Of a stretch of 64,000 nucleotides of DNA, positions 1 through 64,000 are shown in pieces (the stretch's first letter is position 1; each line of letters starts with the position of its first letter). Below the pieces are notes generated by a model. It saw nothing but the letters and a program-made list of their open reading frames with translations, had not been told where the DNA came from and made no database searches. The position numbers and the translations under genes were made by a program. This stretch comes from Verrucomicrobiota bacterium. GTDB taxonomy: Bacteria; Verrucomicrobiota; Verrucomicrobiia; Limisphaerales; Pedosphaeraceae. Location: positions 1,873 through 65,872 of the forward strand of contig JAJPHR010000074.1 of the NCBI GenBank assembly GCA_021325145.1. Reading direction: 5' to 3'.

Positions 1-2199
1 CACGATGCCCGGGTCGTTATACGAGGCAATCACCGTTCCGGCTTGCACTTCCAAAATGGCATTGGTCACCGTGTAATCGTCCACCAACCAATCAACCGGG
101 TCATAGTGCCAGCCCAAATCCGGCGTCCCCGCGTTACGCTGGACCAGGGGATACAGAACGGCGCTCGCCGAAACCGTGATGTTGGAAAGGACCTGCGGCG
201 GGGCAGTAGTCTTCTGCGGCAGCAATGCCAGCAAAGTGGGATCAATATTTGTTGTTCCAGCCGCCTGAAACTTGCTGCTGGACGACAGATAATAATCGCC
301 CGCCCCCACCTGTTGGAATGGCGAACTTGTGACAGATATAGGGCTGCTCCCAAACTGTGTGCAATTGTAAAACCCGTTGAGCATTCCGGAGAACGAGAAA
401 CCCGGAGTGCCGCTCCCTTTGCCGCTGACGGCCGACAGGCTGCCCATGTTCGCAAATACGCAGTTCGTGGCCGCCAGTGTCAGGACTTCGGTCCCGGTCT
501 TGCCCAGCAACAGTTCGGTGCTGTTATCAATCGTGGACTGAAGCAGTACCACTGTCACAGATCCGCTGGAACTAATCGGTGTTTGAACATACGACATCAA
601 ACAGTTGTTAAGATTCAGGCCGAACGCGCTGCCGCCGCTGGTGCCGTTCAACTGAATTCCCAGCACGCATTGCACGAACTGTGAATGCGCGACGGTTGCC
701 GAAAAGGTGGTCGAAGCACAGTTGATCGCCGTTGAGGCGTAGTTGAATCGCAAATAGGTCAGTGGAATGATCGAGGTGTTGACCGACAGGGCCGGGTTCG
801 CATAGTTGCCGCTCACTGTGCCGGTGTAACTGGACCAGATGTTGGTATTAAGCTTGTCGCCGACGCTGTTGTCATCCCCCGCGGTGAATACGGCCTCGCG
901 ATAGGGCGCGGTGGTCAAGGCCAGCGTGTTGTTCAACTGGATCGAGGTGTTGCGTGGATACTTGAAAACAGCCCCGCCTTCGATCAAAGCCGATCCATTG
1001 CACGTGAGCGTCCCAGAGATAAAATAAGTGGTGTCTCCCTTAAAGGTGGTGGAACTGCTCAAGGTCCCGCCGATACTGGCGACATAGTCGATCACCAAGC
1101 CTGACTTGGGACGAACATCAGCCTGAGCCAACCCGGGACTGCGCGTGAACAGGGCGGCGGATTTGGCCGCCCGGCGCGCCGAGGGCATTACCGCGTATTG
1201 CAGCCTGGCCTTGTGAATGGCCGGCCTTGTTCCGGCTGATGCGCTTTGCCCATTGCATTCCGGCAGCGCCTCCAACTCGTCCCGGATGGACGCATATTCC
1301 ACCGACTCGATCAGGAATGTCCGGATGGAAGTCTGGTTGGTGAAAGTCGCAAACTGCTTTCCAACGGGCGCGCCGCCTGGCGAGTTGTTTGTGGCAGAAG
1401 CCGCAGTATAGGCCCGCCCCGGACCCAGCACAAGCTCCCCAAAGCCAATTGTCTGGTCCATGAAATCCGGGCTGGCCATGCCTTGGCGCAGTTTCTCATC
1501 GGTTTCCACACGAATGGGCGAGATGATTTTTTGGGGGGTGGGCGGCTGGTAAAACTCGCTCAGGATCTGGATGCGGGTGGTATTGGTAGGAAAACCGTAA
1601 TCAGCCGGGTTCAAATGGCCGTTAATGACCACATCCTGCTGAAACGAACCGCGGTCCAAAGTGTAAACGACGTCGGCGCAAAGTCCTGCGAAAGCATTGT
1701 GATAGACCACCTGGTTGCTGCTCACCAGTGAACCCGAGCAGTTGGTAATCGAGGCAATGGTCGCAAAGTTCCCGCTGGCAGCGTCGTACAGCGCGATGCC
1801 AACCGGGGTCGAATTGAGAGTCAGGCCGTCGGGAGTGACAACCGTAACTGCGCCAGCCGTGTTGAGATCGGCCGCGAGCCGAACCCTGTGTTGCACTTGA
1901 TTGGCCACCACACTGCTACCATCCGGAGCAATCTGAAAACTCGGATCGCTCAAGCTCCATCGCTGGCCATCCCAGAAATTCATGCCGGTTGCGAGGTCAA
2001 CGATTTGATGGCCGCTGGGATCCGTCCACGTTCGGCTATGAGGACCAACCTCGACGGACCACTGCGCTCCGTCAGCCACCGCGACCGTCTGGCTCGTCGC
2101 GGCCGGAGGATTGCCGCCGGCCTGTTGAGCCCCAAGTTGTTCAGGAGAGCACAAGATGGCGGCAAAATAAGCCACCCACACCAACGGCAATTTTTTCAT
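1..2199 (-). CDS. Large secreted beta-helix-like protein, partial (C-terminus runs off window start). N-terminal signal peptide MKKLPLVWVAYFAAILCSP. Paralog of the N-terminal module of the 55445..60304 protein.
   Basis: Manual translation of the minus strand from ATG at 2197-2199 gives an open frame to position 1. It is not in the ORF track because no stop lies in the window. Spot-checks at 961-1020 (LTCNGSALIEGGAVFK) and 1-120 (DLGWHYDPVDWLVDDYTVTNAILEVQAGTVIASYNDPGIV) confirm it is open. It shares motifs with the 55445..60304 protein (EGGAV[FI]KY; FTA[GK]DDN[ST]VG; YANPAL; PDLG[WY]HYDP[VL]D[WY]L). Long + strand ORFs 43..684 and 1246..1731 are antisense to it. Confidence 0.7.
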   Translation of the reverse strand, partial: MKKLPLVWVAYFAAILCSPEQLGAQQAGGNPPAATSQTVAVADGAQWSVEVGPHSRTWTDPSGHQIVDLATGMNFWDGQRWSLSDPSFQIAPDGSSVVANQVQHRVRLAADLNTAGAVTVVTPDGLTLNSTPVGIALYDAASGNFATIASITNCSGSLVSSNQVVYHNAFAGLCADVVYTLDRGSFQQDVVINGHLNPADYGFPTNTTRIQILSEFYQPPTPQKIISPIRVETDEKLRQGMASPDFMDQTIGFGELVLGPGRAYTAASATNNSPGGAPVGKQFATFTNQTSIRTFLIESVEYASIRDELEALPECNGQSASAGTRPAIHKARLQYAVMPSARRAAKSAALFTRSPGLAQADVRPKSGLVIDYVASIGGTLSSSTTFKGDTTYFISGTLTCNGSALIEGGAVFKYPRNTSIQLNNTLALTTAPYREAVFTAGDDNSVGDKLNTNIWSSYTGTVSGNYANPALSVNTSIIPLTYLRFNYASTAINCASTTFSATVAHSQFVQCVLGIQLNGTSGGSAFGLNLNNCLMSYVQTPISSSGSVTVVLLQSTIDNSTELLLGKTGTEVLTLAATNCVFANMGSLSAVSGKGSGTPGFSFSGMLNGFYNCTQFGSSPISVTSSPFQQVGAGDYYLSSSSKFQAAGTTNIDPTLLALLPQKTTAPPQVLSNITVSASAVLYPLVQRNAGTPDLGWHYDPVDWLVDDYTVTNAILEVQAGTVIASYNDPGIV

Positions 2200-2549
2200 A
2201 TTCCACTCCCAAGATTACGAGCCATCCACCAATCTGCATCGGGGCAGCGGCAAGCAGTCGCCCGATAACGGCATAAAATGACAGTAACAACACTCTCGGC
2301 TTTTCAAACCTTCCATCCGGAGATTTGTTGGTAGACTACACTAGTTTCCTGGAAGCACAATAAGAAACAGTTTCCTTTGAAAAGTATGATTTTTGCTCAT
2401 GGCAAAAGAATCACAATATAACTAAAAGCTAATAGAAGAGTGATACAAACTGGGAAAAGTGAGGATAGCTTATGAGGTCCTATTTAGAATTTGCTCGCCT
2501 TCCTGCTTTCATATCGCTCGCTTGACTGCTACGGTGGAGGCGCGATTCA

Positions 2550-4091
2550 ATGAAGACCATCTCCAAAGACCGGCGCGTTGCACCCGCAATTGAAATCGCC
2601 AGGCCTCAAGATCTAAAAAATGGATGCTCAATCGGTCCGCGTTTTGATCCGAAAGCGGCGATGACTTTGGCCACGTTATTGGGGTTTTTCCTGCTGTTGC
2701 AAAGCTTCATGCCGCTTCGAACGGCTGTCCAGATTGGCGCGGATGAGGGTTTTGAGCTTGCCAAGGCGACCCTTTGCCTCAATGGGCACAAGCTCTATTC
2801 TGAAGTTTGGAACGACCAACCGCCGCTGCACACATGCTTGATTAGTTGGACGTTGAAACATATATCCCCATCCATCGTCGGGCCGCGTTTGATCACGGTT
2901 GTTTTCGCCGCGCTGCTGCTCGCCTGTGTTTTCTGCATGAGTCTTCGGTTGAACGGATTGTTGGTGGCTGGCGTGACAACTGCACTACTGATTGCTTCAC
3001 CAGGGTTTCTGGAACTTAGCTGTTCATGCATGCTGGAGATTCCTGCGCTGGCCCCAGCTTTGGCGGCGTTGGCGCTGCTTTTGATTGGCCGCAAACGCAA
3101 ACCGAGAGGCGCCGAATTCGTCGCCGGGGCGCTTTTTGGCGCTGCTTTAGCCATGAAATTGGTCCCGGTGATCCTGCTTCCAGTTGCAGCCATGGCGGTT
3201 TGGGCCGGTGAACGGCAGACTGGCCATCGGATCGTCAACACGGCGAAGTCCCTTGCGCTAATTGCGGTGGGCATGGCGCTTGGCTTTATTGCCATTGACG
3301 GTTTGGTGGACGGGGGCGCGTTCTTAACCCACATCCGGCAAACCTGGGTTTCCCACTTTGCTCCGGCAAAATCCTTTGAGTATGGTTCTCCTGCCGACCA
3401 TCCTTTCGAGTGGGAAATCCTGCTCAGAAACTGGGACACGACCGTTCCCGCAGTGGTTGGAATTATCCTCGTGCTGCGCCAAGCCCGGAGCGATTTGGCT
3501 GCCGCCTTGCCGGCAGCATGGCTTGCTTTGATGCTGGGCGTTTTCACACTCCATCGGCCATGGTGGTCTTACTATTATGTTCACCTTGCCATTCCGCTTA
3601 GCTGGTGCGCGGCCATTGGTCTGGTGACGATAGGCCGTTTGGGAAGATCGCAAGCCACCCGGAGAATTGTTACGTTTCTGGTGGTTTGCAGCCTGGGAAT
3701 GTGGCTGTCGGGACGTGCCTACTTGCAAATAAAGAGTGTGCGCGAGTCGCCCCAAACTTATAGCTCTCCTGTTCTCAACATCATGAGACGCTTCAAACCC
3801 TTTACCCAATGGCTTTATACAGAAGACCCGGTCTATTCGTTTCATTGTGGTGTTCCATTGGTCCCAGACCTGGGAGTGGTCATGCTCAAACGCTTCTGGT
3901 CCGGGGAAATGACCAATGCCAAAATCGAGGCGGAGTTGAGGATCGCTCAGCCGGAAATGCTTTTGTTGATGAGCGACACCAACCCGAGGGCCTTCCGGGA
4001 CCTGATTGCGACCGAGTATCGGCTGGTTTATCAGGACCCAAGCCATCGGCTTTACATTCGCAACAGCATTGCGGATAAAGTTGACTTGTGA
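2550..4091 (+). CDS. Polytopic membrane glycosyltransferase, GT39/GT83-like (PMT_2/ArnT-type), 513 aa.
   Basis: At least 10 hydrophobic helices. A D-E pair (IGADEGFELAKA) in the first extracytoplasmic loop matches the DE motif of the PMT/ArnT superfamily. No sequence search was possible, so the family assignment is tentative. Confidence 0.45.
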   Translation: MKTISKDRRVAPAIEIARPQDLKNGCSIGPRFDPKAAMTLATLLGFFLLLQSFMPLRTAVQIGADEGFELAKATLCLNGHKLYSEVWNDQPPLHTCLISWTLKHISPSIVGPRLITVVFAALLLACVFCMSLRLNGLLVAGVTTALLIASPGFLELSCSCMLEIPALAPALAALALLLIGRKRKPRGAEFVAGALFGAALAMKLVPVILLPVAAMAVWAGERQTGHRIVNTAKSLALIAVGMALGFIAIDGLVDGGAFLTHIRQTWVSHFAPAKSFEYGSPADHPFEWEILLRNWDTTVPAVVGIILVLRQARSDLAAALPAAWLALMLGVFTLHRPWWSYYYVHLAIPLSWCAAIGLVTIGRLGRSQATRRIVTFLVVCSLGMWLSGRAYLQIKSVRESPQTYSSPVLNIMRRFKPFTQWLYTEDPVYSFHCGVPLVPDLGVVMLKRFWSGEMTNAKIEAELRIAQPEMLLLMSDTNPRAFRDLIATEYRLVYQDPSHRLYIRNSIADKVDL

Positions 4092-4689
4092 ACAAACACC
4101 GGGTAGGTGAACGTCGCCTTGGATTCGCTTTTAAGGATTGGAAATGCCTTAGGCATCCAAGTCAGAGACATTATTCGAGATTTTTGACCCCATAAGGTAA
4201 AACGAGTATCTCTCCAACACAGCCAGGCGCATGGACGATTGCGGCGTGAGCGTGCTCTCGCATAGCAAGCTGCGCTAAAGCTGCAAGGCACCTGCTACGC
4301 CATAGCACCCTCACTGCCGCTCCCAAACAATTACCCTGACCTCTGGCCTATGGCTTCCGCTCTGGCCTGCCTGGCGTACCCCCTGATTCCCCGTAAGCCG
4401 CAGGCCGACGCTTCAGTCTCCGGGCCGGACGTCAGCAGGTGGCCAATTCGGTAAGTGTTCGGAGGTAATAACCGCCTCATTGGTCTTCGACGTGGTTTTC
4501 AGGTCTTTTTCTCGCTGGTGCTCTCCTCTGCCTCGGTTCCGCCCTTTCGCCCTTCACCAGCCCGCTTTCACAGGGGGCCGGACGCGGTGCCCTCTAAAGA
4601 CTACTCCCACTGGCCGCCCTGCTTCGCGGGCCTTTTTTGGTTGAAGGGCGAAAGACCGAAACCGAACAGCAGAGCACAAAAAAAAGACC

Positions 4690-5091
4690 ATGAAAACCAA
4701 TACCAAAAATCAGAACCGGAAATCCGGGCTCCAGAGCCGACCCGAACAGTTGAGCGCGGAGAGCAAAGCCAACCCGGACAGAGCCAAGATTGATTTTGCC
4801 TTGCGCCGCGCAAATCGCTCGCTGGAAACTCAGAAGTTGCTGGCGTTGTTGCGGAATCAGACGCCGCGTTTCTTTGAACTGGCGGAAGTAGTTGGTCAGT
4901 GGGTCTGGATTCAATTTGACGGCAAGCAGCCGAGCGAGGTAACGCGCGTTTTGGCCGAGCTTGGTTTCCATTGGAACAATGCCCGTCAGACATGGCAGCA
5001 CCCTTGCGGCACCATTCCGGTTGAACCCGCCACCTACGACCCACGCAGGAAATACGGCAGTTACTTCGCCGCTGACCAGAAAGCCGCTTGA
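4690..5091 (+). CDS. Hypothetical protein (133 aa) with a basic N-terminal tail and a globular C-terminal part (WVWIQFDGKQPSEVTRVLAELGFHWNNARQTWQH). Partner gene of the RadC-like protein downstream.
   Basis: The ORF lies in an AT-richer islet, 14 bp upstream of the RadC-like gene on the same strand. I do not recognise a family. Confidence 0.45.
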   Translation: MKTNTKNQNRKSGLQSRPEQLSAESKANPDRAKIDFALRRANRSLETQKLLALLRNQTPRFFELAEVVGQWVWIQFDGKQPSEVTRVLAELGFHWNNARQTWQHPCGTIPVEPATYDPRRKYGSYFAADQKAA

Positions 5092-5105
5092 ACTGAGGAC
5101 ACACC

Positions 5106-5621
5106 ATGAATACGACTTCCCATTTCCCCGGTCTGGACAGCCTTGTGAAACCGTTTCAGTTCCCGGCCACACCCCACGAATTCAAGGTGGTGGCCTTGCG
5201 CGAGTGTCCAACTCCCGATGACCTGATGATATGCGACACCCCGGACAAGGCCGCCCAATATTGGCGGATGCACCTTCCCGAGCATCCGTATTTCAACCCA
5301 GAATGCGAATGCTTTGTGGTGTTGGTCCTGAACACGCGGCGACGCGTTAAAGGGCACTACCTTGTTTCGGTTGGCACGCTGGACACTATTCTTGTCCATC
5401 CCCGCGAGGTGTTCCGGCTGGCCTTGATGACCTCAGCCGCCGCAATTGTTCTAATGCATAACCACCCAAGCGGGGAGAGCACGCCATCGGACGCGGACAT
5501 CAAAGTGACCCGCGACCTTATCCGCGCCGGTCATCTTCTCAAAATCGACGTGCTTGACCATGTGATTATGGGCAACCAAAACCATACTTCGTTGCGTGAA
5601 CTTGGATACTTCCATGCGTAG
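5106..5621 (+). CDS. RadC-like JAB/JAMM-domain protein (UPF0758/DUF2466), 171 aa. It lacks the N-terminal HhH domain, so it is the JAB-only form typical of mobile-element RadC copies.
   Basis: JAMM signature HNHPSGESTPSDADIKVTRDL (HxHP-S-x(6)-S-x-x-D) plus an upstream E/H region. Domain length is as expected. Confidence 0.8.
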   Translation: MNTTSHFPGLDSLVKPFQFPATPHEFKVVALRECPTPDDLMICDTPDKAAQYWRMHLPEHPYFNPECECFVVLVLNTRRRVKGHYLVSVGTLDTILVHPREVFRLALMTSAAAIVLMHNHPSGESTPSDADIKVTRDLIRAGHLLKIDVLDHVIMGNQNHTSLRELGYFHA

Positions 5622-5624
5622 CGG

Positions 5625-5654
5625 GGACACCAGCGGACACCAAAACGGACACCA
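5625..5654. repeat. Three direct copies of GGACACCA (5625-5632, 5635-5642, 5647-5654) spaced 10 and 12 bp apart, immediately after the RadC-like stop codon.
   Basis: Read directly from sequence: gggGACACCAgcGGACACCAaaacGGACACCAaacg. Confidence 0.6.
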
Positions 5655-6005
5655 AACGAGTTAAACCGGGTTACGTTGGATACAGTCGAATAGTGTTGAA
5701 TACCCAATAAAATCAGGCAGAATTGATATGCAAACGCAACGAAAATGGCCGATTCCAACCCTCGCCTCCAGTGTAGTTGAAGTGTAGCCCTCAAATGGCA
5801 CTTGGTCTGCTCTTGGCGATTCAGCCTCAAGATCAGTATTGCTCCAAAACGGAAGCGCTGTTCTGCAGCCTCTTCCGATGAAGCCGCTGTTTTTAAGCGT
5901 CAGTGAAATCCGACCCTCGCCTTCTCCGATTTATTCTCCAGTAATGAGGTTTTGCTTCCCGTCAGCCGCTTCGTCGATAATTAAATAGAGTGCAAGGAAA
6001 AATTC

Positions 6006-6686
6006 CTAGTGCGGAGACGTCGCACATTTATTTTCCTCCAGCGTTGGTGGATTCGGAACGGAATTGGGCACCTTACGCTGCCGCCGCCGTTTGACAAATT
6101 CGTGAATGAAATACCCAACGAGAAAAACCAGGAACAGTGGAAAGCTGAAGACTCCTAACCGTTTAAAAATCGCAACCACCTGTTCCAATTGGTCATGCAG
6201 GAAGAATCCCGGTAGTATATAAAAGGTAGCGTAAAAGAGCGAGCAGACAGCATCCACCAGCAAGAAGCGCACCGGATCAGCGTCCAAAGCTCCTGCACGC
6301 AATGGCACGAGTATCCCTATTGGCAGAAATTTTGCAGTCGTGAGCATCTGGATGCCACGAATGATCAAGCTTGTATGGGTTTTTCTGGCAACCACGTCCC
6401 ATATGGAGTGCCAATGCGGAAAGAGTCGGAGCAGACGACCTTTGCTCCGATTTCCCGCGTAAAACCAGAACGTATCCGCCGCGAGAGAACCGATGGTAGC
6501 GCACAAAATTGCGGTGAACAGGTTTATGCGCCCATCGGCGGCCATGGCGCCGGCAGCCAAAAGCCAAGGCGCTCCGGGGAACGGCAAGCCACTCTGTTCA
6601 GCAAAAGCGATGAGGCAAAGAACCAACCCGCCGTGCAATACCAGGAATTCGCTGATGTGGCTCATAGTTTTTTTTGGGTTCGACAA
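6006..6686 (-). CDS. DedA family (SNARE-associated/TVP38-like) inner-membrane protein, 226 aa.
   Basis: Shows the G-L-P-F-P-G ... LLAAG motif region characteristic of DedA. It has multiple TM helices. Its start abuts the stop of the OMF gene (6686/6687). Confidence 0.7.
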   Translation of the reverse strand: MSNPKKTMSHISEFLVLHGGLVLCLIAFAEQSGLPFPGAPWLLAAGAMAADGRINLFTAILCATIGSLAADTFWFYAGNRSKGRLLRLFPHWHSIWDVVARKTHTSLIIRGIQMLTTAKFLPIGILVPLRAGALDADPVRFLLVDAVCSLFYATFYILPGFFLHDQLEQVVAIFKRLGVFSFPLFLVFLVGYFIHEFVKRRRQRKVPNSVPNPPTLEENKCATSPH

Positions 6687-8138
6687 TTACTTGGCCGTTT
6701 GACTATTTTGCAATGCGAGCGCAGATGGCTTTTCCATGGCTTCCCAGCCACCGCCCAAAGCTTTGTAAAGTTGAACGGCCGTGAGCCGACGCTCGGCTTC
6801 GATATGCGAGAGTGCGTTTTCAGCCGGAAAGAGTTGCTGTTGGGCTTCGAGAACTTCGTAATAGCTGGATTTCCCCTCTTGGTAGCGGTCGGTCGCTACA
6901 GCAACGGCGTCGCGACCGGCATTGACTGCTGCGGTTTGTTCGACGCGTTCCTCATCAAATCGCCGGCGGGAAATGAGCGCGTCCGATACTTCACGGAAGG
7001 CATTGAGAGCGGTGTCCTGATACTGGAGCTTGGCCTCTTCACACGCAGCTTTGGCCTCATGATAGTGCCCTGTGAGCCTTCCTCCGGTGAAGACTGGACC
7101 CGCAGCAGAGGCGGCAGCCGACCAGATGTTTGCGCCCGAGGATACAAGGTTGTGCAACTCGGTGCTGGTGCCGCCGTAAAACGTCGTCAGACCGATGCGA
7201 GGAAAGAAGTCTCCCACAACAACACCAATTCCTGCGTTCGCGGCGCGAACCTGTTGCTCAGCCGCACGGACGTCAGGCCGCCGCTCCAACAAGGTCGAAG
7301 GCAGGCCCACAGGAATTTCCAGGGGCAACTCTTGAGTCAAGAGAGTTGAAGTCCGAGGCACGGGTCCTGGGTTGCGTCCCAACAGTGCGTTGATTTCGTT
7401 TTCCTTGAGGGCAATTTGGCGCTCGATTTCCGGGATGTTGGCTGAAACCGAGGTCAAGGCCAATTTGGCGCGCGACAATTCCAGTTTCGAAGCCAGCCCA
7501 CCGGCGTGCTGATCGTCAAAAAGTCTGTAAGTGTGCCCGTACGAATCCCGCGTGCGTTTGGCAATCGCAAGCTGATCGTCCAATTCCAACAATTCGAAGT
7601 ATGACTTGGCGACGCCGCTGACGACGGAGATCATTACAGCCCGGCGGCCCTCCTGCGTGGCCATGAAGTTTGCGCGCGCGGCTTCGTTCATCCGGCGGAC
7701 GCGACCCCATAAGTCAATTTCCCAAAACGCGTTAAATCCGCCGAGAAAACTGTTCATGGTTTGACCGCCATTCGGAGTTGGAGTGTCAAGAAACTCGTTC
7801 CGGCCTCGATTGGCTTCCCCCACATACCCAACTTGGGGTAGGAACTGTGAGCGAGCTTGGGCCTGAAGCGCACGAGCCTGGTCCATCCGGGCGAGGGTGA
7901 TCCGAAGGTCGTAGTTGTTGGTGAGCGCAACACGAACGAGGTTTTGAAGATTCGGGTCCTTGAACACGCTCCACCAGGGAAGGTCGGCGAGCGAGTTGGT
8001 CGAAGCTTCCCTGGCAACGTCGCGGAATTCGGCCGGCGCATTAACCGTAGTACGTTTGTAGTTCGGACCAATGGCACAGCCGGCAAGCGAGAGGGACGTG
8101 ACACAGAAGAATATGTTTTTCAAATTTGACAGGTGCAT
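6687..8138 (-). CDS. RND efflux outer-membrane factor, NodT/TolC-family lipoprotein, 483 aa.
   Basis: Lipoprotein signal LSLAGCAIGPNYKRT, typical of the NodT family. The length and two-repeat coiled architecture fit a TolC-like OMF. It is the last gene of the MFP-RND-OMF string. Confidence 0.85.
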   Translation of the reverse strand: MHLSNLKNIFFCVTSLSLAGCAIGPNYKRTTVNAPAEFRDVAREASTNSLADLPWWSVFKDPNLQNLVRVALTNNYDLRITLARMDQARALQAQARSQFLPQVGYVGEANRGRNEFLDTPTPNGGQTMNSFLGGFNAFWEIDLWGRVRRMNEAARANFMATQEGRRAVMISVVSGVAKSYFELLELDDQLAIAKRTRDSYGHTYRLFDDQHAGGLASKLELSRAKLALTSVSANIPEIERQIALKENEINALLGRNPGPVPRTSTLLTQELPLEIPVGLPSTLLERRPDVRAAEQQVRAANAGIGVVVGDFFPRIGLTTFYGGTSTELHNLVSSGANIWSAAASAAGPVFTGGRLTGHYHEAKAACEEAKLQYQDTALNAFREVSDALISRRRFDEERVEQTAAVNAGRDAVAVATDRYQEGKSSYYEVLEAQQQLFPAENALSHIEAERRLTAVQLYKALGGGWEAMEKPSALALQNSQTAK

Positions 8139-8150
8139 AACGTGAGGGGG

Positions 8151-11100
8151 TTATTTGATGAATTTCAATTTTGCGCAGAACACGTAGTAGAGCGTTGGCA
8201 GCATCACCAACGTCAGCACCGTGGCGAGAAGCAGGCCGACGATGTGGACTGCGGTCAGTGGATGCCATAGGGCGCCGCCGGTAAGAAACAGCGGAATCAG
8301 TCCGCCTACCGTGGCGAATACAGTCACAAGCACCGGACGCAAACGCGCAAGTCCGGCTTGCACCAGCGCCTCTTCGAGCGGCAAGCCCTTGGCCCGTGCC
8401 TCCTCGATAAAGTCGCTGAGGACGATAATGTGGCTCACCATGATGCCGGCCAGGCTGACCATCGCCAACAACGCCATGAATCCAAGCGGAGAGTGGGTAA
8501 CGAACAGTCCCAGCACCGCCCCAATGAGCCCCAGCGGCACCGTGAGCATGACCACCACGGACTTGATAACCGAGCTGAATTGCAACACCATGGTCAGGGC
8601 GATCAGCGCCAATGAAATCTGCATGACCATCCCCATCTCCGCCTTGTTCTCGCGCAGTTCTTTGTCCTCACCGGCGAATTTCAATTCGTATCCCGGGTCT
8701 AAGTTGATTTTTGCAAGGCCCGCGCGCGCACGGCCCAGTATTTGGGAAGGCAATTCGCCGAAAGGCGCGTAAGCTTTAACCGTTACTGTGCGGAGCTGGT
8801 TGTAGTGAGGAATCGTAACGAACTCCGGCTGGACTTTCAGCGTCGAGAAACTCTCGCAGGGAACACTTTTACCGACCGGGGTCTGCACGTAAAGCCCTCG
8901 AATCTTCTCCGCTTCACTGCGGTCTTCGATGCGGCCGCGAATCAGCACCGGAATGAGCCGGTCGCCTTCGCGCAACTCAGTCACCTTCAGTCCGGTGAAG
9001 GAGGCTTGGGCAACATTGCCGATTTGCTTATTATTCAAACCGAGTGAATTCGCGCGGTCTTGGTCAATATCAATTTGAATGTTCGGCATTCGCAGGCCCA
9101 GGTCGTCAAAGACGTGGTAGCCGCCCGCCGCGCGCAGTTCGGCTGCCGCTTGATCGGCCAGGAGTCGCAGTTTATCCAAGTTCTCGCCGCTAATCCGGAT
9201 TTGAATTGGTTCCGCGACCGGCGGACCCTGTTCGAGTTGTTTGACCACGCAACGCGCGCCGGGAACCGATTTGTCCAATTCCTGCCGCAACTTGACGAGC
9301 AGGCCGGTGACATCATCGGCGTGGCGCGTGTTGATGAGAATCTGGGCGAGATAATTCGCAGGCTCTTTGGGTTCGACGTTGTAGTAAAAGCGTGGCGCGG
9401 TCCCACCGGAGAACACCGCCGCGCTTAAAACTTCCTCATGGCCTTTGATCAACGCGACCGCTTGATCCACTGTCGTCCTCATGCTGGTGAGCGAGTCGGA
9501 CGAAGGCAGTTCTATATCCACCAACAACTGATTGCGCTCTGCCGGCGGGAAAAACTGGCTGCCGAGGAACGGAATTAGGAGGCAACTCGCCGCGAGCACT
9601 GAATAACCGATCCCGAGGACGAGCAATGGACGTTTGAGAGACTTTTCCAAAGCGGCGCGGTAGTGCGGCAAAACAGCCATAAGCGTCTGGTCCACATACC
9701 GGAATAGGAAAAACGAACGCACCTCGCCGCCTTCATCGAATCCTTTCTGCCCGCGCAAGACGTAGTAGCTGATCAATGGCGTGAAGGTGACCGACACCAG
9801 CAGCGCTGCGAGCAGCGAGATCGTGATCACGATCGGGAGGCTCTTCATGAATTCACCCTTGTCGCCAGTAAGCAGCAGCAGTGGCAGGAATGCAAAGATG
9901 TTGATCAGCGTGCCAAACACCATTGGGTGACGCAAGTGAAGCGGCCCAAGCCAGGCCGCGCGCAATCGCGGCTCACCGCGATGCAGTTCGCGATTGATGC
10001 CGTCGGAAGCCACGACCGGCACGTCCACCAACATTCCCAGGGCGATTATGAGCGATGCGATGGAGATTTGTTGCAGAGGAATGTGAAGCAGTTGCATGCC
10101 GATCAGCGTCATGGCGACGGTCAGTGGAACGGCCGTCGCGAGCACCAGCGCTGAACGCCAATCCATCAGGAACAATCCCACGATGATCACGATGACCACC
10201 GCCTCAATGAAGCATCGGACGAAGTGATGGATGCGATGCCCGACCGCGGTGGGTTGATCGGACAGCACTCGAAACTCCAGCCCTTCCGGCATACGTGCTT
10301 TCATCGTTTCCACCACCTTCGTTACATCCTCGTTGAAATTGCGGATGATTTTCCCATCGCGCATTTCGACTGCGACCATCACGGCGCGGCGCGTGTCCAG
10401 CCGCCCGTTCTCGCTGGTTCGCCCGAGCACGTCCACCTTGTAGGAAATCGGCGACTCATACATGCGGCGGACTTCAAAAGCGTCGCGCAGATACACCGGC
10501 GCGCCCGCGCGGTTCATGCCGACCACAGTGCCGAGCATGTCGCGCTCGGTTTTGAATTCACCGGAAAGCTGCACTGGAAAATTTCGTCCTTCGGTTCTCA
10601 TGGTGCCGCCGGGAATCACCGCGTTGCGGGCGCCAATCGCTCCCATCACTGCATCCGGTGTCAGCCCGTAACCGGCGATGTTCGCATCCGAGAAAAGCAG
10701 ATACACAGCTTCCGGCACGATGGCGACCTTCGTGACTTTGCCCACGCTCTCGACCTGCTTCAGCTCGTCCTCAAAATCGCGCGCCAGCAATTCGAGCGTG
10801 CGATAGCTGTAACGCGGCGGAGCCGAGGCTCGAATTTGCGGCAGCGGGTCTTCATCCCCCATCAGCAAAATCGGCGGGGTGAAATCGGGGTGGAATAATT
10901 CGCGGTCGGTGCCGGTGATAGTTCTGGTGAAATTGGCTATAGAGCGCTCCAGGTCGGCCCGGCAGGCTGACGTTTCCAGGTCAGCCAGAATGAACGATTG
11001 TCCTTGAATCGTTCGCACCTCTTTGGCCAGGCCCGCCGCGCGAACCGCTGTTTCGAATTGGCCGCGCAGCGTTTCGCGATAGCTCTGCGAAATGGCCGGC

Positions 11101-11681
11101 GGGAAGAAAGCCGCCACGGCTGCGTGATTGGTTGAAGAAGCACCCTTGCGTATTTCCGCGAGACTCTGGCGCAAAAGGTTGGCGCGCGCCACGCACTCCG
11201 CATCGGTGATCGGAGGACTGACCAATCCAAACAACAGCGTGATCGTGTTGCCGAAATCGGTGTTTAGCCACGGCTGACGCGTTCCTTCGGGCAACTCCAC
11301 CTCCTGGAGCTTGGCTCTTACCTTGTCCCACTCCTGGTCAATGGTAGCCGTGGAACCGGGAAGCTGTTTGATGGTCATCGTGGAAATTCCGGGGCGGGAC
11401 GTGCTCTTGATCTCCTCGATGGATTTCAGTTCGCTGATTTTGCGTTCTAGTGGCTTCGAGACCAACTCCTCGACTTTCGAAGCCGTCGCTCCGGGAAACA
11501 CAGTAACCAGCATGGCGGTTCGCTGTGGAATCGTCGGGTCCTCTTGCTGGCCCAGCTTGGTATAAGCCAGGGCTCCCCACACCAGCACTGCAATCAATGC
11601 CAGCCAGCTCACTTCCCGGTGCTCGACAAAGAATTGAGCGATCCCACCGGATTCGTTTTTGTTTTCAACGGGTATTGACAT
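8151..11681 (-). CDS. RND efflux transporter permease (AcrB/CzcA superfamily), 1176 aa.
   Basis: Twelve-TM, two-large-loop architecture with characteristic RND motifs. It sits between the MFP and OMF genes. Confidence 0.9.
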   Translation of the reverse strand: MSIPVENKNESGGIAQFFVEHREVSWLALIAVLVWGALAYTKLGQQEDPTIPQRTAMLVTVFPGATASKVEELVSKPLERKISELKSIEEIKSTSRPGISTMTIKQLPGSTATIDQEWDKVRAKLQEVELPEGTRQPWLNTDFGNTITLLFGLVSPPITDAECVARANLLRQSLAEIRKGASSTNHAAVAAFFPPAISQSYRETLRGQFETAVRAAGLAKEVRTIQGQSFILADLETSACRADLERSIANFTRTITGTDRELFHPDFTPPILLMGDEDPLPQIRASAPPRYSYRTLELLARDFEDELKQVESVGKVTKVAIVPEAVYLLFSDANIAGYGLTPDAVMGAIGARNAVIPGGTMRTEGRNFPVQLSGEFKTERDMLGTVVGMNRAGAPVYLRDAFEVRRMYESPISYKVDVLGRTSENGRLDTRRAVMVAVEMRDGKIIRNFNEDVTKVVETMKARMPEGLEFRVLSDQPTAVGHRIHHFVRCFIEAVVIVIIVGLFLMDWRSALVLATAVPLTVAMTLIGMQLLHIPLQQISIASLIIALGMLVDVPVVASDGINRELHRGEPRLRAAWLGPLHLRHPMVFGTLINIFAFLPLLLLTGDKGEFMKSLPIVITISLLAALLVSVTFTPLISYYVLRGQKGFDEGGEVRSFFLFRYVDQTLMAVLPHYRAALEKSLKRPLLVLGIGYSVLAASCLLIPFLGSQFFPPAERNQLLVDIELPSSDSLTSMRTTVDQAVALIKGHEEVLSAAVFSGGTAPRFYYNVEPKEPANYLAQILINTRHADDVTGLLVKLRQELDKSVPGARCVVKQLEQGPPVAEPIQIRISGENLDKLRLLADQAAAELRAAGGYHVFDDLGLRMPNIQIDIDQDRANSLGLNNKQIGNVAQASFTGLKVTELREGDRLIPVLIRGRIEDRSEAEKIRGLYVQTPVGKSVPCESFSTLKVQPEFVTIPHYNQLRTVTVKAYAPFGELPSQILGRARAGLAKINLDPGYELKFAGEDKELRENKAEMGMVMQISLALIALTMVLQFSSVIKSVVVMLTVPLGLIGAVLGLFVTHSPLGFMALLAMVSLAGIMVSHIIVLSDFIEEARAKGLPLEEALVQAGLARLRPVLVTVFATVGGLIPLFLTGGALWHPLTAVHIVGLLLATVLTLVMLPTLYYVFCAKLKFIK

Positions 11682-11704
11682 GGGAATGTTTCTCCTTTCG
11701 TGAG

Positions 11705-12871
11705 TTACTTCGCGGCCAAATTGTCTGTGGCGATTTCCACGGGAGCGCCGTCATACAGAAAACTCGCTCCCGAAGTCACCACCTGTTCACCAGTGCGCAA
11801 ACCGTCGGTGATCTGGATGGAACTGTTGAGAATGTCGCCGGTCTTCACTGCTCGCTTTATCGCTTTGCCGCCCTCGACGACAAAGACGCCGAGTTGAGCC
11901 TGGCTATTTGCCGGCGAATTGCCGCCGGAAACAATAGTGAGGAGCGCCGAGAGCGGAACGCAGACCGTGCCGGGTTTCACCGTCGGAGTGTCACCAACAT
12001 GAATGCGCGCGGTCATCCCTGAGCGAAGCAGGCCGTCCGGATTGGGAACTTTGATCACAACGCGGAACAATCGGCCTTCGCTGCTCGCGGCCACGCCGAC
12101 TTCCGTAACGCGGCCTTTGAAAGGCGGCAGGCCTTCCAGCCCCGACACCTCGACCGGGATTTCCTTGCCGGGCGAGAGTCTGCCGATGAGACGATCCGGC
12201 AATCCCAATTCAACCGACATCAAGCTCGTATCGGCAAAGCGCAGCGCACTTTGGCCGGGAGACACAGTGACATGCGAGTTGACATAGCGCGCCAACACCA
12301 CCCCATCTTTGGCCGCCACGAGACGCGAATCCCGTAGGTTTTGTTCTGCCTGATCCAGTTGAGCTTGAGCTGTCCGCCAATCCGCTTCAGTTACATCGAG
12401 TTCCTGTTGAGAAATGGCGTCCGTTTCGCGCAATTTGCGCAAACGTTCGAGAGTCTTGCTCGCCAGCTCTGCGCGCGCGCGAGCCGAGTTCAAAGCATTT
12501 GTGAAGTCGGCCTGCTTCAACTCGGCCAGAACAGTCCCGGCCTTCACCGGCGTTCCTTCGTCCCAGTCTGTTCCTGCTGCCGGTCCGATGGCATCCAGGA
12601 TGCCTCCCACTTTGAAGCTGAAGTCCGTTTCATGATCGAAGCGCACCTGCGCCAGATAAGACGCCTCGCCGTCGGATTGGATGTTATCCATCGGCTGCAC
12701 GAGTGCGGTGCGCACTAAATTCTTCTCGGGTGATTTGGCTGGTTTTCCGCAGCCGGCGAGTGCCAATGCCACGCAAAGCAATGTCAGTCCATTGTTTTTG
12801 GCGCTCACCGGGCGGCGATTTAGATTTTCAGTATTGTTCATGGGTATTTGTCTGGTTTTCGTTTGCAACAT
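11705..12871 (-). CDS. RND efflux periplasmic adaptor (membrane fusion protein, HlyD/AcrA-like lipoprotein), 388 aa.
   Basis: Lipoprotein signal LLCVALALAGCG, a coiled-coil hairpin region and beta-barrel/MP domains. It is immediately upstream of the RND pump gene. Confidence 0.85.
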   Translation of the reverse strand: MLQTKTRQIPMNNTENLNRRPVSAKNNGLTLLCVALALAGCGKPAKSPEKNLVRTALVQPMDNIQSDGEASYLAQVRFDHETDFSFKVGGILDAIGPAAGTDWDEGTPVKAGTVLAELKQADFTNALNSARARAELASKTLERLRKLRETDAISQQELDVTEADWRTAQAQLDQAEQNLRDSRLVAAKDGVVLARYVNSHVTVSPGQSALRFADTSLMSVELGLPDRLIGRLSPGKEIPVEVSGLEGLPPFKGRVTEVGVAASSEGRLFRVVIKVPNPDGLLRSGMTARIHVGDTPTVKPGTVCVPLSALLTIVSGGNSPANSQAQLGVFVVEGGKAIKRAVKTGDILNSSIQITDGLRTGEQVVTSGASFLYDGAPVEIATDNLAAK

Positions 12872-12873
12872 GT

Positions 12874-13581
12874 TTAAAGGGTGAAATCGGAAATATCCTG
12901 CTCTGCTGATTCAGTTTGAATGGCTCGCAGCAAATGTTTTGTGAGAAATCGCGCTAACGCCCGGGTTGGCGGTGTGACGGTCAATTGGGTCAATGGGTGG
13001 CGCGGATTTTCCGCTATCAGAGAATAGAATAGACACTCACTAATCAGAGTTAGCGCGTGAAGCCGGACGGCTTCGCCCCGGTCCTGCGCACCGGTCAAAT
13101 CTTTCATCGCTGCCTGGAGGAGAACGAAATCCCGCTCCAGCCGAGACGCTGCGTAGTTGTGCGCACTGTCAGCGTGGTCTGCTAATTCACGCGCGAGGAG
13201 TTTCGCAATCCATGCACGCTTGGCGCCGAGTCGTTGTAACAACGACTCGGTGAGAGCCAGCAGTCTGTGTTCAGCAGGCAATTGAGTTGAGGTGATAAAA
13301 TTCCTGTCCAGATCGGAAAGCTGCCGGCCGGCTTCCATCATCACGGCTTGATAAAGCCCTTCCTTGCTCTGGAAGTGATAACAAACTCCGGCCACGTTCG
13401 TCTCGGCTCGTTTGCAGATTTCGCGGAGGTGTGTTCCGTGAAAACCTGCTTCGGCGAATAATTCGCAGGCAACTTCGAGCACGCGCTCGCGGGTGGGTAA
13501 ATTGCGCCCGATTGGACTGGTCGCCTGGGCATTTTCTCGGTTCTTTTTCATGCTTTCGAATGCAATTCGCATACGGGACAT
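12874..13581 (-). CDS. TetR/AcrR-family transcriptional regulator, 235 aa.
   Basis: N-terminal TetR HTH (RERVLEVACELFAEAGFHGTHLREICKRAETNVAGVCYHFQSKEGLYQAVM). Its stop is 2 nt before the MFP start, so it is co-transcribed with the efflux operon. Confidence 0.85.
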   Translation of the reverse strand: MSRMRIAFESMKKNRENAQATSPIGRNLPTRERVLEVACELFAEAGFHGTHLREICKRAETNVAGVCYHFQSKEGLYQAVMMEAGRQLSDLDRNFITSTQLPAEHRLLALTESLLQRLGAKRAWIAKLLARELADHADSAHNYAASRLERDFVLLQAAMKDLTGAQDRGEAVRLHALTLISECLFYSLIAENPRHPLTQLTVTPPTRALARFLTKHLLRAIQTESAEQDISDFTL

Positions 13582-13797
13582 GACCTACGCAACACAGATG
13601 CCAACCACCCAATAAACGCGGAAAGCACTGTGGACCAATGGTTAACGGGAAAGAGGCAACTCGCAGGAGGGCACTCGAAATTTCGAGTTTCCGAAAATTC
13701 GAAGAACTATCGTTGGTTTAAAAACTGCGTGACGATTTAGGATTTGCCCTTAGGAAAAGGTTTCCAGCCGGTTATTGGGACCTCATCGCAGAATGGG

Positions 13798-15429
13798 TCA
13801 GCGGTCGGGTTTCTTGAGACCCCACTTGTCCATTCTCGAAAGCAAAGTAGTTGGTTTTACTCCCAAGAGTTCCGCCGCGCCATCGGCTCCGCTGATTTTC
13901 CAATTCGCCGCCTCCAACACCTGCACGAGGTTGTCACGTTCGCGGCGTTGAAGTTCGGCTTCAGTGAGAAACTTGGGTCGCGCCGCACTCCCGGTCGAAG
14001 CAGCACTCGGTCGAGCGGCAGGCACTAATTGACCGGTCACGGGAAAGTCAAAATCCAGAGCGCCGCCACGGGCCAAAATAACGGCGCGCTCGATCACGTT
14101 GCGCAATTCACGGATATTGCCCGGCCAATCGTAACTCTGGAGCTTGGCGATGCCCGCCCGGGTCAGCCGGGGTTTCGCGCACTTCAAGTCTTTGGCGGAA
14201 AGTTCGACAAAATGTTTCGCCAGCAACGGAATGTCGTCCATTCGGTCTCGCAGCGCTGGAACTTGGATCGGAAATACGTTCAGCCGGTAGTAGAGGTCTT
14301 CACGGAATTTGCCCGCAGCAACCTCTTTCTTCAAATCGCGGTTGGTGGCGGCCACAACACGCACATTCGCGCGACGTGTTCGGTCATCACCAACGCGTTC
14401 ATATCGTTTTTCTTGGAGGACACGCAGCAACTTGTTCTGGATGTCCAATGGGATTTCTCCCACTTCGTCCAGGAAAATGGTCCCGCCCTCAGCCGTTTCA
14501 AAACGTCCGGCCCGATCTTTCACCGCTCCCGTAAACGAGCCTCTGACATGGCCGAAGAACTCGCTCTCGAACAACTCCCGTGGAATCGAGGCGCAATTGA
14601 CCCGAACCAGCGGGCCATCCTTGCGGGCGCCGCGCTGGTGGATTTCGTGGGCGACCAATTCTTTGCCGGTTCCCGTCTCACCGAGAATGAGCACCGAAGC
14701 CTCCGTGGGCGCGACCAGGTCAATCTGACAGACGATGTGTTTGAGTGCCGCACTTTGGCCGATCAGATTGCCAAAGGCCTTGGCCTCGACCACCGCCTCC
14801 TGCAAGTAACTGTTCTGCAATTCCAGTTGCGCTTTGAGATGCTGGATTTCCTCAAAGGCGCGCGCATGGGCGATGGCGGCGCCGATATGATCCGCGAATA
14901 TCCGTCCCCATGGGGTGAATGATTCCGGCAGATGTTCGCGAGCAAAACCCACCATCGCTCCCAGAACATCTCCTTTAAATTCAATCGGGCGGATACCGCA
15001 CTCAAGTATGCGCTCGTCTCGCATCCACTCAAACCCGGCGACGGATACCGGCTGCTTGTCCGGGCTTCTTACGACTTTCAACTCACCACTTGCCACCGCT
15101 TCTCCAAGCGGGCCGAAATTCAGTGGCAGGCGAGCATTGCGGTCCTCGCACGGCTGCGGCCCTTTTCCGGGTTCCGGAAGCGATCTGCCTCTTCCCGCAA
15201 CCAAGTGCAGGCAGCGGGACTGGTCAGGACAATCAGGCCGATACTTGCACGTCGCGCAGAGGTCGCCTTTTTTGATCAACCAGACCTGGGAGAAAACGAA
15301 CTCCGTGCGCTCGACCGCGCGCTCGACAATTTTCTTCAAGAGCGGCTCCACCGACCGCTCCTGGGCAATCTCCAGGAGCAACTGCGCTCCGAAATGAGGA
15401 TCGAACCGTCTGTCACTGGTTGATTCCAT
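13798..15429 (-). CDS. Sigma-54-dependent transcriptional activator (bEBP) with N-terminal GAF domain, AAA+ core and C-terminal Fis-type HTH, 543 aa.
   Basis: Walker A GETGTGKE, ESELFGH, a GAFTGA-like loop (FTGA) and a C-terminal HTH. The GAF region contains a Cys-rich insert CATCKYRPDCPDQSRC. Confidence 0.9.
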   Translation of the reverse strand: MESTSDRRFDPHFGAQLLLEIAQERSVEPLLKKIVERAVERTEFVFSQVWLIKKGDLCATCKYRPDCPDQSRCLHLVAGRGRSLPEPGKGPQPCEDRNARLPLNFGPLGEAVASGELKVVRSPDKQPVSVAGFEWMRDERILECGIRPIEFKGDVLGAMVGFAREHLPESFTPWGRIFADHIGAAIAHARAFEEIQHLKAQLELQNSYLQEAVVEAKAFGNLIGQSAALKHIVCQIDLVAPTEASVLILGETGTGKELVAHEIHQRGARKDGPLVRVNCASIPRELFESEFFGHVRGSFTGAVKDRAGRFETAEGGTIFLDEVGEIPLDIQNKLLRVLQEKRYERVGDDRTRRANVRVVAATNRDLKKEVAAGKFREDLYYRLNVFPIQVPALRDRMDDIPLLAKHFVELSAKDLKCAKPRLTRAGIAKLQSYDWPGNIRELRNVIERAVILARGGALDFDFPVTGQLVPAARPSAASTGSAARPKFLTEAELQRRERDNLVQVLEAANWKISGADGAAELLGVKPTTLLSRMDKWGLKKPDR

Positions 15430-15573
15430 TGCCGGATTTTAATGACCCTTTTGGTGCGGGGCAAATCGCAAATTACGGTTTTTCGTGTGATTCAGTTTTT
15501 CGAAATAGGGGAAGCCCAAACCGTAATAGTTGCAAGCCGCTTTTATTCAATGCTTTAACTTGAATTCGGCCTC

Positions 15574-15590
15574 TTGGCACAGAGTGTGCA
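15574..15590 (+). promoter_or_regulatory. Sigma-54 (-24/-12) promoter TTGGCACagagtGTGCA upstream of the thioredoxin-like gene.
   Basis: TGGCAC at 15575-15580 and TGC at 15587-15589 have the canonical GG-N10-GC spacing. The site is about 36 bp upstream of ATG 15626 and divergent from the bEBP gene. Confidence 0.6.
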
Positions 15591-15625
15591 AATGTCATGT
15601 TGCCGTTGAACAAAGAAACGAAAAG

Positions 15626-15985
15626 ATGAACATAAACGAAACCATCACAGAAGCGACCTTCGAGGTGGAAGTCCTAAGATGCAAACAACCAGTATTGGTT
15701 GTGTTTGGAACTCCCTGGAGCCGGCCCTGTGAAGTCCTTGATCCAATTCTTCAAGAGCTAGCGCTTGACTGGGCAGGAAAAGTGAAGGTGCTCAAGATCA
15801 ACGCGGATGATTCGCTCGACCTCAGTCTTTGTTATGACATCCAGTCCATCCCTACGCTGCTCTACTTCGTTGAAGGGAAACTGCGGGTTCAGATTGTGGG
15901 CACGGCCACGAAGGACGCGATTCTCGCCAAGCTGAAAGCCTCCGGCTTCGCGGACCATATTGACATGAGAAGGAGGGATCTGTGA
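15626..15985 (+). CDS. Thioredoxin-fold protein with a non-canonical monothiol active site (W-S-R-P-C instead of W-C-G-P-C), 119 aa.
   Basis: Thioredoxin-like layout (VLVVFGTPWSRPCEVLDPILQELA ... SIPTLLYF ... LKA). The preferred start is MNINETI at 15626, which has an A/G-rich RBS; the track ORF starts further upstream at 15530. Confidence 0.65.
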   Translation: MNINETITEATFEVEVLRCKQPVLVVFGTPWSRPCEVLDPILQELALDWAGKVKVLKINADDSLDLSLCYDIQSIPTLLYFVEGKLRVQIVGTATKDAILAKLKASGFADHIDMRRRDL

Positions 15986-16204
15986 TCGCCTTCTTATTCC
16001 TGTTCGTGGCGGAGTCATTTGCCTTCGGCTTGATGTGGCACACCAAGTCGGCGCGATCCGAAGAGCAACGCGAAAGTGAAAGTCCGGAGTCGGCAGTCCT
16101 CTTTTCTCGCAGGAGCACAAACTCCCGAAAGCCAGCCCCGCCGGCACAGGTGCCACCAGATGAAAACAGCGAATCACACATCCATTTCATTGAGGAGCTA
16201 CATT

Positions 16205-16423
16205 ATGAACGCACAATCGGCTAAAACGATGACAACGCCAACTGATCTCGCCATCGAACTTCGTTCCGCGAACGGATCGTCAACGGAATTTTATCAAGCC
16301 GATGCGGAACCCGTCCACGAAACGCTACGTTTGCTGGCGTCGCCGCAATTGTTTGCCCAGCGCCACTTGCTGGTGACCTCGCAACACTGTGCAAGCATAA
16401 TTCCTTGTAAGGGATTGACATGA
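16205..16423 (+). CDS. Small hypothetical protein (72 aa) downstream of the thioredoxin-like gene.
   Basis: ATG at 16205 is preceded by GGAGCTACATT. There is no recognisable domain, and it could be non-coding. Confidence 0.25.
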   Translation: MNAQSAKTMTTPTDLAIELRSANGSSTEFYQADAEPVHETLRLLASPQLFAQRHLLVTSQHCASIIPCKGLT

Positions 16424-16676
16424 TCCTCGTCCGCACATTCGCACGGACGCCTCTGAAATTCCCGGTGAAACTGCCTATCCGCCGTTTGCGGCAAGATGAT
16501 AGCAGAGGCGGTAAAAGGGGTAGCTCTTGCTCTTGTCATAGATTTGCCCAGAACTCGCCCGCGATACTTGATTTTCTTGGGGAACTTCACGTTCTGGTTT
16601 TCAGGCTCAGATTCGACCGCATTTTGTGCGGAATCTGTGCGGGACAGGCCAATTTCACCATTTTCTTGAGGAAAAG

Positions 16677-16761
16677 TGGTGCGCTTAGCAGGACTTGAAC
16701 CTGCACGGGTTACCCCACTACCACCTCAAAGTAGCGTGTCTGCCAATTCCACCATAAGCGC
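16677..16761 (-). tRNA. tRNA-Leu, anticodon GAG, type II with long variable arm, about 85 nt including 3' CCA.
   Basis: Reverse complement reads GCGCTTATGGTGGAATTGGCAGACACGCTACTTTGAGGTGGTAGTGGGGTAACCCGTGCAGGTTCAAGTCCTGCTAAGCGCACCA. It has a 7-bp acceptor stem, D-loop GGAATTGG, anticodon loop TTGAGGT, T-arm GGTTCAAGTCC, and aligns closely with canonical bacterial tRNA-Leu. Confidence 0.9.
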
Positions 16762-16863
16762 AATTGCTGACTTTAATGAAGCAGGGATGCGGCCGCTTCG
16801 CAAGGGCAAATTGGGGCTGAGGTAATTTGGCAAGCCCGGTGAAAGACGAAATCATTTGCAGGC

Positions 16864-18321
16864 TTATTTCGCGGCGGGTTTTGATGGTTGGCCGGCGATT
16901 TTCCATTGGCCTTCAATCTGTTTGAGCATGAAATTCTGAACCGGTCCGTCTCCGCCCGCGCCATCACTTTGAAGCCGCACCAGGGTTTCATCCCCGGAAA
17001 CGGGAATGGTTTCGAGAATGCGAAAACCGGTCATGTCGCCGGTCTCGTCCGCACCCAACCCGGCAAAGGCATTGGGTCCCCGACTGGCGGCATCCTTTTC
17101 GATTTTATCCCGGAGTTCGGGCGTGAGGCCGTTCAGGTAGGCCTGAAAGGCCTGATCATCGCCTTGCCTGAGCGCCCAAAGCAGCGATTGGACCGTGGCT
17201 TCTGGTGAGGCGTACCCGGCAAATGCCCACGATTCCTTCGGCACGGACTGCGGCTCGTCGGGTTGAGTTGGTGTTGGCTGGCGATTGGGTGGCACAATTT
17301 GGCGGGCCGCTTGTGCCGTCCGAAGCTGGCGGTTTTCTTCGCGCAGCTTCGCAACGTTATTCGTCTCCTGACGGAGCCTGCCTACTTCGGCTCGCAGCCG
17401 GAGCAATTGGGCTTTTTCGTCCTCGGCAAGAGTTTGCGCGCTCTGCGCCTGGGCGAGGAGGTTCGACAGCCGCTCGTTCTCCATCTTCAAGCGTGCCAGT
17501 TCATCGACTTGCTCTTGCAAGGCACGGACTTGGTTCTGCAATTTGGCTTGGGCTTGATGTTGGATCACCAGCGGCGTCGCTGTGGCTACCACGATCGCGC
17601 CGATGATTCCCGCCTGTAATTTGGTCATACTCATGAGTTTGATCAGGGTGAATGCGGTTCCGGCGCCCGTCGCCGCGTTGGCGAGGGCGGCAGTGGAAAT
17701 GGTGAGCACAAATTCCGCGGGCGCGGCGGTGACGGCTGCGCCAGCCAGGGCGGCGCCCAGGGCGGCAGCAGGGAGGACGACGCCGCGACGTTGCAAAAGC
17801 GAATGCAATTTTTCCAACGCGCGGTTTATGCGCATCCGAGCCGCGTCTTCGTTGCTGCCGAGCGCTTCGCCGACCGAGCGGAAGTTGCGCTGCTCAAAGA
17901 ATCGCAGCAGAATGGCGGCGCGATCCTGGTTCCCGAGGCGGTTGATGGCGTCATCGAGAATGGGCGCGAGCTTTTCCCAACGGTCTTCGGAATCGTCCTT
18001 GAGTGAATTCATGAGAACTGCCTCGCGTTCACGCGCGCGACGCCGGCGTTCGGCACGCATGGTTTTGCTCGCCACGTAACAGGTATCCCGGTGCAGCCAG
18101 CCACCGAGCATCAGGCCGTCGGAAAGTTTGCCGGCCCTTCGTGCCAGGCGCACAAAAACTGTCTGCGTCACATCCTGCGCCAGGTAGACGTCGCCCTTTA
18201 CCAACCGGAGCGCGGTGGAGTAGACCAAATTGACATAGCGCGCTACCAGGTCGCGGAAGGCCGGTTCCGAGCCGTTCGCCACGTAATCGGCGAGCAATTT
18301 CGAACTCTCTGTCATCTGCAC
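16864..18321 (-). CDS. ECF-type sigma-70 family sigma factor (regions 2 and 4) fused to a C-terminal extension of two TM helices, a Q/A/L/R-rich coiled coil and a roughly 130-aa globular domain, 485 aa.
   Basis: Sigma region 2 (FRDLVARYVNLVYSTALRLVKGDVYLAQDVTQTVFVRL) and region 4 (AAILLRFFEQRNFRSVGEALGSNEDAARMRINRALEKL). These are followed by hydrophobic stretches VVLPAAALGAALAGAAVTAAPA and LQAGIIGAIVVATATPLVI, then a coiled coil. Confidence 0.75.
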   Translation of the reverse strand: MQMTESSKLLADYVANGSEPAFRDLVARYVNLVYSTALRLVKGDVYLAQDVTQTVFVRLARRAGKLSDGLMLGGWLHRDTCYVASKTMRAERRRRAREREAVLMNSLKDDSEDRWEKLAPILDDAINRLGNQDRAAILLRFFEQRNFRSVGEALGSNEDAARMRINRALEKLHSLLQRRGVVLPAAALGAALAGAAVTAAPAEFVLTISTAALANAATGAGTAFTLIKLMSMTKLQAGIIGAIVVATATPLVIQHQAQAKLQNQVRALQEQVDELARLKMENERLSNLLAQAQSAQTLAEDEKAQLLRLRAEVGRLRQETNNVAKLREENRQLRTAQAARQIVPPNRQPTPTQPDEPQSVPKESWAFAGYASPEATVQSLLWALRQGDDQAFQAYLNGLTPELRDKIEKDAASRGPNAFAGLGADETGDMTGFRILETIPVSGDETLVRLQSDGAGGDGPVQNFMLKQIEGQWKIAGQPSKPAAK

Positions 18322-18421
18322 TCACCAGTAAAACCCCGCTGAAGGCCAAAACCGAACATAAATATTTCGAGGCTTATTGGCACGTTACGACCGCAACCTC
18401 AGCGGACCAGCAGGAGAAGTT

Positions 18422-21121
18422 TTAATGCCGGCGGAGGATGAGGCGGTGGTCGATGCGTTTGGTTTGGTGGTACTCCAGGGGCGGAAGGTCGGTGAGGGTG
18501 GGGGAGTCGGTTTCGTTCAGGATGGATTTGGCAAGGGCCTGGAGAGCGTGCCAGCGGGGCCATTCGAGGTCGGGGGCGTGGGCAATTTGGCGCAGCAGGC
18601 TGCGCCATTCGATGATGATGCGGTCGATGTCGCCGGGGCCGACGAGGTCGGTAATCCAAGCGTGTTTGCTGAGCGGGTTCTTGTGGACGGCGGAAACGAC
18701 TTGTTCGGCGCCGGAACCGTATTTGGGCGGGACGCCGTTTTCGAGGTAGCCGGAAATGGATTGCTGGCCGAAGAGTTGGTGGCAGGCAATGGCGAGACGG
18801 CCAGCCCAACGGTTTTCTTCGCCGCAGAAACGGAATCCGGCATCGAGATTGGCGAGGTCGTAGATCAATTCGTCGAGCGGGTAGGCGGTGTCTTCGAGCG
18901 CGGCGGCGATGGCGAGTCCGTCGCCCTGGGAGAAAAAGCTGACGACTTGGCCGCGCTGGGTGGGCGCGCCGCCAGCATCGACGAGGCCGAGCCGCCGCCA
19001 GAGCAGGGCGGTGCCGGTGGAAGCCGACAGTTGTCGGCACGTGGAAACCAGGTCGCAACGGGCGCAGTCAGCGTGGAGGACTTCGCGTTCGGGCGGTTTC
19101 CAGAGAGCGATGCCATGGGCATCGACGGGGACGCGCAGGGTGAGGTCCGCAATGCTAACCTGAGCTATAATGCGATGGGCTTGATCCACGAAGCGGACGA
19201 CGGGAGTCCTTTGGTGCGCGAGTTTGGCTTCGACGAGCGGGGCGATTTTTTCGTGCCAAACGCTGAGCGGAGCCTGGCGTCCGTTCCAGTTGGTGAGGCG
19301 GCGGACCCATTTGGCGATGATGACGCGATCGTGACCGAGGCGGTCGGCGACGGTGAGAGAGCGGCCGTAGAGTTTGGGGGACTGCGGAGTGGGGAATGGG
19401 GTGTCCGGTGCTTCGGTCGTTGCTTCGGCCGTGGTAACGTCGTCTGAGGCTGGGTTGAGTTCGAGAAGGACCGAGGACGAGGGAACTCGATTAATGACGC
19501 AGAGAGTGCCGGTGCCGACCTTTTCGAGGGCGGCGGGTTCGGAAAGGATGGGTCGAAGTTCGGGGGCGGTGATGTCGAGTGAATCGTCAGTGCCGCCGAT
19601 AGGCTGCAATTCACGTGGGAACGAGGCCGTCACCACCCCGATCCGTTCTGGCGCGGCGCCGGTATTCGTTTCGCGGGCGGTGGACTCAACGACTGTAGGC
19701 ATCGTGTAGATTTCGCGGACGGGTTTTTCGATCGGGGCGGGGATGCGCTGCCATTGGCCGCGGCTGTTGAGCATTTCGCGGACGTGCTGGCGGACATGGC
19801 GGGCCCGTTCGGCATCGGTCTTAAGGCCGCAGGGGACATCGGGGTGTTTCAAGGATTCTTCGACACCGAGGAAAATCGGCTTGGTGGTGAAGAGGCGTTC
19901 CTGGACGCGGACGGCTTCGCTGAAAGGATCGCGCTGATGTTGAGCGGCGGAGGTCATGAGACCGAGCAGCGCGCTCCAATCGACCGCCCCGCTGCGGGCG
20001 AGGTGGCAGGGATGCGCGTCGAGCAGGCGGACTTCGTTCGCGCTGATGAGGACGAAACCGGTTTCATCGAGCCCGCGGCGCCCGGCGCGGCCGAACATTT
20101 GAAGGATTTCGTCGGCGCGCAAAGGTTGTTCCAATTGATCACGGCGGTACGAAGCGGCGGCGAGAGCCACGCTACGCAAAGAAAAATTGATGCCGGCGGC
20201 GAGGCCCATCGTGGCGACGACAACGCGCAATTGGCCGGCCTTGGCAAGCGGTTCGATGACGCCAGCGCGCGCGCCGTAGCTGAGGCCGCTGTGATGATAC
20301 GCGACGCGGCTCTTGAGCAGTTTGGCCAGGTGATCACCGACGAGGAGTTTTTGGTCCGCGCTGAGTTGGAGCGGGTTGGGTGTGGGCAGAGTGCGCGCGA
20401 GTTCCGCGGCCATGAGTTCGGCCGACTGGCGGCGGGGCGCGAAGATCAGGATGGGGCCGAGGTCCTCGGCGAGAGCCTTGGCCGCGAAGCGCGGCCAATA
20501 GCCGCGAATCTCGCTGGGCAGATGAAAGCTGAGATTGTTCGCATGGACTTCCTCCAACGGAACCGGGCGATGATCGTGGCGGACCAACACCGCTTCGCGC
20601 CCGAGTCGATGCAGCCACTTGACGACATCCTGGGGATTGCCAACGCTGCCGCTGAGCAGGAGGAATTGCGTTTGCGGCGGGGCGAGCGCGAGCGCGAGTT
20701 CGTAGTTCAAGCCGCGGTCGGCGTCACCGATCATTTGGTATTCATCGACAACGAGGAGCGCGGGGCCGTCGCCCTGGATGAGGCGGTGCTTTTGCGTTTC
20801 GAGCGTGGCGACGAGGATGGGAGCGTTGAGATTTTCGGCGAGGTCGCCGGTGGCGATGCCGACATCCCAGCCGCGCGCGCGCCATTCGGCGAGCTTGTCA
20901 TTGGCCAGGGCGCGGGTGGGGACGGTGTAGATGGCCTGGCCACGGTTTTTGCCGGCGTTGGACCAAAGCTCGAAGATCAACGTCTTGCCTGCCCCCGTGG
21001 GCGCCTGGACCACGACATCCTTGCCCGCACGGAGGGCGGTAACCGCTTGCTGCTGCCAGAGGTCCGGGACGGTGACCTGGTTCAGCGCGGGAAGATCGGC
21101 GAAATGTTCGGCAAACGACAC
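18422..21121 (-). CDS. Superfamily-2 DEAD/DEAH-box helicase (Ski2/Lhr-like core) with a roughly 450-aa C-terminal extension of unknown function, 899 aa.
   Basis: Motif I AQAPTGAGKT, motif II VVDEYQ (DEYQ variant of DEAH), SGS/SAT-like LSGSVGN, and motif VI QMFGRAGRRG. The C-terminal half is unrecognised. + strand ORFs 18377..19447 and 19754..21211 are antisense artefacts. Confidence 0.8.
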   Translation of the reverse strand: MSFAEHFADLPALNQVTVPDLWQQQAVTALRAGKDVVVQAPTGAGKTLIFELWSNAGKNRGQAIYTVPTRALANDKLAEWRARGWDVGIATGDLAENLNAPILVATLETQKHRLIQGDGPALLVVDEYQMIGDADRGLNYELALALAPPQTQFLLLSGSVGNPQDVVKWLHRLGREAVLVRHDHRPVPLEEVHANNLSFHLPSEIRGYWPRFAAKALAEDLGPILIFAPRRQSAELMAAELARTLPTPNPLQLSADQKLLVGDHLAKLLKSRVAYHHSGLSYGARAGVIEPLAKAGQLRVVVATMGLAAGINFSLRSVALAAASYRRDQLEQPLRADEILQMFGRAGRRGLDETGFVLISANEVRLLDAHPCHLARSGAVDWSALLGLMTSAAQHQRDPFSEAVRVQERLFTTKPIFLGVEESLKHPDVPCGLKTDAERARHVRQHVREMLNSRGQWQRIPAPIEKPVREIYTMPTVVESTARETNTGAAPERIGVVTASFPRELQPIGGTDDSLDITAPELRPILSEPAALEKVGTGTLCVINRVPSSSVLLELNPASDDVTTAEATTEAPDTPFPTPQSPKLYGRSLTVADRLGHDRVIIAKWVRRLTNWNGRQAPLSVWHEKIAPLVEAKLAHQRTPVVRFVDQAHRIIAQVSIADLTLRVPVDAHGIALWKPPEREVLHADCARCDLVSTCRQLSASTGTALLWRRLGLVDAGGAPTQRGQVVSFFSQGDGLAIAAALEDTAYPLDELIYDLANLDAGFRFCGEENRWAGRLAIACHQLFGQQSISGYLENGVPPKYGSGAEQVVSAVHKNPLSKHAWITDLVGPGDIDRIIIEWRSLLRQIAHAPDLEWPRWHALQALAKSILNETDSPTLTDLPPLEYHQTKRIDHRLILRRH

Positions 21122-21375
21122 ATGCTCAACATAGAGCGGAGCGGACGATTCGGGAATGAGGAAAATGCCGGGACAGCGTTGGCATTTTTGAGACTTATTG
21201 GGAGGACATAGACGAGCACGGAAGAGCGGCCGACAATATTTCGCCAGGCTGGAGGGGGGATGAGATTAAGGCAGCGAGAGAGATTTACAGCGGAGCGTTT
21301 TTTGCAATTTGGGTTGCGAGCGTTTTGATTCCATTCAGATTTATTCTGAGACGACTCAACTAGCCTGACAGCCGG

Positions 21376-21900
21376 TCATTGTTTTAAGCGAAAAAACAGT
21401 TTTCCCGTGGGCGGGGAATTGGTAATGCGATTGTTAACAACAGGCCCGTAATTGCCCCAATTGCCGGTGGCCAGGTCATTGTTGGTCTGCAACGTCCAGC
21501 CGGTGGCTGACAGGGGCCACGAAACGATGACTTTATTGCCGACGGAGGTAATCGTCAGCAATGGTGCGCCGGGCGTTTGCACCACACTGAACAGGCTCCA
21601 GAACCCGCCGGTGACCGAATAATTCCCGCCGGTCATCGCGCCGCTCGCATCGGGTTGGCCGATGGTGCCGTTTAGGGAAAATTGGCCGTTGGTGCTGCTG
21701 CCGCCGCCGCCGGCGATTTTATACCAGTCGATGGAGTAGGACTGAGCGGAGGTGCTGAGGGCTGCGGCGACGCCTAGCGCAATGGCGAGCCAAAGCGCGG
21801 AGAGCTCACCACGTCGGCGCGGAAGGATGCCGCTTGCTCCATCAGGGCGGCTGAAAGGGCTTTCGGTTTTCATAAAGAGCAACACGTTCGGAGAGTTCAT
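21376..21900 (-). CDS. Small secreted protein (about 174 aa) with a signal-peptide-like LSALWLAIALGVAAALSTSAQS and a Gly/Ser/Thr-rich beta-rich body. It is translationally coupled to the S53 peptidase gene.
   Basis: Its ATG (21898-21900) overlaps the peptidase stop (21897-21899), a 4-nt ATGA-type overlap. No family recognised. Confidence 0.5.
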   Translation of the reverse strand: MNSPNVLLFMKTESPFSRPDGASGILPRRRGELSALWLAIALGVAAALSTSAQSYSIDWYKIAGGGGSSTNGQFSLNGTIGQPDASGAMTGGNYSVTGGFWSLFSVVQTPGAPLLTITSVGNKVIVSWPLSATGWTLQTNNDLATGNWGNYGPVVNNRITNSPPTGKLFFRLKQ

Positions 21901-23816
21901 GGTTGGATTCTGGCGGGGCCGTTGAACGCGCGAATGCTAACCGACTGCGCGATGCGACTGGAGTGGCCCGTTCCAGTCAGGAACAGTGTCCCGCCGTTGG
22001 GGCCGCCCACAAAGCTCAGTCCGTTCGCGATGCTGGTGGCGGGACCCACGCCACTGGTGCAGTCAGGAAGATTCAACGCCGGGCACGGACTTGACACATT
22101 CACCCAAACGTCGCCAAGCAGGCCGACCGGTGAGTCGAGGCCGATCAGGGCGTTGACGGTGTGCATGCCCACAGGAGTGCCCCAACCGGTGGCAAGGTCG
22201 TAACCGCTCACGGCCACAAAGTTGGTGGGGTGGTTGAGCGACTCGTTGTTGCCCGTGGTGATGTCATGGAAGCTACCGGCGTAGGTTGAACCCTGGCAGA
22301 GGGCATATACGGCGGGGTTGATGAACCCAGGCGGGGGTTTCCCAAGTCGCGCGGCTTCCTGGTTCACATTGGCCATGAAGCCCGCCCACAAAGGCGCGGC
22401 GCAACTGGTGCCGCCAACGCCACCGGAACCGCCGTTCATATCATAGATGAATATGTTGTCGGCCGCCAGCGACACGTCCGGCACATTCCGATACCTGGTG
22501 GAGGCTAGATTGGCGGCGTTGCTGATTCCCGCCTGGTAACTGGGCGTGGGCATGTCGGTCCCGTAACCGCCGCTGCTGCCGTCACCTGTGGTGGTCGGGG
22601 TGGCAGAGTTCCAGACCTTTTCGGAGAAATAGACCCCCCCGTTCGTCGTCGTCAAGGTGGTGCCGCCCACCTGGATGATATTGGGACTGTCGGTCGGGAA
22701 TCCCGGCCAACTGCTATCAGTCGAACTGAGAAAGGAGTCCGAATCGCCGGACGCGTCGAAGAAGGTTTGGCCTTGCATGCCCATCTGAATGAACAGGTTC
22801 TCGGCCGTCGGATTTGGGCCTGGGCCACCGTAGGAACAACTGAACTGTTTACAGGCAACGTTTGAGACCATGCTGGAAAGAATCGCATCCCAATTGGCGA
22901 TTGAATCAGCCGTGGCCTCGTAAACATAGATGGTGGCACTCGGTGCCATGGCCATCACCATCTCAATGTCCAGGCTGACTTCGGTGCCGCCGTCAGGATT
23001 GGTAATGCCTCCATTGATGGGCACGGTAATGATGAGCGGAACAGAGATGCCCGCCGCATTCGCGTAATTCGTCATGTCCTTGGCAATAAAGCCCTGAAAT
23101 TGCACCAGTCCGACGCTTTGGCCCGCCCCGGTGAGGCTGGTCACTCCGGGAAGATAAGCCTTGCGGAAATCGTTGCCGAGAAAAGTTCCGCTTGGGCCGG
23201 AACCGCCCCTGGCGTTGTCGTCCCGCGCGGTCGAGGGATCGATTGGTTTCACTCGCGGGCGCGTCAAGCGGAAGTTTTCCAGACCGCTGATGTGCAGGAC
23301 GGGCACCGCCAAATCGAGCGATGGCTCCCGATCCGGCGCGTAGAACGTGCGGGCTTCGGTGGGATGGTCATAGACCTTCATTGAGATATTCAAGGCTTTC
23401 TCGACGCTCGCCACGGGGCCTTCCAGTTCCAGCACCACGCGATTGGGATGGGTAGCCGTCACGGTTAATCCGTTGGCCTTCATGTAATCCTGAACCGCCT
23501 GGTAGTCATCCTCAGATGGTCCAAACCGCTCGGTGAACTGTTCGTACGTGAGATACCGATGGAACTCCGGGCTGGTTGGATCGTAGATCGCAGCAAACAA
23601 ATTGGATAGCCCAGCCTGATCGCGGAGCGGCAGGCCGATTGCCAGATGCAAATGCTCCGACCGCGCCATGACCCCCTTGGGTTGCAAACGCGTTACGGCG
23701 GGCGGCAAGTGATTTTCCAGTTGTTGCAACGCCGCCGCGCGCTGCGTCGCCGCAACGAGGCTGGCGGCCACAGCTACCGCCAGGCACGCGGTGGAGAAAT
23801 GAATATGAGTTTGCAT
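21897..23816 (-). CDS. Sedolisin-family (S53, kumamolisin-like) serine-carboxyl peptidase with N-terminal pro-domain, 639 aa.
   Basis: Signal peptide. An S53 activation-domain-like region (RYLTYEQFTERFGPSEDDYQAVQDYMKANGLTV). Catalytic region with GTSCAAPLWAG (sedolisin G-T-S-x-A-x-P Ser motif). Asp/Glu-containing upstream segments. Confidence 0.75.
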   Translation of the reverse strand: MQTHIHFSTACLAVAVAASLVAATQRAAALQQLENHLPPAVTRLQPKGVMARSEHLHLAIGLPLRDQAGLSNLFAAIYDPTSPEFHRYLTYEQFTERFGPSEDDYQAVQDYMKANGLTVTATHPNRVVLELEGPVASVEKALNISMKVYDHPTEARTFYAPDREPSLDLAVPVLHISGLENFRLTRPRVKPIDPSTARDDNARGGSGPSGTFLGNDFRKAYLPGVTSLTGAGQSVGLVQFQGFIAKDMTNYANAAGISVPLIITVPINGGITNPDGGTEVSLDIEMVMAMAPSATIYVYEATADSIANWDAILSSMVSNVACKQFSCSYGGPGPNPTAENLFIQMGMQGQTFFDASGDSDSFLSSTDSSWPGFPTDSPNIIQVGGTTLTTTNGGVYFSEKVWNSATPTTTGDGSSGGYGTDMPTPSYQAGISNAANLASTRYRNVPDVSLAADNIFIYDMNGGSGGVGGTSCAAPLWAGFMANVNQEAARLGKPPPGFINPAVYALCQGSTYAGSFHDITTGNNESLNHPTNFVAVSGYDLATGWGTPVGMHTVNALIGLDSPVGLLGDVWVNVSSPCPALNLPDCTSGVGPATSIANGLSFVGGPNGGTLFLTGTGHSSRIAQSVSIRAFNGPARIQP

Positions 23817-23835
23817 GGCGCGGTTCAGATGTTGG

Positions 23836-26145
23836 TTATTCGCCCTTGCGGTCCGTGACGTGTTGTTTCAATTGCTCCACGAGGTTTTTCAACTCGTTCA
23901 CGGTCTGTCTCAACTCGGCGTTTTCGGTGCGCGTTTCCTCGAGTTTTTCATTCAAGCCCTGGATGGCAGCGAGAGCCACGCCGCCTTCGTCGATGACAGA
24001 AATGTGCTTTTCATCGTGGCCCAGGGTGAATGCTTCGTGAAAGTCCTGCGCCATGGGACCGATATGCCGCGCGTCGGACTGGTTTCCGCCTTTGTATTGC
24101 CATTCAGAGATGGGCAGGCGGGAGACTTTATCGAGCACCTCGCGGGGGTTCACCCGGGCGAAATCCGTCTTGGCGTTGCGGTCGCTGGTCAGGTTGATGG
24201 CCACGCAGGTGATTTCGCCGGTGCTGCCATCGAGATCGATGACATTCACGCCGTTCGTGGAGCGGACGCTAAGATTTCCGGCGATGGTACCGTTGGTGTT
24301 TGGCCAGACTTCAAGCCCGTTGCGCAAGCGCAGGATGCCAGGCGCAGGCCCGCCAGTCATCACGAGCGCGGGAGTGAACGAATCGTCGGAGATGTTGACT
24401 GTGCCATTCAATGTGGCGACCGAGAGATGGGCCGTCGGCGTGGTAGTGCCGATGCCTACGAAGCCACTTGACCCCAGTACGGTGAACGCCACCTTGGAGC
24501 TCGAAGTCACGTCCGTGCCATTGTAAATGTTGAGCCTGGCGGCCGGCCGCAACTCCAGCGCGCCATTTCGCCACGAAAAACCGCCGCCGTTTCCAATGCT
24601 GCCAATAATGGAGCTTTCGGCGGTTCCAAAGAAATAATCGTTGAACGTAATCTGGGCGCCGCTGCCGGATGACCCGGTGCGCGGGTCGTTCAGGGTGATG
24701 TTGCCGTTAAAATCCATTCGCATTTTGGGAAGTGTCAGCGCTCCGCCCGTGTAAAAATCCAGGAAATCGTTCCCAAAGGTCCCGCCCACGATGGCCTGCC
24801 GCGTCGAGTTGTTGCCAAAGCCGATGCCGACGAAGTCAGTACTGGCGCCGCCTCCATCGGTCGCGATATTGTCCAACCGCATCAACACGGAAGATTCAAT
24901 GGAGCCGCCTGAGGCGACGGCTGGCACACTGCCGGCAACCTCCAACTTTTTGACCGGTCCGTTGGTCCCGATGCCGACATTGCCGGTTATGATCTGCGTG
25001 CCGGTGAAGGCATTGTTGCTCGAAAGCAGCGCCACTCCACTCAAGCCCGTGCCGGCTCCGGCGAATCCCGTGGCGTTGACAATGCCGTTCACGTCGAGCG
25101 CAAACCCTGGCGTCGAAGTTCCGATGCCCACATTCCCGCTGCTCCCGATGACTGTCAGCGCCACGTTCCCGCTCGAGGTCACATCATTTCCCTTGTAAAT
25201 GTTGAGCCGGCTGGGAGGACGCAACTCGAGCGCGCCGTTTCGCCAGGTAAACCCGCCGCCGTTTCCGATGGTGTCTATTTGGGAACTTTCGGCGCTTCCC
25301 GAAAAGTAATCATTGAGTGTAATCGCGCCGCCAGTCCCGAAGCTGCTCGTTCGCGGGTCGTTAATGGTAAGGCCGCCATTTATGTCCACTCGCATTTTTG
25401 GAGTCGTCAGCAATCCGCCCGTGTAGAAATCCAAATAGTCGTTTCCAAAGGTACCACCCACGATGGCCTGCCGCGTCGAGTTATTCCCGAAGCCGATTCC
25501 GGCGACGTCCGGGCTGGAGGTGTTTCCGTCAGTGGCGGTGTTGTTCACGTGGACAAAGGTGGACGGGTCAATGGAACTGCCTGAGGGGACGCCCGAGGCG
25601 GATCTGGCCACGGTTACCGGGCCGTTGAAACTTGTGCCGGCATTGAAGTTGTTGCTGCCGGTGAAGGTCTGGTTGGTGTTGAGCAGGGCCACGTTGGCGG
25701 AGAGACGCGCATCCGGGACCGAGCCGCTGGTCAAGCCGGCGGCATTGGCGGTTTCCGCATAGACGGCGTAGGGCGTGGAGAGGACCGCCTGGCGCGGAAT
25801 GAGCGTGCTGAACGTGACGGCGCCATTCGTCCGCGTGCCAATTTCGAGCCAGAGCGGCACGCCGGTGGCGAAGGGGGCGCTTCCAAAATCCACCGACACC
25901 GTGAACAGGCCGTTGGAGACGGACGTGCCGCTGTTCGTCACCGTCGCGGAGACGGGCGAGCCGACGCCGCTGAGGTTGGTGTTGAACAAGGTAAAGGTGA
26001 AGTCATAGCTGCCGGCGGCCGGATTTGTTCCGGAGTTCAACCGACCCTGATAGCTGAAGGCGGTACCCTGGGCGTAGGCCGCCGTGCCGAGGGTGAAAAT
26101 GCTGCAGGTGACAGATATAATGAGGGCGTAAATCTTCTTATTCAT
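23836..26145 (-). CDS. Secreted tail-fibre-like beta-helix protein with C-terminal intramolecular-chaperone (peptidase S74) auto-processing domain, 769 aa. It contains an internal ~222-aa tandem duplication.
   Basis: Signal peptide MNKKIYALIISVTCSIFTLGTAAYAQG. C-terminal SDRNAK...ISEWQYK...RHIGPMAQDF...GVALAAIQGLNEKL plus a coiled coil, which is the hallmark of the phage tail-spike chaperone domain (about 23839..24186). It is a paralog of 48626..50899. Confidence 0.8.
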   Translation of the reverse strand: MNKKIYALIISVTCSIFTLGTAAYAQGTAFSYQGRLNSGTNPAAGSYDFTFTLFNTNLSGVGSPVSATVTNSGTSVSNGLFTVSVDFGSAPFATGVPLWLEIGTRTNGAVTFSTLIPRQAVLSTPYAVYAETANAAGLTSGSVPDARLSANVALLNTNQTFTGSNNFNAGTSFNGPVTVARSASGVPSGSSIDPSTFVHVNNTATDGNTSSPDVAGIGFGNNSTRQAIVGGTFGNDYLDFYTGGLLTTPKMRVDINGGLTINDPRTSSFGTGGAITLNDYFSGSAESSQIDTIGNGGGFTWRNGALELRPPSRLNIYKGNDVTSSGNVALTVIGSSGNVGIGTSTPGFALDVNGIVNATGFAGAGTGLSGVALLSSNNAFTGTQIITGNVGIGTNGPVKKLEVAGSVPAVASGGSIESSVLMRLDNIATDGGGASTDFVGIGFGNNSTRQAIVGGTFGNDFLDFYTGGALTLPKMRMDFNGNITLNDPRTGSSGSGAQITFNDYFFGTAESSIIGSIGNGGGFSWRNGALELRPAARLNIYNGTDVTSSSKVAFTVLGSSGFVGIGTTTPTAHLSVATLNGTVNISDDSFTPALVMTGGPAPGILRLRNGLEVWPNTNGTIAGNLSVRSTNGVNVIDLDGSTGEITCVAINLTSDRNAKTDFARVNPREVLDKVSRLPISEWQYKGGNQSDARHIGPMAQDFHEAFTLGHDEKHISVIDEGGVALAAIQGLNEKLEETRTENAELRQTVNELKNLVEQLKQHVTDRKGE
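24500..25850. repeat. Intragenic tandem duplication (two units of about 666 bp) inside the tail-fibre-like gene. Protein repeats begin ATDGNTSSPDVAGIGFGNNSTRQAIVGGTFGND... and ATDGGGASTDFVGIGFGNNSTRQAIVGGTFGND...
   Basis: Visible as near-identical peptide strings in both protein repeats, and also in the antisense ORFs 24732..24953 vs 25398..25628 and 24791..25198 vs 25463..25762. Boundaries are approximate. Confidence 0.7.
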
Positions 26146-26234
26146 AGTTGGTCTTAGAGAGTTTGCGATACTACCTCTCTACTATGAAATTATTCACCGC
26201 GCGTTAGCGGTTATTTTAAAAAAGTTGAAGCCCT

Positions 26235-29200
26235 CTAAAACGCCCCCAGCCGATGTTCCGGATAATCAGGATACCGCGCCCGAAATTCCCGCCACTTGTT
26301 CAACCAGGCTTGCGGAGCCAGCGATGCCAAGCCTCCGCCCGAGTGAACCTCTGCGTCCGCGTCGATTTCTGAAAGCAGGCGGGCGCCCTCGACGGGCAAG
26401 TTCGGGTTCGGGAAGGCGGCTTGAAGATCGATCAGGTCAATATTTCCCTGTAATAAGCCGGACGCGACGAGCGTGCGCGCGTCCGGTGTGATTTGGAGGT
26501 CGAGCACAAAACCGTCGCGTTGCAAGGGCGGACGGATCATCATCCCGGTACGCCGGTCCCAGAACTTGATTTTTCCGTCATGCCCGCCGGTGACGACCCA
26601 CGGCGTGCCGGGCACGAAACAGCCGCCCATGATGGTTTCGTCGTGCGGCAGCATCGGACAGACAAGCCTCCCCTGGCGCCAGTCCCAGACCTGCGCGCTC
26701 CTGCCTCCCCCGGCCGTGAGCAGCAGGTCCCCGTCGGGGCTGAAGCGCGTGAGAAACGGCCAGTTGATGTAGGGAATGGCCGGCAAAACTTCCGCGCCCG
26801 TGCGCGAATCGTGGAACTCAATCCGCATCAAAGGAGCCACCACGGCCCGCGCGATCATTCCGCCTTGGAACGCCAGGTCGAAGGTCGTGGTTTCGCGCTC
26901 GAAAGGCTCGATAAGGTTCCGGCGTTGTTCCCGATCCCACAAGTCGATGAACTGAAACAATCCCCAGATTGCGAAGACACGGCCATCCGGACTGTAAGCG
27001 CAGCGCCCATTGTTCAGCGTGGCGCCGGCATTCACGGGTTTTTTGTGATCGAACAGGACGCGCGCCGTTCGATTGGTCACGTCAATTTCCACCCCTTCGC
27101 CTCCTGCGCAGCAGACACCGATCCATTGTCCCGACGGGTGAAAACACAATCCGCGCGGTTCTGAGGGCATGGCGATGGGCTCGCCGAGCCGCTCGCCGGA
27201 AACGGGATTCCAAAGCTGAACATTGCCCGAACCACCACTTTTTTCGAAGGCTGAATTGCCGCGACCCGGTGTCGTACTGAGAGCCAGGGCAAGCCATGTA
27301 CCGTCGTGATTGAAGCAGGCATCCATGAGCAATCCGCCCGGGACGATCTTCGGCGCTGCGGGCCGGCCCGTGGCGATCTCGATTAACTGGGTGTGTTCCA
27401 CCGCACTCCCCTGGTTGCTGAAGCCCGAGGCCGCAACGAATTTTCCATCCGGCGAAATCACAGCCCGTGTCGGCGCGCCAGCCGGAATCCTCCTGACCAG
27501 TTCCGGACGCAGCACGCGCCAAACGCGCACCAGACCGTCCTCGCCGGAAGCAACCAACCGACCATCCGGCGAGAACCCCAGATTTATCACACCGGTATGG
27601 TGATGGCCCACCTCGCCGAGAAATTTGCCGTCTGGAATGGACCACAACTCCAGCCGGTTGTCATAGCCGCCACTGGCGAGCAGCGAACCGTCCGGGCTGA
27701 AACTCGCCGCCGTGAACAAGCCCTGGTGAACGGGAAATTTTGCTTCGCTGGGATTCTGCCGGTCAATCAGCCCTCGGTTGCAACGCGCCACAAACCGCCC
27801 GTCCGCGCTCACGCTAATTGGCAGGCCATCGCGGTCCGAGAACATGCCGTTGGTGTGGGCGTTCAGGATCGCGCCGGTTGTGGAATCATGAATCGTCAAC
27901 CCGCCGCCCGGCTGGCCGACGACGTAGCTGCTTCCGTCGCCGAGAAATTCCGAACGGTTGCCAGGATGCGCTGGAACGGGCGGGTGAAGAAAGTGTTCGG
28001 GCGCATCGACAGCGCAAATGCCGGCTTGCGAGTTCCATTGCAGCAGCAGCAGCCGGCCATCCCGATTGAAATGAACGCGCCAGGCGTTTTGCGGCAGCGG
28101 CCGCTGCTTATTCGTCCGCCAGTCCCAAAGCAAATTGCCCGCCGCGACCCAGCGGTCATCGGGACTCCAGTCCACGTTGACTGCCGGCATGCCGGTGAGT
28201 CGCGCAAGTTCCCTGCCCGACGGAAATTCAAGCACTCTCAACGTGGCATCCGGCAGCGCGATGGCGATTCGTTCCCCCGAGTGGTCCCAGGCGGCGCAAC
28301 GTGCTTTCGCGGTAAGCGCCGGCTGCCATTGCTGCTCGGTGTCCAAGTCCCAGACTTGTGTGTCCGAGGGGACTTCGCCTGCCACGATCATCGCCGGGCG
28401 GCGCGGGTTCCAGACAAGCTGCCGCAGATGTTCGAATCCAGTGTCGAAGGCCCGCACGGCCGTCATCGCTTCGGTCCGCCACGCCGCCGCCCGCAGTTGG
28501 TTCGCGGCCAGGCGTTCCGGGTCCTTTTCGCCCAGGATTGCGGCGTTGGCAAACCACAATGCCGCGCGCGTAGGATCGTGATTCTCCGATGCCACCAGAC
28601 CGGAGTGCGCGTACATGTCCGACAGCGTGAACGTAACCTCCCGATGCGCGCGCTCCTTGTCGGCCAGGGCCAGATTCGTCCGCCGGACCTGCACCAGGCT
28701 CACCATCAAGCCTGCCACCAACGTCGCGAGGACGACGGCGCCCGCGCCCACCGCCACGCGATGCCGCCGCACGAATTTCCGGATCTGATACCCGAGCGTC
28801 GGCGGCACGGCGGAAACCGGTTCGTTCGCCAGATAGCGCCGCAAGTCTTCGGACAGCGCCGCCGCGCTCGCGTATCGCTCGTTGCGGTCTTTGCGAATGG
28901 CCTTCATCACCACTCGATCAAGGTCGCCTCGCAAAGCTGAACTATGCGGTGTCGTCTCCGTGCGAATCTTTCCCTGCCGTGCCAGGGTCGTCAGACGCGT
29001 GCTTGGGGTGGGCGGATCTTCTTCCAAAATGATGCGTTGGATTTCGGCGAGGCTGGTGTGCGCGAGCCGCTCGGATTCAATGGGCAGCGTGCCGGTCAAC
29101 AATTCGTAGAGCACCACTCCCAGCGCAAAGACATCCGTGCGGGTGTCCACATCCACGCCATCGGTCCGCGCCTGCTCGGGGCTCATGTAAGCCGGCGTGC

Positions 29201-30038
29201 CGACCACCCTCGCCTGTTGCGTAAAGAACATGTCTCCTGTTCCCTGGGTCGCCTTGGCGACGCCGAAATCAATCACCTTCACCACGCCATTCGCAACGAG
29301 CAGGTTCGAAGGCTTGAGATCGCGATGGATCACGCCTTTTTGATGGGCATGCTCAAGGGCGGCGCAGACGTTCTGAAACAGGCGGAGCCGCCCTTTTAGA
29401 TCGAGACCGGCGCGTTCGCAGTGTTTGGTGATCGTTTCCCCTTCGACCAATTCCATCGCGAAGTAAGGCCGGCCCAAGGCCGTGGAACCGGCCTCGAAAA
29501 CCTGCGCGATGTTCGGGTGGCTCAGCAACGCGAGCGTCTGCCGCTCCCGCTCGAAACGCTTCACGACCTCCCGAGTATCCATCCCCAGCTTGATGACTTT
29601 GAGCGCGACGGTTCTGCGCACGGGAGCCGTTTGCTCCGCGCGCCACACCGAACCCATGCCTCCCTCGCCGAGCAGGCTTATGAGGCGAAAGTGATCGATG
29701 ACCGCGCCAGGTTCCTCATTGCTGACGAAGGCCCACTGGTCCTGGCCGCCCGGCGCGCCGGCCTGGTTTAAGAGCGCGCCCTCGCCGCCGAATTCGTTGT
29801 AACCCTCCAACAGCAGAAGCACCGCCGAATAGAGCTGCGCGTCATCCCGCGCTGCCTCGCGGATGAAGGCCAGGCGCGCCTCTGGTTTCAGGGCCAGCGC
29901 CTGCTGAAAAATTCGCTCCTCGGCCCGCTTTGAGTCGTCCAGCGCGGCCGCCTCCAGCAGGCAACCGGGGCAAAGCGGTTCGTCCGCCCGCAACGAGGCG
30001 CCGCAACGGGAACAACGGGATTGGGCGGCATCACTCAA
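26235..30038 (-). CDS. Ser/Thr protein kinase with N-terminal Cys4 zinc-ribbon, one TM helix and a long C-terminal WD40 beta-propeller region, 1267 aa.
   Basis: CSRCGASLRADEPLCPGC. Kinase subdomains GEGGMGSVW, VALK, HRDLKPSNLL, DFG, and APE-like (SPEQ). TM segment VAVGAGAVVLATLVAGLMVSLV. Repeated WD-like blades (SPDG..LA.G..DG...W). Confidence 0.85.
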   Translation of the reverse strand: MSDAAQSRCSRCGASLRADEPLCPGCLLEAAALDDSKRAEERIFQQALALKPEARLAFIREAARDDAQLYSAVLLLLEGYNEFGGEGALLNQAGAPGGQDQWAFVSNEEPGAVIDHFRLISLLGEGGMGSVWRAEQTAPVRRTVALKVIKLGMDTREVVKRFERERQTLALLSHPNIAQVFEAGSTALGRPYFAMELVEGETITKHCERAGLDLKGRLRLFQNVCAALEHAHQKGVIHRDLKPSNLLVANGVVKVIDFGVAKATQGTGDMFFTQQARVVGTPAYMSPEQARTDGVDVDTRTDVFALGVVLYELLTGTLPIESERLAHTSLAEIQRIILEEDPPTPSTRLTTLARQGKIRTETTPHSSALRGDLDRVVMKAIRKDRNERYASAAALSEDLRRYLANEPVSAVPPTLGYQIRKFVRRHRVAVGAGAVVLATLVAGLMVSLVQVRRTNLALADKERAHREVTFTLSDMYAHSGLVASENHDPTRAALWFANAAILGEKDPERLAANQLRAAAWRTEAMTAVRAFDTGFEHLRQLVWNPRRPAMIVAGEVPSDTQVWDLDTEQQWQPALTAKARCAAWDHSGERIAIALPDATLRVLEFPSGRELARLTGMPAVNVDWSPDDRWVAAGNLLWDWRTNKQRPLPQNAWRVHFNRDGRLLLLQWNSQAGICAVDAPEHFLHPPVPAHPGNRSEFLGDGSSYVVGQPGGGLTIHDSTTGAILNAHTNGMFSDRDGLPISVSADGRFVARCNRGLIDRQNPSEAKFPVHQGLFTAASFSPDGSLLASGGYDNRLELWSIPDGKFLGEVGHHHTGVINLGFSPDGRLVASGEDGLVRVWRVLRPELVRRIPAGAPTRAVISPDGKFVAASGFSNQGSAVEHTQLIEIATGRPAAPKIVPGGLLMDACFNHDGTWLALALSTTPGRGNSAFEKSGGSGNVQLWNPVSGERLGEPIAMPSEPRGLCFHPSGQWIGVCCAGGEGVEIDVTNRTARVLFDHKKPVNAGATLNNGRCAYSPDGRVFAIWGLFQFIDLWDREQRRNLIEPFERETTTFDLAFQGGMIARAVVAPLMRIEFHDSRTGAEVLPAIPYINWPFLTRFSPDGDLLLTAGGGRSAQVWDWRQGRLVCPMLPHDETIMGGCFVPGTPWVVTGGHDGKIKFWDRRTGMMIRPPLQRDGFVLDLQITPDARTLVASGLLQGNIDLIDLQAAFPNPNLPVEGARLLSEIDADAEVHSGGGLASLAPQAWLNKWREFRARYPDYPEHRLGAF

Positions 30039-30778
30039 TGCTGAAACAACCTTCGCATGTGCGCCAGCTCGGCTTCCACCTCAGGCACGCTGGCGACGGT
30101 TTCCGCCACAATCTCATGCAGCGCCGCGCGGTAGCGCCGCCGCAACTCGAACGCGGCGAATCGAACCGATCCCTCGCTCATCCCGAGCGTGGCGGCGATT
30201 TGCTGATATGACTCGTCCGCTGAGCCCTCCGCCAATTGCGGACGCAAGGCGCCGAAGAGGCCGGCCCTGCCGGCCGTGGCATACGTTGCACTCAGCTTTT
30301 CCAAAGCCTGCCGCAGCACCTCGCGCGCCCAGGCACGTTCGTACTCCAGCTCGGGCGTGGTGGCATCGTGAGGTTCCAGGGCATAGCGCTCCTCGATCGA
30401 GAGCGCGTCGATTTCAAGCACCGGTTTGCCGCCGTCCCGCTTTTGAGCGCCCTGCTTGCGCCATTCCTCGGCGGCGAAGTTGGTGAACGAACGCAGCAGG
30501 AAATTGCGCAGCTTGCCGCGTTCCCGTCGTGCCTTTCCGAGAATTTCCCGGGACAGCAATCGCTCGAAGAACGACTGCACCAGGTCCTCCGCGTCAGGCA
30601 TGCCCCTCCGGCGCGCGTAACAGTAGAGCGGAAACCAATAAGCGCCACACAGCGTGGCCAGCGCGGCAGGATTGTTTTCCTGGGCATCGAGGACCAGACT
30701 CCAGCGTGTCTTTGGAAATGCGCCGGGAGCCTCGGATTCAGCGTTCACAGGTTCCGAGTTTTCTGGCGGCAGCACCAC
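30035..30778 (-). CDS. ECF sigma factor of the Ser/Thr-kinase-associated type (TIGR02999/ECF43-like), 247 aa. Its stop overlaps the start of the kinase gene.
   Basis: Sigma-70 r2 (WFPLYCYARRRGMPDAEDLVQSFFERLL) and r4 (YQQIAATLGMSEGSVRFAAFELRRRY). The 4-nt overlap at 30035-30038 with the STK start points to translational coupling. Confidence 0.75.
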   Translation of the reverse strand: MVLPPENSEPVNAESEAPGAFPKTRWSLVLDAQENNPAALATLCGAYWFPLYCYARRRGMPDAEDLVQSFFERLLSREILGKARRERGKLRNFLLRSFTNFAAEEWRKQGAQKRDGGKPVLEIDALSIEERYALEPHDATTPELEYERAWAREVLRQALEKLSATYATAGRAGLFGALRPQLAEGSADESYQQIAATLGMSEGSVRFAAFELRRRYRAALHEIVAETVASVPEVEAELAHMRRLFQH

Positions 30779-31633
30779 GCCAGCCTAGCCCGATCACTGG
30801 AGGAATTGAAGCCAAATTTCCCGCTGCAAGGCCGGCCTGTTGCCGCGCAGTCTTTCGTTCGCCGTTCCCACCCACCGGTTCAAACGCCATTTCCCGGGAG
30901 GATTTATTCGCCTGATTACAAAGAAGTTATGAAGTTGTAATCGCGTAGCCGTTGACAATCGGGCTGGCGCGTGCGAATAGGAGACCAACTGAAGTCAGTA
31001 GCAGCCTAAGCTGGCCTTCCTTCCTGAGGGCCAATGCGGGGGAACCAGATGCCCCGGAATAATGCCGGGGCGGGGGCGAGAGGCCGCGGGTAACCGTGGC
31101 CGAGGTCACTTCCAGGACCGAGCCCGTCAGCTAACCTCGTCGGCGATTGGAAGGGCGATCCTCTAGGGCCGCAAGTCGCGGTACCCACGTTCTCCCCACA
31201 TGAAAAAGCGTTGCGTCCTGTCGCGGTGAACAATCGCGCGGTGATGGCAACCACATTGGAGTTCGTTATGACCTGCTGTGTCATGATTGGCGCGGTTTCA
31301 ACCGCGCCGGTTGTTGCGATGGCCGGGTTGGTGCTGGCCTTGTCGGTTCCCCTCATTGTGGGAATGGTTTTCTTCCGCAAAAGCTTGTTCGGGCGCATCG
31401 TGGCGTTCGGAGTTTTCGTGGGGATGTTATGGGCATTGGATGCGTGGTGGCTGACGGTTCGTGAACCGGAGGCTTCCGCTGCGATCGCGGTCCATCAACT
31501 CGACGCGAACGGTGGGACGGAGCAAATGCGCCGATTCGAAGCTGATCAGACGGTCGCGCATGCGCTGGGTTGGGCGGCGGTGGCACTGGCGGCGTGGGTG
31601 TGTTTCGGCCGTTACGCCAAAGCCGCGGTGAGT

Positions 31634-32734
31634 ATGGGGATCTGGCGTCTCCGCGCGACCACCATCCTTGGATTGGGCTGCCTGCTGAGCCTGACCGGGT
31701 GCGTCAAGCCGTACGACCGGCCGGAGTATGTGGAGATCGACACCTCCGAGACCGGGTTCCTGATTCCCCTGGAAGGGGACGGTGAGCAACAGTCGCGGTT
31801 TCAATCCGAGGATTACCTGAAGCAGCGGAAGATTGCGGCCAAGCGGGTGCAGATTCTGCATCGCTGGTCGCAGGAAGGCCGCCTGCCGAATGATGGCCGC
31901 TGGATTGCGACGGTGCGCCTGGTGAAGGTGAACCGTTCGCCCGTGACGCGCGAATGGGTGACCGACCAGGCCGGGGCCGCGCCGGGACAAACCATCAAGC
32001 GGACGGACAAGGCGATTTGGATCGAAAGCGCCGACAGCGTGGGTTTCAGCATGGGATTCACCTGCACCACCTTCATCTCGGAAGATGACGCGGCGAAATT
32101 CCTGTATTGGTACCCAAGCGGTTCGCTGGCCGACGTGATGGACAGCGAAGTGCGCGGGCGCATCCAGCAAGTGGCGGCCGAAGTGGCGGCGAAGTATCCG
32201 CTGGACCAGTTGCGCTCGAAGAAGCAGGAGATCGCTGATGCCGTGAAACAAGACGTGATGGCATTCTTCACCGCGCGCGGGGTGACCGTGACCACGGTGG
32301 GAATGTTCGGCGGCATGACGTATGAGAATCCCGAGATACAAAGGTCCATCGACCAGACCTTCATCGCGCAGCAATTGAAAACGGTATCGCTGGCCAAGTT
32401 CGAGGCGCAACAGAAGGAGAACGAGCGCATCGAACTCGAAGCGCAGGGCCAGGCGGAAAAAGCCAGGCGTGAAGCCGCCGGGCTGGCGGACGCGAAGAAA
32501 ACGGCCGCCGCCGGTGAAGCGGAAGCGATCCGTTCGGTGAGCAAGGCGCTGGCCGAAGCGCAGCAGAATCCTTTGCTGTATCAGTTCAAGATGCTGGAAC
32601 TGGAGAAAGCGCGCGTGGAGAAATGGGACGGGAAGTATCCCGTCTATTTCATGGGAACCGGCGCGACTTCGCCGAACCTGTTACTCCAGGTGCCGTCGCC
32701 CGCAGCGGTACCGACGGGAGCGTCGGTGCAGTAA
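31634..32734 (+). CDS. SPFH/Band-7 (flotillin/HflC-like) domain lipoprotein with C-terminal coiled coil. An in-frame upstream extension back to 31211 is possible.
   Basis: Lipoprotein signal MGIWRLRATTILGLGCLLSLTGC at 31634. An SPFH-like core, then a KFEAQQKENERIELEAQGQAEKARREAAG coiled coil. The track ORF 31211..32734 has no stop before 31634; that 141-aa extension is hydrophobic but may be a GC artefact. Confidence 0.65.
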   Translation: MGIWRLRATTILGLGCLLSLTGCVKPYDRPEYVEIDTSETGFLIPLEGDGEQQSRFQSEDYLKQRKIAAKRVQILHRWSQEGRLPNDGRWIATVRLVKVNRSPVTREWVTDQAGAAPGQTIKRTDKAIWIESADSVGFSMGFTCTTFISEDDAAKFLYWYPSGSLADVMDSEVRGRIQQVAAEVAAKYPLDQLRSKKQEIADAVKQDVMAFFTARGVTVTTVGMFGGMTYENPEIQRSIDQTFIAQQLKTVSLAKFEAQQKENERIELEAQGQAEKARREAAGLADAKKTAAAGEAEAIRSVSKALAEAQQNPLLYQFKMLELEKARVEKWDGKYPVYFMGTGATSPNLLLQVPSPAAVPTGASVQ

Positions 32735-33091
32735 GGGTTTGATGCCAAGGGTTGAGCATTCCCGGTTATGCCGGGGATGCTGAGGACGGCGCTTCCACGG
32801 CCTCGCGTTGGAGTGCGCGGCGAATTTTGCCGGGTCAGTGAAATAGTTTGGGACGGATCTGGGCCGGGCGCGCCAAGTCAAGGTCGGGCCGTTGTAAGAG
32901 GGATCGAGGACGACGACGAGGACGAGGACGAGCACGATTAGGGGGCTTTGGGACCGGCCTTCGCTCGGAAGTTTCGGCCCGGCAAGCGGGGTGGGCGGGT
33001 CCAGAGGGAGTATATATTAAAACACCAGGCATCAAACTCCAAACACCAGAGAAAGATTCAAGGTCCAAAGTCGCGGGAGACGGTGCCGGGC

Positions 33092-35023
33092 CTAAAGTTG
33101 GGAGTGGAGAGCGGGCCGGAGTTCGACCCAGAAGCGGCTGCCGGCTCCGGGTTGGGATTCGACGCCGACGCGGCCACCCATGCGTTCAATGGCTTTGCGA
33201 ACGATGGCGAGGCCGATGCCAGTGCCTTCATAAGGACCCGGGGGATTGGCGCGCTGAAACATTTGGAACAGCCGTTTGTGAAAGCTTTCTTCGATGCCAA
33301 TGCCGTTGTCTTCGAACCAGAGGCGAACAAATCCGGAAAAGCCGGGTTCGGTGCGGATGTTGATTCGGGGGCGGACACCGGGGGCAACAAATTTTGCCGC
33401 ATTGCCGAGCAGATTGGCAAAGACCTGGGTGAGCGCGGCGCGGTTGCCGAGTATGTTTGAAAGCGGAGTGTCAATGACTATATCGGCGTTTTGCGGCTGC
33501 AGTTCCGGGTAAGCGTGGATGAGTTCTTCGATCAGGGCCTGGGTGTCCACGGGCTCGAGTTGGAGGTCGGCGCGGACGATTTTGCTGTAGTCCAGGACGT
33601 CCTGAATGAGATGGTCGAGGCGGCTGGCTGAGAGGGTGATTCGCCGGAGCAGGCCACGGCCTTCTGTGTCCAGGCGGGTAGCGTGCTCCTCGTCGAGGAT
33701 GGCGGAGAAACTTTGCATGGCGCGAAGGGGAGCGCGCATGTCGTGGGCAATCGTATAGGAAAAGGCTTCGAGTTCGCCGATGGTTTCGGTAAGCCTGGCG
33801 GTGCGCTGCGCCACGAGTTGTTCCAGGGTGTGCTCGATCTTCTTGCGTTGAGTGATGTCGGACAGCACGACGATGACGTACGCATCGGCGAGCGGTGTTA
33901 CGCGCGGTTCGTAAACAACTTCGTAGTAGCGTTCTTCGCCGGTTTTCGGGTGGCGGGCAAGGTGGAGTTCGTAGCTGACGCGTTGGCCGGCAAAGGCGGA
34001 ATCAAGGCGGGGTTTTATTTGATCGTAAAGGTGAGCCAGAACATCCGAGACACGTTGACCAACGATGTTGGGATCGGGCAGTCCGAGAATGTCGGCGTAG
34101 GTTTGGTTGGCGAAAAGATAGCGGCGCTCTTTGTCCACCATCACCAAGCCGACTTGAGCTTCGTTGGCAACGGTGCGCAACACCGCTTCGCTCTCGCGCA
34201 AGGCTTCTTCAAACTGCTTGCGTTCGGTGACATCCCGAGTGGTGCCAGCGATTGCCTCAACTTCACCGTGCCGGCCAAGGACCGGGACAAAGATGTAATC
34301 GTAAACCCGCCGCCCGTGTGTGCCGGTGAAGGGGACTTCACCGCGGATGGGTTGCCTGGTGGCGATGACCTTTTCAATTTCCCGGTCATGCATGGCGGCG
34401 TGCCAGGGCTCGTATCCGAGTTCGAGGCAGTTTTTGCCGATGGCTTCGTCCCAGGTCCGCCCCCACATTTTGAGCAAGGCTGCGTTCGCGTAGGTGAAAC
34501 GGTGATCCAGGCCAAAGACATAAACCAGGTCCGGCGTATTCGATAGAATGGCTTCGTAGAAACGGCGTTGCTGCTCGGACTTGGTGGCGAGGCGCAGATA
34601 AGCTTCTTCGGCCCGCTTTCGTTCGGTTATCTCGCGAATGATTTTGGAAGCGCCAATAATGACTCCACTACTGTCCCTGACAGGAGAAACGGTCAGCGAC
34701 ACCTCCACCCGCTCGCCATCTTTCCTGACGCGCACCGTCTCGAAGTTCTGGATTTGGTCTCCGCTCCGCAATCGTTCCAGTATGTGCTCCTCCTCTTCCT
34801 GCCGTTCCCCGGGGATAATTTTCAAAATGGATTCCCCAACCATTTCGTCGGCGGCGTAACCAAACATCCGTTCCGCCGCCTTGTTCCAACTCGTCACCAC
34901 CCCGGCCAAATCCTTGCTGACGATCGCATCCTCGGAAGACTCGACAATCGCCGCGAGCAGGAAGGTTGCTTCTGCATCGCGGGCCACTTTGGAACTACGG
35001 GTTTTGGTGCTCGCTGTCATCAC
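33092..35023 (-). CDS. Cytoplasmic multi-PAS sensor histidine kinase (3 PAS/PAC + HisKA + HATPase_c), 643 aa, orphan (no adjacent response regulator).
   Basis: PAS repeats with coiled-coil linkers. H-box FSYTIAHDMRAPLRAM. N, G1 (DNGIGI) and G2 (GTGIGLAIV) boxes. Confidence 0.9.
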   Translation of the reverse strand: MMTASTKTRSSKVARDAEATFLLAAIVESSEDAIVSKDLAGVVTSWNKAAERMFGYAADEMVGESILKIIPGERQEEEEHILERLRSGDQIQNFETVRVRKDGERVEVSLTVSPVRDSSGVIIGASKIIREITERKRAEEAYLRLATKSEQQRRFYEAILSNTPDLVYVFGLDHRFTYANAALLKMWGRTWDEAIGKNCLELGYEPWHAAMHDREIEKVIATRQPIRGEVPFTGTHGRRVYDYIFVPVLGRHGEVEAIAGTTRDVTERKQFEEALRESEAVLRTVANEAQVGLVMVDKERRYLFANQTYADILGLPDPNIVGQRVSDVLAHLYDQIKPRLDSAFAGQRVSYELHLARHPKTGEERYYEVVYEPRVTPLADAYVIVVLSDITQRKKIEHTLEQLVAQRTARLTETIGELEAFSYTIAHDMRAPLRAMQSFSAILDEEHATRLDTEGRGLLRRITLSASRLDHLIQDVLDYSKIVRADLQLEPVDTQALIEELIHAYPELQPQNADIVIDTPLSNILGNRAALTQVFANLLGNAAKFVAPGVRPRINIRTEPGFSGFVRLWFEDNGIGIEESFHKRLFQMFQRANPPGPYEGTGIGLAIVRKAIERMGGRVGVESQPGAGSRFWVELRPALHSQL

Positions 35024-35347
35024 GAGAGGTGATATTCGCGGTCAATATCACGCAGCCCCTCACAATTTTCCAAAGCTTTCTTCGTGCTTGCGGTTCGCTT
35101 TTTAGCCCGCCACCCCAACGACGCCCAAAACTCCATTTTCTTTGGCACGACAGCCGGGTATCGGGTTTTCTGAACCTCTTGAGGGCCGGATATGTCCAAA
35201 CTTAAAGAACGGAGGCGGTTGCGCTGCCGGCGGGGGAGATCATAGGCCTGCGTTCGGCGAGGCTGGCGGCGAGACATAACAGATTGGCGGCGTTTTTGCC
35301 GGGCAAGAGCGCCGAATGGCGTTCTTTTTGCGTCCGAGGATAACGGG

Positions 35348-36436
35348 TTGACTTGGATAGGGGGCAACCGTAGATTGCCTAGGATGTTTGCTGCCGATAC
35401 CAGAGCGGTTGCTGTTCCCGTCACCGGTGGATTGAAGAAGGAAACCTTTGTCACGTGGAAGGTTATAGCCGAACCAGTCGAGCCTTTTTTGGAGGCGGTG
35501 GCGTCGCGCCTGGCCCGGCAGGTGCGGGAGTTTGACCCCGCTTTGCTGCCTTACGCCGAATACGCACTGACCGGGAACGGGAAGCAATTGCGTCCGGCAC
35601 TCGTGGCGTTGAGCGCGGGTTCCGTGGGACCGGTGAACGATTCGCACATCACTGTGGCCGTGATCATCGAGATGGTGCATCTGGCGACGCTGGTGCACGA
35701 CGATGTCATGGACGAGGCGGAAATCCGGCGCGGCCGATTGACGCTGGGAGCCACTTGGGGAAATGAGATCGCGGTGTTGTTTGGGGATTGCCTGTTTGCG
35801 CATGCGTTAAAGCTGGCGGCCAGTTTTCCAACGCCGGAGATCTGCCGGGCGGTGGCCATGGCCACCAATACGGTGTGCTCGGGCGAAATTCTCCAGACGC
35901 AACACCGGCGGAACTTTCAACTTTCGCAGCGCGAATATTTCAAAGTTCTGGCCATGAAGACGGCCGAGTTATTCGCGCTTTCGTGCGACCTGGGCGCGTG
36001 TTTGAGCGGCGCGCCGGCCGTGGAACGCTCAGCTTTGCGCGAATTTGGCATGGCGCTGGGGACGGCGTATCAGATTTACGACGATTGCCTGGACTTGTTC
36101 GGTTCCGAAGTGGCGGCGGGCAAATCGCTTGGGACGGACCTTGCGAAGGGAAAATTGACGCTGCCGCTATTGCTGGCCTGGCAACGGGCGGGCGCAAATG
36201 AAAGGGCCCGCCTGGAAGAATTTATCCAAAAATGGGAACCGCGCTGGTTTGCGCCAGTACGGGAGTTGCTGGTCCAGCACGAAACCCTGCCCGAATCGAT
36301 CAAGATCATATATCAATATCTTGCGCAAGCGCGCAAAGCGTTGAAGGTCCTGCCGGAAACAGCGAAGCTTTCCGGTTTGGTCGGCCTTACGGAATATCTC
36401 ACTCGTCAAACCAATACCCTGGGAGTTTGTGCCTGA
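35348..36436 (+). CDS. ispB: Long-chain trans-polyprenyl diphosphate synthase (IspB-like octaprenyl/solanesyl-PP synthase).
   Basis: FARM motif LVHDDVMDEAEIRRG and SARM motif YQIYDDCLD. The true start may be a downstream Met (e.g. MFAAD at about 35384). Confidence 0.85.
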   Translation: MTWIGGNRRLPRMFAADTRAVAVPVTGGLKKETFVTWKVIAEPVEPFLEAVASRLARQVREFDPALLPYAEYALTGNGKQLRPALVALSAGSVGPVNDSHITVAVIIEMVHLATLVHDDVMDEAEIRRGRLTLGATWGNEIAVLFGDCLFAHALKLAASFPTPEICRAVAMATNTVCSGEILQTQHRRNFQLSQREYFKVLAMKTAELFALSCDLGACLSGAPAVERSALREFGMALGTAYQIYDDCLDLFGSEVAAGKSLGTDLAKGKLTLPLLLAWQRAGANERARLEEFIQKWEPRWFAPVRELLVQHETLPESIKIIYQYLAQARKALKVLPETAKLSGLVGLTEYLTRQTNTLGVCA

Positions 36437-37103
36437 CGCCACCTTACTGATTATGACAGATCCGGCTCCCGGCAAGGCGGCGGATAACTCCCCGCCCCCC
36501 AATGACTCGTCCAGTCCCGCCCCCGCCAACGGGCCAGAGGAGGAATCGAGTTTGGTGCGCCGTGCCCGGGAGGGTGACATGAGCGCCTACGATGATCTCG
36601 TGCGCCGTTATCAGGAGCGGATTTATGCGACGATCTACCACATGACGTCGAACCATGAGGATGCGAGCGATCTGGCGCAGGAGTCGTTCATCAAAGCCTT
36701 TCAAGCGCTCCATTCGTTCAAGGGCGGATCGAGCTTTTATACCTGGATTTACCGGATCGCAGTGAACAAAACGATTAATTTCTTGAAGCAAAGGAAAAAT
36801 CGTGCGCAAATGAGCCTCAATGACCTGGATTTTAACGCGGAACATGATCCGGACCTGGTGGCGTTGATTTCGGACAAAACGCCCCGGCGGGACGTGAATC
36901 TGGCGGAATTGCAGGAAAAATTGAACGCCGCAATGCAAAAACTGTCTGACCATCACAGATTAGTGGTCACGTTGCACGATGTTCAGGGCTTGTCGCATGA
37001 AGAAATTGCAAAAATCATGGAATGCAACATCGGCACCGTCCGCTCGCGCTTATTTTACGCCCGCCAGCAAATGCAAGCTTACTTGTCTGATTACCTAAAG
37101 TGA
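36429..37103 (+). CDS. ECF sigma factor (RpoE/sigma-24-like).
   Basis: Region 2 (YDDLVRRYQERIYATIYHMTSNHEDASDLAQESFIKAF) and region 4 (VTLHDVQGLSHEEIAKIMECNIGTVRSRLFYARQQM). It overlaps the ispB stop by 8 nt. The start may be at 36453 (MTDPAP). Confidence 0.85.
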   Translation: MPDATLLIMTDPAPGKAADNSPPPNDSSSPAPANGPEEESSLVRRAREGDMSAYDDLVRRYQERIYATIYHMTSNHEDASDLAQESFIKAFQALHSFKGGSSFYTWIYRIAVNKTINFLKQRKNRAQMSLNDLDFNAEHDPDLVALISDKTPRRDVNLAELQEKLNAAMQKLSDHHRLVVTLHDVQGLSHEEIAKIMECNIGTVRSRLFYARQQMQAYLSDYLK

Positions 37104-37104
37104 T

Positions 37105-37593
37105 TTGATTATGAGCAACGCACCGGAAGAATTCGAACAATTACGCAAGCTGCTGAAACTGAAGCGCTACGAACAGCCGCCACCCCGCTTTTTCAACGAG
37201 TTTTCAGGTCAGGTGATTGATGGGATTGAGCGAGCGGCTTCCCGCGGCTCAGCCGACCGCTTCCTGGATAACGCTCCCTGGTTGGTCCGCTTTTTCCGGA
37301 CTCTGGAAAGGAATGCGCTCGTGGCAGGAAGCTTTGTCACTGGTGTTTGTGCGTTGCTGATCGGCGGGATTGTTTATTCCGAGTACGTTGTTGACCAACC
37401 GTCTGGAACTGATTCAGCCAATGCCGATTTCGCGGCAAAACCCGCGGAGGTATCCGGTTTCCAATTCGCAGGCACAGAACATGTCAGTTCCAGTCTCGAA
37501 CCGGTTTTCTCAACTAATTCCTTCCACGGTGACTCATTGTTTGAGCAGGGCCAGCCGAGTGCCAAATTGGTGAGTTGGTCGGTGCCGCAATGA
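37105..37593 (+). CDS. Putative single-pass anti-sigma factor cognate to the upstream ECF sigma, 162 aa.
   Basis: Begins 2 nt after the sigma stop. Single TM (LVAGSFVTGVCALLIGGIVY). The N-terminal cytoplasmic segment is typical for an anti-sigma. Confidence 0.55.
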   Translation: MIMSNAPEEFEQLRKLLKLKRYEQPPPRFFNEFSGQVIDGIERAASRGSADRFLDNAPWLVRFFRTLERNALVAGSFVTGVCALLIGGIVYSEYVVDQPSGTDSANADFAAKPAEVSGFQFAGTEHVSSSLEPVFSTNSFHGDSLFEQGQPSAKLVSWSVPQ

Positions 37594-37713
37594 ACTGACG
37601 GCTGTGCTCCAGGGAACTACCCCGGTCAGTGTTAGAAATCTCATCGGCAATCTAGGCGAGCACACATGAATGCGACTTCGCGCAGTCGCGGTGTTTTCGC
37701 CGCTTCTGCAAAC

Positions 37714-38931
37714 TCAATATTCCTTGTCAAACCGCAGCGGCAAGGTGTCTCCGGTTACCGTGAGTTTGTCGCCTTCCACCACAGCTTCGAGCGTGGGCTT
37801 GCCGCCGATGCTGAGCTGGTATTTGCTCCCCTCTGCGGCCCATTGGCCTTGTAGTGACTGATACTCGACGGTTGGGGGGGAGGTAGGCTTGGGAGGCGGC
37901 TTGAGCGTGCCCAGGTTTTTGATGAACACCTGCTTGTCCGGCGCGGCTACCAGTGTGACTTTGGAAAGGGTCGCCGAAACCACTCGCTTGACGCGTTGAA
38001 GTTCTGCCGCCGAGATGTTCGGCTTGGCTCGCCGGACGACATTCAGCACGCCATTCAAATCAATGTCCCAGCGGCCCAGGATCTTTTCGTCATACGTGGC
38101 CGATTGTCCGGTGCGCAGGAACGTTAGCAGGTCCTTCAAATTCGGCAGCGTCACCGCCCAAATCTCCTTGAGCAAATCCGGGTTGTCCAGAATGGCCCTG
38201 GCTTTGGGGTGATCGATAAGGTCGGAGAAGGACGGCTGTTTCTGACGGAATTCGGTAAACTCCTTGTCGTTCGCGATGTCCTGAAATTGCGGACGCTCGC
38301 CCAGGGAGAGAAAGGCGGGGTAGCGCGCCAATCGAGCTTCCAAAAGATCATTATGGTAAATCAAACCGATGATGTCCGCGGCCTCGAAATACGATTCCGG
38401 CATCGGATCGATGGCCGCCACAACCTTGGCCATGCCGGAGGAAACGACGTCTTTTCCCAAAAAATTCAGCATCTTGACCGAGGTCGCCCCGTTGTCCCCT
38501 GTGACCATCTGGGTGGTTCCGTAGCTGAAGACATAAATCACCAGCGAAATCAGAATCGTGTAAGCCGCGCCATTGGCGAGTCCCAAACAAAGTCCCAAGC
38601 GCGCGCTCAAGCGGTTCCACAAGCCCATGCGGAGGTCGCCGACCTTGTACTTGTAATACACATCGACCTTCTGGTGCACGAAGAAGCCGGCAATTTTGAA
38701 AATGATGAGGACAATTACAAAGATGATAAACGGCCCCGTGAGCCAGATGAAAAACGGGTTCTTCATTCCGAACAAGGCCAGCACGGGATTGAGCAAATGG
38801 CCGAGCGGAAAGGCCAGCAACGCCCCGATCAGCAAACCCACGAATGAAAAACCGACGCGAACAACGCCCATGTTGAAACCGACGACTGCCAGAGAGCCAA
38901 GCAGCACTAAAGCCAGAATCCAAATTGTCAT
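37714..38931 (-). CDS. Polytopic membrane protein, possibly CvpA-family N-terminus (4 TM) with a large soluble C-terminal domain, 405 aa.
   Basis: Four N-terminal hydrophobic helices with a CvpA-like pattern. No confident family for the C-terminal half. Confidence 0.4.
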   Translation of the reverse strand: MTIWILALVLLGSLAVVGFNMGVVRVGFSFVGLLIGALLAFPLGHLLNPVLALFGMKNPFFIWLTGPFIIFVIVLIIFKIAGFFVHQKVDVYYKYKVGDLRMGLWNRLSARLGLCLGLANGAAYTILISLVIYVFSYGTTQMVTGDNGATSVKMLNFLGKDVVSSGMAKVVAAIDPMPESYFEAADIIGLIYHNDLLEARLARYPAFLSLGERPQFQDIANDKEFTEFRQKQPSFSDLIDHPKARAILDNPDLLKEIWAVTLPNLKDLLTFLRTGQSATYDEKILGRWDIDLNGVLNVVRRAKPNISAAELQRVKRVVSATLSKVTLVAAPDKQVFIKNLGTLKPPPKPTSPPTVEYQSLQGQWAAEGSKYQLSIGGKPTLEAVVEGDKLTVTGDTLPLRFDKEY

Positions 38932-39031
38932 GCTCTGAGCTTACGCCGCTTCCCGAACGAAATCACGCTGAAAATGCACAGCGCGGTTTGGCACATAAAC
39001 GCGGGTTATTGTACATGCGCCAACTGGAGTC

Positions 39032-39961
39032 CTAATTATTCGAAAGCTGATGGGTGCGGGTTACGGTCGCACGGGGAGCGGGCGAGGGGATCGGGCAATA
39101 AACTTCGAGCCAGTTGCCGTTGGGATCGCTGATGGAAAGGAGCTGCGAGTCGGAACCGGCTGCTTCCGGGCGGGTCTTGACGCCAGACTCGCGTGCACGG
39201 GCGCGCAGGTCGGCGAGGGCCTCTGCCGATGGAACCTCAAGCCGGTAACTGATCAACCCGACGCTATTCGCTGGCGGCGCGGCATGGCCCGCCCAGGTGT
39301 TGGCCGCCAGATGATGGTGGTAACCGCCCGCCGAGAAGAATAACGCGCCAGGATAGTTTCGTTGGGTCACATCGAATCCGAGAAAATTACGAAAGAAATG
39401 TTCGGCGGCCGCAAGATTCCGCACGTGCAGATGGATGTGGCCCAGATCTGTGCCGGCTGGAACGTGCGCGGGCGTCGTTTCCGGTTTGATTGTCGCGAGC
39501 AGGCTGGCCATGTCGAGAGGCTTGGTGCTCATGCCGACCTGCCCGTTGTGCCATTGCCAGGTCGCGCGCGACCGGTCCGCATAGAGCTCCACGCCGTTGT
39601 TATCGGGGTCGCTGAGATAAATGGCTTCGCTCACGTCGTGGTCTGAAGCGCCTTCGATGGGATGGTTGGCGTTTAAAAGCCTTTGAAAGGCGTGAGCGAG
39701 ATCGCGGCGCGTGGGATAACGGAGGGCAAGATGGTAAAGTCCAATGGTGCGCAAAGGACGCGAAGCGGCGTTGCGATCCTCCGTGAGGATGATGAGCGGG
39801 GGCCCATTCTCCGCCGCGCCCAGGCTCACCTCCGTCGTGCGGTTTTCGAGCACTTTTAAACCGAGCACACCCTCATAGAAACCGAGCGCCCGCCGGAGAT
39901 CAGCCGTCCGCAAATGCACGCGGCTGAGGCGCGTTTCTTCAGGTAGATGGGATGGGCTCAC
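39032..39961 (-). CDS. VOC-family (glyoxalase/bleomycin-resistance/extradiol-dioxygenase) protein with two tandem VOC modules, 309 aa.
   Basis: Two beta-alpha-beta-beta-beta modules with HxxxxxxD/E metal-ligand patterns (HLRTADLRRALGFYEGVLGL...; HIHLHVRNLAAAEHFFRNFLGF...). Confidence 0.7.
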   Translation of the reverse strand: MSPSHLPEETRLSRVHLRTADLRRALGFYEGVLGLKVLENRTTEVSLGAAENGPPLIILTEDRNAASRPLRTIGLYHLALRYPTRRDLAHAFQRLLNANHPIEGASDHDVSEAIYLSDPDNNGVELYADRSRATWQWHNGQVGMSTKPLDMASLLATIKPETTPAHVPAGTDLGHIHLHVRNLAAAEHFFRNFLGFDVTQRNYPGALFFSAGGYHHHLAANTWAGHAAPPANSVGLISYRLEVPSAEALADLRARARESGVKTRPEAAGSDSQLLSISDPNGNWLEVYCPIPSPAPRATVTRTHQLSNN

Positions 39962-40093
39962 GGCTTAATATCCACCATTTTCCGCGTGGGTCAACCCGGA
40001 TGAAGTGTCCCGGGGGTGGCCAACTGGCCCGGTCGCCCGTTCCAATTGTATTGATATTGGCTGTGGCTTTGTTAAAGTAAGAGCGCAGTCCGA

Positions 40094-41167
40094 ATGATCA
40101 TGTCCACGCTGACGATTCAGCTTCCCGGTTCACCGCCCGTTGCGCATGTTTTGCAGGAGGAAACAGTCACAATCGGACGGATGGAGGGAAACACAATCGT
40201 CGTTGACGACGCCTCGGTTTCGATGTTCCACGCCAAGATTACCAGGAAGGACGGAGCTTTTTTTGTCAAAGATCTGAATTCGACGAATGGGACTTTTGTG
40301 AACGGGCAGCCAGTCCGCGAGGCCCGGCTCAAGGATCTCGACAAGGTGCGTTTTGCCGATGTGTTCGCGCAATTTCAAGCTGACCCGGCTGATCGAATTA
40401 TCGGTCTGACGCCGGCCCAACCTGCGCCGACAGCCGGAGCCGCTTCCAAACCTGTCCGACCGCCGGCAGCTCCGTTTAACGCCGGCCGCTTCTTTGCTTC
40501 GCTGGCGCCTTATCTGGGGGGAATTGCGGCTTTGGGTGTGGTCTCGCTGCTGATCTGGAAACTTGTGCACACGGAGAAGGATGGATCCGAGAATTCTGGC
40601 AAACCCGGAGCACCCGCCAGCATCGCGTCAGCCAAACCAAATCAGGGCCTTGCGGCCGACGGACACGCTGCGGCGGCTAAAGCCAATCCTGTGACCAATT
40701 CAGGCGGGCCAGTTCCTGCGGCCACCGAAGCAGCCGGCGAGAGCGTGGCGGATTTGGTAAAGGCATTGAATGCTCCGACGGTGGCGGAGCGGCGGCGCGC
40801 GGCGACTGCCTTGCATTCCCTGGGCGCCGAGGCAAAATCCGCCACGCCAGCCCTGCGTGTGTCCCTAAAAGATTCCGACCCGGAAGTTCGGATGTGGGCC
40901 GCGCTGACTTTGATCAACAACGAATCTTACGACAAGGCGGCGGTGCCGATTCTGGTCGGAGCGTTGCACCACGACAACGCGGTGATCCGGCAGGTGGCTT
41001 GTTTGTCCCTTGGTCTCATTTCGTACGAACCATCCGAAAGAGAATCAGTAATCCCCGCTCTGGCGCAAGCCGCGGGCAAAGACACTGACGAAGACGTTCG
41101 CAAAGCCGCGCTTTCCGCGTTGAGTGTCATTGACCCGGAAGCCGGGGCCAGGGTGGGCGGCAAGTGA
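40094..41167 (+). CDS. FHA-domain protein with one TM helix and C-terminal HEAT/PBS-lyase-type repeats, 357 aa.
   Basis: FHA (VTIGRMEGNTIVVDDASVSMFHAKI...STNGTFVNGQPV). TM segment LGGIAALGVVSLLIW. Repeats with DxxVRxxAAxALxxIG periodicity at the C-terminus. Confidence 0.75.
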   Translation: MIMSTLTIQLPGSPPVAHVLQEETVTIGRMEGNTIVVDDASVSMFHAKITRKDGAFFVKDLNSTNGTFVNGQPVREARLKDLDKVRFADVFAQFQADPADRIIGLTPAQPAPTAGAASKPVRPPAAPFNAGRFFASLAPYLGGIAALGVVSLLIWKLVHTEKDGSENSGKPGAPASIASAKPNQGLAADGHAAAAKANPVTNSGGPVPAATEAAGESVADLVKALNAPTVAERRRAATALHSLGAEAKSATPALRVSLKDSDPEVRMWAALTLINNESYDKAAVPILVGALHHDNAVIRQVACLSLGLISYEPSERESVIPALAQAAGKDTDEDVRKAALSALSVIDPEAGARVGGK

Positions 41168-41582
41168 GCTGAACGCGGCAAGAACCACGTTCTTGGATTC
41201 GCAGGAACACTCCGGGTTCGGAGGCCCGGCTTTAGCTGGCGAGGTGTGCCTTCCTGCCTGATACTACGCGCCGAAAGCCGCAGTGTTGACATGGCTGACC
41301 CCGTGCCATCGCCGCGCCTGGATGGTATAATCCAGATCTTCGAAATACAGCACCACGCGAAGCCGCAGAACTTTTTCCTTCTGGGCGACGGCGCAGGCAT
41401 AACGGCTGGAGCGAAAATCCTGCGCTTCGCGGGGCGCAGGGGTCCAGGTGCCGCCGGGCGCGGCGTATCTTTCACTTTGCACGTCCTGGATGAGGACTTT
41501 CATCAGTCGGAAATCTAGCTGAGTTGTTGTCGGTCTGGCAGTCAGTCTTTGCCTTAAACAAAGCTTCCTGTTGTCCTACAAA

Positions 41583-42020
41583 CTAGTTCAGTTCAGGCTG
41601 TCCCACCAAGAGCGGCGCAGACAGGTTGGCGGATTTCTTCGGCGCCCTTTTCCGGTTCCCGAGGTTCCAGCCAAAGGCAATGATGGCGACATCCACGGCG
41701 AGCAGGAGCGCGAATCGCGCGGTCGCCCGCTGGCTTTCATAATCGGCGACACGATCAAACTCGTTGTCCAAAGCGGTCTTGTTCGCCATGGACGGTTGAA
41801 AGGCGTACGCCGTTTCAAGCCGGCTGAGCGATTTCGTGGTGGCAGCGGGCCAACAGACAAAGAGCATCTGGCCGAGCAAAAACCAAATGAGCACCAGCCG
41901 GATCACCAGCGTTTTCAGGTTGAGCCGGGGCTGCTGGCTGTTCGATTGCTTCGTGTGTTGTTCGTTTGGTTCGGTTATCATAATCAGGCTTCGTCGTTTG
42001 CTGGTCATGCTCCGGTCCAA
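41583..42020 (-). CDS. Hypothetical small membrane protein (145 aa, 2 TM).
   Basis: Complete ORF with two hydrophobic helices. No family recognised. Confidence 0.3.
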   Translation of the reverse strand: MDRSMTSKRRSLIMITEPNEQHTKQSNSQQPRLNLKTLVIRLVLIWFLLGQMLFVCWPAATTKSLSRLETAYAFQPSMANKTALDNEFDRVADYESQRATARFALLLAVDVAIIAFGWNLGNRKRAPKKSANLSAPLLVGQPELN

Positions 42021-42497
42021 TGGCGGTACAGGTTTTGGTCCTCGAGCAAAGTATCCACCCAGCGGCAGGCATAACTTTTGGGGAGATCGACCCGCCTGAG
42101 CATCGAGATCATCCGGGAGCGGTCCCCGCGGGAGGCTGCGGCATCGAATTGGTCCAGGAGCCCTGAAACCAGGAGACGCTCACTGACCGCCAGGTCTCCG
42201 TACGCTTGTTTGGATCGGTTTCGTCTATGCACAGAAATTTACGAATGGCCGGTGCGGCCTTTTGTCACCTCAGTAACAGCAATTAGCTTGCCGAAGGAAT
42301 CGCTGCGTATTCAGGCAGGCGAAGCTGCCCTGGACAAGGCTGGACGTTCCAAAAATTGGACACTTGCCATCCTGCCGGTTGGCACGGCTCTTTAACAACG
42401 ACGGAGCGCAGAACTCCTGTTCTGCGCTCCGAAGGCCTAAACATCGCGAACATTCAACGCCGAAAGCGAGCGCTCCCTTCCACCCCTTCACTCCTTT

Positions 42498-44015
42498 TCA
42501 CAGCAATGAATCCGCCAATCGCGCAATGCGTTGGAGCGGGCGCGTCAGCCAATGGCGGCGCTGCCATTCCTCGCAGGTGAGTTGACGACTGTTGGCAAAG
42601 TAACGTTCCTGAATCTCGCGCAGATTGGCCACCACCTGCCGGTCGTAAATCAGCAGGTTGAATTCGGCATTTAGCGCGAACGAGCGGATGTCGATGTTGG
42701 TGGAGCCGATGAGCACGATGTCATTGTCGATGCTGAGATGCTTGGCGTGGAGGAAACGCGGCTGGTAGAGGTGGATCCGCACACCTGCTTCGAGCAACTC
42801 GTCGTAGAAGGAGCGTTGCGCCGCTTGCGTGACGCGGTGGTTGACGTGTTCGGAAAGCACGATATCGACGGCGACGCCACGCAGGACGGCGGAACGGACG
42901 GCTTGCAGAAACGGTTCGTCGGGGACGAAATAGGGCGTGGTGATAATGACACGTTCGGCGGCGGTGTAGAGCAAGTCCACCATCAACTCGTGTCCGTTTT
43001 CACGCTGATAACCCGGGCCGCTCGGAACGGCCTGGGCGATGGATTCCCCGCAAGGCTTGATGTCGGGGAAGAATCCCGCCTCCTCGAATTGGCTGCCGGT
43101 TTCGAAGTAGTGGTCGGCCAGGAAAACCGCTTGCAATTGCACCACCGCCGGACCGGTGATGCGGAGCATCAGCTCTTCATTGGGAAAGCCGGGAACGAAT
43201 TTCGGGTCCACGATATTCTGCGAACCGACGTAACCGATGCGGCCATCGATAATCGCGACCTTGCGATGGTTGCGTAAATCAAACCGGGCGGCGTTATGAC
43301 GCCAGGGGCCGACCGGAAGCAAGGCCTCAACCTGGATTTTGTTGGCGCGCATCCACGGAGCGAGTCGCCGCAGCGCGGGTTTGGAGCCAACCGCATCCAT
43401 TAACACACGGCAAGTCACGCCGCGTTTGGCCGCGCGCACGAGAGCCTCGGCCACGCGTCGGCCGGTGCTGTCGTTGCCGTAGATGTAGTAGAGCAGGTGA
43501 ACGTGATGGCTGGCGTCGTCGATATCGGCCAGCAACCGGTTGATCGCACCGTCATAATCCGCCAGAAGTTCGATGCGATTTCCACCGAACGGCTCGAAGT
43601 CGCCCAACCGCGTCGCCAGCGTAACAATCGATGCCAGGTTCGGCGGCAACTCCGGCCGGGCGAAGGCCCGCGGTCCAACCAGCGCCTGGACCCGGCGGAT
43701 TTCACGCGAAGCGCGCGCCTGCCGTTCCAGGCGGCGTTTAGGAACGTAGATCCGCCCAAAAAGCGCGTATAAAATCAGCCCCGGCCAGGGCAGCAGAAAA
43801 ATGAGCAGCAGCCAGGTTCGGGAAGCGGCGGCGCTGCGGCGCTGCGGCACGTACACCAACATCACCAGCCGAATCAGCCAGGCGCTGATAAGATAAATCA
43901 GGCTCCAATGAATCAACTTGAGGTGGAACTTAGCCCGTTGGAGGCCTTCTCGTCCATGGATTTTCCGGCCGCGCTGTAACCGTCCAGGGAGTTGTGCCAA
44001 TCTCCCTAAACGCAA
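42498..44015 (-). CDS. cls: Cardiolipin synthase (phospholipase-D superfamily, two HKD motifs), 505 aa.
   Basis: N-terminal TM helices. HKD motifs HRKVAIIDGRIGYVGSQNI and HAKHLSIDNDIVLIGSTNIDIRS. Confidence 0.9.
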   Translation of the reverse strand: MRLGRLAQLPGRLQRGRKIHGREGLQRAKFHLKLIHWSLIYLISAWLIRLVMLVYVPQRRSAAASRTWLLLIFLLPWPGLILYALFGRIYVPKRRLERQARASREIRRVQALVGPRAFARPELPPNLASIVTLATRLGDFEPFGGNRIELLADYDGAINRLLADIDDASHHVHLLYYIYGNDSTGRRVAEALVRAAKRGVTCRVLMDAVGSKPALRRLAPWMRANKIQVEALLPVGPWRHNAARFDLRNHRKVAIIDGRIGYVGSQNIVDPKFVPGFPNEELMLRITGPAVVQLQAVFLADHYFETGSQFEEAGFFPDIKPCGESIAQAVPSGPGYQRENGHELMVDLLYTAAERVIITTPYFVPDEPFLQAVRSAVLRGVAVDIVLSEHVNHRVTQAAQRSFYDELLEAGVRIHLYQPRFLHAKHLSIDNDIVLIGSTNIDIRSFALNAEFNLLIYDRQVVANLREIQERYFANSRQLTCEEWQRRHWLTRPLQRIARLADSLL

Positions 44016-44085
44016 CCGACTGTTGCGAAAACCTCTTTACAACCTGCCGCGGCGCAGGCTATGATTGGTCAACAGTCAAACATTT

Positions 44086-44526
44086 ATGCGTAAATCTCTC
44101 TCACTCCTGGGTGCAGTCGCCCTGATGGCTTTATTAGGCGTTGGTTGTGCCGGTCCAGAACAAAAAATGGGCCGGGGTCTCGCTAATATGACGGAAATCG
44201 CTCGTGGCAATGAGTTTCAGCGTTCCGTCGAACAAGGCGCTCTCTTTGAAGGAACGGATACCGGCTTCCTGACCGGAACAGTCCGCGGCTTTGACCGCAC
44301 CATGGCCCGGACCGGCCTTGGAATCTATGAGGTCGTCACCGCTCCGCTGCCTCCCTATCATCCCATCTGGACCAGTTACCTGAGTCCGCGTCCGCTTTAT
44401 CCGGACAGCTATCATCCGAGCAAGTGGGCCGACTCGATGTTCGATACCGACCATTCCTTCGGGTTTAGTGGCGGCGACGTGGCGCCCTGGTTCCCCGGCA
44501 GCCGGTTCCGGATCTTCGACAATTAA
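44086..44526 (+). CDS. Small lipoprotein resembling the exosortase-system-associated TIGR04073 family, about 146 aa.
   Basis: Lipobox LGVGC. Motif K-M-G-R-G-L-A-N-x-x-E-I-x-R-G with a second RTGLGIYEV repeat. The assignment is from memory of the family consensus and was not searched. Confidence 0.45.
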   Translation: MRKSLSLLGAVALMALLGVGCAGPEQKMGRGLANMTEIARGNEFQRSVEQGALFEGTDTGFLTGTVRGFDRTMARTGLGIYEVVTAPLPPYHPIWTSYLSPRPLYPDSYHPSKWADSMFDTDHSFGFSGGDVAPWFPGSRFRIFDN

Positions 44527-44577
44527 GAGTGCATTTTTTTCCTCAAGCGCCAACCTTCTTGTGTTGGCGCTTTTTTT

Positions 44578-45456
44578 ATGTCCCGAACCCTGCAAAAGCA
44601 GTCTCCCTGCAAAGTCAATCTGCTGCTTAACATCCTGGGCAAGCGCCCGGATGGATTTCACGAATTGGAAACCGTGATGCAGCCGGTCAACTTTTGTGAT
44701 GAACTGCACTTTGCCCGTTCCGGCCAGGCCATTCAACTCACCTGCAGCGATCCCAGCCTGCCCGTTGATTCCCGGAACCTGGTCCATCGCGCCGCCGCCG
44801 CCTTTATGGAAGCCGCCGGAATCCAGGAAGGCGTGCAAATCCATCTCGAAAAGAAGATTCCCCAAGCTGCGGGTTTGGGCGGCGGCAGCGGCAATGCCGC
44901 GACGACTCTGTTGGGCTTAAACGAGCTGTTTGACGGCCCGCTCCCGGGCAAAAAACTGCACTCCATCGCCGCCGTGCTGGGCTCCGACATTCCTTTCTTC
45001 CTGCAAACCAAACCGGCTTTGGCCACCGGACGAGGCGAGCAGATCGCGCCGCTGGATTTTTTTCCGGCCTTGCGCGGCACAATGCTGGTGCTGGTCCATC
45101 CCGGATTCGGCATCTCCACGGCCTGGTCGTACCAGAATCTGGCGAGATTCCCGGACGCTCTGAACGGCAAGCCGGGCCGGGCCCGGAAACTCGTCGAACT
45201 GCTTCAAACCAAAACCCTCACAGAGGCGGCTTCTGAGTTTTACAATTCGTTGGAGGCTCCAGCATTGGAGAAATATCCGTTCTTGGCGCTGCTTCAGGAA
45301 TTCTTTCGCGCCCATGGCGTCGCCGCCACGCTCATGTCCGGAAGCGGTTCGACGACATTTGCCATCGCCCACGATCACGCCACGGCAGAACGGTTGACCG
45401 CCAAACTCAAACCCAAATTTGGCGAAAACACCTGGACCGCCATCGTCCCGCTTTGA
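44578..45456 (+). CDS. ispE: 4-diphosphocytidyl-2-C-methyl-D-erythritol kinase (MEP pathway).
   Basis: GHMP kinase motif IPQAAGLGGGSGNAATTLLGL. N-terminal KVNLLLNILGKRPDGFHELETV, typical of IspE. Length 292 aa. Confidence 0.9.
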   Translation: MSRTLQKQSPCKVNLLLNILGKRPDGFHELETVMQPVNFCDELHFARSGQAIQLTCSDPSLPVDSRNLVHRAAAAFMEAAGIQEGVQIHLEKKIPQAAGLGGGSGNAATTLLGLNELFDGPLPGKKLHSIAAVLGSDIPFFLQTKPALATGRGEQIAPLDFFPALRGTMLVLVHPGFGISTAWSYQNLARFPDALNGKPGRARKLVELLQTKTLTEAASEFYNSLEAPALEKYPFLALLQEFFRAHGVAATLMSGSGSTTFAIAHDHATAERLTAKLKPKFGENTWTAIVPL

Positions 45457-45577
45457 GCCTGCGCGATTTGGACCCTGGAATTTGATGTTTCCCTGGCGCT
45501 TGGCGCCTGGCGTTCGGAGCTTTCTCAAACGCTTTCCCGCTTGCCCCCTCCCGCTGCTTTCCCTTAGCTTCTAAGCG

Positions 45578-47047
45578 ATGGCAAAAGTCCTGTTGGTGGA
45601 TGATGAATTGACCATGGTTCAAATGGTCACCGAAATGCTCCGCTCCGAGGGGCACGAAGTCTTCCCCTTTACCAATTCCAAGGACGCCCTTGCCGCGCTC
45701 GAAACCCATCTCCCGGAAGTCGTGGTCACGGACCTATATCTCGACAAAACCCGCGCCCACGGCCTGGAGATCCTTCAGAAAGCCCGCTCGATCACGCCCC
45801 CGGCCAGCGTCATTGTCATCACCGCTTTTGGCTCCATCGAAACCGCCGTCGAAGCCATGAAAAGCGGCGCGTATGATTACTTGGAAAAGCCCTTCAAACT
45901 GGATGAGCTGAACCTCTGCATCCAGCGCGCCCTTTCCTACAACGAAGCCATTTCGGAAAATCTTTACCTCCGCAAACAGCTTCGCAAGAAATACCAGTTC
46001 AGCCAGATCATCGGCACTTCGCCCAAGATGCAGGCCGTCTTCAAGATGGTCGAACGCGTCGCCGACACGGACAGCACCATTCTCATTTTGGGCGAAAGTG
46101 GCACCGGCAAGGAACTGGTCGCCCGCGCCCTGCACTTCAACAGCCGGCGTCAGTTCGCACCCTTCATTCCCGTCAATTGCTCCGCCCTCCCCGAAAACCT
46201 TCTCGAGTCCGAGCTATTCGGCCATCGTAAAGGCTCCTTTACTGGTGCGGTCACTGATAAAAAAGGTCTGTTCCACGAGGCCGATGGCGGCACGATCTTT
46301 CTCGACGAAGTCGGGTCCATGTCCGCGATGCTGCAGAGCCGTCTTCTCCGCGTCTTGCAGGAACGCGAGGTCCGCCGCATTGGCGACAACACGCCCACGT
46401 ACATCAACGTTCGCGTCCTCGCCGCCACCAACGAGCCGCTCGAAAAGAAGATCAAGGAAGGCTCGTTCCGCGAAGACCTCTATTACCGTCTGAACGTCAT
46501 CGCCATCACGCTGCCGAGCCTGCGCGAACGCGGCGAGGACATTCCCTTGCTTGTGGCCCATTTCCTGAAAAACAAGATCAACCCGCGCACCGGCCATCCC
46601 GTTCAGATCACCCGCCAGGCCATGGAAGTCCTCAGCGCGCACAATTGGCCCGGCAACGTGCGCGAACTCGAAAATGCCATCGAACGCGCGGCCACCCTCT
46701 GCGAGGACAACGTCATCCAGGTGAACGATCTTCCTCCCAGCCTGGTGCGCAATCTGCCGTTGTCCAGCACCGTCATCCAGGCTCAGCCTGCCGACATTGC
46801 CCAGCTTCCCGTCACTGGGGAACCTTCCCCGAGCCTTTATCCCCTCCAGGGCGCCCACGCGCCCGCTTCCGCCGGGGGCCAACCCGCGTCGCAATCCGAT
46901 ATTCCGCTCAAGGATTACCTCCGCGAGCAGGAGGTTGCCTATCTCAACCGCACGCTCGCTCAAACCGGCGGCGACAAGGAGAAAGCCGCCCTCATCCTCG
47001 GCATCAGTCTCGCGACTCTTTACCGCAAGCTCTCCGAAGAAGGATGA
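45578..47047 (+). CDS. NtrC-family sigma-54-dependent response regulator (REC + AAA+ + Fis HTH), 489 aa.
   Basis: REC domain with D54-equivalent (VVVTDLYLDK). GESGTGKE, ESELFGH, GAFTGA. C-terminal HTH KEKAALILGISLATLYRKL. Confidence 0.9.
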   Translation: MAKVLLVDDELTMVQMVTEMLRSEGHEVFPFTNSKDALAALETHLPEVVVTDLYLDKTRAHGLEILQKARSITPPASVIVITAFGSIETAVEAMKSGAYDYLEKPFKLDELNLCIQRALSYNEAISENLYLRKQLRKKYQFSQIIGTSPKMQAVFKMVERVADTDSTILILGESGTGKELVARALHFNSRRQFAPFIPVNCSALPENLLESELFGHRKGSFTGAVTDKKGLFHEADGGTIFLDEVGSMSAMLQSRLLRVLQEREVRRIGDNTPTYINVRVLAATNEPLEKKIKEGSFREDLYYRLNVIAITLPSLRERGEDIPLLVAHFLKNKINPRTGHPVQITRQAMEVLSAHNWPGNVRELENAIERAATLCEDNVIQVNDLPPSLVRNLPLSSTVIQAQPADIAQLPVTGEPSPSLYPLQGAHAPASAGGQPASQSDIPLKDYLREQEVAYLNRTLAQTGGDKEKAALILGISLATLYRKLSEEG

Positions 47048-47200
47048 GCTGGGAGCCGCGTGCTCCATGGGGGGCGCACCCCGGTTTTTTGGATCCTCGC
47101 GGGGTAAACCACCCAATTGCGTCCCGTTAACATCGAAGTTTTGTTGCCATAGGTAAGTAGTACGCTGCCTGTGGCTCCCAGGCGGCCCAAAGGAGGCAGA

Positions 47201-47398
47201 ATGAAATTAATCGTCTTAATACTTGGCGTGCTCACCCTGGTTGCCACCGCTGGATGCGAATCAGGCCACGAAGGCTACAGGAACAGTGGCGGTTACGGCT
47301 ACGGTGACGAACGCGGCACCGCTTATGGCCAGGGTTACCAAACCTATCCAAACCCGGAGTACGAGCAAAAATACGAGGACCATGAATGGCACCGCTGA
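47201..47398 (+). CDS. Tiny lipoprotein (65 aa) with Gly/Tyr/acidic/His-rich mature peptide (copy 1 of tandem pair).
   Basis: Strong SD AAAGGAGGCAGA then ATG. Lipobox LVATAGC. Mature part CESGHEGYRNSGGYGYGDERGTAYGQGYQTYPNPEYEQKYEDHEWHR. Confidence 0.7.
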   Translation: MKLIVLILGVLTLVATAGCESGHEGYRNSGGYGYGDERGTAYGQGYQTYPNPEYEQKYEDHEWHR

Positions 47399-47594
47399 TT
47401 CTCGGGAGGGCGGAAAGCCGGCAAGGCAGGGACATCGCGCTGCAATGTCCCTGCCCGCGTTTCGGCGGGCGGAACGCGCTGGCCGAGGCGCGCGATTGCA
47501 GGCCATTCGTTGTTCCCTTGCCTGACGCTGCGCTTCCGTCTTCGCTCGGAAGCTACGGCGAGACAAGCGGCGTAGCGTGATGAAATGCGCTCTT

Positions 47595-47612
47595 GTCACC
47601 AGAACTGGTGAC
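47595..47612. promoter_or_regulatory. Inverted repeat GTCACCAG-aa-CTGGTGAC (8-bp arms, 2-nt spacer) within the conserved 3' element of repeat unit 1.
   Basis: Read directly from sequence. A conserved counterpart lies at 48132-48149 in unit 2. Confidence 0.5.
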
Positions 47613-47687
47613 TGGATCAGGACGGCTTTCGTGGTAGAGTAGCGGTGTTGTTGCTGCACTTTGTTCTCAAGTGTGCCACGTGTGAAA

Positions 47688-47719
47688 AGGCCGGACCCGT
47701 TGTCCGGCCCTTCTTTTTT
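47688..47719 (+). terminator. Rho-independent terminator GGCCGGACCCgttGTCCGGCCC + TTCTTTTTT ending repeat unit 1.
   Basis: GC-rich 9-10 bp stem, 3-4 nt loop and a U-run. It is duplicated, with one substitution, at 48226-48257. Confidence 0.7.
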
Positions 47720-47830
47720 CCAGCTTTCCCCGGTAAATCACCCAATTGAACCGGGGTCATTTCTGCGTTTTATTTGTATCAAGAAAGTAATGCTGCTTGC
47801 GACTCCCGAGCGGCGCAAAGGAGGCAAAAA

Positions 47831-48013
47831 ATGAGATTGATCGTTTTAATTCTCGGTGTGGCCACCCTGATCGCCACTGCTGGATGTGAGTCGGAGCACG
47901 AAGAGCACAGGGAGCGTGGCGGCTACGGATATGGAGATAATGGCTACGGATATGGCCACCACGACCACGACGATTACCATGGATACGGACACGAACATGA
48001 TTGGGACCACTGA
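47831..48013 (+). CDS. Tiny lipoprotein (60 aa), paralog of 47201..47398 (copy 2). Mature peptide CESEHEEHRERGGYGYGDNGYGYGHHDHDDYHGYGHEHDWDH.
   Basis: Strong SD AAAGGAGGCAAAAA then ATG. Lipobox LIATAGC. Its His/Asp/Gly/Tyr-rich tail and upstream and downstream flanks are homologous to unit 1. Confidence 0.7.
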   Translation: MRLIVLILGVATLIATAGCESEHEEHRERGGYGYGDNGYGYGHHDHDDYHGYGHEHDWDH

Positions 48014-48131
48014 GTAAATGGGGTTTTGCGGGCCAGACCAATCAAGCCTTCCACCCCGCCCTGCGGCCGGTTTAGCGTCGCAATGACGCGGGATGGAAGC
48101 GTGGAATCCGTTAATGTCCGAAACGCGCCTT

Positions 48132-48149
48132 GTCACCAGTACTGGTGAC
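48132..48149. promoter_or_regulatory. Perfect 18-bp palindrome GTCACCAGTACTGGTGAC in repeat unit 2 (counterpart of 47595-47612).
   Basis: Read directly from sequence. Confidence 0.5.
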
Positions 48150-48225
48150 TGGCGCGGAATGGCCTTCATGATAATCTAATACCGTTGTTGCTGCACTTTG
48201 TTCTCAAGTGCGCCACGTGTGAAAA

Positions 48226-48257
48226 GGCCGGACCTGTTGTCCGGCCCTTCTTTTTTT
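48226..48257 (+). terminator. Rho-independent terminator GGCCGGACCtgttGTCCGGCCC + TTCTTTTTTT ending repeat unit 2.
   Basis: Same architecture as 47688-47719. Confidence 0.7.
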
Positions 48258-48625
48258 ACCCCTTCCAAGCTCTCGCTCACCAGGTTCTCTCTCAACTCAC
48301 CTGCGTTAAGCTGCCTGCGTTTTATAGCTTCCTCGAGCAATTGGTTTTCTGGGTGCTCCTTTCGGCCACCTTCGCCTGACGTCGATATCTGCCAAAATCG
48401 GACTCAAAGGCGTGGATTCGGACTTCGAGACGCTGGTCCGCACCGCCGTGATCTTAAATAATGCCGTTTCACAAACACGAGGATCTGTTTTGCTTGACAC
48501 ACCTCAGTCTTCGTGTGTAGTAGCTCTCTCTATCAGGTAACACCTACACCAATCTCAGCTTTCCGCTGTGGCGAAGCATTTTGGTGTTCCGTTTTGGAAT
48601 CAGAAGTTGGCCGACTGAATGAACT

Positions 48626-50899
48626 ATGAAAACATCAGGATTAATGCTTGCCAGTGCCGCCGTGTGCGGCCTGCTCACTGCTGTAAACCCCGCCTTTGCT
48701 CAAGGGACGGCCTTCGCCTACCAGGGACGGCTCCAAAACAATGGCAGCCCGGCCAATGGCATGTATAACCTGACGTTCTCGCTGTTCACCACTGGCAGCG
48801 GAGGAGCGGCGATAGCCGGGCCGGTGACGAACAATGGTGTCTTCATTACCAACGGTCTGTTCACCGCAACGATGGATTTTGGCTCAAATGTTTGGAACGG
48901 CGCGACCAATTGGCTGCAGATTAGCGTGGCGACCAACGGAGTCAGCAGCTTCAGCCCTTTGACACCGCGTCAGCAGTTGATGCCTGTGCCTTATGCGATG
49001 TTCGCCGAGTCAGTTGGCAGTTTTAGCGGGACCGTGCCGTCCGGCGCGCTGGCCGGAACGTATTCCAGCGCCATCACGTTGAACAACGCCGCCAACAGCT
49101 TCATTGGCAATGGAGCCGGGTTGACTGGCGTCAATGCACTGACGCTCGGCGGTTTCGGGTCCTGCAACCTGCCCTGCTACTGGAATTTGACAGGCAATGC
49201 AGGCACAATGGCCGGGCTGAACTTTGTGGGAACGACCGACAACCAGCCACTCGAAATGCACGTCAACAACCTCCGTGCCATGCGATATGAATTCGGCGGT
49301 ATCTCAGCTTACGCGGCTTCACTTGGCTACAGCGTTCCAAACGGCGCTCCCAATATTATCGGCGGCTCTCCAGCCAATGCGGCAGCGCCAGGCGCCGTAG
49401 GCGTGGTCATCGCAGGCGGCGGCGCTACGAATTATCTGGGCCTTGGTTCCTACACCAATTGCGTGTCGGCGGATTTTGGCGTGATCGGCGGCGGGGGCGG
49501 CAACCAGATTCAGACTGGTGCTTTTGGCTCGATCGTTGGTGGCGGTTTTTTCAACGCTGTGAGCGGGACGAACTCTTCGATTGCGGGTGGATATTCCAAT
49601 TTCGTGGCCAGTGTAGGTGAGTTTATTGGCGGAGGGTTGCAAAACAGCATTAACCCATTGTCAACCGGCAATGGCTATGGCTCTACCATCGGCGGCGGCC
49701 TCAACAACACGATTCAGGACGGTTTCCCCTTTTTCGCCAGTTCGAACTATTTTATTGGTCGAAACACGGTCGGCGGCGGCGGCGGCAACATCATTAGAGG
49801 CGGCGGTGATGGCGGGGCGAATGGCAACACCATCGCCGGTGGAGAAAACAACGCCATATTTTCTGGCGCTGCGGGGACCGGCGATAACACGATCAGTGGC
49901 GGGGCGCAGAACATAATGGGCGCACCCGATGGCGGAGCCAGCGCCTGTGTTATTGGCGGAGGTTTTGGCAATCTCATCGCGGCCGGGGAGTCGTATTACG
50001 CCTGCACAATCGCGGGCGGCTATAGCAATACCATCGGAGATTTTCTTAGCGTCTTTGAACAATGCACGGTGGGAGGCGGCGCAAATAACTTTGCGAATGG
50101 CAACGGAACAACGATAGCCGGCGGGACTGGAAACACAATTCAGGCTTCTGGTGGGAACACCCTTGGTTCCACCATTAGCGGTGGTGACACCAACCTCATT
50201 ACCGACAGCGACTACGCCAGCATTGGCGGAGGGCGCGGCAATGCGGTGGCTGGCGACTTCGCCACCATTCCGGGCGGGCAGAACAATCTGGCGACCAATT
50301 CAGCCTTCGCTGCCGGGCACCGCGCCAAAGCGGTCCAGACGGGCTCATTCGTCTGGGCAGACTCGACGGACCGCGATTACAATCCGTATTCCTATTCGAA
50401 GCCGGGCGGAGGCACCAATTCCTTCAACGTCCGCGCCACCGGTGGGGTTTACCTCGCGACGGCGGTGGATGCTTCCACGGGTCAACCCACCTCAGGCGTC
50501 TATGTATCGGCCGGCGGTTCGGGTTGGAACTCCTACAGTGACCGGAATGCGAAAACGAACTTTGCCGCAGTGAATGGGAGCGACATCCTCAACCGCTTCG
50601 CCACCATCCCCATTTTGAGTTGGAATTACAAAAGCCAGGGCCCGGATGTCCGCCATCTTGGGCCGATGGCGCAAGATTTTAATGCCGCGTTCGAGGTGGG
50701 AGACGCGGATAAAGCGGGTGAAAAGAAGTTCATCAATTCCCTGGACATCGATGGTGTGGCGCTGGCGGCCATCCAAGGCTTGAATCAGAAGTTGGACGAA
50801 AAGGACGCGGAAATTCGTCAGCTCAAATCGCAAAACGAAACTTTCGAGAAACGGCTGGCTGCTTTGGAAAAGCTGGCCAAATCGCCCGCTGACCAATAA
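48626..50899 (+). CDS. Secreted tail-fibre-like beta-helix protein with Gly-rich (GG/GGG) repeats and a C-terminal S74 intramolecular-chaperone domain, 757 aa. Paralog of 23836..26145.
   Basis: Signal peptide MKTSGLMLASAAVCGLLTAVNPAFAQG. The N-terminus is homologous to the paralog (QGTAFAYQGRLQNNGSPANGMYNLTFSLF). C-terminal SDRNAK (50537-) ...ILSWNYK...RHLGPMAQDF...GVALAAIQGLNQKL plus a coiled coil. Confidence 0.8.
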   Translation: MKTSGLMLASAAVCGLLTAVNPAFAQGTAFAYQGRLQNNGSPANGMYNLTFSLFTTGSGGAAIAGPVTNNGVFITNGLFTATMDFGSNVWNGATNWLQISVATNGVSSFSPLTPRQQLMPVPYAMFAESVGSFSGTVPSGALAGTYSSAITLNNAANSFIGNGAGLTGVNALTLGGFGSCNLPCYWNLTGNAGTMAGLNFVGTTDNQPLEMHVNNLRAMRYEFGGISAYAASLGYSVPNGAPNIIGGSPANAAAPGAVGVVIAGGGATNYLGLGSYTNCVSADFGVIGGGGGNQIQTGAFGSIVGGGFFNAVSGTNSSIAGGYSNFVASVGEFIGGGLQNSINPLSTGNGYGSTIGGGLNNTIQDGFPFFASSNYFIGRNTVGGGGGNIIRGGGDGGANGNTIAGGENNAIFSGAAGTGDNTISGGAQNIMGAPDGGASACVIGGGFGNLIAAGESYYACTIAGGYSNTIGDFLSVFEQCTVGGGANNFANGNGTTIAGGTGNTIQASGGNTLGSTISGGDTNLITDSDYASIGGGRGNAVAGDFATIPGGQNNLATNSAFAAGHRAKAVQTGSFVWADSTDRDYNPYSYSKPGGGTNSFNVRATGGVYLATAVDASTGQPTSGVYVSAGGSGWNSYSDRNAKTNFAAVNGSDILNRFATIPILSWNYKSQGPDVRHLGPMAQDFNAAFEVGDADKAGEKKFINSLDIDGVALAAIQGLNQKLDEKDAEIRQLKSQNETFEKRLAALEKLAKSPADQ

Positions 50900-50957
50900 T
50901 GACAAATCCGTAATCGGGAAAAACCTTCACAACGCGCCGGAAACCGGTTAGTCTTAA

Positions 50958-51644
50958 GTGTCAATGGTCAGATTGGTGTTGTTCGATATCGACGGAACGT
51001 TGATTCATACGGATGGAGCCGGAGTGAAGGCCTTTGGCCGTGCTCTGGCAATGGAATTCAAGGTGCCGGACGACACGAGTTGGACCAGCTTTGCCGGGCG
51101 CACTGATACCGCCATTGCCCGCGAATTTTTCCTCAAGTACCACATCGAACCGACGCAGGGCAATTTTCAGCGCTTCTTCGAGTGTTACACCCACTGGCTC
51201 GCGCACATGCTCTCACAATCGTCCGGTGAGATTTGCCCGGGAGTCTGGCGGCTAATTTACGAACTCCAACACCTGCCGAAACGCCCGGCCATCGGGCTTT
51301 TGACCGGCAACATCCGGCTGGGCGCGGAGATCAAGCTGCGGCGATTCAACTTGTGGGAATTTTTCCAAACCGGGGCTTTCGCCGATGACCACGAAGATCG
51401 CAATGAGATCGCCGCACTGGCGCGGGAACGCGGGTCGCGCTTGCTGCAGGAGGAATTGCGTGGCGACCAGGTAGTGGTGATTGGCGACACGCCATTGGAC
51501 ATTCGATGTGGCCGGGCGATCGGCGCCCGAGTGGTGGCCGTGGCTACGGGCAATTCAAGCCTCGCAGAACTGCGCGCACATAAACCCGACTGGGCGGTGA
51601 CGGACTTGGGGAAAGTTCGGGCGCGGGATTTGTGCTGCGTGTGA
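50958..51644 (+). CDS. HAD-superfamily hydrolase (phosphoglycolate-phosphatase-like subfamily IA), 228 aa.
   Basis: Motif I LVLFDIDGTL. A motif II Ser/Thr. A motif III/IV VIGDTPLD-like (VVVIGDTPLDIRCG). Confidence 0.8.
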   Translation: MSMVRLVLFDIDGTLIHTDGAGVKAFGRALAMEFKVPDDTSWTSFAGRTDTAIAREFFLKYHIEPTQGNFQRFFECYTHWLAHMLSQSSGEICPGVWRLIYELQHLPKRPAIGLLTGNIRLGAEIKLRRFNLWEFFQTGAFADDHEDRNEIAALARERGSRLLQEELRGDQVVVIGDTPLDIRCGRAIGARVVAVATGNSSLAELRAHKPDWAVTDLGKVRARDLCCV

Positions 51645-51709
51645 CCCAGTCCAGGCGTTACGCGACCGCCGGAGCATGGAGTCCCGCCTTTAGCCGGCAG
51701 CTTCCCGCT

Positions 51710-51934
51710 TTAATGCGAATGCGGCCGGCCCGTGCCGCACATGCCACAGGAACTAGGCGTTCCCGTGCAAGAAGGTTCGGACGCGGCACCGCCGCTGGAG
51801 GCGAACACGGAAAGCTTTTTCGAAAGCTTCGTTGAGCCGCAATGGGGACAGGGCGTTCCTTCCCATTGGGTGGAGCGAACCAGGATTTCGCTGTCCTTCC
51901 GGCACTTCTCACAATGAAATTCGTATAGCGGCAT
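51710..51934 (-). CDS. FmdB-family zinc-ribbon protein (putative regulatory), 74 aa.
   Basis: MPLYEFHCEKCRKDSEILV....CPHCGS matches the MPxYE[FY]xCxxC...CPxCG signature. Confidence 0.75.
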   Translation of the reverse strand: MPLYEFHCEKCRKDSEILVRSTQWEGTPCPHCGSTKLSKKLSVFASSGGAASEPSCTGTPSSCGMCGTGRPHSH

Positions 51935-52174
51935 GCGGGAAGAATAATCGAGCGAAGGAAAAATTCAAGCCTCTGAAAGTCAATACCCGAACGAGGGACT
52001 CGATTACGTCACCAGGCTCTGACCGGTCCAATCGCGGGGCGGCCCGTTCTCTGCACGCCGCTGATCCGTACGCGCAACGCGGCGCGCACGGAGTGACGCG
52101 CCCCACCTCGCTGGCAACGACAGGAGAAAATTGCCGAAACCATATTGTGCGCCTATGACGAGGATCTGCTTCAC

Positions 52175-52897
52175 TCACTTCGCCGGCAGTTCCAGAATCT
52201 TGATGTTCCGGTAACTGGCCTCGTCGTGATGTTCGGTGAGCAGGATGTGGCCCGTGATTTTCTCTCCGAAGCCATGGGCATTCTTAAATTTGCTCTTGGC
52301 GATGGCTGCGCGGACTTCCGGGCTGCCCAGTTCGTAAGTCAGGACCAGTTTCCCATTAAGCCAATGTTCCACGTGATTGCCTTGAATCACGAGGCGGGAA
52401 TGGTTCCATTCCCCAACCGGCTTCAGCGGCTTGTCCGGCGCCGGGGCCAGCACGTCATAAAACGACGCCGTGGTTTCCTTCGGCTTGTCCATCACGATCG
52501 CGTCGTCGATCATCTGGTACTCGTGGCCGGGCGCGGACGGGCGGTCCTCCGTCACCAAATACTTGATGCCGTTGTTGGCCTTGGCGGGGACCTTCCAATC
52601 CCATTGGAGTTCGAAATCCGTGAACTTCTGTTCGGTGATAATGTCGCCCCCATGGGCATTGGCAACGCAAGTCAAAACCCCATCCTTGATCTCCCAGCCG
52701 TGATCCGGCGGCCCGGATTTCTTGTAACTGCGCCATCCATTGAGAGTTTGTCCGTCAAAAAGAAGCTTCCAACCCGCCTTCGTTTCCCGGGCAGTGAGTT
52801 GGTTCGGCGCGGAAGCGGTCATGGTCTTGCAACCCTGGGTAAGCACTCCCGCGGGAAGCACCGCAATGGCTACAATCAACGGAATCGATAATTTCAT
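52175..52897 (-). CDS. DUF1080 (3-keto-disaccharide hydrolase-like, ConA-type lectin/glucanase fold) lipoprotein.
   Basis: GWKLLFDGQTLNGW...W.IKDGVL and C-terminal ...GHILLTEHHDEASYRNIKI pattern. The start is taken at MKLSIPLIVAIAV (52897), which gives signal peptide + lipobox (LTQGC). The track ORF extends to 52969. Confidence 0.75.
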   Translation of the reverse strand: MKLSIPLIVAIAVLPAGVLTQGCKTMTASAPNQLTARETKAGWKLLFDGQTLNGWRSYKKSGPPDHGWEIKDGVLTCVANAHGGDIITEQKFTDFELQWDWKVPAKANNGIKYLVTEDRPSAPGHEYQMIDDAIVMDKPKETTASFYDVLAPAPDKPLKPVGEWNHSRLVIQGNHVEHWLNGKLVLTYELGSPEVRAAIAKSKFKNAHGFGEKITGHILLTEHHDEASYRNIKILELPAK

Positions 52898-53215
52898 AGG
52901 CAGACTGTCCCGGCAGCATTTGCGCGCCAGGCTCGCTGAGGTTGTAAAGTCCTTCTGCTGCAAGGTCAAGCCGCGGAATCGCGAAACTCAAGCAGGTATG
53001 GAATCTCGTTTCACTGAATCGCTGTCACGGCGGGCTCTCCGTGAACTGTTTTGCAGCTCATCGAAAACCAACCATGCTGTCCGCAACGGCGTGAATCCTT
53101 TTCGGGCGACGGCGTGCAGAGGACTGCCCGCCCTACCACTGTGTGCCGGTAGGGTGCGCACTCCTGTGCGCGCCGCCGTGTGCCCACCGATGGCCATGGC
53201 TCAATACTTGGACCG

Positions 53216-55216
53216 TCAAGGTGTTGGCGGCGGGGGGATCTTGTCGCCCAGACGAAGGTACTCCCAGATGGCGTCGATTTGGCGGGCGCCGTCGCCATCG
53301 TAAATGTCGGTGAGCGGGCTTTTGCCATCGTCGTCCCAATAGAGCGGCATCTTGGTGGAGGAATCGATAAGTTGCGGATAGCGCATCCAGCGCTGGGCGT
53401 AGGGTTTCAGCAATCGCGAACTGGTGAGTGCGAAGTTGATCCCGGCTGTTTCAAAGATTTGACTGGGAACGCTTCCGACCGCGTGGCAGGTGACGCAGGA
53501 TAACCCACCCGCCATGGAAACCAGCTTCTGACCGACCTTCGCCTGCTCCATGTCGATGGGTGGCTCGGGCGGCGTATGCGGCGGCCAGCCGTTCAACATC
53601 GCCAGTCCTTGAGCGATGTCCTCAGCGTGATTGTGGAACGCGGGCATGCGGGCATCGAGCCACGGGCGCAATCGATTCGTGATCCCGCCGGCAATGAAGA
53701 CCGCCGACCATTCGGGTTTCAACTTGCCGCCGAGGATATCAAAAGCTGGGACGTTCTCAAGCTTGCCATGGCATTCGCGGCAGTTGAGCAGGCGGGTTTG
53801 ACGAACCGCAAACTCGGTCAATACGTGGCGTGTCAGCGCGGCGCGATCGGTGGCGACGAATGCTTGCAGCGCAGCACGCTCTTCCGCGGTGAACGAAAAC
53901 TGCGGCGCTTTGCCGCTGCTTTCATCTCCCTCGCTGGCAGCCAGGCACCCTTGCTTCCATTTTTCCGGCGGCGCATCCGTCCAGCGTTTGGCGGCGAATT
54001 TGTTTTCGAGCCTGAGCGCATGGCAGTTCAGGCAACCGGAGGTTTGGACCAATTTGTGGCCGCGATCGATCGCGGCTTCAGCGGCCACTTTTGGTTTCTC
54101 AGCGCCCGCAAGCAGATAAGCCGCGAGCTGCGTGGCTTCGTCCGTGCTCAGCTTGAAGTTCGGCATGCGAATCCACACGTAATGCGCGTCGGGCTTTTGG
54201 AGGAAGGGAATAACATCGCCCGCGACGAATTTTTCGCGGACTTGCTTGAGTTGGATTTTGCCTGGTTCGGAACCGTCAGTGTCCGGCGGAGTGTGGCAGG
54301 CAGCGCAGTGCAAGGTTTCGAAGAGTCCTTTGCCGGAACTGATTTGATCCTTCGCCGGTTCCGGTGGCTCGTTGGTGGCAGCTCCCGATTTTTGCGAAGC
54401 CAGGAACGCGGCGATGGCGTCGGCATCCTCCGCCGCCTTGGGGCCACGGAGCAACTTAGGCATGTGAGCGGAGGGCCGGAGCGCTTTCGGGTCTTGAATC
54501 CAGCGCGACATCCATTCGTAATTGCGCCGCGAGCCGATCGCTTCGAAGGAGGGCGCATCCATGGCAATTTCCGGAACGGGCGAACCCGGCACGGCGTCGA
54601 GGTGGCATTTGGCGCAGCGATATTCGAGGAACAATTCCCGGCCAAGATGGAGCGCAGCCGTCCGGGCAGCGTCCGGCGCATCGCCGGAATGCGTCAGCAA
54701 ATCGAGCGGGATGGGATGAAAGAACCCGCCCTTGGGCTGCCAGCGCAACCGCACGAAGGCATCGCCATGTTCCGGGCTGGTGAAGGAGACTTTAAGGGTG
54801 TTTGCGCCCTGATTGAGTTGCGTGGATTTCGGTGTGTCGGCGACGCCGTTGGTGTTGGCGTCGAGGACGACCTGCCCGTTGATCTCCAATTTGAGGCTGC
54901 CATTCTGTTCCGTCTGAAAGCCATAGTCGGCCTGTTTCTCCACGGTGACAACGCCTTCCCAAACGGCGTTGAACTTGCCACCCGGCAGGAACGGCGTCGC
55001 TGGCTTCCCTTCCGGAGTGTAAAGCCAGACGTTGGGGGCAGTGATTACATCGGCGGCATTGGAGGCGTCCAACGAGGTGAAGGTGAGGCGCAGGCCGGAT
55101 GCTGAGTTGGAGGTGGCCGGTGTCGCTGTCGTTTGGCCGTGCGCCAAGGCAGCCAGGGCGGCGGCGAGCAGCATTTGTGCAACGAAGTTGAATTTGCTCG
55201 GATGGTGAGCAGGCAT
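53216..55216 (-). CDS. Secreted pentaheme c-type cytochrome with N-terminal beta-rich domain, about 666 aa.
   Basis: Five CxxCH motifs (CAKCH, CAACH, CLNCH, CRECH, CVTCH). Signal peptide from MPAHHPSKFNFVAQMLLAAALAALAHG, start taken at 55216. The + strand ORF 53576..55105 is antisense. Confidence 0.8.
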   Translation of the reverse strand: MPAHHPSKFNFVAQMLLAAALAALAHGQTTATPATSNSASGLRLTFTSLDASNAADVITAPNVWLYTPEGKPATPFLPGGKFNAVWEGVVTVEKQADYGFQTEQNGSLKLEINGQVVLDANTNGVADTPKSTQLNQGANTLKVSFTSPEHGDAFVRLRWQPKGGFFHPIPLDLLTHSGDAPDAARTAALHLGRELFLEYRCAKCHLDAVPGSPVPEIAMDAPSFEAIGSRRNYEWMSRWIQDPKALRPSAHMPKLLRGPKAAEDADAIAAFLASQKSGAATNEPPEPAKDQISSGKGLFETLHCAACHTPPDTDGSEPGKIQLKQVREKFVAGDVIPFLQKPDAHYVWIRMPNFKLSTDEATQLAAYLLAGAEKPKVAAEAAIDRGHKLVQTSGCLNCHALRLENKFAAKRWTDAPPEKWKQGCLAASEGDESSGKAPQFSFTAEERAALQAFVATDRAALTRHVLTEFAVRQTRLLNCRECHGKLENVPAFDILGGKLKPEWSAVFIAGGITNRLRPWLDARMPAFHNHAEDIAQGLAMLNGWPPHTPPEPPIDMEQAKVGQKLVSMAGGLSCVTCHAVGSVPSQIFETAGINFALTSSRLLKPYAQRWMRYPQLIDSSTKMPLYWDDDGKSPLTDIYDGDGARQIDAIWEYLRLGDKIPPPPTP

Positions 55217-55444
55217 TATTACTCCGCGCGGGGAGCTTGGTTCTGTGCAAGTTTCACTGGACTTATTTAGCAAAGCGCATTGGGGGAAGTCCAGAGGAAC
55301 AACGCTGCGGTTAACGCCAATTACACGGAGCAACAAGCGACTCGTGCGTTTTCCGGAAAGAAGATTGATGTGTTTCGAAGCGTTTGAATACTACGATGGC
55401 GAGGAGTGGTGCTCCTCGCCATCGTGCCCTATTAAAGGTGAATG

Positions 55445-58400
55445 CTAATAACCAGCCGTGTGGTTGGCATTCTTGCGGAACATCGGCCACTCGGTTGTAT
55501 TGGTCGGCGCCAGCGTAGTGGTTCCGGCCACGGCATAAACGTTGCCATCATTGGAGCCGACATAGACTGTGCCATCGGCTCCAATGACGGGAGAGGACAA
55601 CACAGGGCCGCCGGTATGCGCGGGCCATAGGGCCGTTTTTAACGTCGGTTGTCCGTGAGCCTGAGTGGGCGGCAGGACGGCATATAGGTTTCCATCTCCA
55701 GAGCCGTAGTAAACCGTGCCATCTGTCCCGATTGCCGGTGACGAGCTGCTGCCATTTCCGTTGGGATTTGTTCCGAAATCAGATTCCCACAACTCGGAAC
55801 CATTGCTCTTGTCGATGGCGAAGAGTGTGCCGGTGGTATCCACGATATAAACGGCGCCATTGGGGGCAACCACAGAATTTGTCAGACCTATGGAAGCCGA
55901 TGATAATACGGTCGGCGTGTTCCCGTTCTTCTGGAAGAGCCACAGTTGGGCTGGTCCGTTATTGCCCGAAGGCGGAATAATGGCTTGAGGCCCGAAGTAA
56001 ACAGTTCCGTCCTTTCCAATTGTAGGTGACGGACCGATGTCGCGATTACCAATGGCAGCCGAGTTGAATGTCCAGTTGGCCTGACCGGTGGGCAAAGCAG
56101 CAACCAAAGTGCCGCCCTCCAAACCGTAGAAAACGGTTGCATTTGGCCCAACGGAGGGTGAAGCGCCGAGTTCTCCCTGGTTGAGAGCAGGCCATTCAAG
56201 ATTGCCGGCAGGAGTTATGCCGAAGAAGCTCCCATTCTCATCCACGCCGGCATAAATGCCATTAGTGCCAATAGCAGGAGAGAACGCTCCACCTTCATCC
56301 AAGTCTGAATCCTGGAGATCGAGCAACCACTGCCGGTTTCCAGCGGGATCAAGCGCAAACAAATGGCTGTGTGCGGCTGCGTAAATGGTTGAATTCGAGG
56401 CGACTGACGGAGTCGATGTAATTTCATTATTGGCGGCACCCAAAAAGGCTGCCCACTGCTCGGTCCCATTAGTGTTAAGTGCCCGAAGCCGGGAAGGGAA
56501 CTCCGGTAAAGGTATGCCACCCGACTGGGTGTCGGTCGAATGCACGTAAATCGTCCCATTGGTGCCAATAGCCGGCGACGAATCAACCATCGTGGTAACC
56601 TGGGGATTGGATTCAGGGGTGGTACGGTAAATCCATTTCACTGTGCCATCAGGAATGGAAGCTTGAACGGTGGACCTGGCAGGCAGCGAAGTGGCGGAGC
56701 ATCCGCCGCCACCCGGCATGTTGACTTGAACTCGATATTGATTGCCATTCTGCGCAGGAGAAACGGTCAGGACCGAAGCTGTGGCGCCGGGAATAGTCGT
56801 AAAGTGTAGTCCACCGTCAATACTCTGCGACCATTGGTAGGTCAAGCCTGTGCCGAGCGCGGTCACAGAAAAGCTCGCCGAGGAGCCTGTAGTAACGGTC
56901 TGTTGCATGGTTTGCCCGATGATATAAGGCCCGACGGCAAGATACGCGGGAGCCGAAACAATGGAACAGCCCGTGTCCTGCTCCGTCACGACCACATCGT
57001 ATATCCCCACGTCGCTCGAAGATACGGGGTGGATTGTAAGAGTGGCAGTCGAGGAACCGGATACATCGCCTCCGTCGGAGAGGGCCGTCCCATCTTTTCT
57101 CCATTGAAACGCCAGGCTTGACCCGGATGCGGTCACGGAAAATGTGGCTGTCGCTCCGGCACAGACGGTTTGACTCTGCGGTTGAGCGGTGATGACCGGC
57201 CCCAGAATGGTAATCGATATCGTAGCCGGAGTGGACGTCAGAAGCCCATCTGAAGCCGTGAAGGTAAAACTGTCATTCCCCACGTAGTTGTTATTCGGCA
57301 TGTAGGCCAGGTTGGGCGAGGTCCCGCTTAGAATGCCGTGAGACGGGCCGCTCACCACGTTAAAGGTCAACGGCTCACTGCATTGGCTGCTCCCGGTCAA
57401 GTTGATGTTCAAGGGCGTATTCAGACAATCGTTTAGCGATTGCGGGTCAGCGACAGGTTGGACATCCGATACAGTAATGGAGATGGTGGCCGGAGACGAC
57501 GTTAAGACACCATCAGTTGCCGTGAAAGTAAAACTGTCATTGCCCACATAATTGTGATTCGGAACGTATATCAGGTTGGGCGAAATTCCGCTTAGCGTGC
57601 CGTGCGATGGGCCACTGACCACGTTAAATGTGAGGGGTTCGCTGCACTGGCTGCTTCCGGTCAAGTTGATGCCCAAGGGCATGTTCATGCAATCGCTTAA
57701 CGATTGGGGATCGGCGGTGGGCTGGAAATCATTCACCGTAATGGATATCGTGGCTGGAGACGACGTCAGGACCCCGTCCGTGGCAGTGAAGGTAAAACTG
57801 TCATTGCCCACGTAGTTGTTATTCGGGGTGTAGACCAAATTCGGTGGAGTTCCGTTCAGAGTGCCGTGAGACGGGCCGCTCGCGACGTTAAAATTCAACG
57901 GCTCGTTGCATTGGCTGCTCCCGGTCAAGTTTATGCCCAGTTGAGTATTCATGCAATTATTTAAGGACTGCGGATCAGCAGTGGGTTGGGAATCGGTGAC
58001 GCTGATCGCGACTGTCGCCGGTGTGGAAGTGTATAATCCGTCGTTCAAAGTAAACGCAAAACTGTCATTACCTATGTAACTAAAAGCAGGTGTATAAGTC
58101 AGGTTTGGCGCTGTTCCGCTTAAGGTGCCGTGCGCCGGGAAGGTGGTTATAGTGTAAGTCATCAAACCGGAGCACGGGCTGCTTCCGCTCAAGTTGACGC
58201 CAACGGGGGTGTTCATGCAGGTCGAAACGTTCTGGGGGCTGGCCACCGTAATCAAGCTCTCCAGATAATCCGGAATTCCGTTGCCATTGTTGTCCTGCGG
58301 ATTGCCGCTGCCATCGAGAGCCACGAAGTGAAAGCCGATGTCCACCAGGGTGCAGCCCTCCTCCGTTTGGTTGGCTTGTGTGGTATAAGCGAACAAGCCG

Positions 58401-60304
58401 GCTCCTTCCGCGCTGCGGCTGCCCGCATCCACAAGTGAAGGGGAGGATGAGCCCAAATACCAGGGACCCAACGGTCCGGGAGCATAGCTCAGTGAATTGA
58501 GCAGCACATTAGCCGTCCCGCCAAATTGGCTCGAATCAGTGTTATAAAACCCGTCGTTGGATCGGGTCACGTAGTTGAGGTAGTTGCCGTCGCCGGTTAG
58601 AAAGGCCGAGGCCGTATCGAAGAGGTTGTCGGCTATCTTCCACAGCGGATGAAGAGTGGCAAGTGCATCGCGATGCGACATGCCCAGCGTGCTGTTCCAA
58701 AAGAGGTTATTGTAAACATTAGCGGTCAGCGGATTATCATAACTCGGAGTACCCGTCCCGGCTTGAATGTAGCCTTCAATCAAACTTGCCGTGCTTCGTT
58801 CAAATCGGTTGTTCCAAAGGGTGGCCGTCGGCACTTGTTGATTCGCGGGCCAGGGGAAACCGCCAATCAAATAGGTGCTCAAATTGACGCTGCGCAGTGT
58901 GCAGTTCTGCAACGAAAGCGTATTGAAATTGAGCGGGTAGGCGAAACCGTTTAAAAAGAAGTATTGCCTCAATCCCGTCATGGGAATGTCTGTAAAATTT
59001 AGGATGATCCAAGGCTTGGGCGCGCCGGAAAAGTTGGCGGTCGCTCCCGCTACGCTGAAGACCGCGCTGATGGTCGGGTTGTAACCGGTCAGTGCCACGG
59101 GCTGTTCCTGGACCGAGGTGTACCAGACCATCCGGGTCGGTGATCCGGGAAGTCCCTGGCTCGTAACGCCGTTAATGTCAGTCATGGAAAAACCGAAACG
59201 CCCGGCCATGCCGATCTGCACGCCGTTATTCATGGCGACGTAGAGCTTTACTGCCACCTGAGTGCAAAGGTAATCCAGCGGATCATAATGGTAACCGAGG
59301 TCGGGCGAAAAGCTGGTATCACGTGGCACAACGGGAACCCAGGTGGTCGCTGTATTGATGCTGCTGGGGCCCAACAATGGCGGTTGTGTTGTCTTCTGCT
59401 GCAAATCACTGGCAAGCTGCCCATCGATGCTGGGAGTGCCGACGCCTTGGAAGCCGCTTTGAGGGTTCAAATAATAATTGCCTGCACCCAGGTGCTGGAA
59501 CGGACTGGCGCTGGGCGGCCCGAATGGAGACGAGCCGAAACTCGGGGGCGTGTTATAAAAGCCATTGTTACTCCCGTTCATTACGACATTATTTCCCAAT
59601 ACAAAAGCACTCAGGTTCGCAAAGACGCAATTGACGAAGTTAAAAAAAACGGAAGAATTTCCATTTGCGCCAATGAGAAAGGCAGGAACCATGGGGTAAT
59701 TGGTGCTGCCGCCGAAGGTTGTATTCTCCACATCAAAATTCGCATACGAAGGGTTGTTGAATGCGGTTTGGACGTTCGCAAACAGCAGATTTCTTATGCC
59801 AATGCTGCCCTGGCCAGGAATATTGATCCCGGAGAGGCAATTAACGAGCTGGCCGTGATAAAGGCTGAGAGCCATGGAAACAGAGCTCGCCGAAATAGCT
59901 TGCTGGGCATAAGCGATTCGGAAGTTGGTCATTCCCCAGGTTGAAGGCGGGTTTCCGAAGAAGTTCAAAGCCGGGTTCGCATAATGATTGCTTCCGGGGT
60001 TTCCGCTCGAACCGTTGACCATGTTACCCACGGTATTGTCATCTTTGGCGGTGAAGATCACAGGTCGGTATGGGGTCGCCTTGCAATTGACATTGGAAAT
60101 GCTTAACGACGCTCCGATAGCATACTTGATTACAGCTCCCCCCTCAAAAGTGGTCACTCCCGAAAGAGTCACGCCATTGGTCACGTAATAGGTCGTGTCG
60201 CCGAGAAACGTGTAATTGTTTTGGCTGGTAACCGTCACAACAGCCGCTTCGGCCGATATAACCGCCGCACAGCCAAACACAATGAGGAGTGGTAAAGCTT
60301 TCAT
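55445..60304 (-). CDS. Giant secreted multidomain protein, 1619 aa. N-terminal beta-helix-like module is paralogous to the 1..2199 protein. It is followed by 4 tandem ~88-aa Ig-like repeats, an I-set-like Ig domain, and a C-terminal PQQ/BamB-like beta-propeller.
   Basis: Signal peptide MKALPLLIVFGCAAVISAEA. Repeats with the pattern ADPQSL[NS][DN]C[ML]N..L.INLTGSSQCSEPLTFNV.SGPSHG.LSG..PNL.Y.PN.NYVGNDSFTFTA.DG.LTS.PATISITV. C-terminal repeats (DGTVYVGS.DGNVYAV) are typical of PQQ-like propellers. Confidence 0.8.
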   Translation of the reverse strand: MKALPLLIVFGCAAVISAEAAVVTVTSQNNYTFLGDTTYYVTNGVTLSGVTTFEGGAVIKYAIGASLSISNVNCKATPYRPVIFTAKDDNTVGNMVNGSSGNPGSNHYANPALNFFGNPPSTWGMTNFRIAYAQQAISASSVSMALSLYHGQLVNCLSGINIPGQGSIGIRNLLFANVQTAFNNPSYANFDVENTTFGGSTNYPMVPAFLIGANGNSSVFFNFVNCVFANLSAFVLGNNVVMNGSNNGFYNTPPSFGSSPFGPPSASPFQHLGAGNYYLNPQSGFQGVGTPSIDGQLASDLQQKTTQPPLLGPSSINTATTWVPVVPRDTSFSPDLGYHYDPLDYLCTQVAVKLYVAMNNGVQIGMAGRFGFSMTDINGVTSQGLPGSPTRMVWYTSVQEQPVALTGYNPTISAVFSVAGATANFSGAPKPWIILNFTDIPMTGLRQYFFLNGFAYPLNFNTLSLQNCTLRSVNLSTYLIGGFPWPANQQVPTATLWNNRFERSTASLIEGYIQAGTGTPSYDNPLTANVYNNLFWNSTLGMSHRDALATLHPLWKIADNLFDTASAFLTGDGNYLNYVTRSNDGFYNTDSSQFGGTANVLLNSLSYAPGPLGPWYLGSSSPSLVDAGSRSAEGAGLFAYTTQANQTEEGCTLVDIGFHFVALDGSGNPQDNNGNGIPDYLESLITVASPQNVSTCMNTPVGVNLSGSSPCSGLMTYTITTFPAHGTLSGTAPNLTYTPAFSYIGNDSFAFTLNDGLYTSTPATVAISVTDSQPTADPQSLNNCMNTQLGINLTGSSQCNEPLNFNVASGPSHGTLNGTPPNLVYTPNNNYVGNDSFTFTATDGVLTSSPATISITVNDFQPTADPQSLSDCMNMPLGINLTGSSQCSEPLTFNVVSGPSHGTLSGISPNLIYVPNHNYVGNDSFTFTATDGVLTSSPATISITVSDVQPVADPQSLNDCLNTPLNINLTGSSQCSEPLTFNVVSGPSHGILSGTSPNLAYMPNNNYVGNDSFTFTASDGLLTSTPATISITILGPVITAQPQSQTVCAGATATFSVTASGSSLAFQWRKDGTALSDGGDVSGSSTATLTIHPVSSSDVGIYDVVVTEQDTGCSIVSAPAYLAVGPYIIGQTMQQTVTTGSSASFSVTALGTGLTYQWSQSIDGGLHFTTIPGATASVLTVSPAQNGNQYRVQVNMPGGGGCSATSLPARSTVQASIPDGTVKWIYRTTPESNPQVTTMVDSSPAIGTNGTIYVHSTDTQSGGIPLPEFPSRLRALNTNGTEQWAAFLGAANNEITSTPSVASNSTIYAAAHSHLFALDPAGNRQWLLDLQDSDLDEGGAFSPAIGTNGIYAGVDENGSFFGITPAGNLEWPALNQGELGASPSVGPNATVFYGLEGGTLVAALPTGQANWTFNSAAIGNRDIGPSPTIGKDGTVYFGPQAIIPPSGNNGPAQLWLFQKNGNTPTVLSSASIGLTNSVVAPNGAVYIVDTTGTLFAIDKSNGSELWESDFGTNPNGNGSSSSPAIGTDGTVYYGSGDGNLYAVLPPTQAHGQPTLKTALWPAHTGGPVLSSPVIGADGTVYVGSNDGNVYAVAGTTTLAPTNTTEWPMFRKNANHTAGY
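57130..58250. repeat. Four in-frame tandem DNA repeats (about 264-285 bp each) encoding the Ig-like repeat array of the giant protein. They are intragenic and not CRISPR.
   Basis: Repeated DNA strings, e.g. ccgtgcgatgggccactgaccacgttaaatgtgaggggttcgctgcactggctgcttccggtcaagttgatgcccaagggcatgttcatgcaatcgcttaacgattgggg with near-copies about 270 bp on either side. The peptide repeats are identical in architecture. Coordinates are approximate. Confidence 0.75.
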
Positions 60305-60447
60305 AAGAAGATTTAGTTAAGTTTCAACCGGAAAATCGAACAAGCATGGATTTGCACCGGTAGTGTCGCCTATACTGAACCTCCTTGACTCCCGAGGCAA
60401 GCAGCCACTCATATCTTTGGCTGCCATTTCGTATCCCTAGCTGCCAT

Positions 60448-60777
60448 TTATGACGTTCGATGCAGCCCCTGTAGAAATGCTTTGGGAGGAATGCCGGAAA
60501 ATATTTTAAAAATCCGCGAAAAATGTGAGGCTTGCTTAAATCCGAGATCTCCCGCCACAATTTTGACTGAGCGAGACTCCATCAGCATGGGCAAAGAGCG
60601 TGCGATCCGCTGGCTGTCGAGCCACCTTTGCGGTGTCAAACCATAGAATTGGAGCGTATAACGGTGCAGTTGTCTTGGAGAGACTTGCAACGCTTCGCAT
60701 AGCAGTTTGGGACTGTATGCGGCCGGCGATGTTATTCGAAGCCAATGCTCAAAATCACTGGGAGTTGCACGAACCAT
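60448..60777 (-). CDS. AraC/XylS-type HTH domain protein, HTH-only (109 aa). It may be a truncated remnant of a full-length AraC regulator.
   Basis: C-terminal AraC signature ...IVAGDLGFKQASHFSRIFKIFSGIPPKAF. There is no N-terminal sensor domain. It lies in an AT-richer 1.1-kb non-coding-looking interval (60310-61460). Confidence 0.5.
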   Translation of the reverse strand: MVRATPSDFEHWLRITSPAAYSPKLLCEALQVSPRQLHRYTLQFYGLTPQRWLDSQRIARSLPMLMESRSVKIVAGDLGFKQASHFSRIFKIFSGIPPKAFLQGLHRTS

Positions 60778-61462
60778 AAGGCGTTCTCAAGCGCAGTCGC
60801 ATATCCTGTGGCAGCCGTGGAGGCCAATGTAATTCAGTTTCCTGTCCCTTGGGAGAAGCCGGTTGCTTAAGCAGGCATTCTATCCGATGATCTGCGGTGC
60901 CTTTAGTCTCTTGTTCTATTCCGTCATTGAAGAAACCGCATCTTATAGCATGGCGCAGAACTCATGGTCTTTTTACTTATAGCGCGTGATTCAAGCCGTG
61001 TCAAGTTGCTCTATTGTAACAATCAGGCGACGATCCCGAAGAGTAGATGCCTCCTACGGTTTAGCAGTTGTAATACACCCGATGGCCCTCGAGATATTGG
61101 CGAAACGTTGAATACATTCGTCTCTCTCCATGAACTTGAAGAGCCGCGCTTGATTATCAATAGTGCGCTTCGCAGACGCGTGGCGTCCCGCCTTGTTGCG
61201 CCGGAGCCGCAGAACGAAGGGGGGAAGCTGGGACTCCATATTTTCCGGCGGCCGATTGCGCGTATTCGGGTTCATAATCCGTGAGCAGGTTCAAACGGAA
61301 CAGGAAACTTTCCTGAAACTCCAAGGCACATAATTTGGACTCTCCGCCGGGAGAGGAGCAAGAACAACTCTGCGCAAACGATTGTTCCTCAGACCCGGGG
61401 CATCCGATACCGCAAGATTTCCCTTGCCGGAAAGCCGGAAAGCCCTCAAAAGCAATCCAGCT

Positions 61463-62368
61463 ATGAACCGACGTGCATTTATCCAAACCGCGGCTCTGAC
61501 CGCAACGGCCATGACCACCCTCCCTTCATCCACCCTGCTCGCCGCCGAACCGGGCAAAGGCGTCCAGTGGCCTATCGGTTGTTTTAATCGCCCATGGGTC
61601 GATGACAAGGCGGGCTGGACTCTGGACATGGCTCTGGAGGGAATCAAAGCGGCGGGTTACAAAGCCATGGGGCTCTTGACACCTTTCAAGAATGAGCCGT
61701 TCATCGGCGTCACGGCGACGCCGGAATACCTGGACGGCTTGAAGCAGAAGATCGCCGCGCACGGTTTGAAGGCGAACATGGGTTCGATTCACACCAAACC
61801 GAAAGCATCGGTCGAGGCTTTGACCAAGGATGTGCGCACTCAAATCGATAACGCCAAGCGGCTGGACCTGGAGTTCCTGCTGACCTTTGGGGTTGATGAT
61901 CCGGAAGACTATGAAAATTACTGTCGGGCGATGGCGGACGCGGCGGACTATGCGCAGGAGCGCGGCCTCAAGCTGGTGCTGAAACCGCACGGCGGCAGCA
62001 GCGGCGAGGCGGACAAGATTATTGAGTGCATCGAAAAGGTGAAGCGGCCAAATTTCAAAATCTGGTACGATGCGGGCAATATCATCTACTACAACGCCGA
62101 CAAGGACCCAGTGGAGCAGCTCAAGCCCATCGCCAAATATGTGACCGGATTTTGCGCGAAGGATTGCGACAAAGAGCATGGCGAGGTCTTTCTTGAGTTT
62201 GGCACGGGCAAAGTTGATTTCCCGGCCGTGTTCGGCGAGTTGAAGCGCGCCGGCTTTAACGGCCCCGTGATGGTCGAGTGTTGCGTCAGAGGGAAGACTG
62301 CGGAGGAAACCACCGCGAGCGCCCGCAAGAATCGTGAGTTCCTGGAGCGGGTGTTTGCCGGCCTGTAA
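61463..62368 (+). CDS. Tat-exported sugar-phosphate isomerase/epimerase (xylose-isomerase-like TIM barrel), about 301 aa.
   Basis: Twin-arginine signal MNRRAFIQTAALTATAMTTLPSSTLLAA. TIM-barrel AP-endonuclease-2/XI-like pattern (ILGYKAMGL..., E-containing strands, HxKD). The start is chosen at 61463 rather than the track's 61382. Confidence 0.7.
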   Translation: MNRRAFIQTAALTATAMTTLPSSTLLAAEPGKGVQWPIGCFNRPWVDDKAGWTLDMALEGIKAAGYKAMGLLTPFKNEPFIGVTATPEYLDGLKQKIAAHGLKANMGSIHTKPKASVEALTKDVRTQIDNAKRLDLEFLLTFGVDDPEDYENYCRAMADAADYAQERGLKLVLKPHGGSSGEADKIIECIEKVKRPNFKIWYDAGNIIYYNADKDPVEQLKPIAKYVTGFCAKDCDKEHGEVFLEFGTGKVDFPAVFGELKRAGFNGPVMVECCVRGKTAEETTASARKNREFLERVFAGL

Positions 62369-62392
62369 GCCGGGACGCGACCCATACCGCGC

Positions 62393-64000
62393 ATGATTTC
62401 GGATCGGCCTGAACGCGCCCGCCCGGACCCGCAAGTTGCCGATGGATGGCTCACGCCCGGGCGGTTCGCGTTGATGCTGGGGGCGCTAATGGTGGCCACT
62501 TTTCCACGAGTCCTGGCCGGAGGAGAAACATTTTTCTATCGCGACTACGGGTCCTTTACTTATCCGCTGGCATTTTTCCATCGGGAGGCGTTTTGGCGGG
62601 GGGAATTGCCGCTGTGGAATCCGCTGAACAACTGCGGCCTGCCGTTTCTCGCGCAGTGGAACACAATGACGCTGTATCCCGGCTCGCTGATCTATCTGCT
62701 GCTGCCGCTCCCATGGTCGCTGAGCTTCTTCTGCCTGGCGCACATGTTCCTGGCGGGGTTGGGAGCTTATTTTTTGGCATTTCGGTGGACCGGCAATCGT
62801 CTGGCGGCCACGGTGGCCGGGGTGACGTTCGCATTCAACGGGCTCACTTGGTACGCGCTGATGTGGACCAACAACATTGCGGCGCTTGGGTGGATGCCTT
62901 GGGTGGTGCTGACGGCGGAACGGGCCTGGCGCGAAGGGGGGACGCGCCGGATTGCGCTGGCGGCGCTCACAGGCGCGATGCAGATGCTCACGGGCGCACC
63001 GGAAGTGATTCTGCTGACGTGGTGCGCCACGGGGGCGTTGTGGCTGGCGCAATGGGTTGCGGGGGAAGGCGCGCGCGCGCGAACCTTCGGGAGATTTGCG
63101 GTAGTGGGGCTGTTGGTCGCGGGCTTGGCCGCGGCGCAGTTGCTGCCGTTCCTGGATTTGCTGGCGCATTCGCAGCGGGACACGGGCTTTGGCGACTCGC
63201 AATGGGCGATGTCGGTGACGGGGCTGGCGAATTACCTCGTGCCGCGTTTTCGCATGCAAGTGGGAGACTTCAATCCCGCGAGCCAGCCGAATCAATACTG
63301 GACTTCCTCCTACTATTTAGGCGTGGGAACAATCGTCCTCGCGCTGCTTGCGGTGTGGCGGGTGCGCAGCCGCAGAACCTGGGTGTTCGCGGGCCTCGCC
63401 GCGTTCAGTGTTCTCATGGCCTTGGGAAACAATGGGCCGATCTATGCCGGGTTAAGGCGTGTTTTCCCGCAGATTGGGTTCATGCGCTTCCCGATTAAAT
63501 TTATCGTGCTCGCGACGTTCGCGCTGCCATTCCTTTCGGCACACGCGGTGGCCTGGTGGCGAAGCCTGCCGGCGGAAAAATGGTCCGCCGAACGGAATCG
63601 GTTTCTGGCGACGGGCGGGTTGCTCGTCACGCTAATGGCACTGACGGCGGGCTGTGCCGCGATGCGTCCCCAAGGGGCGGGTGAAGCATCCGCGACCTGG
63701 TTAAGCGCACTGTCGCGGGCCGGATTTCTGGCGGCCACTTGTGGATGCCTGATTGCCCTGGCGGCCGGCCGCGTATCCCTGCCGGAGCCATACCTCTGCG
63801 TTTGCCTGGTACTCTTGTTGTGGCTCGATGTGGCCACGCACTCACGCTCTTTGAGCCCAACGGTTGCCGGTTGGGTGTATAATCCCGATGCAATCCGGCG
63901 TTTTTACAAATGGGCGGAACAATTGCAGCCCGGCGAATCACGGGCGATGCCGACGACCGCCGCGGTGGCGAAAATAATGTACCACGCCATGGAGAAGCCC
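62393..64000 (+). CDS. Large polytopic membrane protein, YfhO-like (putative glycosyl-transfer/glycopolymer-modifying membrane protein), partial (runs off window end).
   Basis: Manual translation from ATG 62393 is open to 64000 (MISDRPERA...FFYRDYGSFTYPLAFFHREAFWRGELPLWNPLNNCGLPFLAQWNTMTLYPGSLIYLL...). It is absent from the ORF track because no stop lies in the window. The LWNP...G.PF.A....YP motif and many TM helices resemble YfhO; not searched. Confidence 0.5.
   Translation, partial: MISDRPERARPDPQVADGWLTPGRFALMLGALMVATFPRVLAGGETFFYRDYGSFTYPLAFFHREAFWRGELPLWNPLNNCGLPFLAQWNTMTLYPGSLIYLLLPLPWSLSFFCLAHMFLAGLGAYFLAFRWTGNRLAATVAGVTFAFNGLTWYALMWTNNIAALGWMPWVVLTAERAWREGGTRRIALAALTGAMQMLTGAPEVILLTWCATGALWLAQWVAGEGARARTFGRFAVVGLLVAGLAAAQLLPFLDLLAHSQRDTGFGDSQWAMSVTGLANYLVPRFRMQVGDFNPASQPNQYWTSSYYLGVGTIVLALLAVWRVRSRRTWVFAGLAAFSVLMALGNNGPIYAGLRRVFPQIGFMRFPIKFIVLATFALPFLSAHAVAWWRSLPAEKWSAERNRFLATGGLLVTLMALTAGCAAMRPQGAGEASATWLSALSRAGFLAATCGCLIALAAGRVSLPEPYLCVCLVLLLWLDVATHSRSLSPTVAGWVYNPDAIRRFYKWAEQLQPGESRAMPTTAAVAKIMYHAMEKP

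Follow-up and report, generated by a model that had tools for sequence, protein, structure and literature searches.

Two unrelated kinds of small gene, one for a predicted lipopeptide and one for a candidate small RNA, were probably duplicated together in a soil Verrucomicrobium

In a 64,000-nucleotide stretch of DNA from a soil Verrucomicrobium (the window, throughout this text), two tandem units built of the same blocks lie downstream of a gene for an NtrC-like regulator, each unit offering a small lipoprotein-type gene, a palindrome and a terminator. The arrangement raises the question whether these parts make up one functional cassette, as a preliminary description of the region held, or whether they were brought side by side in another way. 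We argue below that the region likely consists of two unrelated kinds of small gene that were co-duplicated, namely lipoprotein genes, for which we infer a role connected with metals, and autonomous genes for a small RNA (sRNA).

All elements of the repeat could be re-located in the window sequence where they had been described. The 3' element is 128 nt long and occurs at 47592-47719 and 48129-48256 (85% identical); the leader and Shine-Dalgarno (SD) blocks (47164-47201 and 47792-47829) are 82% identical. The 18-bp palindrome GTCACCAGnnCTGGTGAC (at 47595 and 48132), the upstream box GGTAAAYCACCCAATTG (at 47103 and 47732) and a 27-nt core of the RNA body are each found exactly twice in the 64 kb, compared with 0.18, 0.24 and 0.00 occurrences, respectively, expected from shuffling, so that the repeats are not due to chance. 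The proposed unit length of ~630 bp holds for the 5' blocks, which recur with a period of 628-630 nt, but not for the 3' element, whose period is 537 nt, the spacer after the stop codon being ~90 nt shorter in unit 2. A CACGTG segment is present as described, but it is specific to the lineage of the window, the homologues considered below carrying GCGTGTGTG at that place. Identity between the two units amounts to 94% in the upstream box, 77% in the leader, 79% in the signal-peptide codons (seven synonymous and three non-synonymous differences), 59% in the mature peptide, 26% in the post-stop spacer (a neutral spacer), 48% in the promoter spacer, 96% in the operator and 97% in the sRNA body; gene conversion could account for part of this last figure. 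That the repeat is an assembly artefact of a single copy, a concern raised in the preliminary description, is ruled out by an independent ENA metagenome contig of 820 nt from a near-identical strain (L002), which has peptide 1, 3' element, box and peptide 2 in the same order and differs from the window by point substitutions and a spacer deletion. An old tandem duplication would have copied the peptide gene and the sRNA gene together, giving the two units.

The peptide part of the repeat comprises the following features:

47103..47119, + strand: family-specific upstream motif, copy 1, GGTAAACCACCCAATTG, a variant of GGGyTTwnACCCCATGG
47164..47200, + strand: peptide-1 leader, with a small hairpin (GCCTG 47167-47171 / CAGGC 47179-47183) and the SD AAGGAGG (47190-47196)
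47201..47398, + strand: small lipoprotein gene 1 (ORF1), 65 aa, predicted mature part CESGHEGYRNSGGYGYGDERGTAYGQGYQTYPNPEYEQKYEDHEWHR
47425..47455, no strand assigned: post-stop inverted repeat with 14-nt arms, 93% complementary, within the non-conserved spacer of unit 1
47732..47748, + strand: family-specific upstream motif, copy 2, GGTAAATCACCCAATTG
47792..47830, + strand: peptide-2 leader with SD
47831..48013, + strand: small lipoprotein gene 2 (ORF2), 60 aa, predicted mature part CESEHEEHRERGGYGYGDNGYGYGHHDHDDYHGYGHEHDWDH

Both ORFs have a strong SD and a signal peptide ending ...ATAG/C. An exhaustive HMMER search at E<1e-3 retrieved 59 cluster representatives, with lengths of 53-84 aa in nearly all cases, and only such a search makes the family visible, a word-indexed protein search having returned two matches. 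The ~59 known representatives are all metagenomic, and scanning the family alignment (A3) against 185,579 species-representative genomes gave no relative. Every member begins with MK or MR followed by ~15 hydrophobic residues (an N-terminal basic residue and an h-region); the lipobox Cys is invariant in 61/61 sequences and the Gly before it at least 90% conserved, while Thr, Val or Ala frequently takes the place of Leu at position -3, making the lipobox an atypical one. The family consensus, CE(E)EHEHHH..GGAYDGxYxGYGHGEY, joins an acidic/His run to a GGxY..GYGH core. The mature parts are composed of 16.9% Gly, 16.8% Tyr, 14.7% His, 10.3% Glu and 10.1% Asp, with 6.4% hydrophobic residues. AlphaFold2 is confident for the signal-peptide helix only (residues 3-17, pLDDT ~90) and predicts the mature part to be disordered, without secondary structure (pLDDT 51-57), in agreement with the earlier impression that it has no structural core. 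None of the 61 members matches any Pfam family; NCBIfam yields only a 9.7-bit chance match against a cut-off of 450, no entericidin or other curated small-protein profile of either collection is matched, and the PDB holds no relatives (best E-value 0.24). Literature searches on the peptides returned nothing relevant. The lipoprotein-type genes had been said to belong to no recognised family, entericidins included, and these searches bear that out, with the addition that, judged by the comparison, the 60-65-aa ORFs are a real, previously unannotated family of predicted small lipoproteins.

Regarding the flanks of the peptide genes, the most telling feature is the upstream motif GGGyTTwnACCCCATGG, which stands at every family locus examined (two copies in the window, and 10 other lineages) and is essentially absent from ~1 Mb of other DNA compared. 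The motif (core ACCCCATGG, in the window CACCCAATTG) is probably part of a promoter or an operator. RpoH promoters have the -10 element CCCCATnT, which the motif resembles, but no conserved TTGAAA -35 accompanies it. In CsoR/RcnR operators the G/C tracts have the opposite polarity. We considered and rejected an upstream ORF starting from the ATG inside CCCCATGG, whose lengths are inconsistent and whose ATG is missing in the window and in one further locus (L133), as well as an RNA hairpin formed by GGGG..CCCC, the variants of which are, by eye, uncompensated. The small leader hairpin is kept in unit 2 through one double change, C-G to T-A, again as judged by eye, and its RNAfold z-scores are not significant. 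The inverted repeat at 47425..47455 may form an mRNA 3' hairpin; at its place unit 2 has a different hairpin-capable sequence.

What might such peptides do? We envisage that a pre-lipoprotein of ~60 aa would be cleaved by signal peptidase II to leave a lipid-anchored, disordered peptide of ~45 aa with its acidic/His cluster directly after the acylated Cys, and that this membrane-tethered, periplasm-facing peptide would bind or buffer divalent metals. Metal buffering is a reasonable guess from composition; none of the family members has metal-homeostasis genes linked to it. Let us assume instead that the small ORFs encode precursors of ribosomally synthesised modified peptides, or Tyr-cross-linked peptides of the envelope or matrix, rather than metal binders. 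The extreme content of Tyr (17%) and Gly (17%) would suit this reading, as would the radical-SAM gene that adjoins several members (L001, L003-L005), but this gene is convergent, CofH/Mqn-like (PF19288) and missing from the other contexts, and modification or export genes are not conserved nearby. The invariant lipobox Cys, moreover, argues for a lipoprotein fate, and the best-conserved segment of the family is the His/acidic cluster, residues +2 to +12 having a median of three His and four acidic residues. We consider this alternative unlikely.

The second gene kind, the putative sRNA gene, has the following parts in the window:

47595..47612, no strand assigned: operator palindrome 1, GTCACCAGAACTGGTGAC, at ~-52 to -35 of the predicted sRNA promoter
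47612..47640, + strand: predicted sRNA promoter 1, with -35-like CTGGAT (47612-47617), a 17-nt spacer and -10 TAGAGT (47635-47640) after TGg
47647..47719, + strand: sRNA copy 1, ~73 nt, 5' end inferred, 97% identical to copy 2
48132..48149, no strand assigned: operator palindrome 2, GTCACCAGTACTGGTGAC
48149..48177, + strand: predicted sRNA promoter 2, with -35-like CTGGCG (48149-48154) and -10 TAATCT (48172-48177) after TGa
48184..48257, + strand: sRNA copy 2, ~74 nt, with the terminator at 48226-48246 followed by a T-run

A search with nhmmer recovered 19 full-length metagenomic homologues of the 3' element (E 1e-15 to 1e-26); the pattern used to find them was an 18-mer central in the sRNA stem-loop, which is hence invariant by construction, leaving no covariation to test in this stem and the family sampled below its true diversity. 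All 19 keep the 18-bp palindrome, the conserved non-coding body and the terminator. Conservation sets in sharply at the palindrome and stops at the T-run, with none upstream of the palindrome, which occurs once per locus and always with the sRNA. Exactly 22 nt after the palindrome, 20 of the 21 copies have the box TAnnnT, in which T, A and T are invariant and the inner hexamer positions vary, and 14-17 nt separate the end of this box from the body core. The -35 element, CTGGCA-like, is a weak one, and in a simple scan for the sigma-70 consensus no promoter came up in 46900-48700. In copy 1 a G/U-rich 5' end is followed by the stem-loop GCACUU/AAGUGY with the loop UGUUCUC and by the terminator at 47689-47709 and its T-run. 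The body has no SD and shows 1-nt and 5-nt indels among the homologues, which rules out a conserved reading frame and marks it as non-coding. The terminators consist of an 8-bp GC-rich stem and a T-run, and the stem shows compensatory changes, from GC to AU in four sequences and from GC to CG in one.

We therefore picture the gene as follows, on the comparative evidence. The palindrome would be the operator for a dimeric transcription factor, abutting the weak -35; a sigma-70-type -10 box, TAnnnT, would follow after a 17-nt spacer, with transcription starting ~7 nt further. The product would be a non-coding RNA of ~73 nt that is G/U-rich at its 5' end, forms one short stem-loop and closes with an intrinsic terminator, most likely acting in trans by base pairing. 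The preliminary description had offered a protein operator and a terminator-ended small RNA as two guesses for the 3' element, and both appear to be right together. At the level of sequence, the layout of promoter, operator and terminator may be taken as established, and so may the conclusion that the RNA is non-coding.

The anatomy could be read differently if the palindrome were an RNA hairpin and the sRNA, instead of a primary transcript, either a piece processed from a 3'UTR (type II, RNase-dependent) or a structure that stabilises the 3' end. The palindrome does fold stably in silico, extended in unit 2 by CGCGCC/GGCGCG, and in the window it sits 3' of a coding gene. Yet the seven palindrome variants among the 21 sequences (A to C in four, C to A in two, T to G in one) all break the pairing and none is compensated, which argues for a DNA operator and not for an RNA hairpin. 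A hairpin would also leave the TAnnnT box at its fixed 22-nt distance unexplained. At the 19 other loci, moreover, the identity and orientation of the upstream gene differ, often with no co-oriented gene upstream at all, and conservation begins exactly at the palindrome. We judge this reading improbable.

No conserved neighbour that could be a candidate regulator or target accompanies the sRNA over the homologous loci; only a PSCyt/DUF1553-type gene recurs, in five closely related contigs. The Verrucomicrobial LexA box, TGTTC-N4-GAACA, is unlike the palindrome. In Rfam, the window element scores 26.5 bits with MicC (RF00121, gathering score 90) and 20.5 with SorX (RF02784, gathering score 46.6), both scores being terminator-driven, and 18 homologous loci give no hit at gathering score. 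Blastn of the 3' element against a plasmid collection gave no match, and literature searches on the sRNA and the palindrome returned nothing relevant. Targeting of the adjacent peptide mRNAs was considered and rejected: duplex energies of the sRNA with their translation-initiation regions (-21.7 to -23.6 kcal/mol) are at background level (window mean -23.8). One could imagine a previously unrecognised, Verrucomicrobia-wide sRNA switched by a dedicated sensor factor on GTCACCAGnnCTGGTGAC and coupled here to the lipopeptides as a co-amplified envelope module for metal or stress homeostasis, with the RNA as regulator and the peptides as periplasmic buffer, a scenario that we regard as unlikely.

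The relation of both gene kinds to the regulator involves two further features:

45578..47047, + strand: gene for an NtrC-family sigma-54-activating response regulator (Response_reg, Sigma54_activat and HTH_8 in Pfam and NCBIfam)
47068..47083, + strand: terminator-like hairpin with T-run, which would end the regulator transcript

The preliminary description held a signal-regulated module to be plausible here. Spelled out, this reading makes each unit a single transcript, driven by the NtrC-like regulator and sigma-54, in which the peptide mRNA carries the palindrome hairpin and the terminator in a long regulatory 3'UTR. The regulator does adjoin the units, and the offset of ~150 bp that had been given is right for the first start codon, 154 nt past the regulator's stop codon, but the upstream box begins already 56 nt past it. 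The peptide genes lack a canonical terminator before that of the sRNA, which makes read-through plausible. The enteric NtrC site is TGCACCA-N3-TGGTGCA; the palindrome half-sites CACCA/TGGTG bear a possible resemblance to it, but the spacing of the NtrC site is one bp shorter. Set against this, a terminator-like hairpin stands directly behind the regulator gene, and the best plus-strand match to a GG-N10-GC sigma-54 promoter (-24/-12, TGGCAC-N5-TTGC) upstream of either peptide gene or sRNA is 7/12; the TGGCAG conserved after the palindrome is not accompanied by a correctly spaced, conserved GC. Furthermore, 80 orthologous regulator loci (up to 86% aa identity) contain no peptide, sRNA, palindrome or box in any case (0/80), and their flanks share no synteny with the window. 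The single cassette itself dissolves on comparison, since 19 other loci have the 3' element with no family peptide nearby, and 10 other lineages have family peptides but no 3' element. We hold the single module to be very improbable and see no support for its proposed link to the regulator and sigma-54; nothing found here ties the NtrC-like regulator to the peptide and sRNA genes, of which it seems to be a neighbour only. That this regulator, of a family whose classical half-sites are CACCA/TGGTG-like, is nevertheless the operator-binding protein and acts on a sigma-70 promoter is a further possibility that we regard as unlikely. On the minus strand, a 10/12 sigma-54 match lies at 47441, inside the spacer inverted repeat, which we treat as chance because 47 matches of at least 9/12 occur window-wide.

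That the 3' element is no gene but a small mobile or repetitive element, MITE- or REP-like, deserves hardly any credence, for although its many unrelated contexts and perfect palindrome might suggest one, it is present in one copy per contig, has its single palindrome at one end only, without terminal inverted repeats at both ends or target-site duplications, is conserved in the pattern of promoter, transcript and terminator, and owes its two window copies to a larger duplicated segment.

Co-duplication of two unrelated small genes, then, remains the explanation that we favor. Sequence comparison, as far as it reaches, establishes that both families exist and are conserved, and that they are independent of each other and of the regulator. 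The case also illustrates that what looks like a "cassette" in one genome can turn out to be a pair of independent, co-duplicated genes. To our knowledge, very few regulatory sRNAs have been defined in the PVC superphylum, and in the literature searched we found none of soil Verrucomicrobia. The clear promoter, phased palindromic operator and terminator predicted for this one make its expression, regulator and targets directly testable. The peptides, made up largely of His, Tyr, Gly, Asp and Glu, appear to be lipid-anchored and disordered and to form a compact, conserved class that has a cis-element of its own and is wholly unannotated; should they prove to bind metals, abundant uncultured soil bacteria would possess in them a new type of periplasmic buffer tethered to the membrane.

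Lastly, we consider both families in the context of known systems. RyhB with Fur, OmrA/B with OmpR, and MicF are examples from enterobacteria of trans-acting sRNA genes whose sigma-70 promoter has an operator for a transcription factor. Like these, the sRNA gene of the window is free-standing and intergenic, with a candidate palindromic operator phased with the promoter, and like these RNAs (~70-100 nt) its product would combine a short 5' stem-loop with an A/U stretch and an intrinsic terminator; unlike them, it belongs to a host in the Verrucomicrobiota (Limisphaerales/Pedosphaera-like) and has no sequence or Rfam relationship to them. MicL and DapZ are 3'UTR-embedded sRNAs (type I) with an internal promoter of their own and the terminator shared with the mRNA. 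Like them, each sRNA gene in the window occupies the 3' region of a coding gene for which no separate canonical terminator is present, and the peptide mRNA is probably ended by the sRNA terminator as well; in contrast to them, the peptide-sRNA arrangement is lineage-specific, the sRNA at the 19 other loci not being placed behind a family peptide.

On the peptide side, SilE and PcoE are periplasmic disordered metal-binding proteins and Hpn is a His-rich metal-storage protein. The family peptides are small and predicted to be periplasmic, like SilE and PcoE, and, like this group as a whole, predicted to be disordered and rich in metal-liganding residues (14.7% His, 20% Asp+Glu). They differ from the group in having neither homology to it (Pfam, NCBIfam, PDB) nor linked efflux or metal-resistance genes, in being predicted to be lipid-anchored with ~45 aa in the mature form, and in offering His, Asp, Glu and Tyr as candidate ligands, with no Met or Cys. 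Compared with entericidins (EcnA/B) and OsmB, the family gives no HMM match, and its mature part, highly charged, rich in aromatic residues and predicted to be disordered, is neither an amphipathic helix nor a glycine zipper; it shares with them a precursor of ~45-70 aa with a lipobox signal peptide, and the two peptide genes of the window stand in tandem as the ecnAB pairs do.

The tandem region is a real finding and is more structured than the preliminary description supposed. Two adjacent units each comprise a small lipoprotein gene (ORF1, ORF2) and a 3' element, and pairwise alignment together with repeat finding, which bear out a tandem duplication with shared blocks, resolve four conserved blocks with divergent sequence between them.

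Features of the two tandem units (ORFs from ORF listing and sequence reading of 46900-48500)
47103 and 47732: box GGTAAAYCACCCAATTG, conserved block in both units
47164 and 47792: leader/Shine-Dalgarno block, conserved in both units
47201-47398, + strand: ORF1, 65 aa
47831-48013, + strand: ORF2, 60 aa
5' half of the coding region: third conserved block of both units
47592-47719 and 48129-48256: 3' element, 128 nt, 85% identical between units
about 47647 to 47719 (unit 1) and about 48184 to 48257 (unit 2): putative RNA
47689-47709 and 48226-48246: predicted intrinsic terminators

Both ORFs are preceded by a strong Shine-Dalgarno sequence and start with an N-terminal signal peptide whose last residues are ...ATAG-C. 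Identity between the units is strongly mosaic, segment by segment: 94% in the box, 77% in the leader, 79% in the signal-peptide codons (seven synonymous and three non-synonymous codon changes), 59% in the mature peptide, 26% in the spacer after the stop codon, 96% in the palindrome, 48% in the promoter spacer and 97% in the RNA body, with just two differing positions across the last ~73 nt of the 3' element. This mosaic suggests a duplication old enough for neutral sequence to be randomised; the box, operator and RNA body appear to have been kept constant in both units. Palindrome, box and body core each occur exactly twice in the 64-kb window, against expectations of 0.18, 0.24 and 0.00, respectively. 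The concern that the repeat might be an assembly artefact is answered by a near-identical strain assembled independently and deposited in ENA (L002), which has the same order of peptide 1, 3' element, box and peptide 2. Substitutions and one spacer deletion set it apart from the window, so the tandem order is not artefactual.

The peptides had been said to resemble no recognised family and to have no predicted secondary-structure core, and both statements agree with the family searches and the structure prediction. Pfam and NCBIfam searches of the two window proteins gave no match. A word-indexed search of 5.8 billion proteins returned one 98%-identical copy, one 64-aa relative and nothing else, and an exhaustive HMMER search with a three-sequence profile against 1.84 billion cluster representatives recovered 59 proteins at E<1e-3, nearly all of 53-84 aa. 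No member of this family matches Pfam or a PDB chain (best E-value 0.24), and those looked up are all metagenomic, either unnamed or "hypothetical protein". The sequences and their alignment share an MK start, a hydrophobic stretch, an invariant Cys after Gly, an acidic/His run directly following the Cys (typically CEEEHEHHH), a GGxY..GYGH(G)EY core and a Tyr/Pro/Asp/His/Trp tail. The mature part (median 45 aa) consists of 16.9% Gly, 16.8% Tyr, 14.7% His, 10.3% Glu and 10.1% Asp, with just 6.4% hydrophobic residues; AlphaFold2 with the family alignment is confident in the signal helix only, leaving the mature part at pLDDT 51-57 without secondary structure. We take the small ORFs to represent a real, undescribed family of predicted small lipoproteins, which we read as lipid-anchored and intrinsically disordered. 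Divalent-metal binding would be the most economical guess at their function, made from composition only, because the conserved His/acidic cluster adjoins the lipid anchor.

The peptide genes are without a conserved partner gene. Neighbourhoods vary among the other family loci, some of which adjoin a convergent CofH/Mqn-type radical-SAM gene, some sit between an NTP-transferase gene and argS, and some adjoin a citrate synthase or COXG-type gene; the response regulator, a second family copy and the 3' element are absent from all of those examined. The motif GGGyTTwn-ACCCCATGG lies upstream of the peptide gene in every locus examined (the two window genes plus 10 other lineages), about 52-57 nt from the ATG (40 nt in locus L006). 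The window box, about 90 nt upstream of the ATG, is evidently a local variant of it. Loose regular expressions for the motif matched every family gene in the correct orientation and found just two further matches in 1.06 Mb of scanned, mostly Verrucomicrobial DNA. Since a terminator T-run precedes each window box by about 13-18 nt, leaving little promoter space upstream, the box probably either belongs to the promoter or is an overlapping operator.

Locus L133 has two motif-like copies ahead of its peptide gene, ACCCATG at about 76 nt and CACCCCATAG at about 52 nt from the ATG. Many family members (L001, L003, L132-L136) carry, just upstream of the ATG, an extended ribosome-binding block, GGAGAATCTG(nn)ATG, whose DNA-level conservation reaches well past a plain Shine-Dalgarno; the window genes have AAAGGAGGCA in its place. 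The L001/L003 lineage has a conserved hairpin, TCCACCGCAA(A)GGTGGA, upstream of the peptide (L003 9735-9775, L001 35-60), which with the T-run TTTTTGTTTTT following it on the minus strand looks like the terminator of a short divergent minus-strand transcript, perhaps another small RNA.

The 3' element is conserved beyond the window. Scanning JGI metagenome contigs with the 18-mer GCACTTTGTTCTCAAGTG gave 43 loci; the whole 138-nt element was matched in 19 (nhmmer E 1e-15 to 1e-26), and the other 24 show no match outside the 18-mer, as chance would give. None of the 19 contigs carries a family peptide anywhere, and the neighbours are PVC-type proteins of varied identity and orientation. Considering also the peptide loci that lack the element, the proposal of a single cassette of peptide, palindrome and terminator is not borne out.

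In the 21-sequence alignment (window pair plus 19 homologues), conservation starts at the palindrome and stops at the T-run. TGTCACCAGnnCTGGTGACTGG is near-invariant; in the variable stretch after it, the T, A and T of a TAnnnT hexamer are the only invariant positions, and a conserved body and then a GC-rich terminator form the 3' end. The hexamer starts exactly 22 nt from the palindrome in 20 of the 21 sequences (23 nt in the remaining one) and ends 14-17 nt before the body core, and the -35 position at a 17-nt spacer is CTGGCA in most copies, overlapping the last base of the palindrome. This placement puts the palindrome at about -52 to -35. The element had been described as either a protein operator or a small RNA ending at the terminator, and each alternative fits one part of it: the palindrome an operator, the body and terminator an sRNA. 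By RNAalifold pair counts, the terminator has compensatory changes (GC to AU in four sequences, GC to CG in one), and the palindrome variants (A to C in four, C to A in two, T to G in one) all break pairing uncompensated, as predicted for a protein-binding DNA site. An RNA hairpin at the palindrome would not predict such variants. The stem GCACUU/AAGUGY shows G-C to G-U alternation at its base and no other change, the 18-mer being invariant by construction in this sample and the stem thus unable to show covariation. Indels in the RNA body, of 1 nt (window and L106 versus the rest) and 5 nt (a deletion in L100), mean that no reading frame can be conserved across it. Each locus has a single palindrome, and the RNA always accompanies it. 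No Rfam family came near threshold for the window element (MicC 26.5 bits versus a gathering value of 90, SorX 20.5 versus 46.6, both scores coming from the terminator), and 18 homologous loci gave no match. We predict the 3' element to be an sRNA gene in its own right.

Right after the palindrome and TGG, for example in L089, L116, L105 and L126, lies a third, degenerate half-site, which reads CTGGGGAC or, elsewhere, CAGGGAAT. It is a direct repeat of the right palindrome arm CTGGTGAC and may be a sign that more than one dimer binds.

Regulation of the units by the neighbouring NtrC-like protein and sigma-54, as first suggested, finds no support. The gene at 45578-47047 encodes a bona fide sigma-54-activator response regulator and has a terminator-like hairpin of its own. 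Its 80 orthologous loci (up to 86% aa identity) come almost all from Limisphaerales/Pedosphaera-type MAGs, which places the window in that group; none carries the family peptide, 3' element, palindrome or box, and with the closest relatives the regulator gene alone is common. On the + strand, no GG-N10-GC promoter upstream of the peptide or sRNA genes scores above 7/12, and the TGGCAG conserved after the palindrome is without a correctly spaced, conserved -12 GC. The half-sites CACCA/TGGTG recall the enteric NtrC site, and the regulator or another HTH_8 protein could conceivably act at the operator; nothing was found in favour.

The regulator, whose GAFTGA loop reads GSFTGA, has no histidine kinase beside it and is apparently an orphan; the genes upstream of it are for an ispE-like GHMP kinase (44578-45456) and a 153-aa exported protein. 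Within the unit 1 post-stop inverted repeat 47425-47455, the minus strand has a 10/12 sigma-54 match, GGGCAGGGACATTGCA, at about 47441 that faces peptide gene 1 in antisense orientation; chance is the probable explanation, because the window holds 47 matches of 9/12 or better. Orthologues 64-74% identical to the regulator (L017, L021, L027, L034, L038, L074, L077) sit in MAGs labelled Methylomirabilota, Acidoferrum, Saccharimonadales, Bifidobacteriaceae, Chitinophaga pinensis, Klebsiella and Binatia, probably through mis-binning or mislabelling in public records.

The peptide and sRNA families each occur without the other in every non-window locus examined, which makes segmental tandem duplication the best explanation of why they adjoin here; a segment of about 0.55-0.63 kb would have happened to take in both genes. 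We read the region as two new families, each of a known kind, that were duplicated together in a single Pedosphaera-like lineage: a small, predicted disordered His/Tyr/Gly-rich lipoprotein with a private upstream motif, and a conserved predicted sRNA, about 73 nt long, that has a promoter of sigma-70 type with an 18-bp operator in phase. The anatomy of both gene types is well supported by sequence comparison. Neither element is new in kind; each is conserved, lacks annotation and is open to experiment, in a phylum poorly studied and abundant in the environment.

Directly downstream of the second sRNA copy, 48626-50899 on the + strand encodes a Gly/Asn/Ala-rich repeat protein of 757 aa, which has a signal peptide and, at its C-terminus, an intramolecular-chaperone domain of the endosialidase/tail-fibre type (Peptidase_S74, E 4e-10).

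The peptide mRNA as a cis-target of the sRNA is not indicated, predicted duplexes with the translation-initiation regions (-21.7 to -23.6 kcal/mol) being no stronger than the background of the window, whose mean is -23.8. After the peptide stop codons in the window there are non-canonical hairpins and no others, and the peptide transcripts may read into the sRNA terminator. The layout in this lineage would then resemble that of MicL and DapZ, the likeness being a peptide mRNA that possibly ends at an sRNA terminator.
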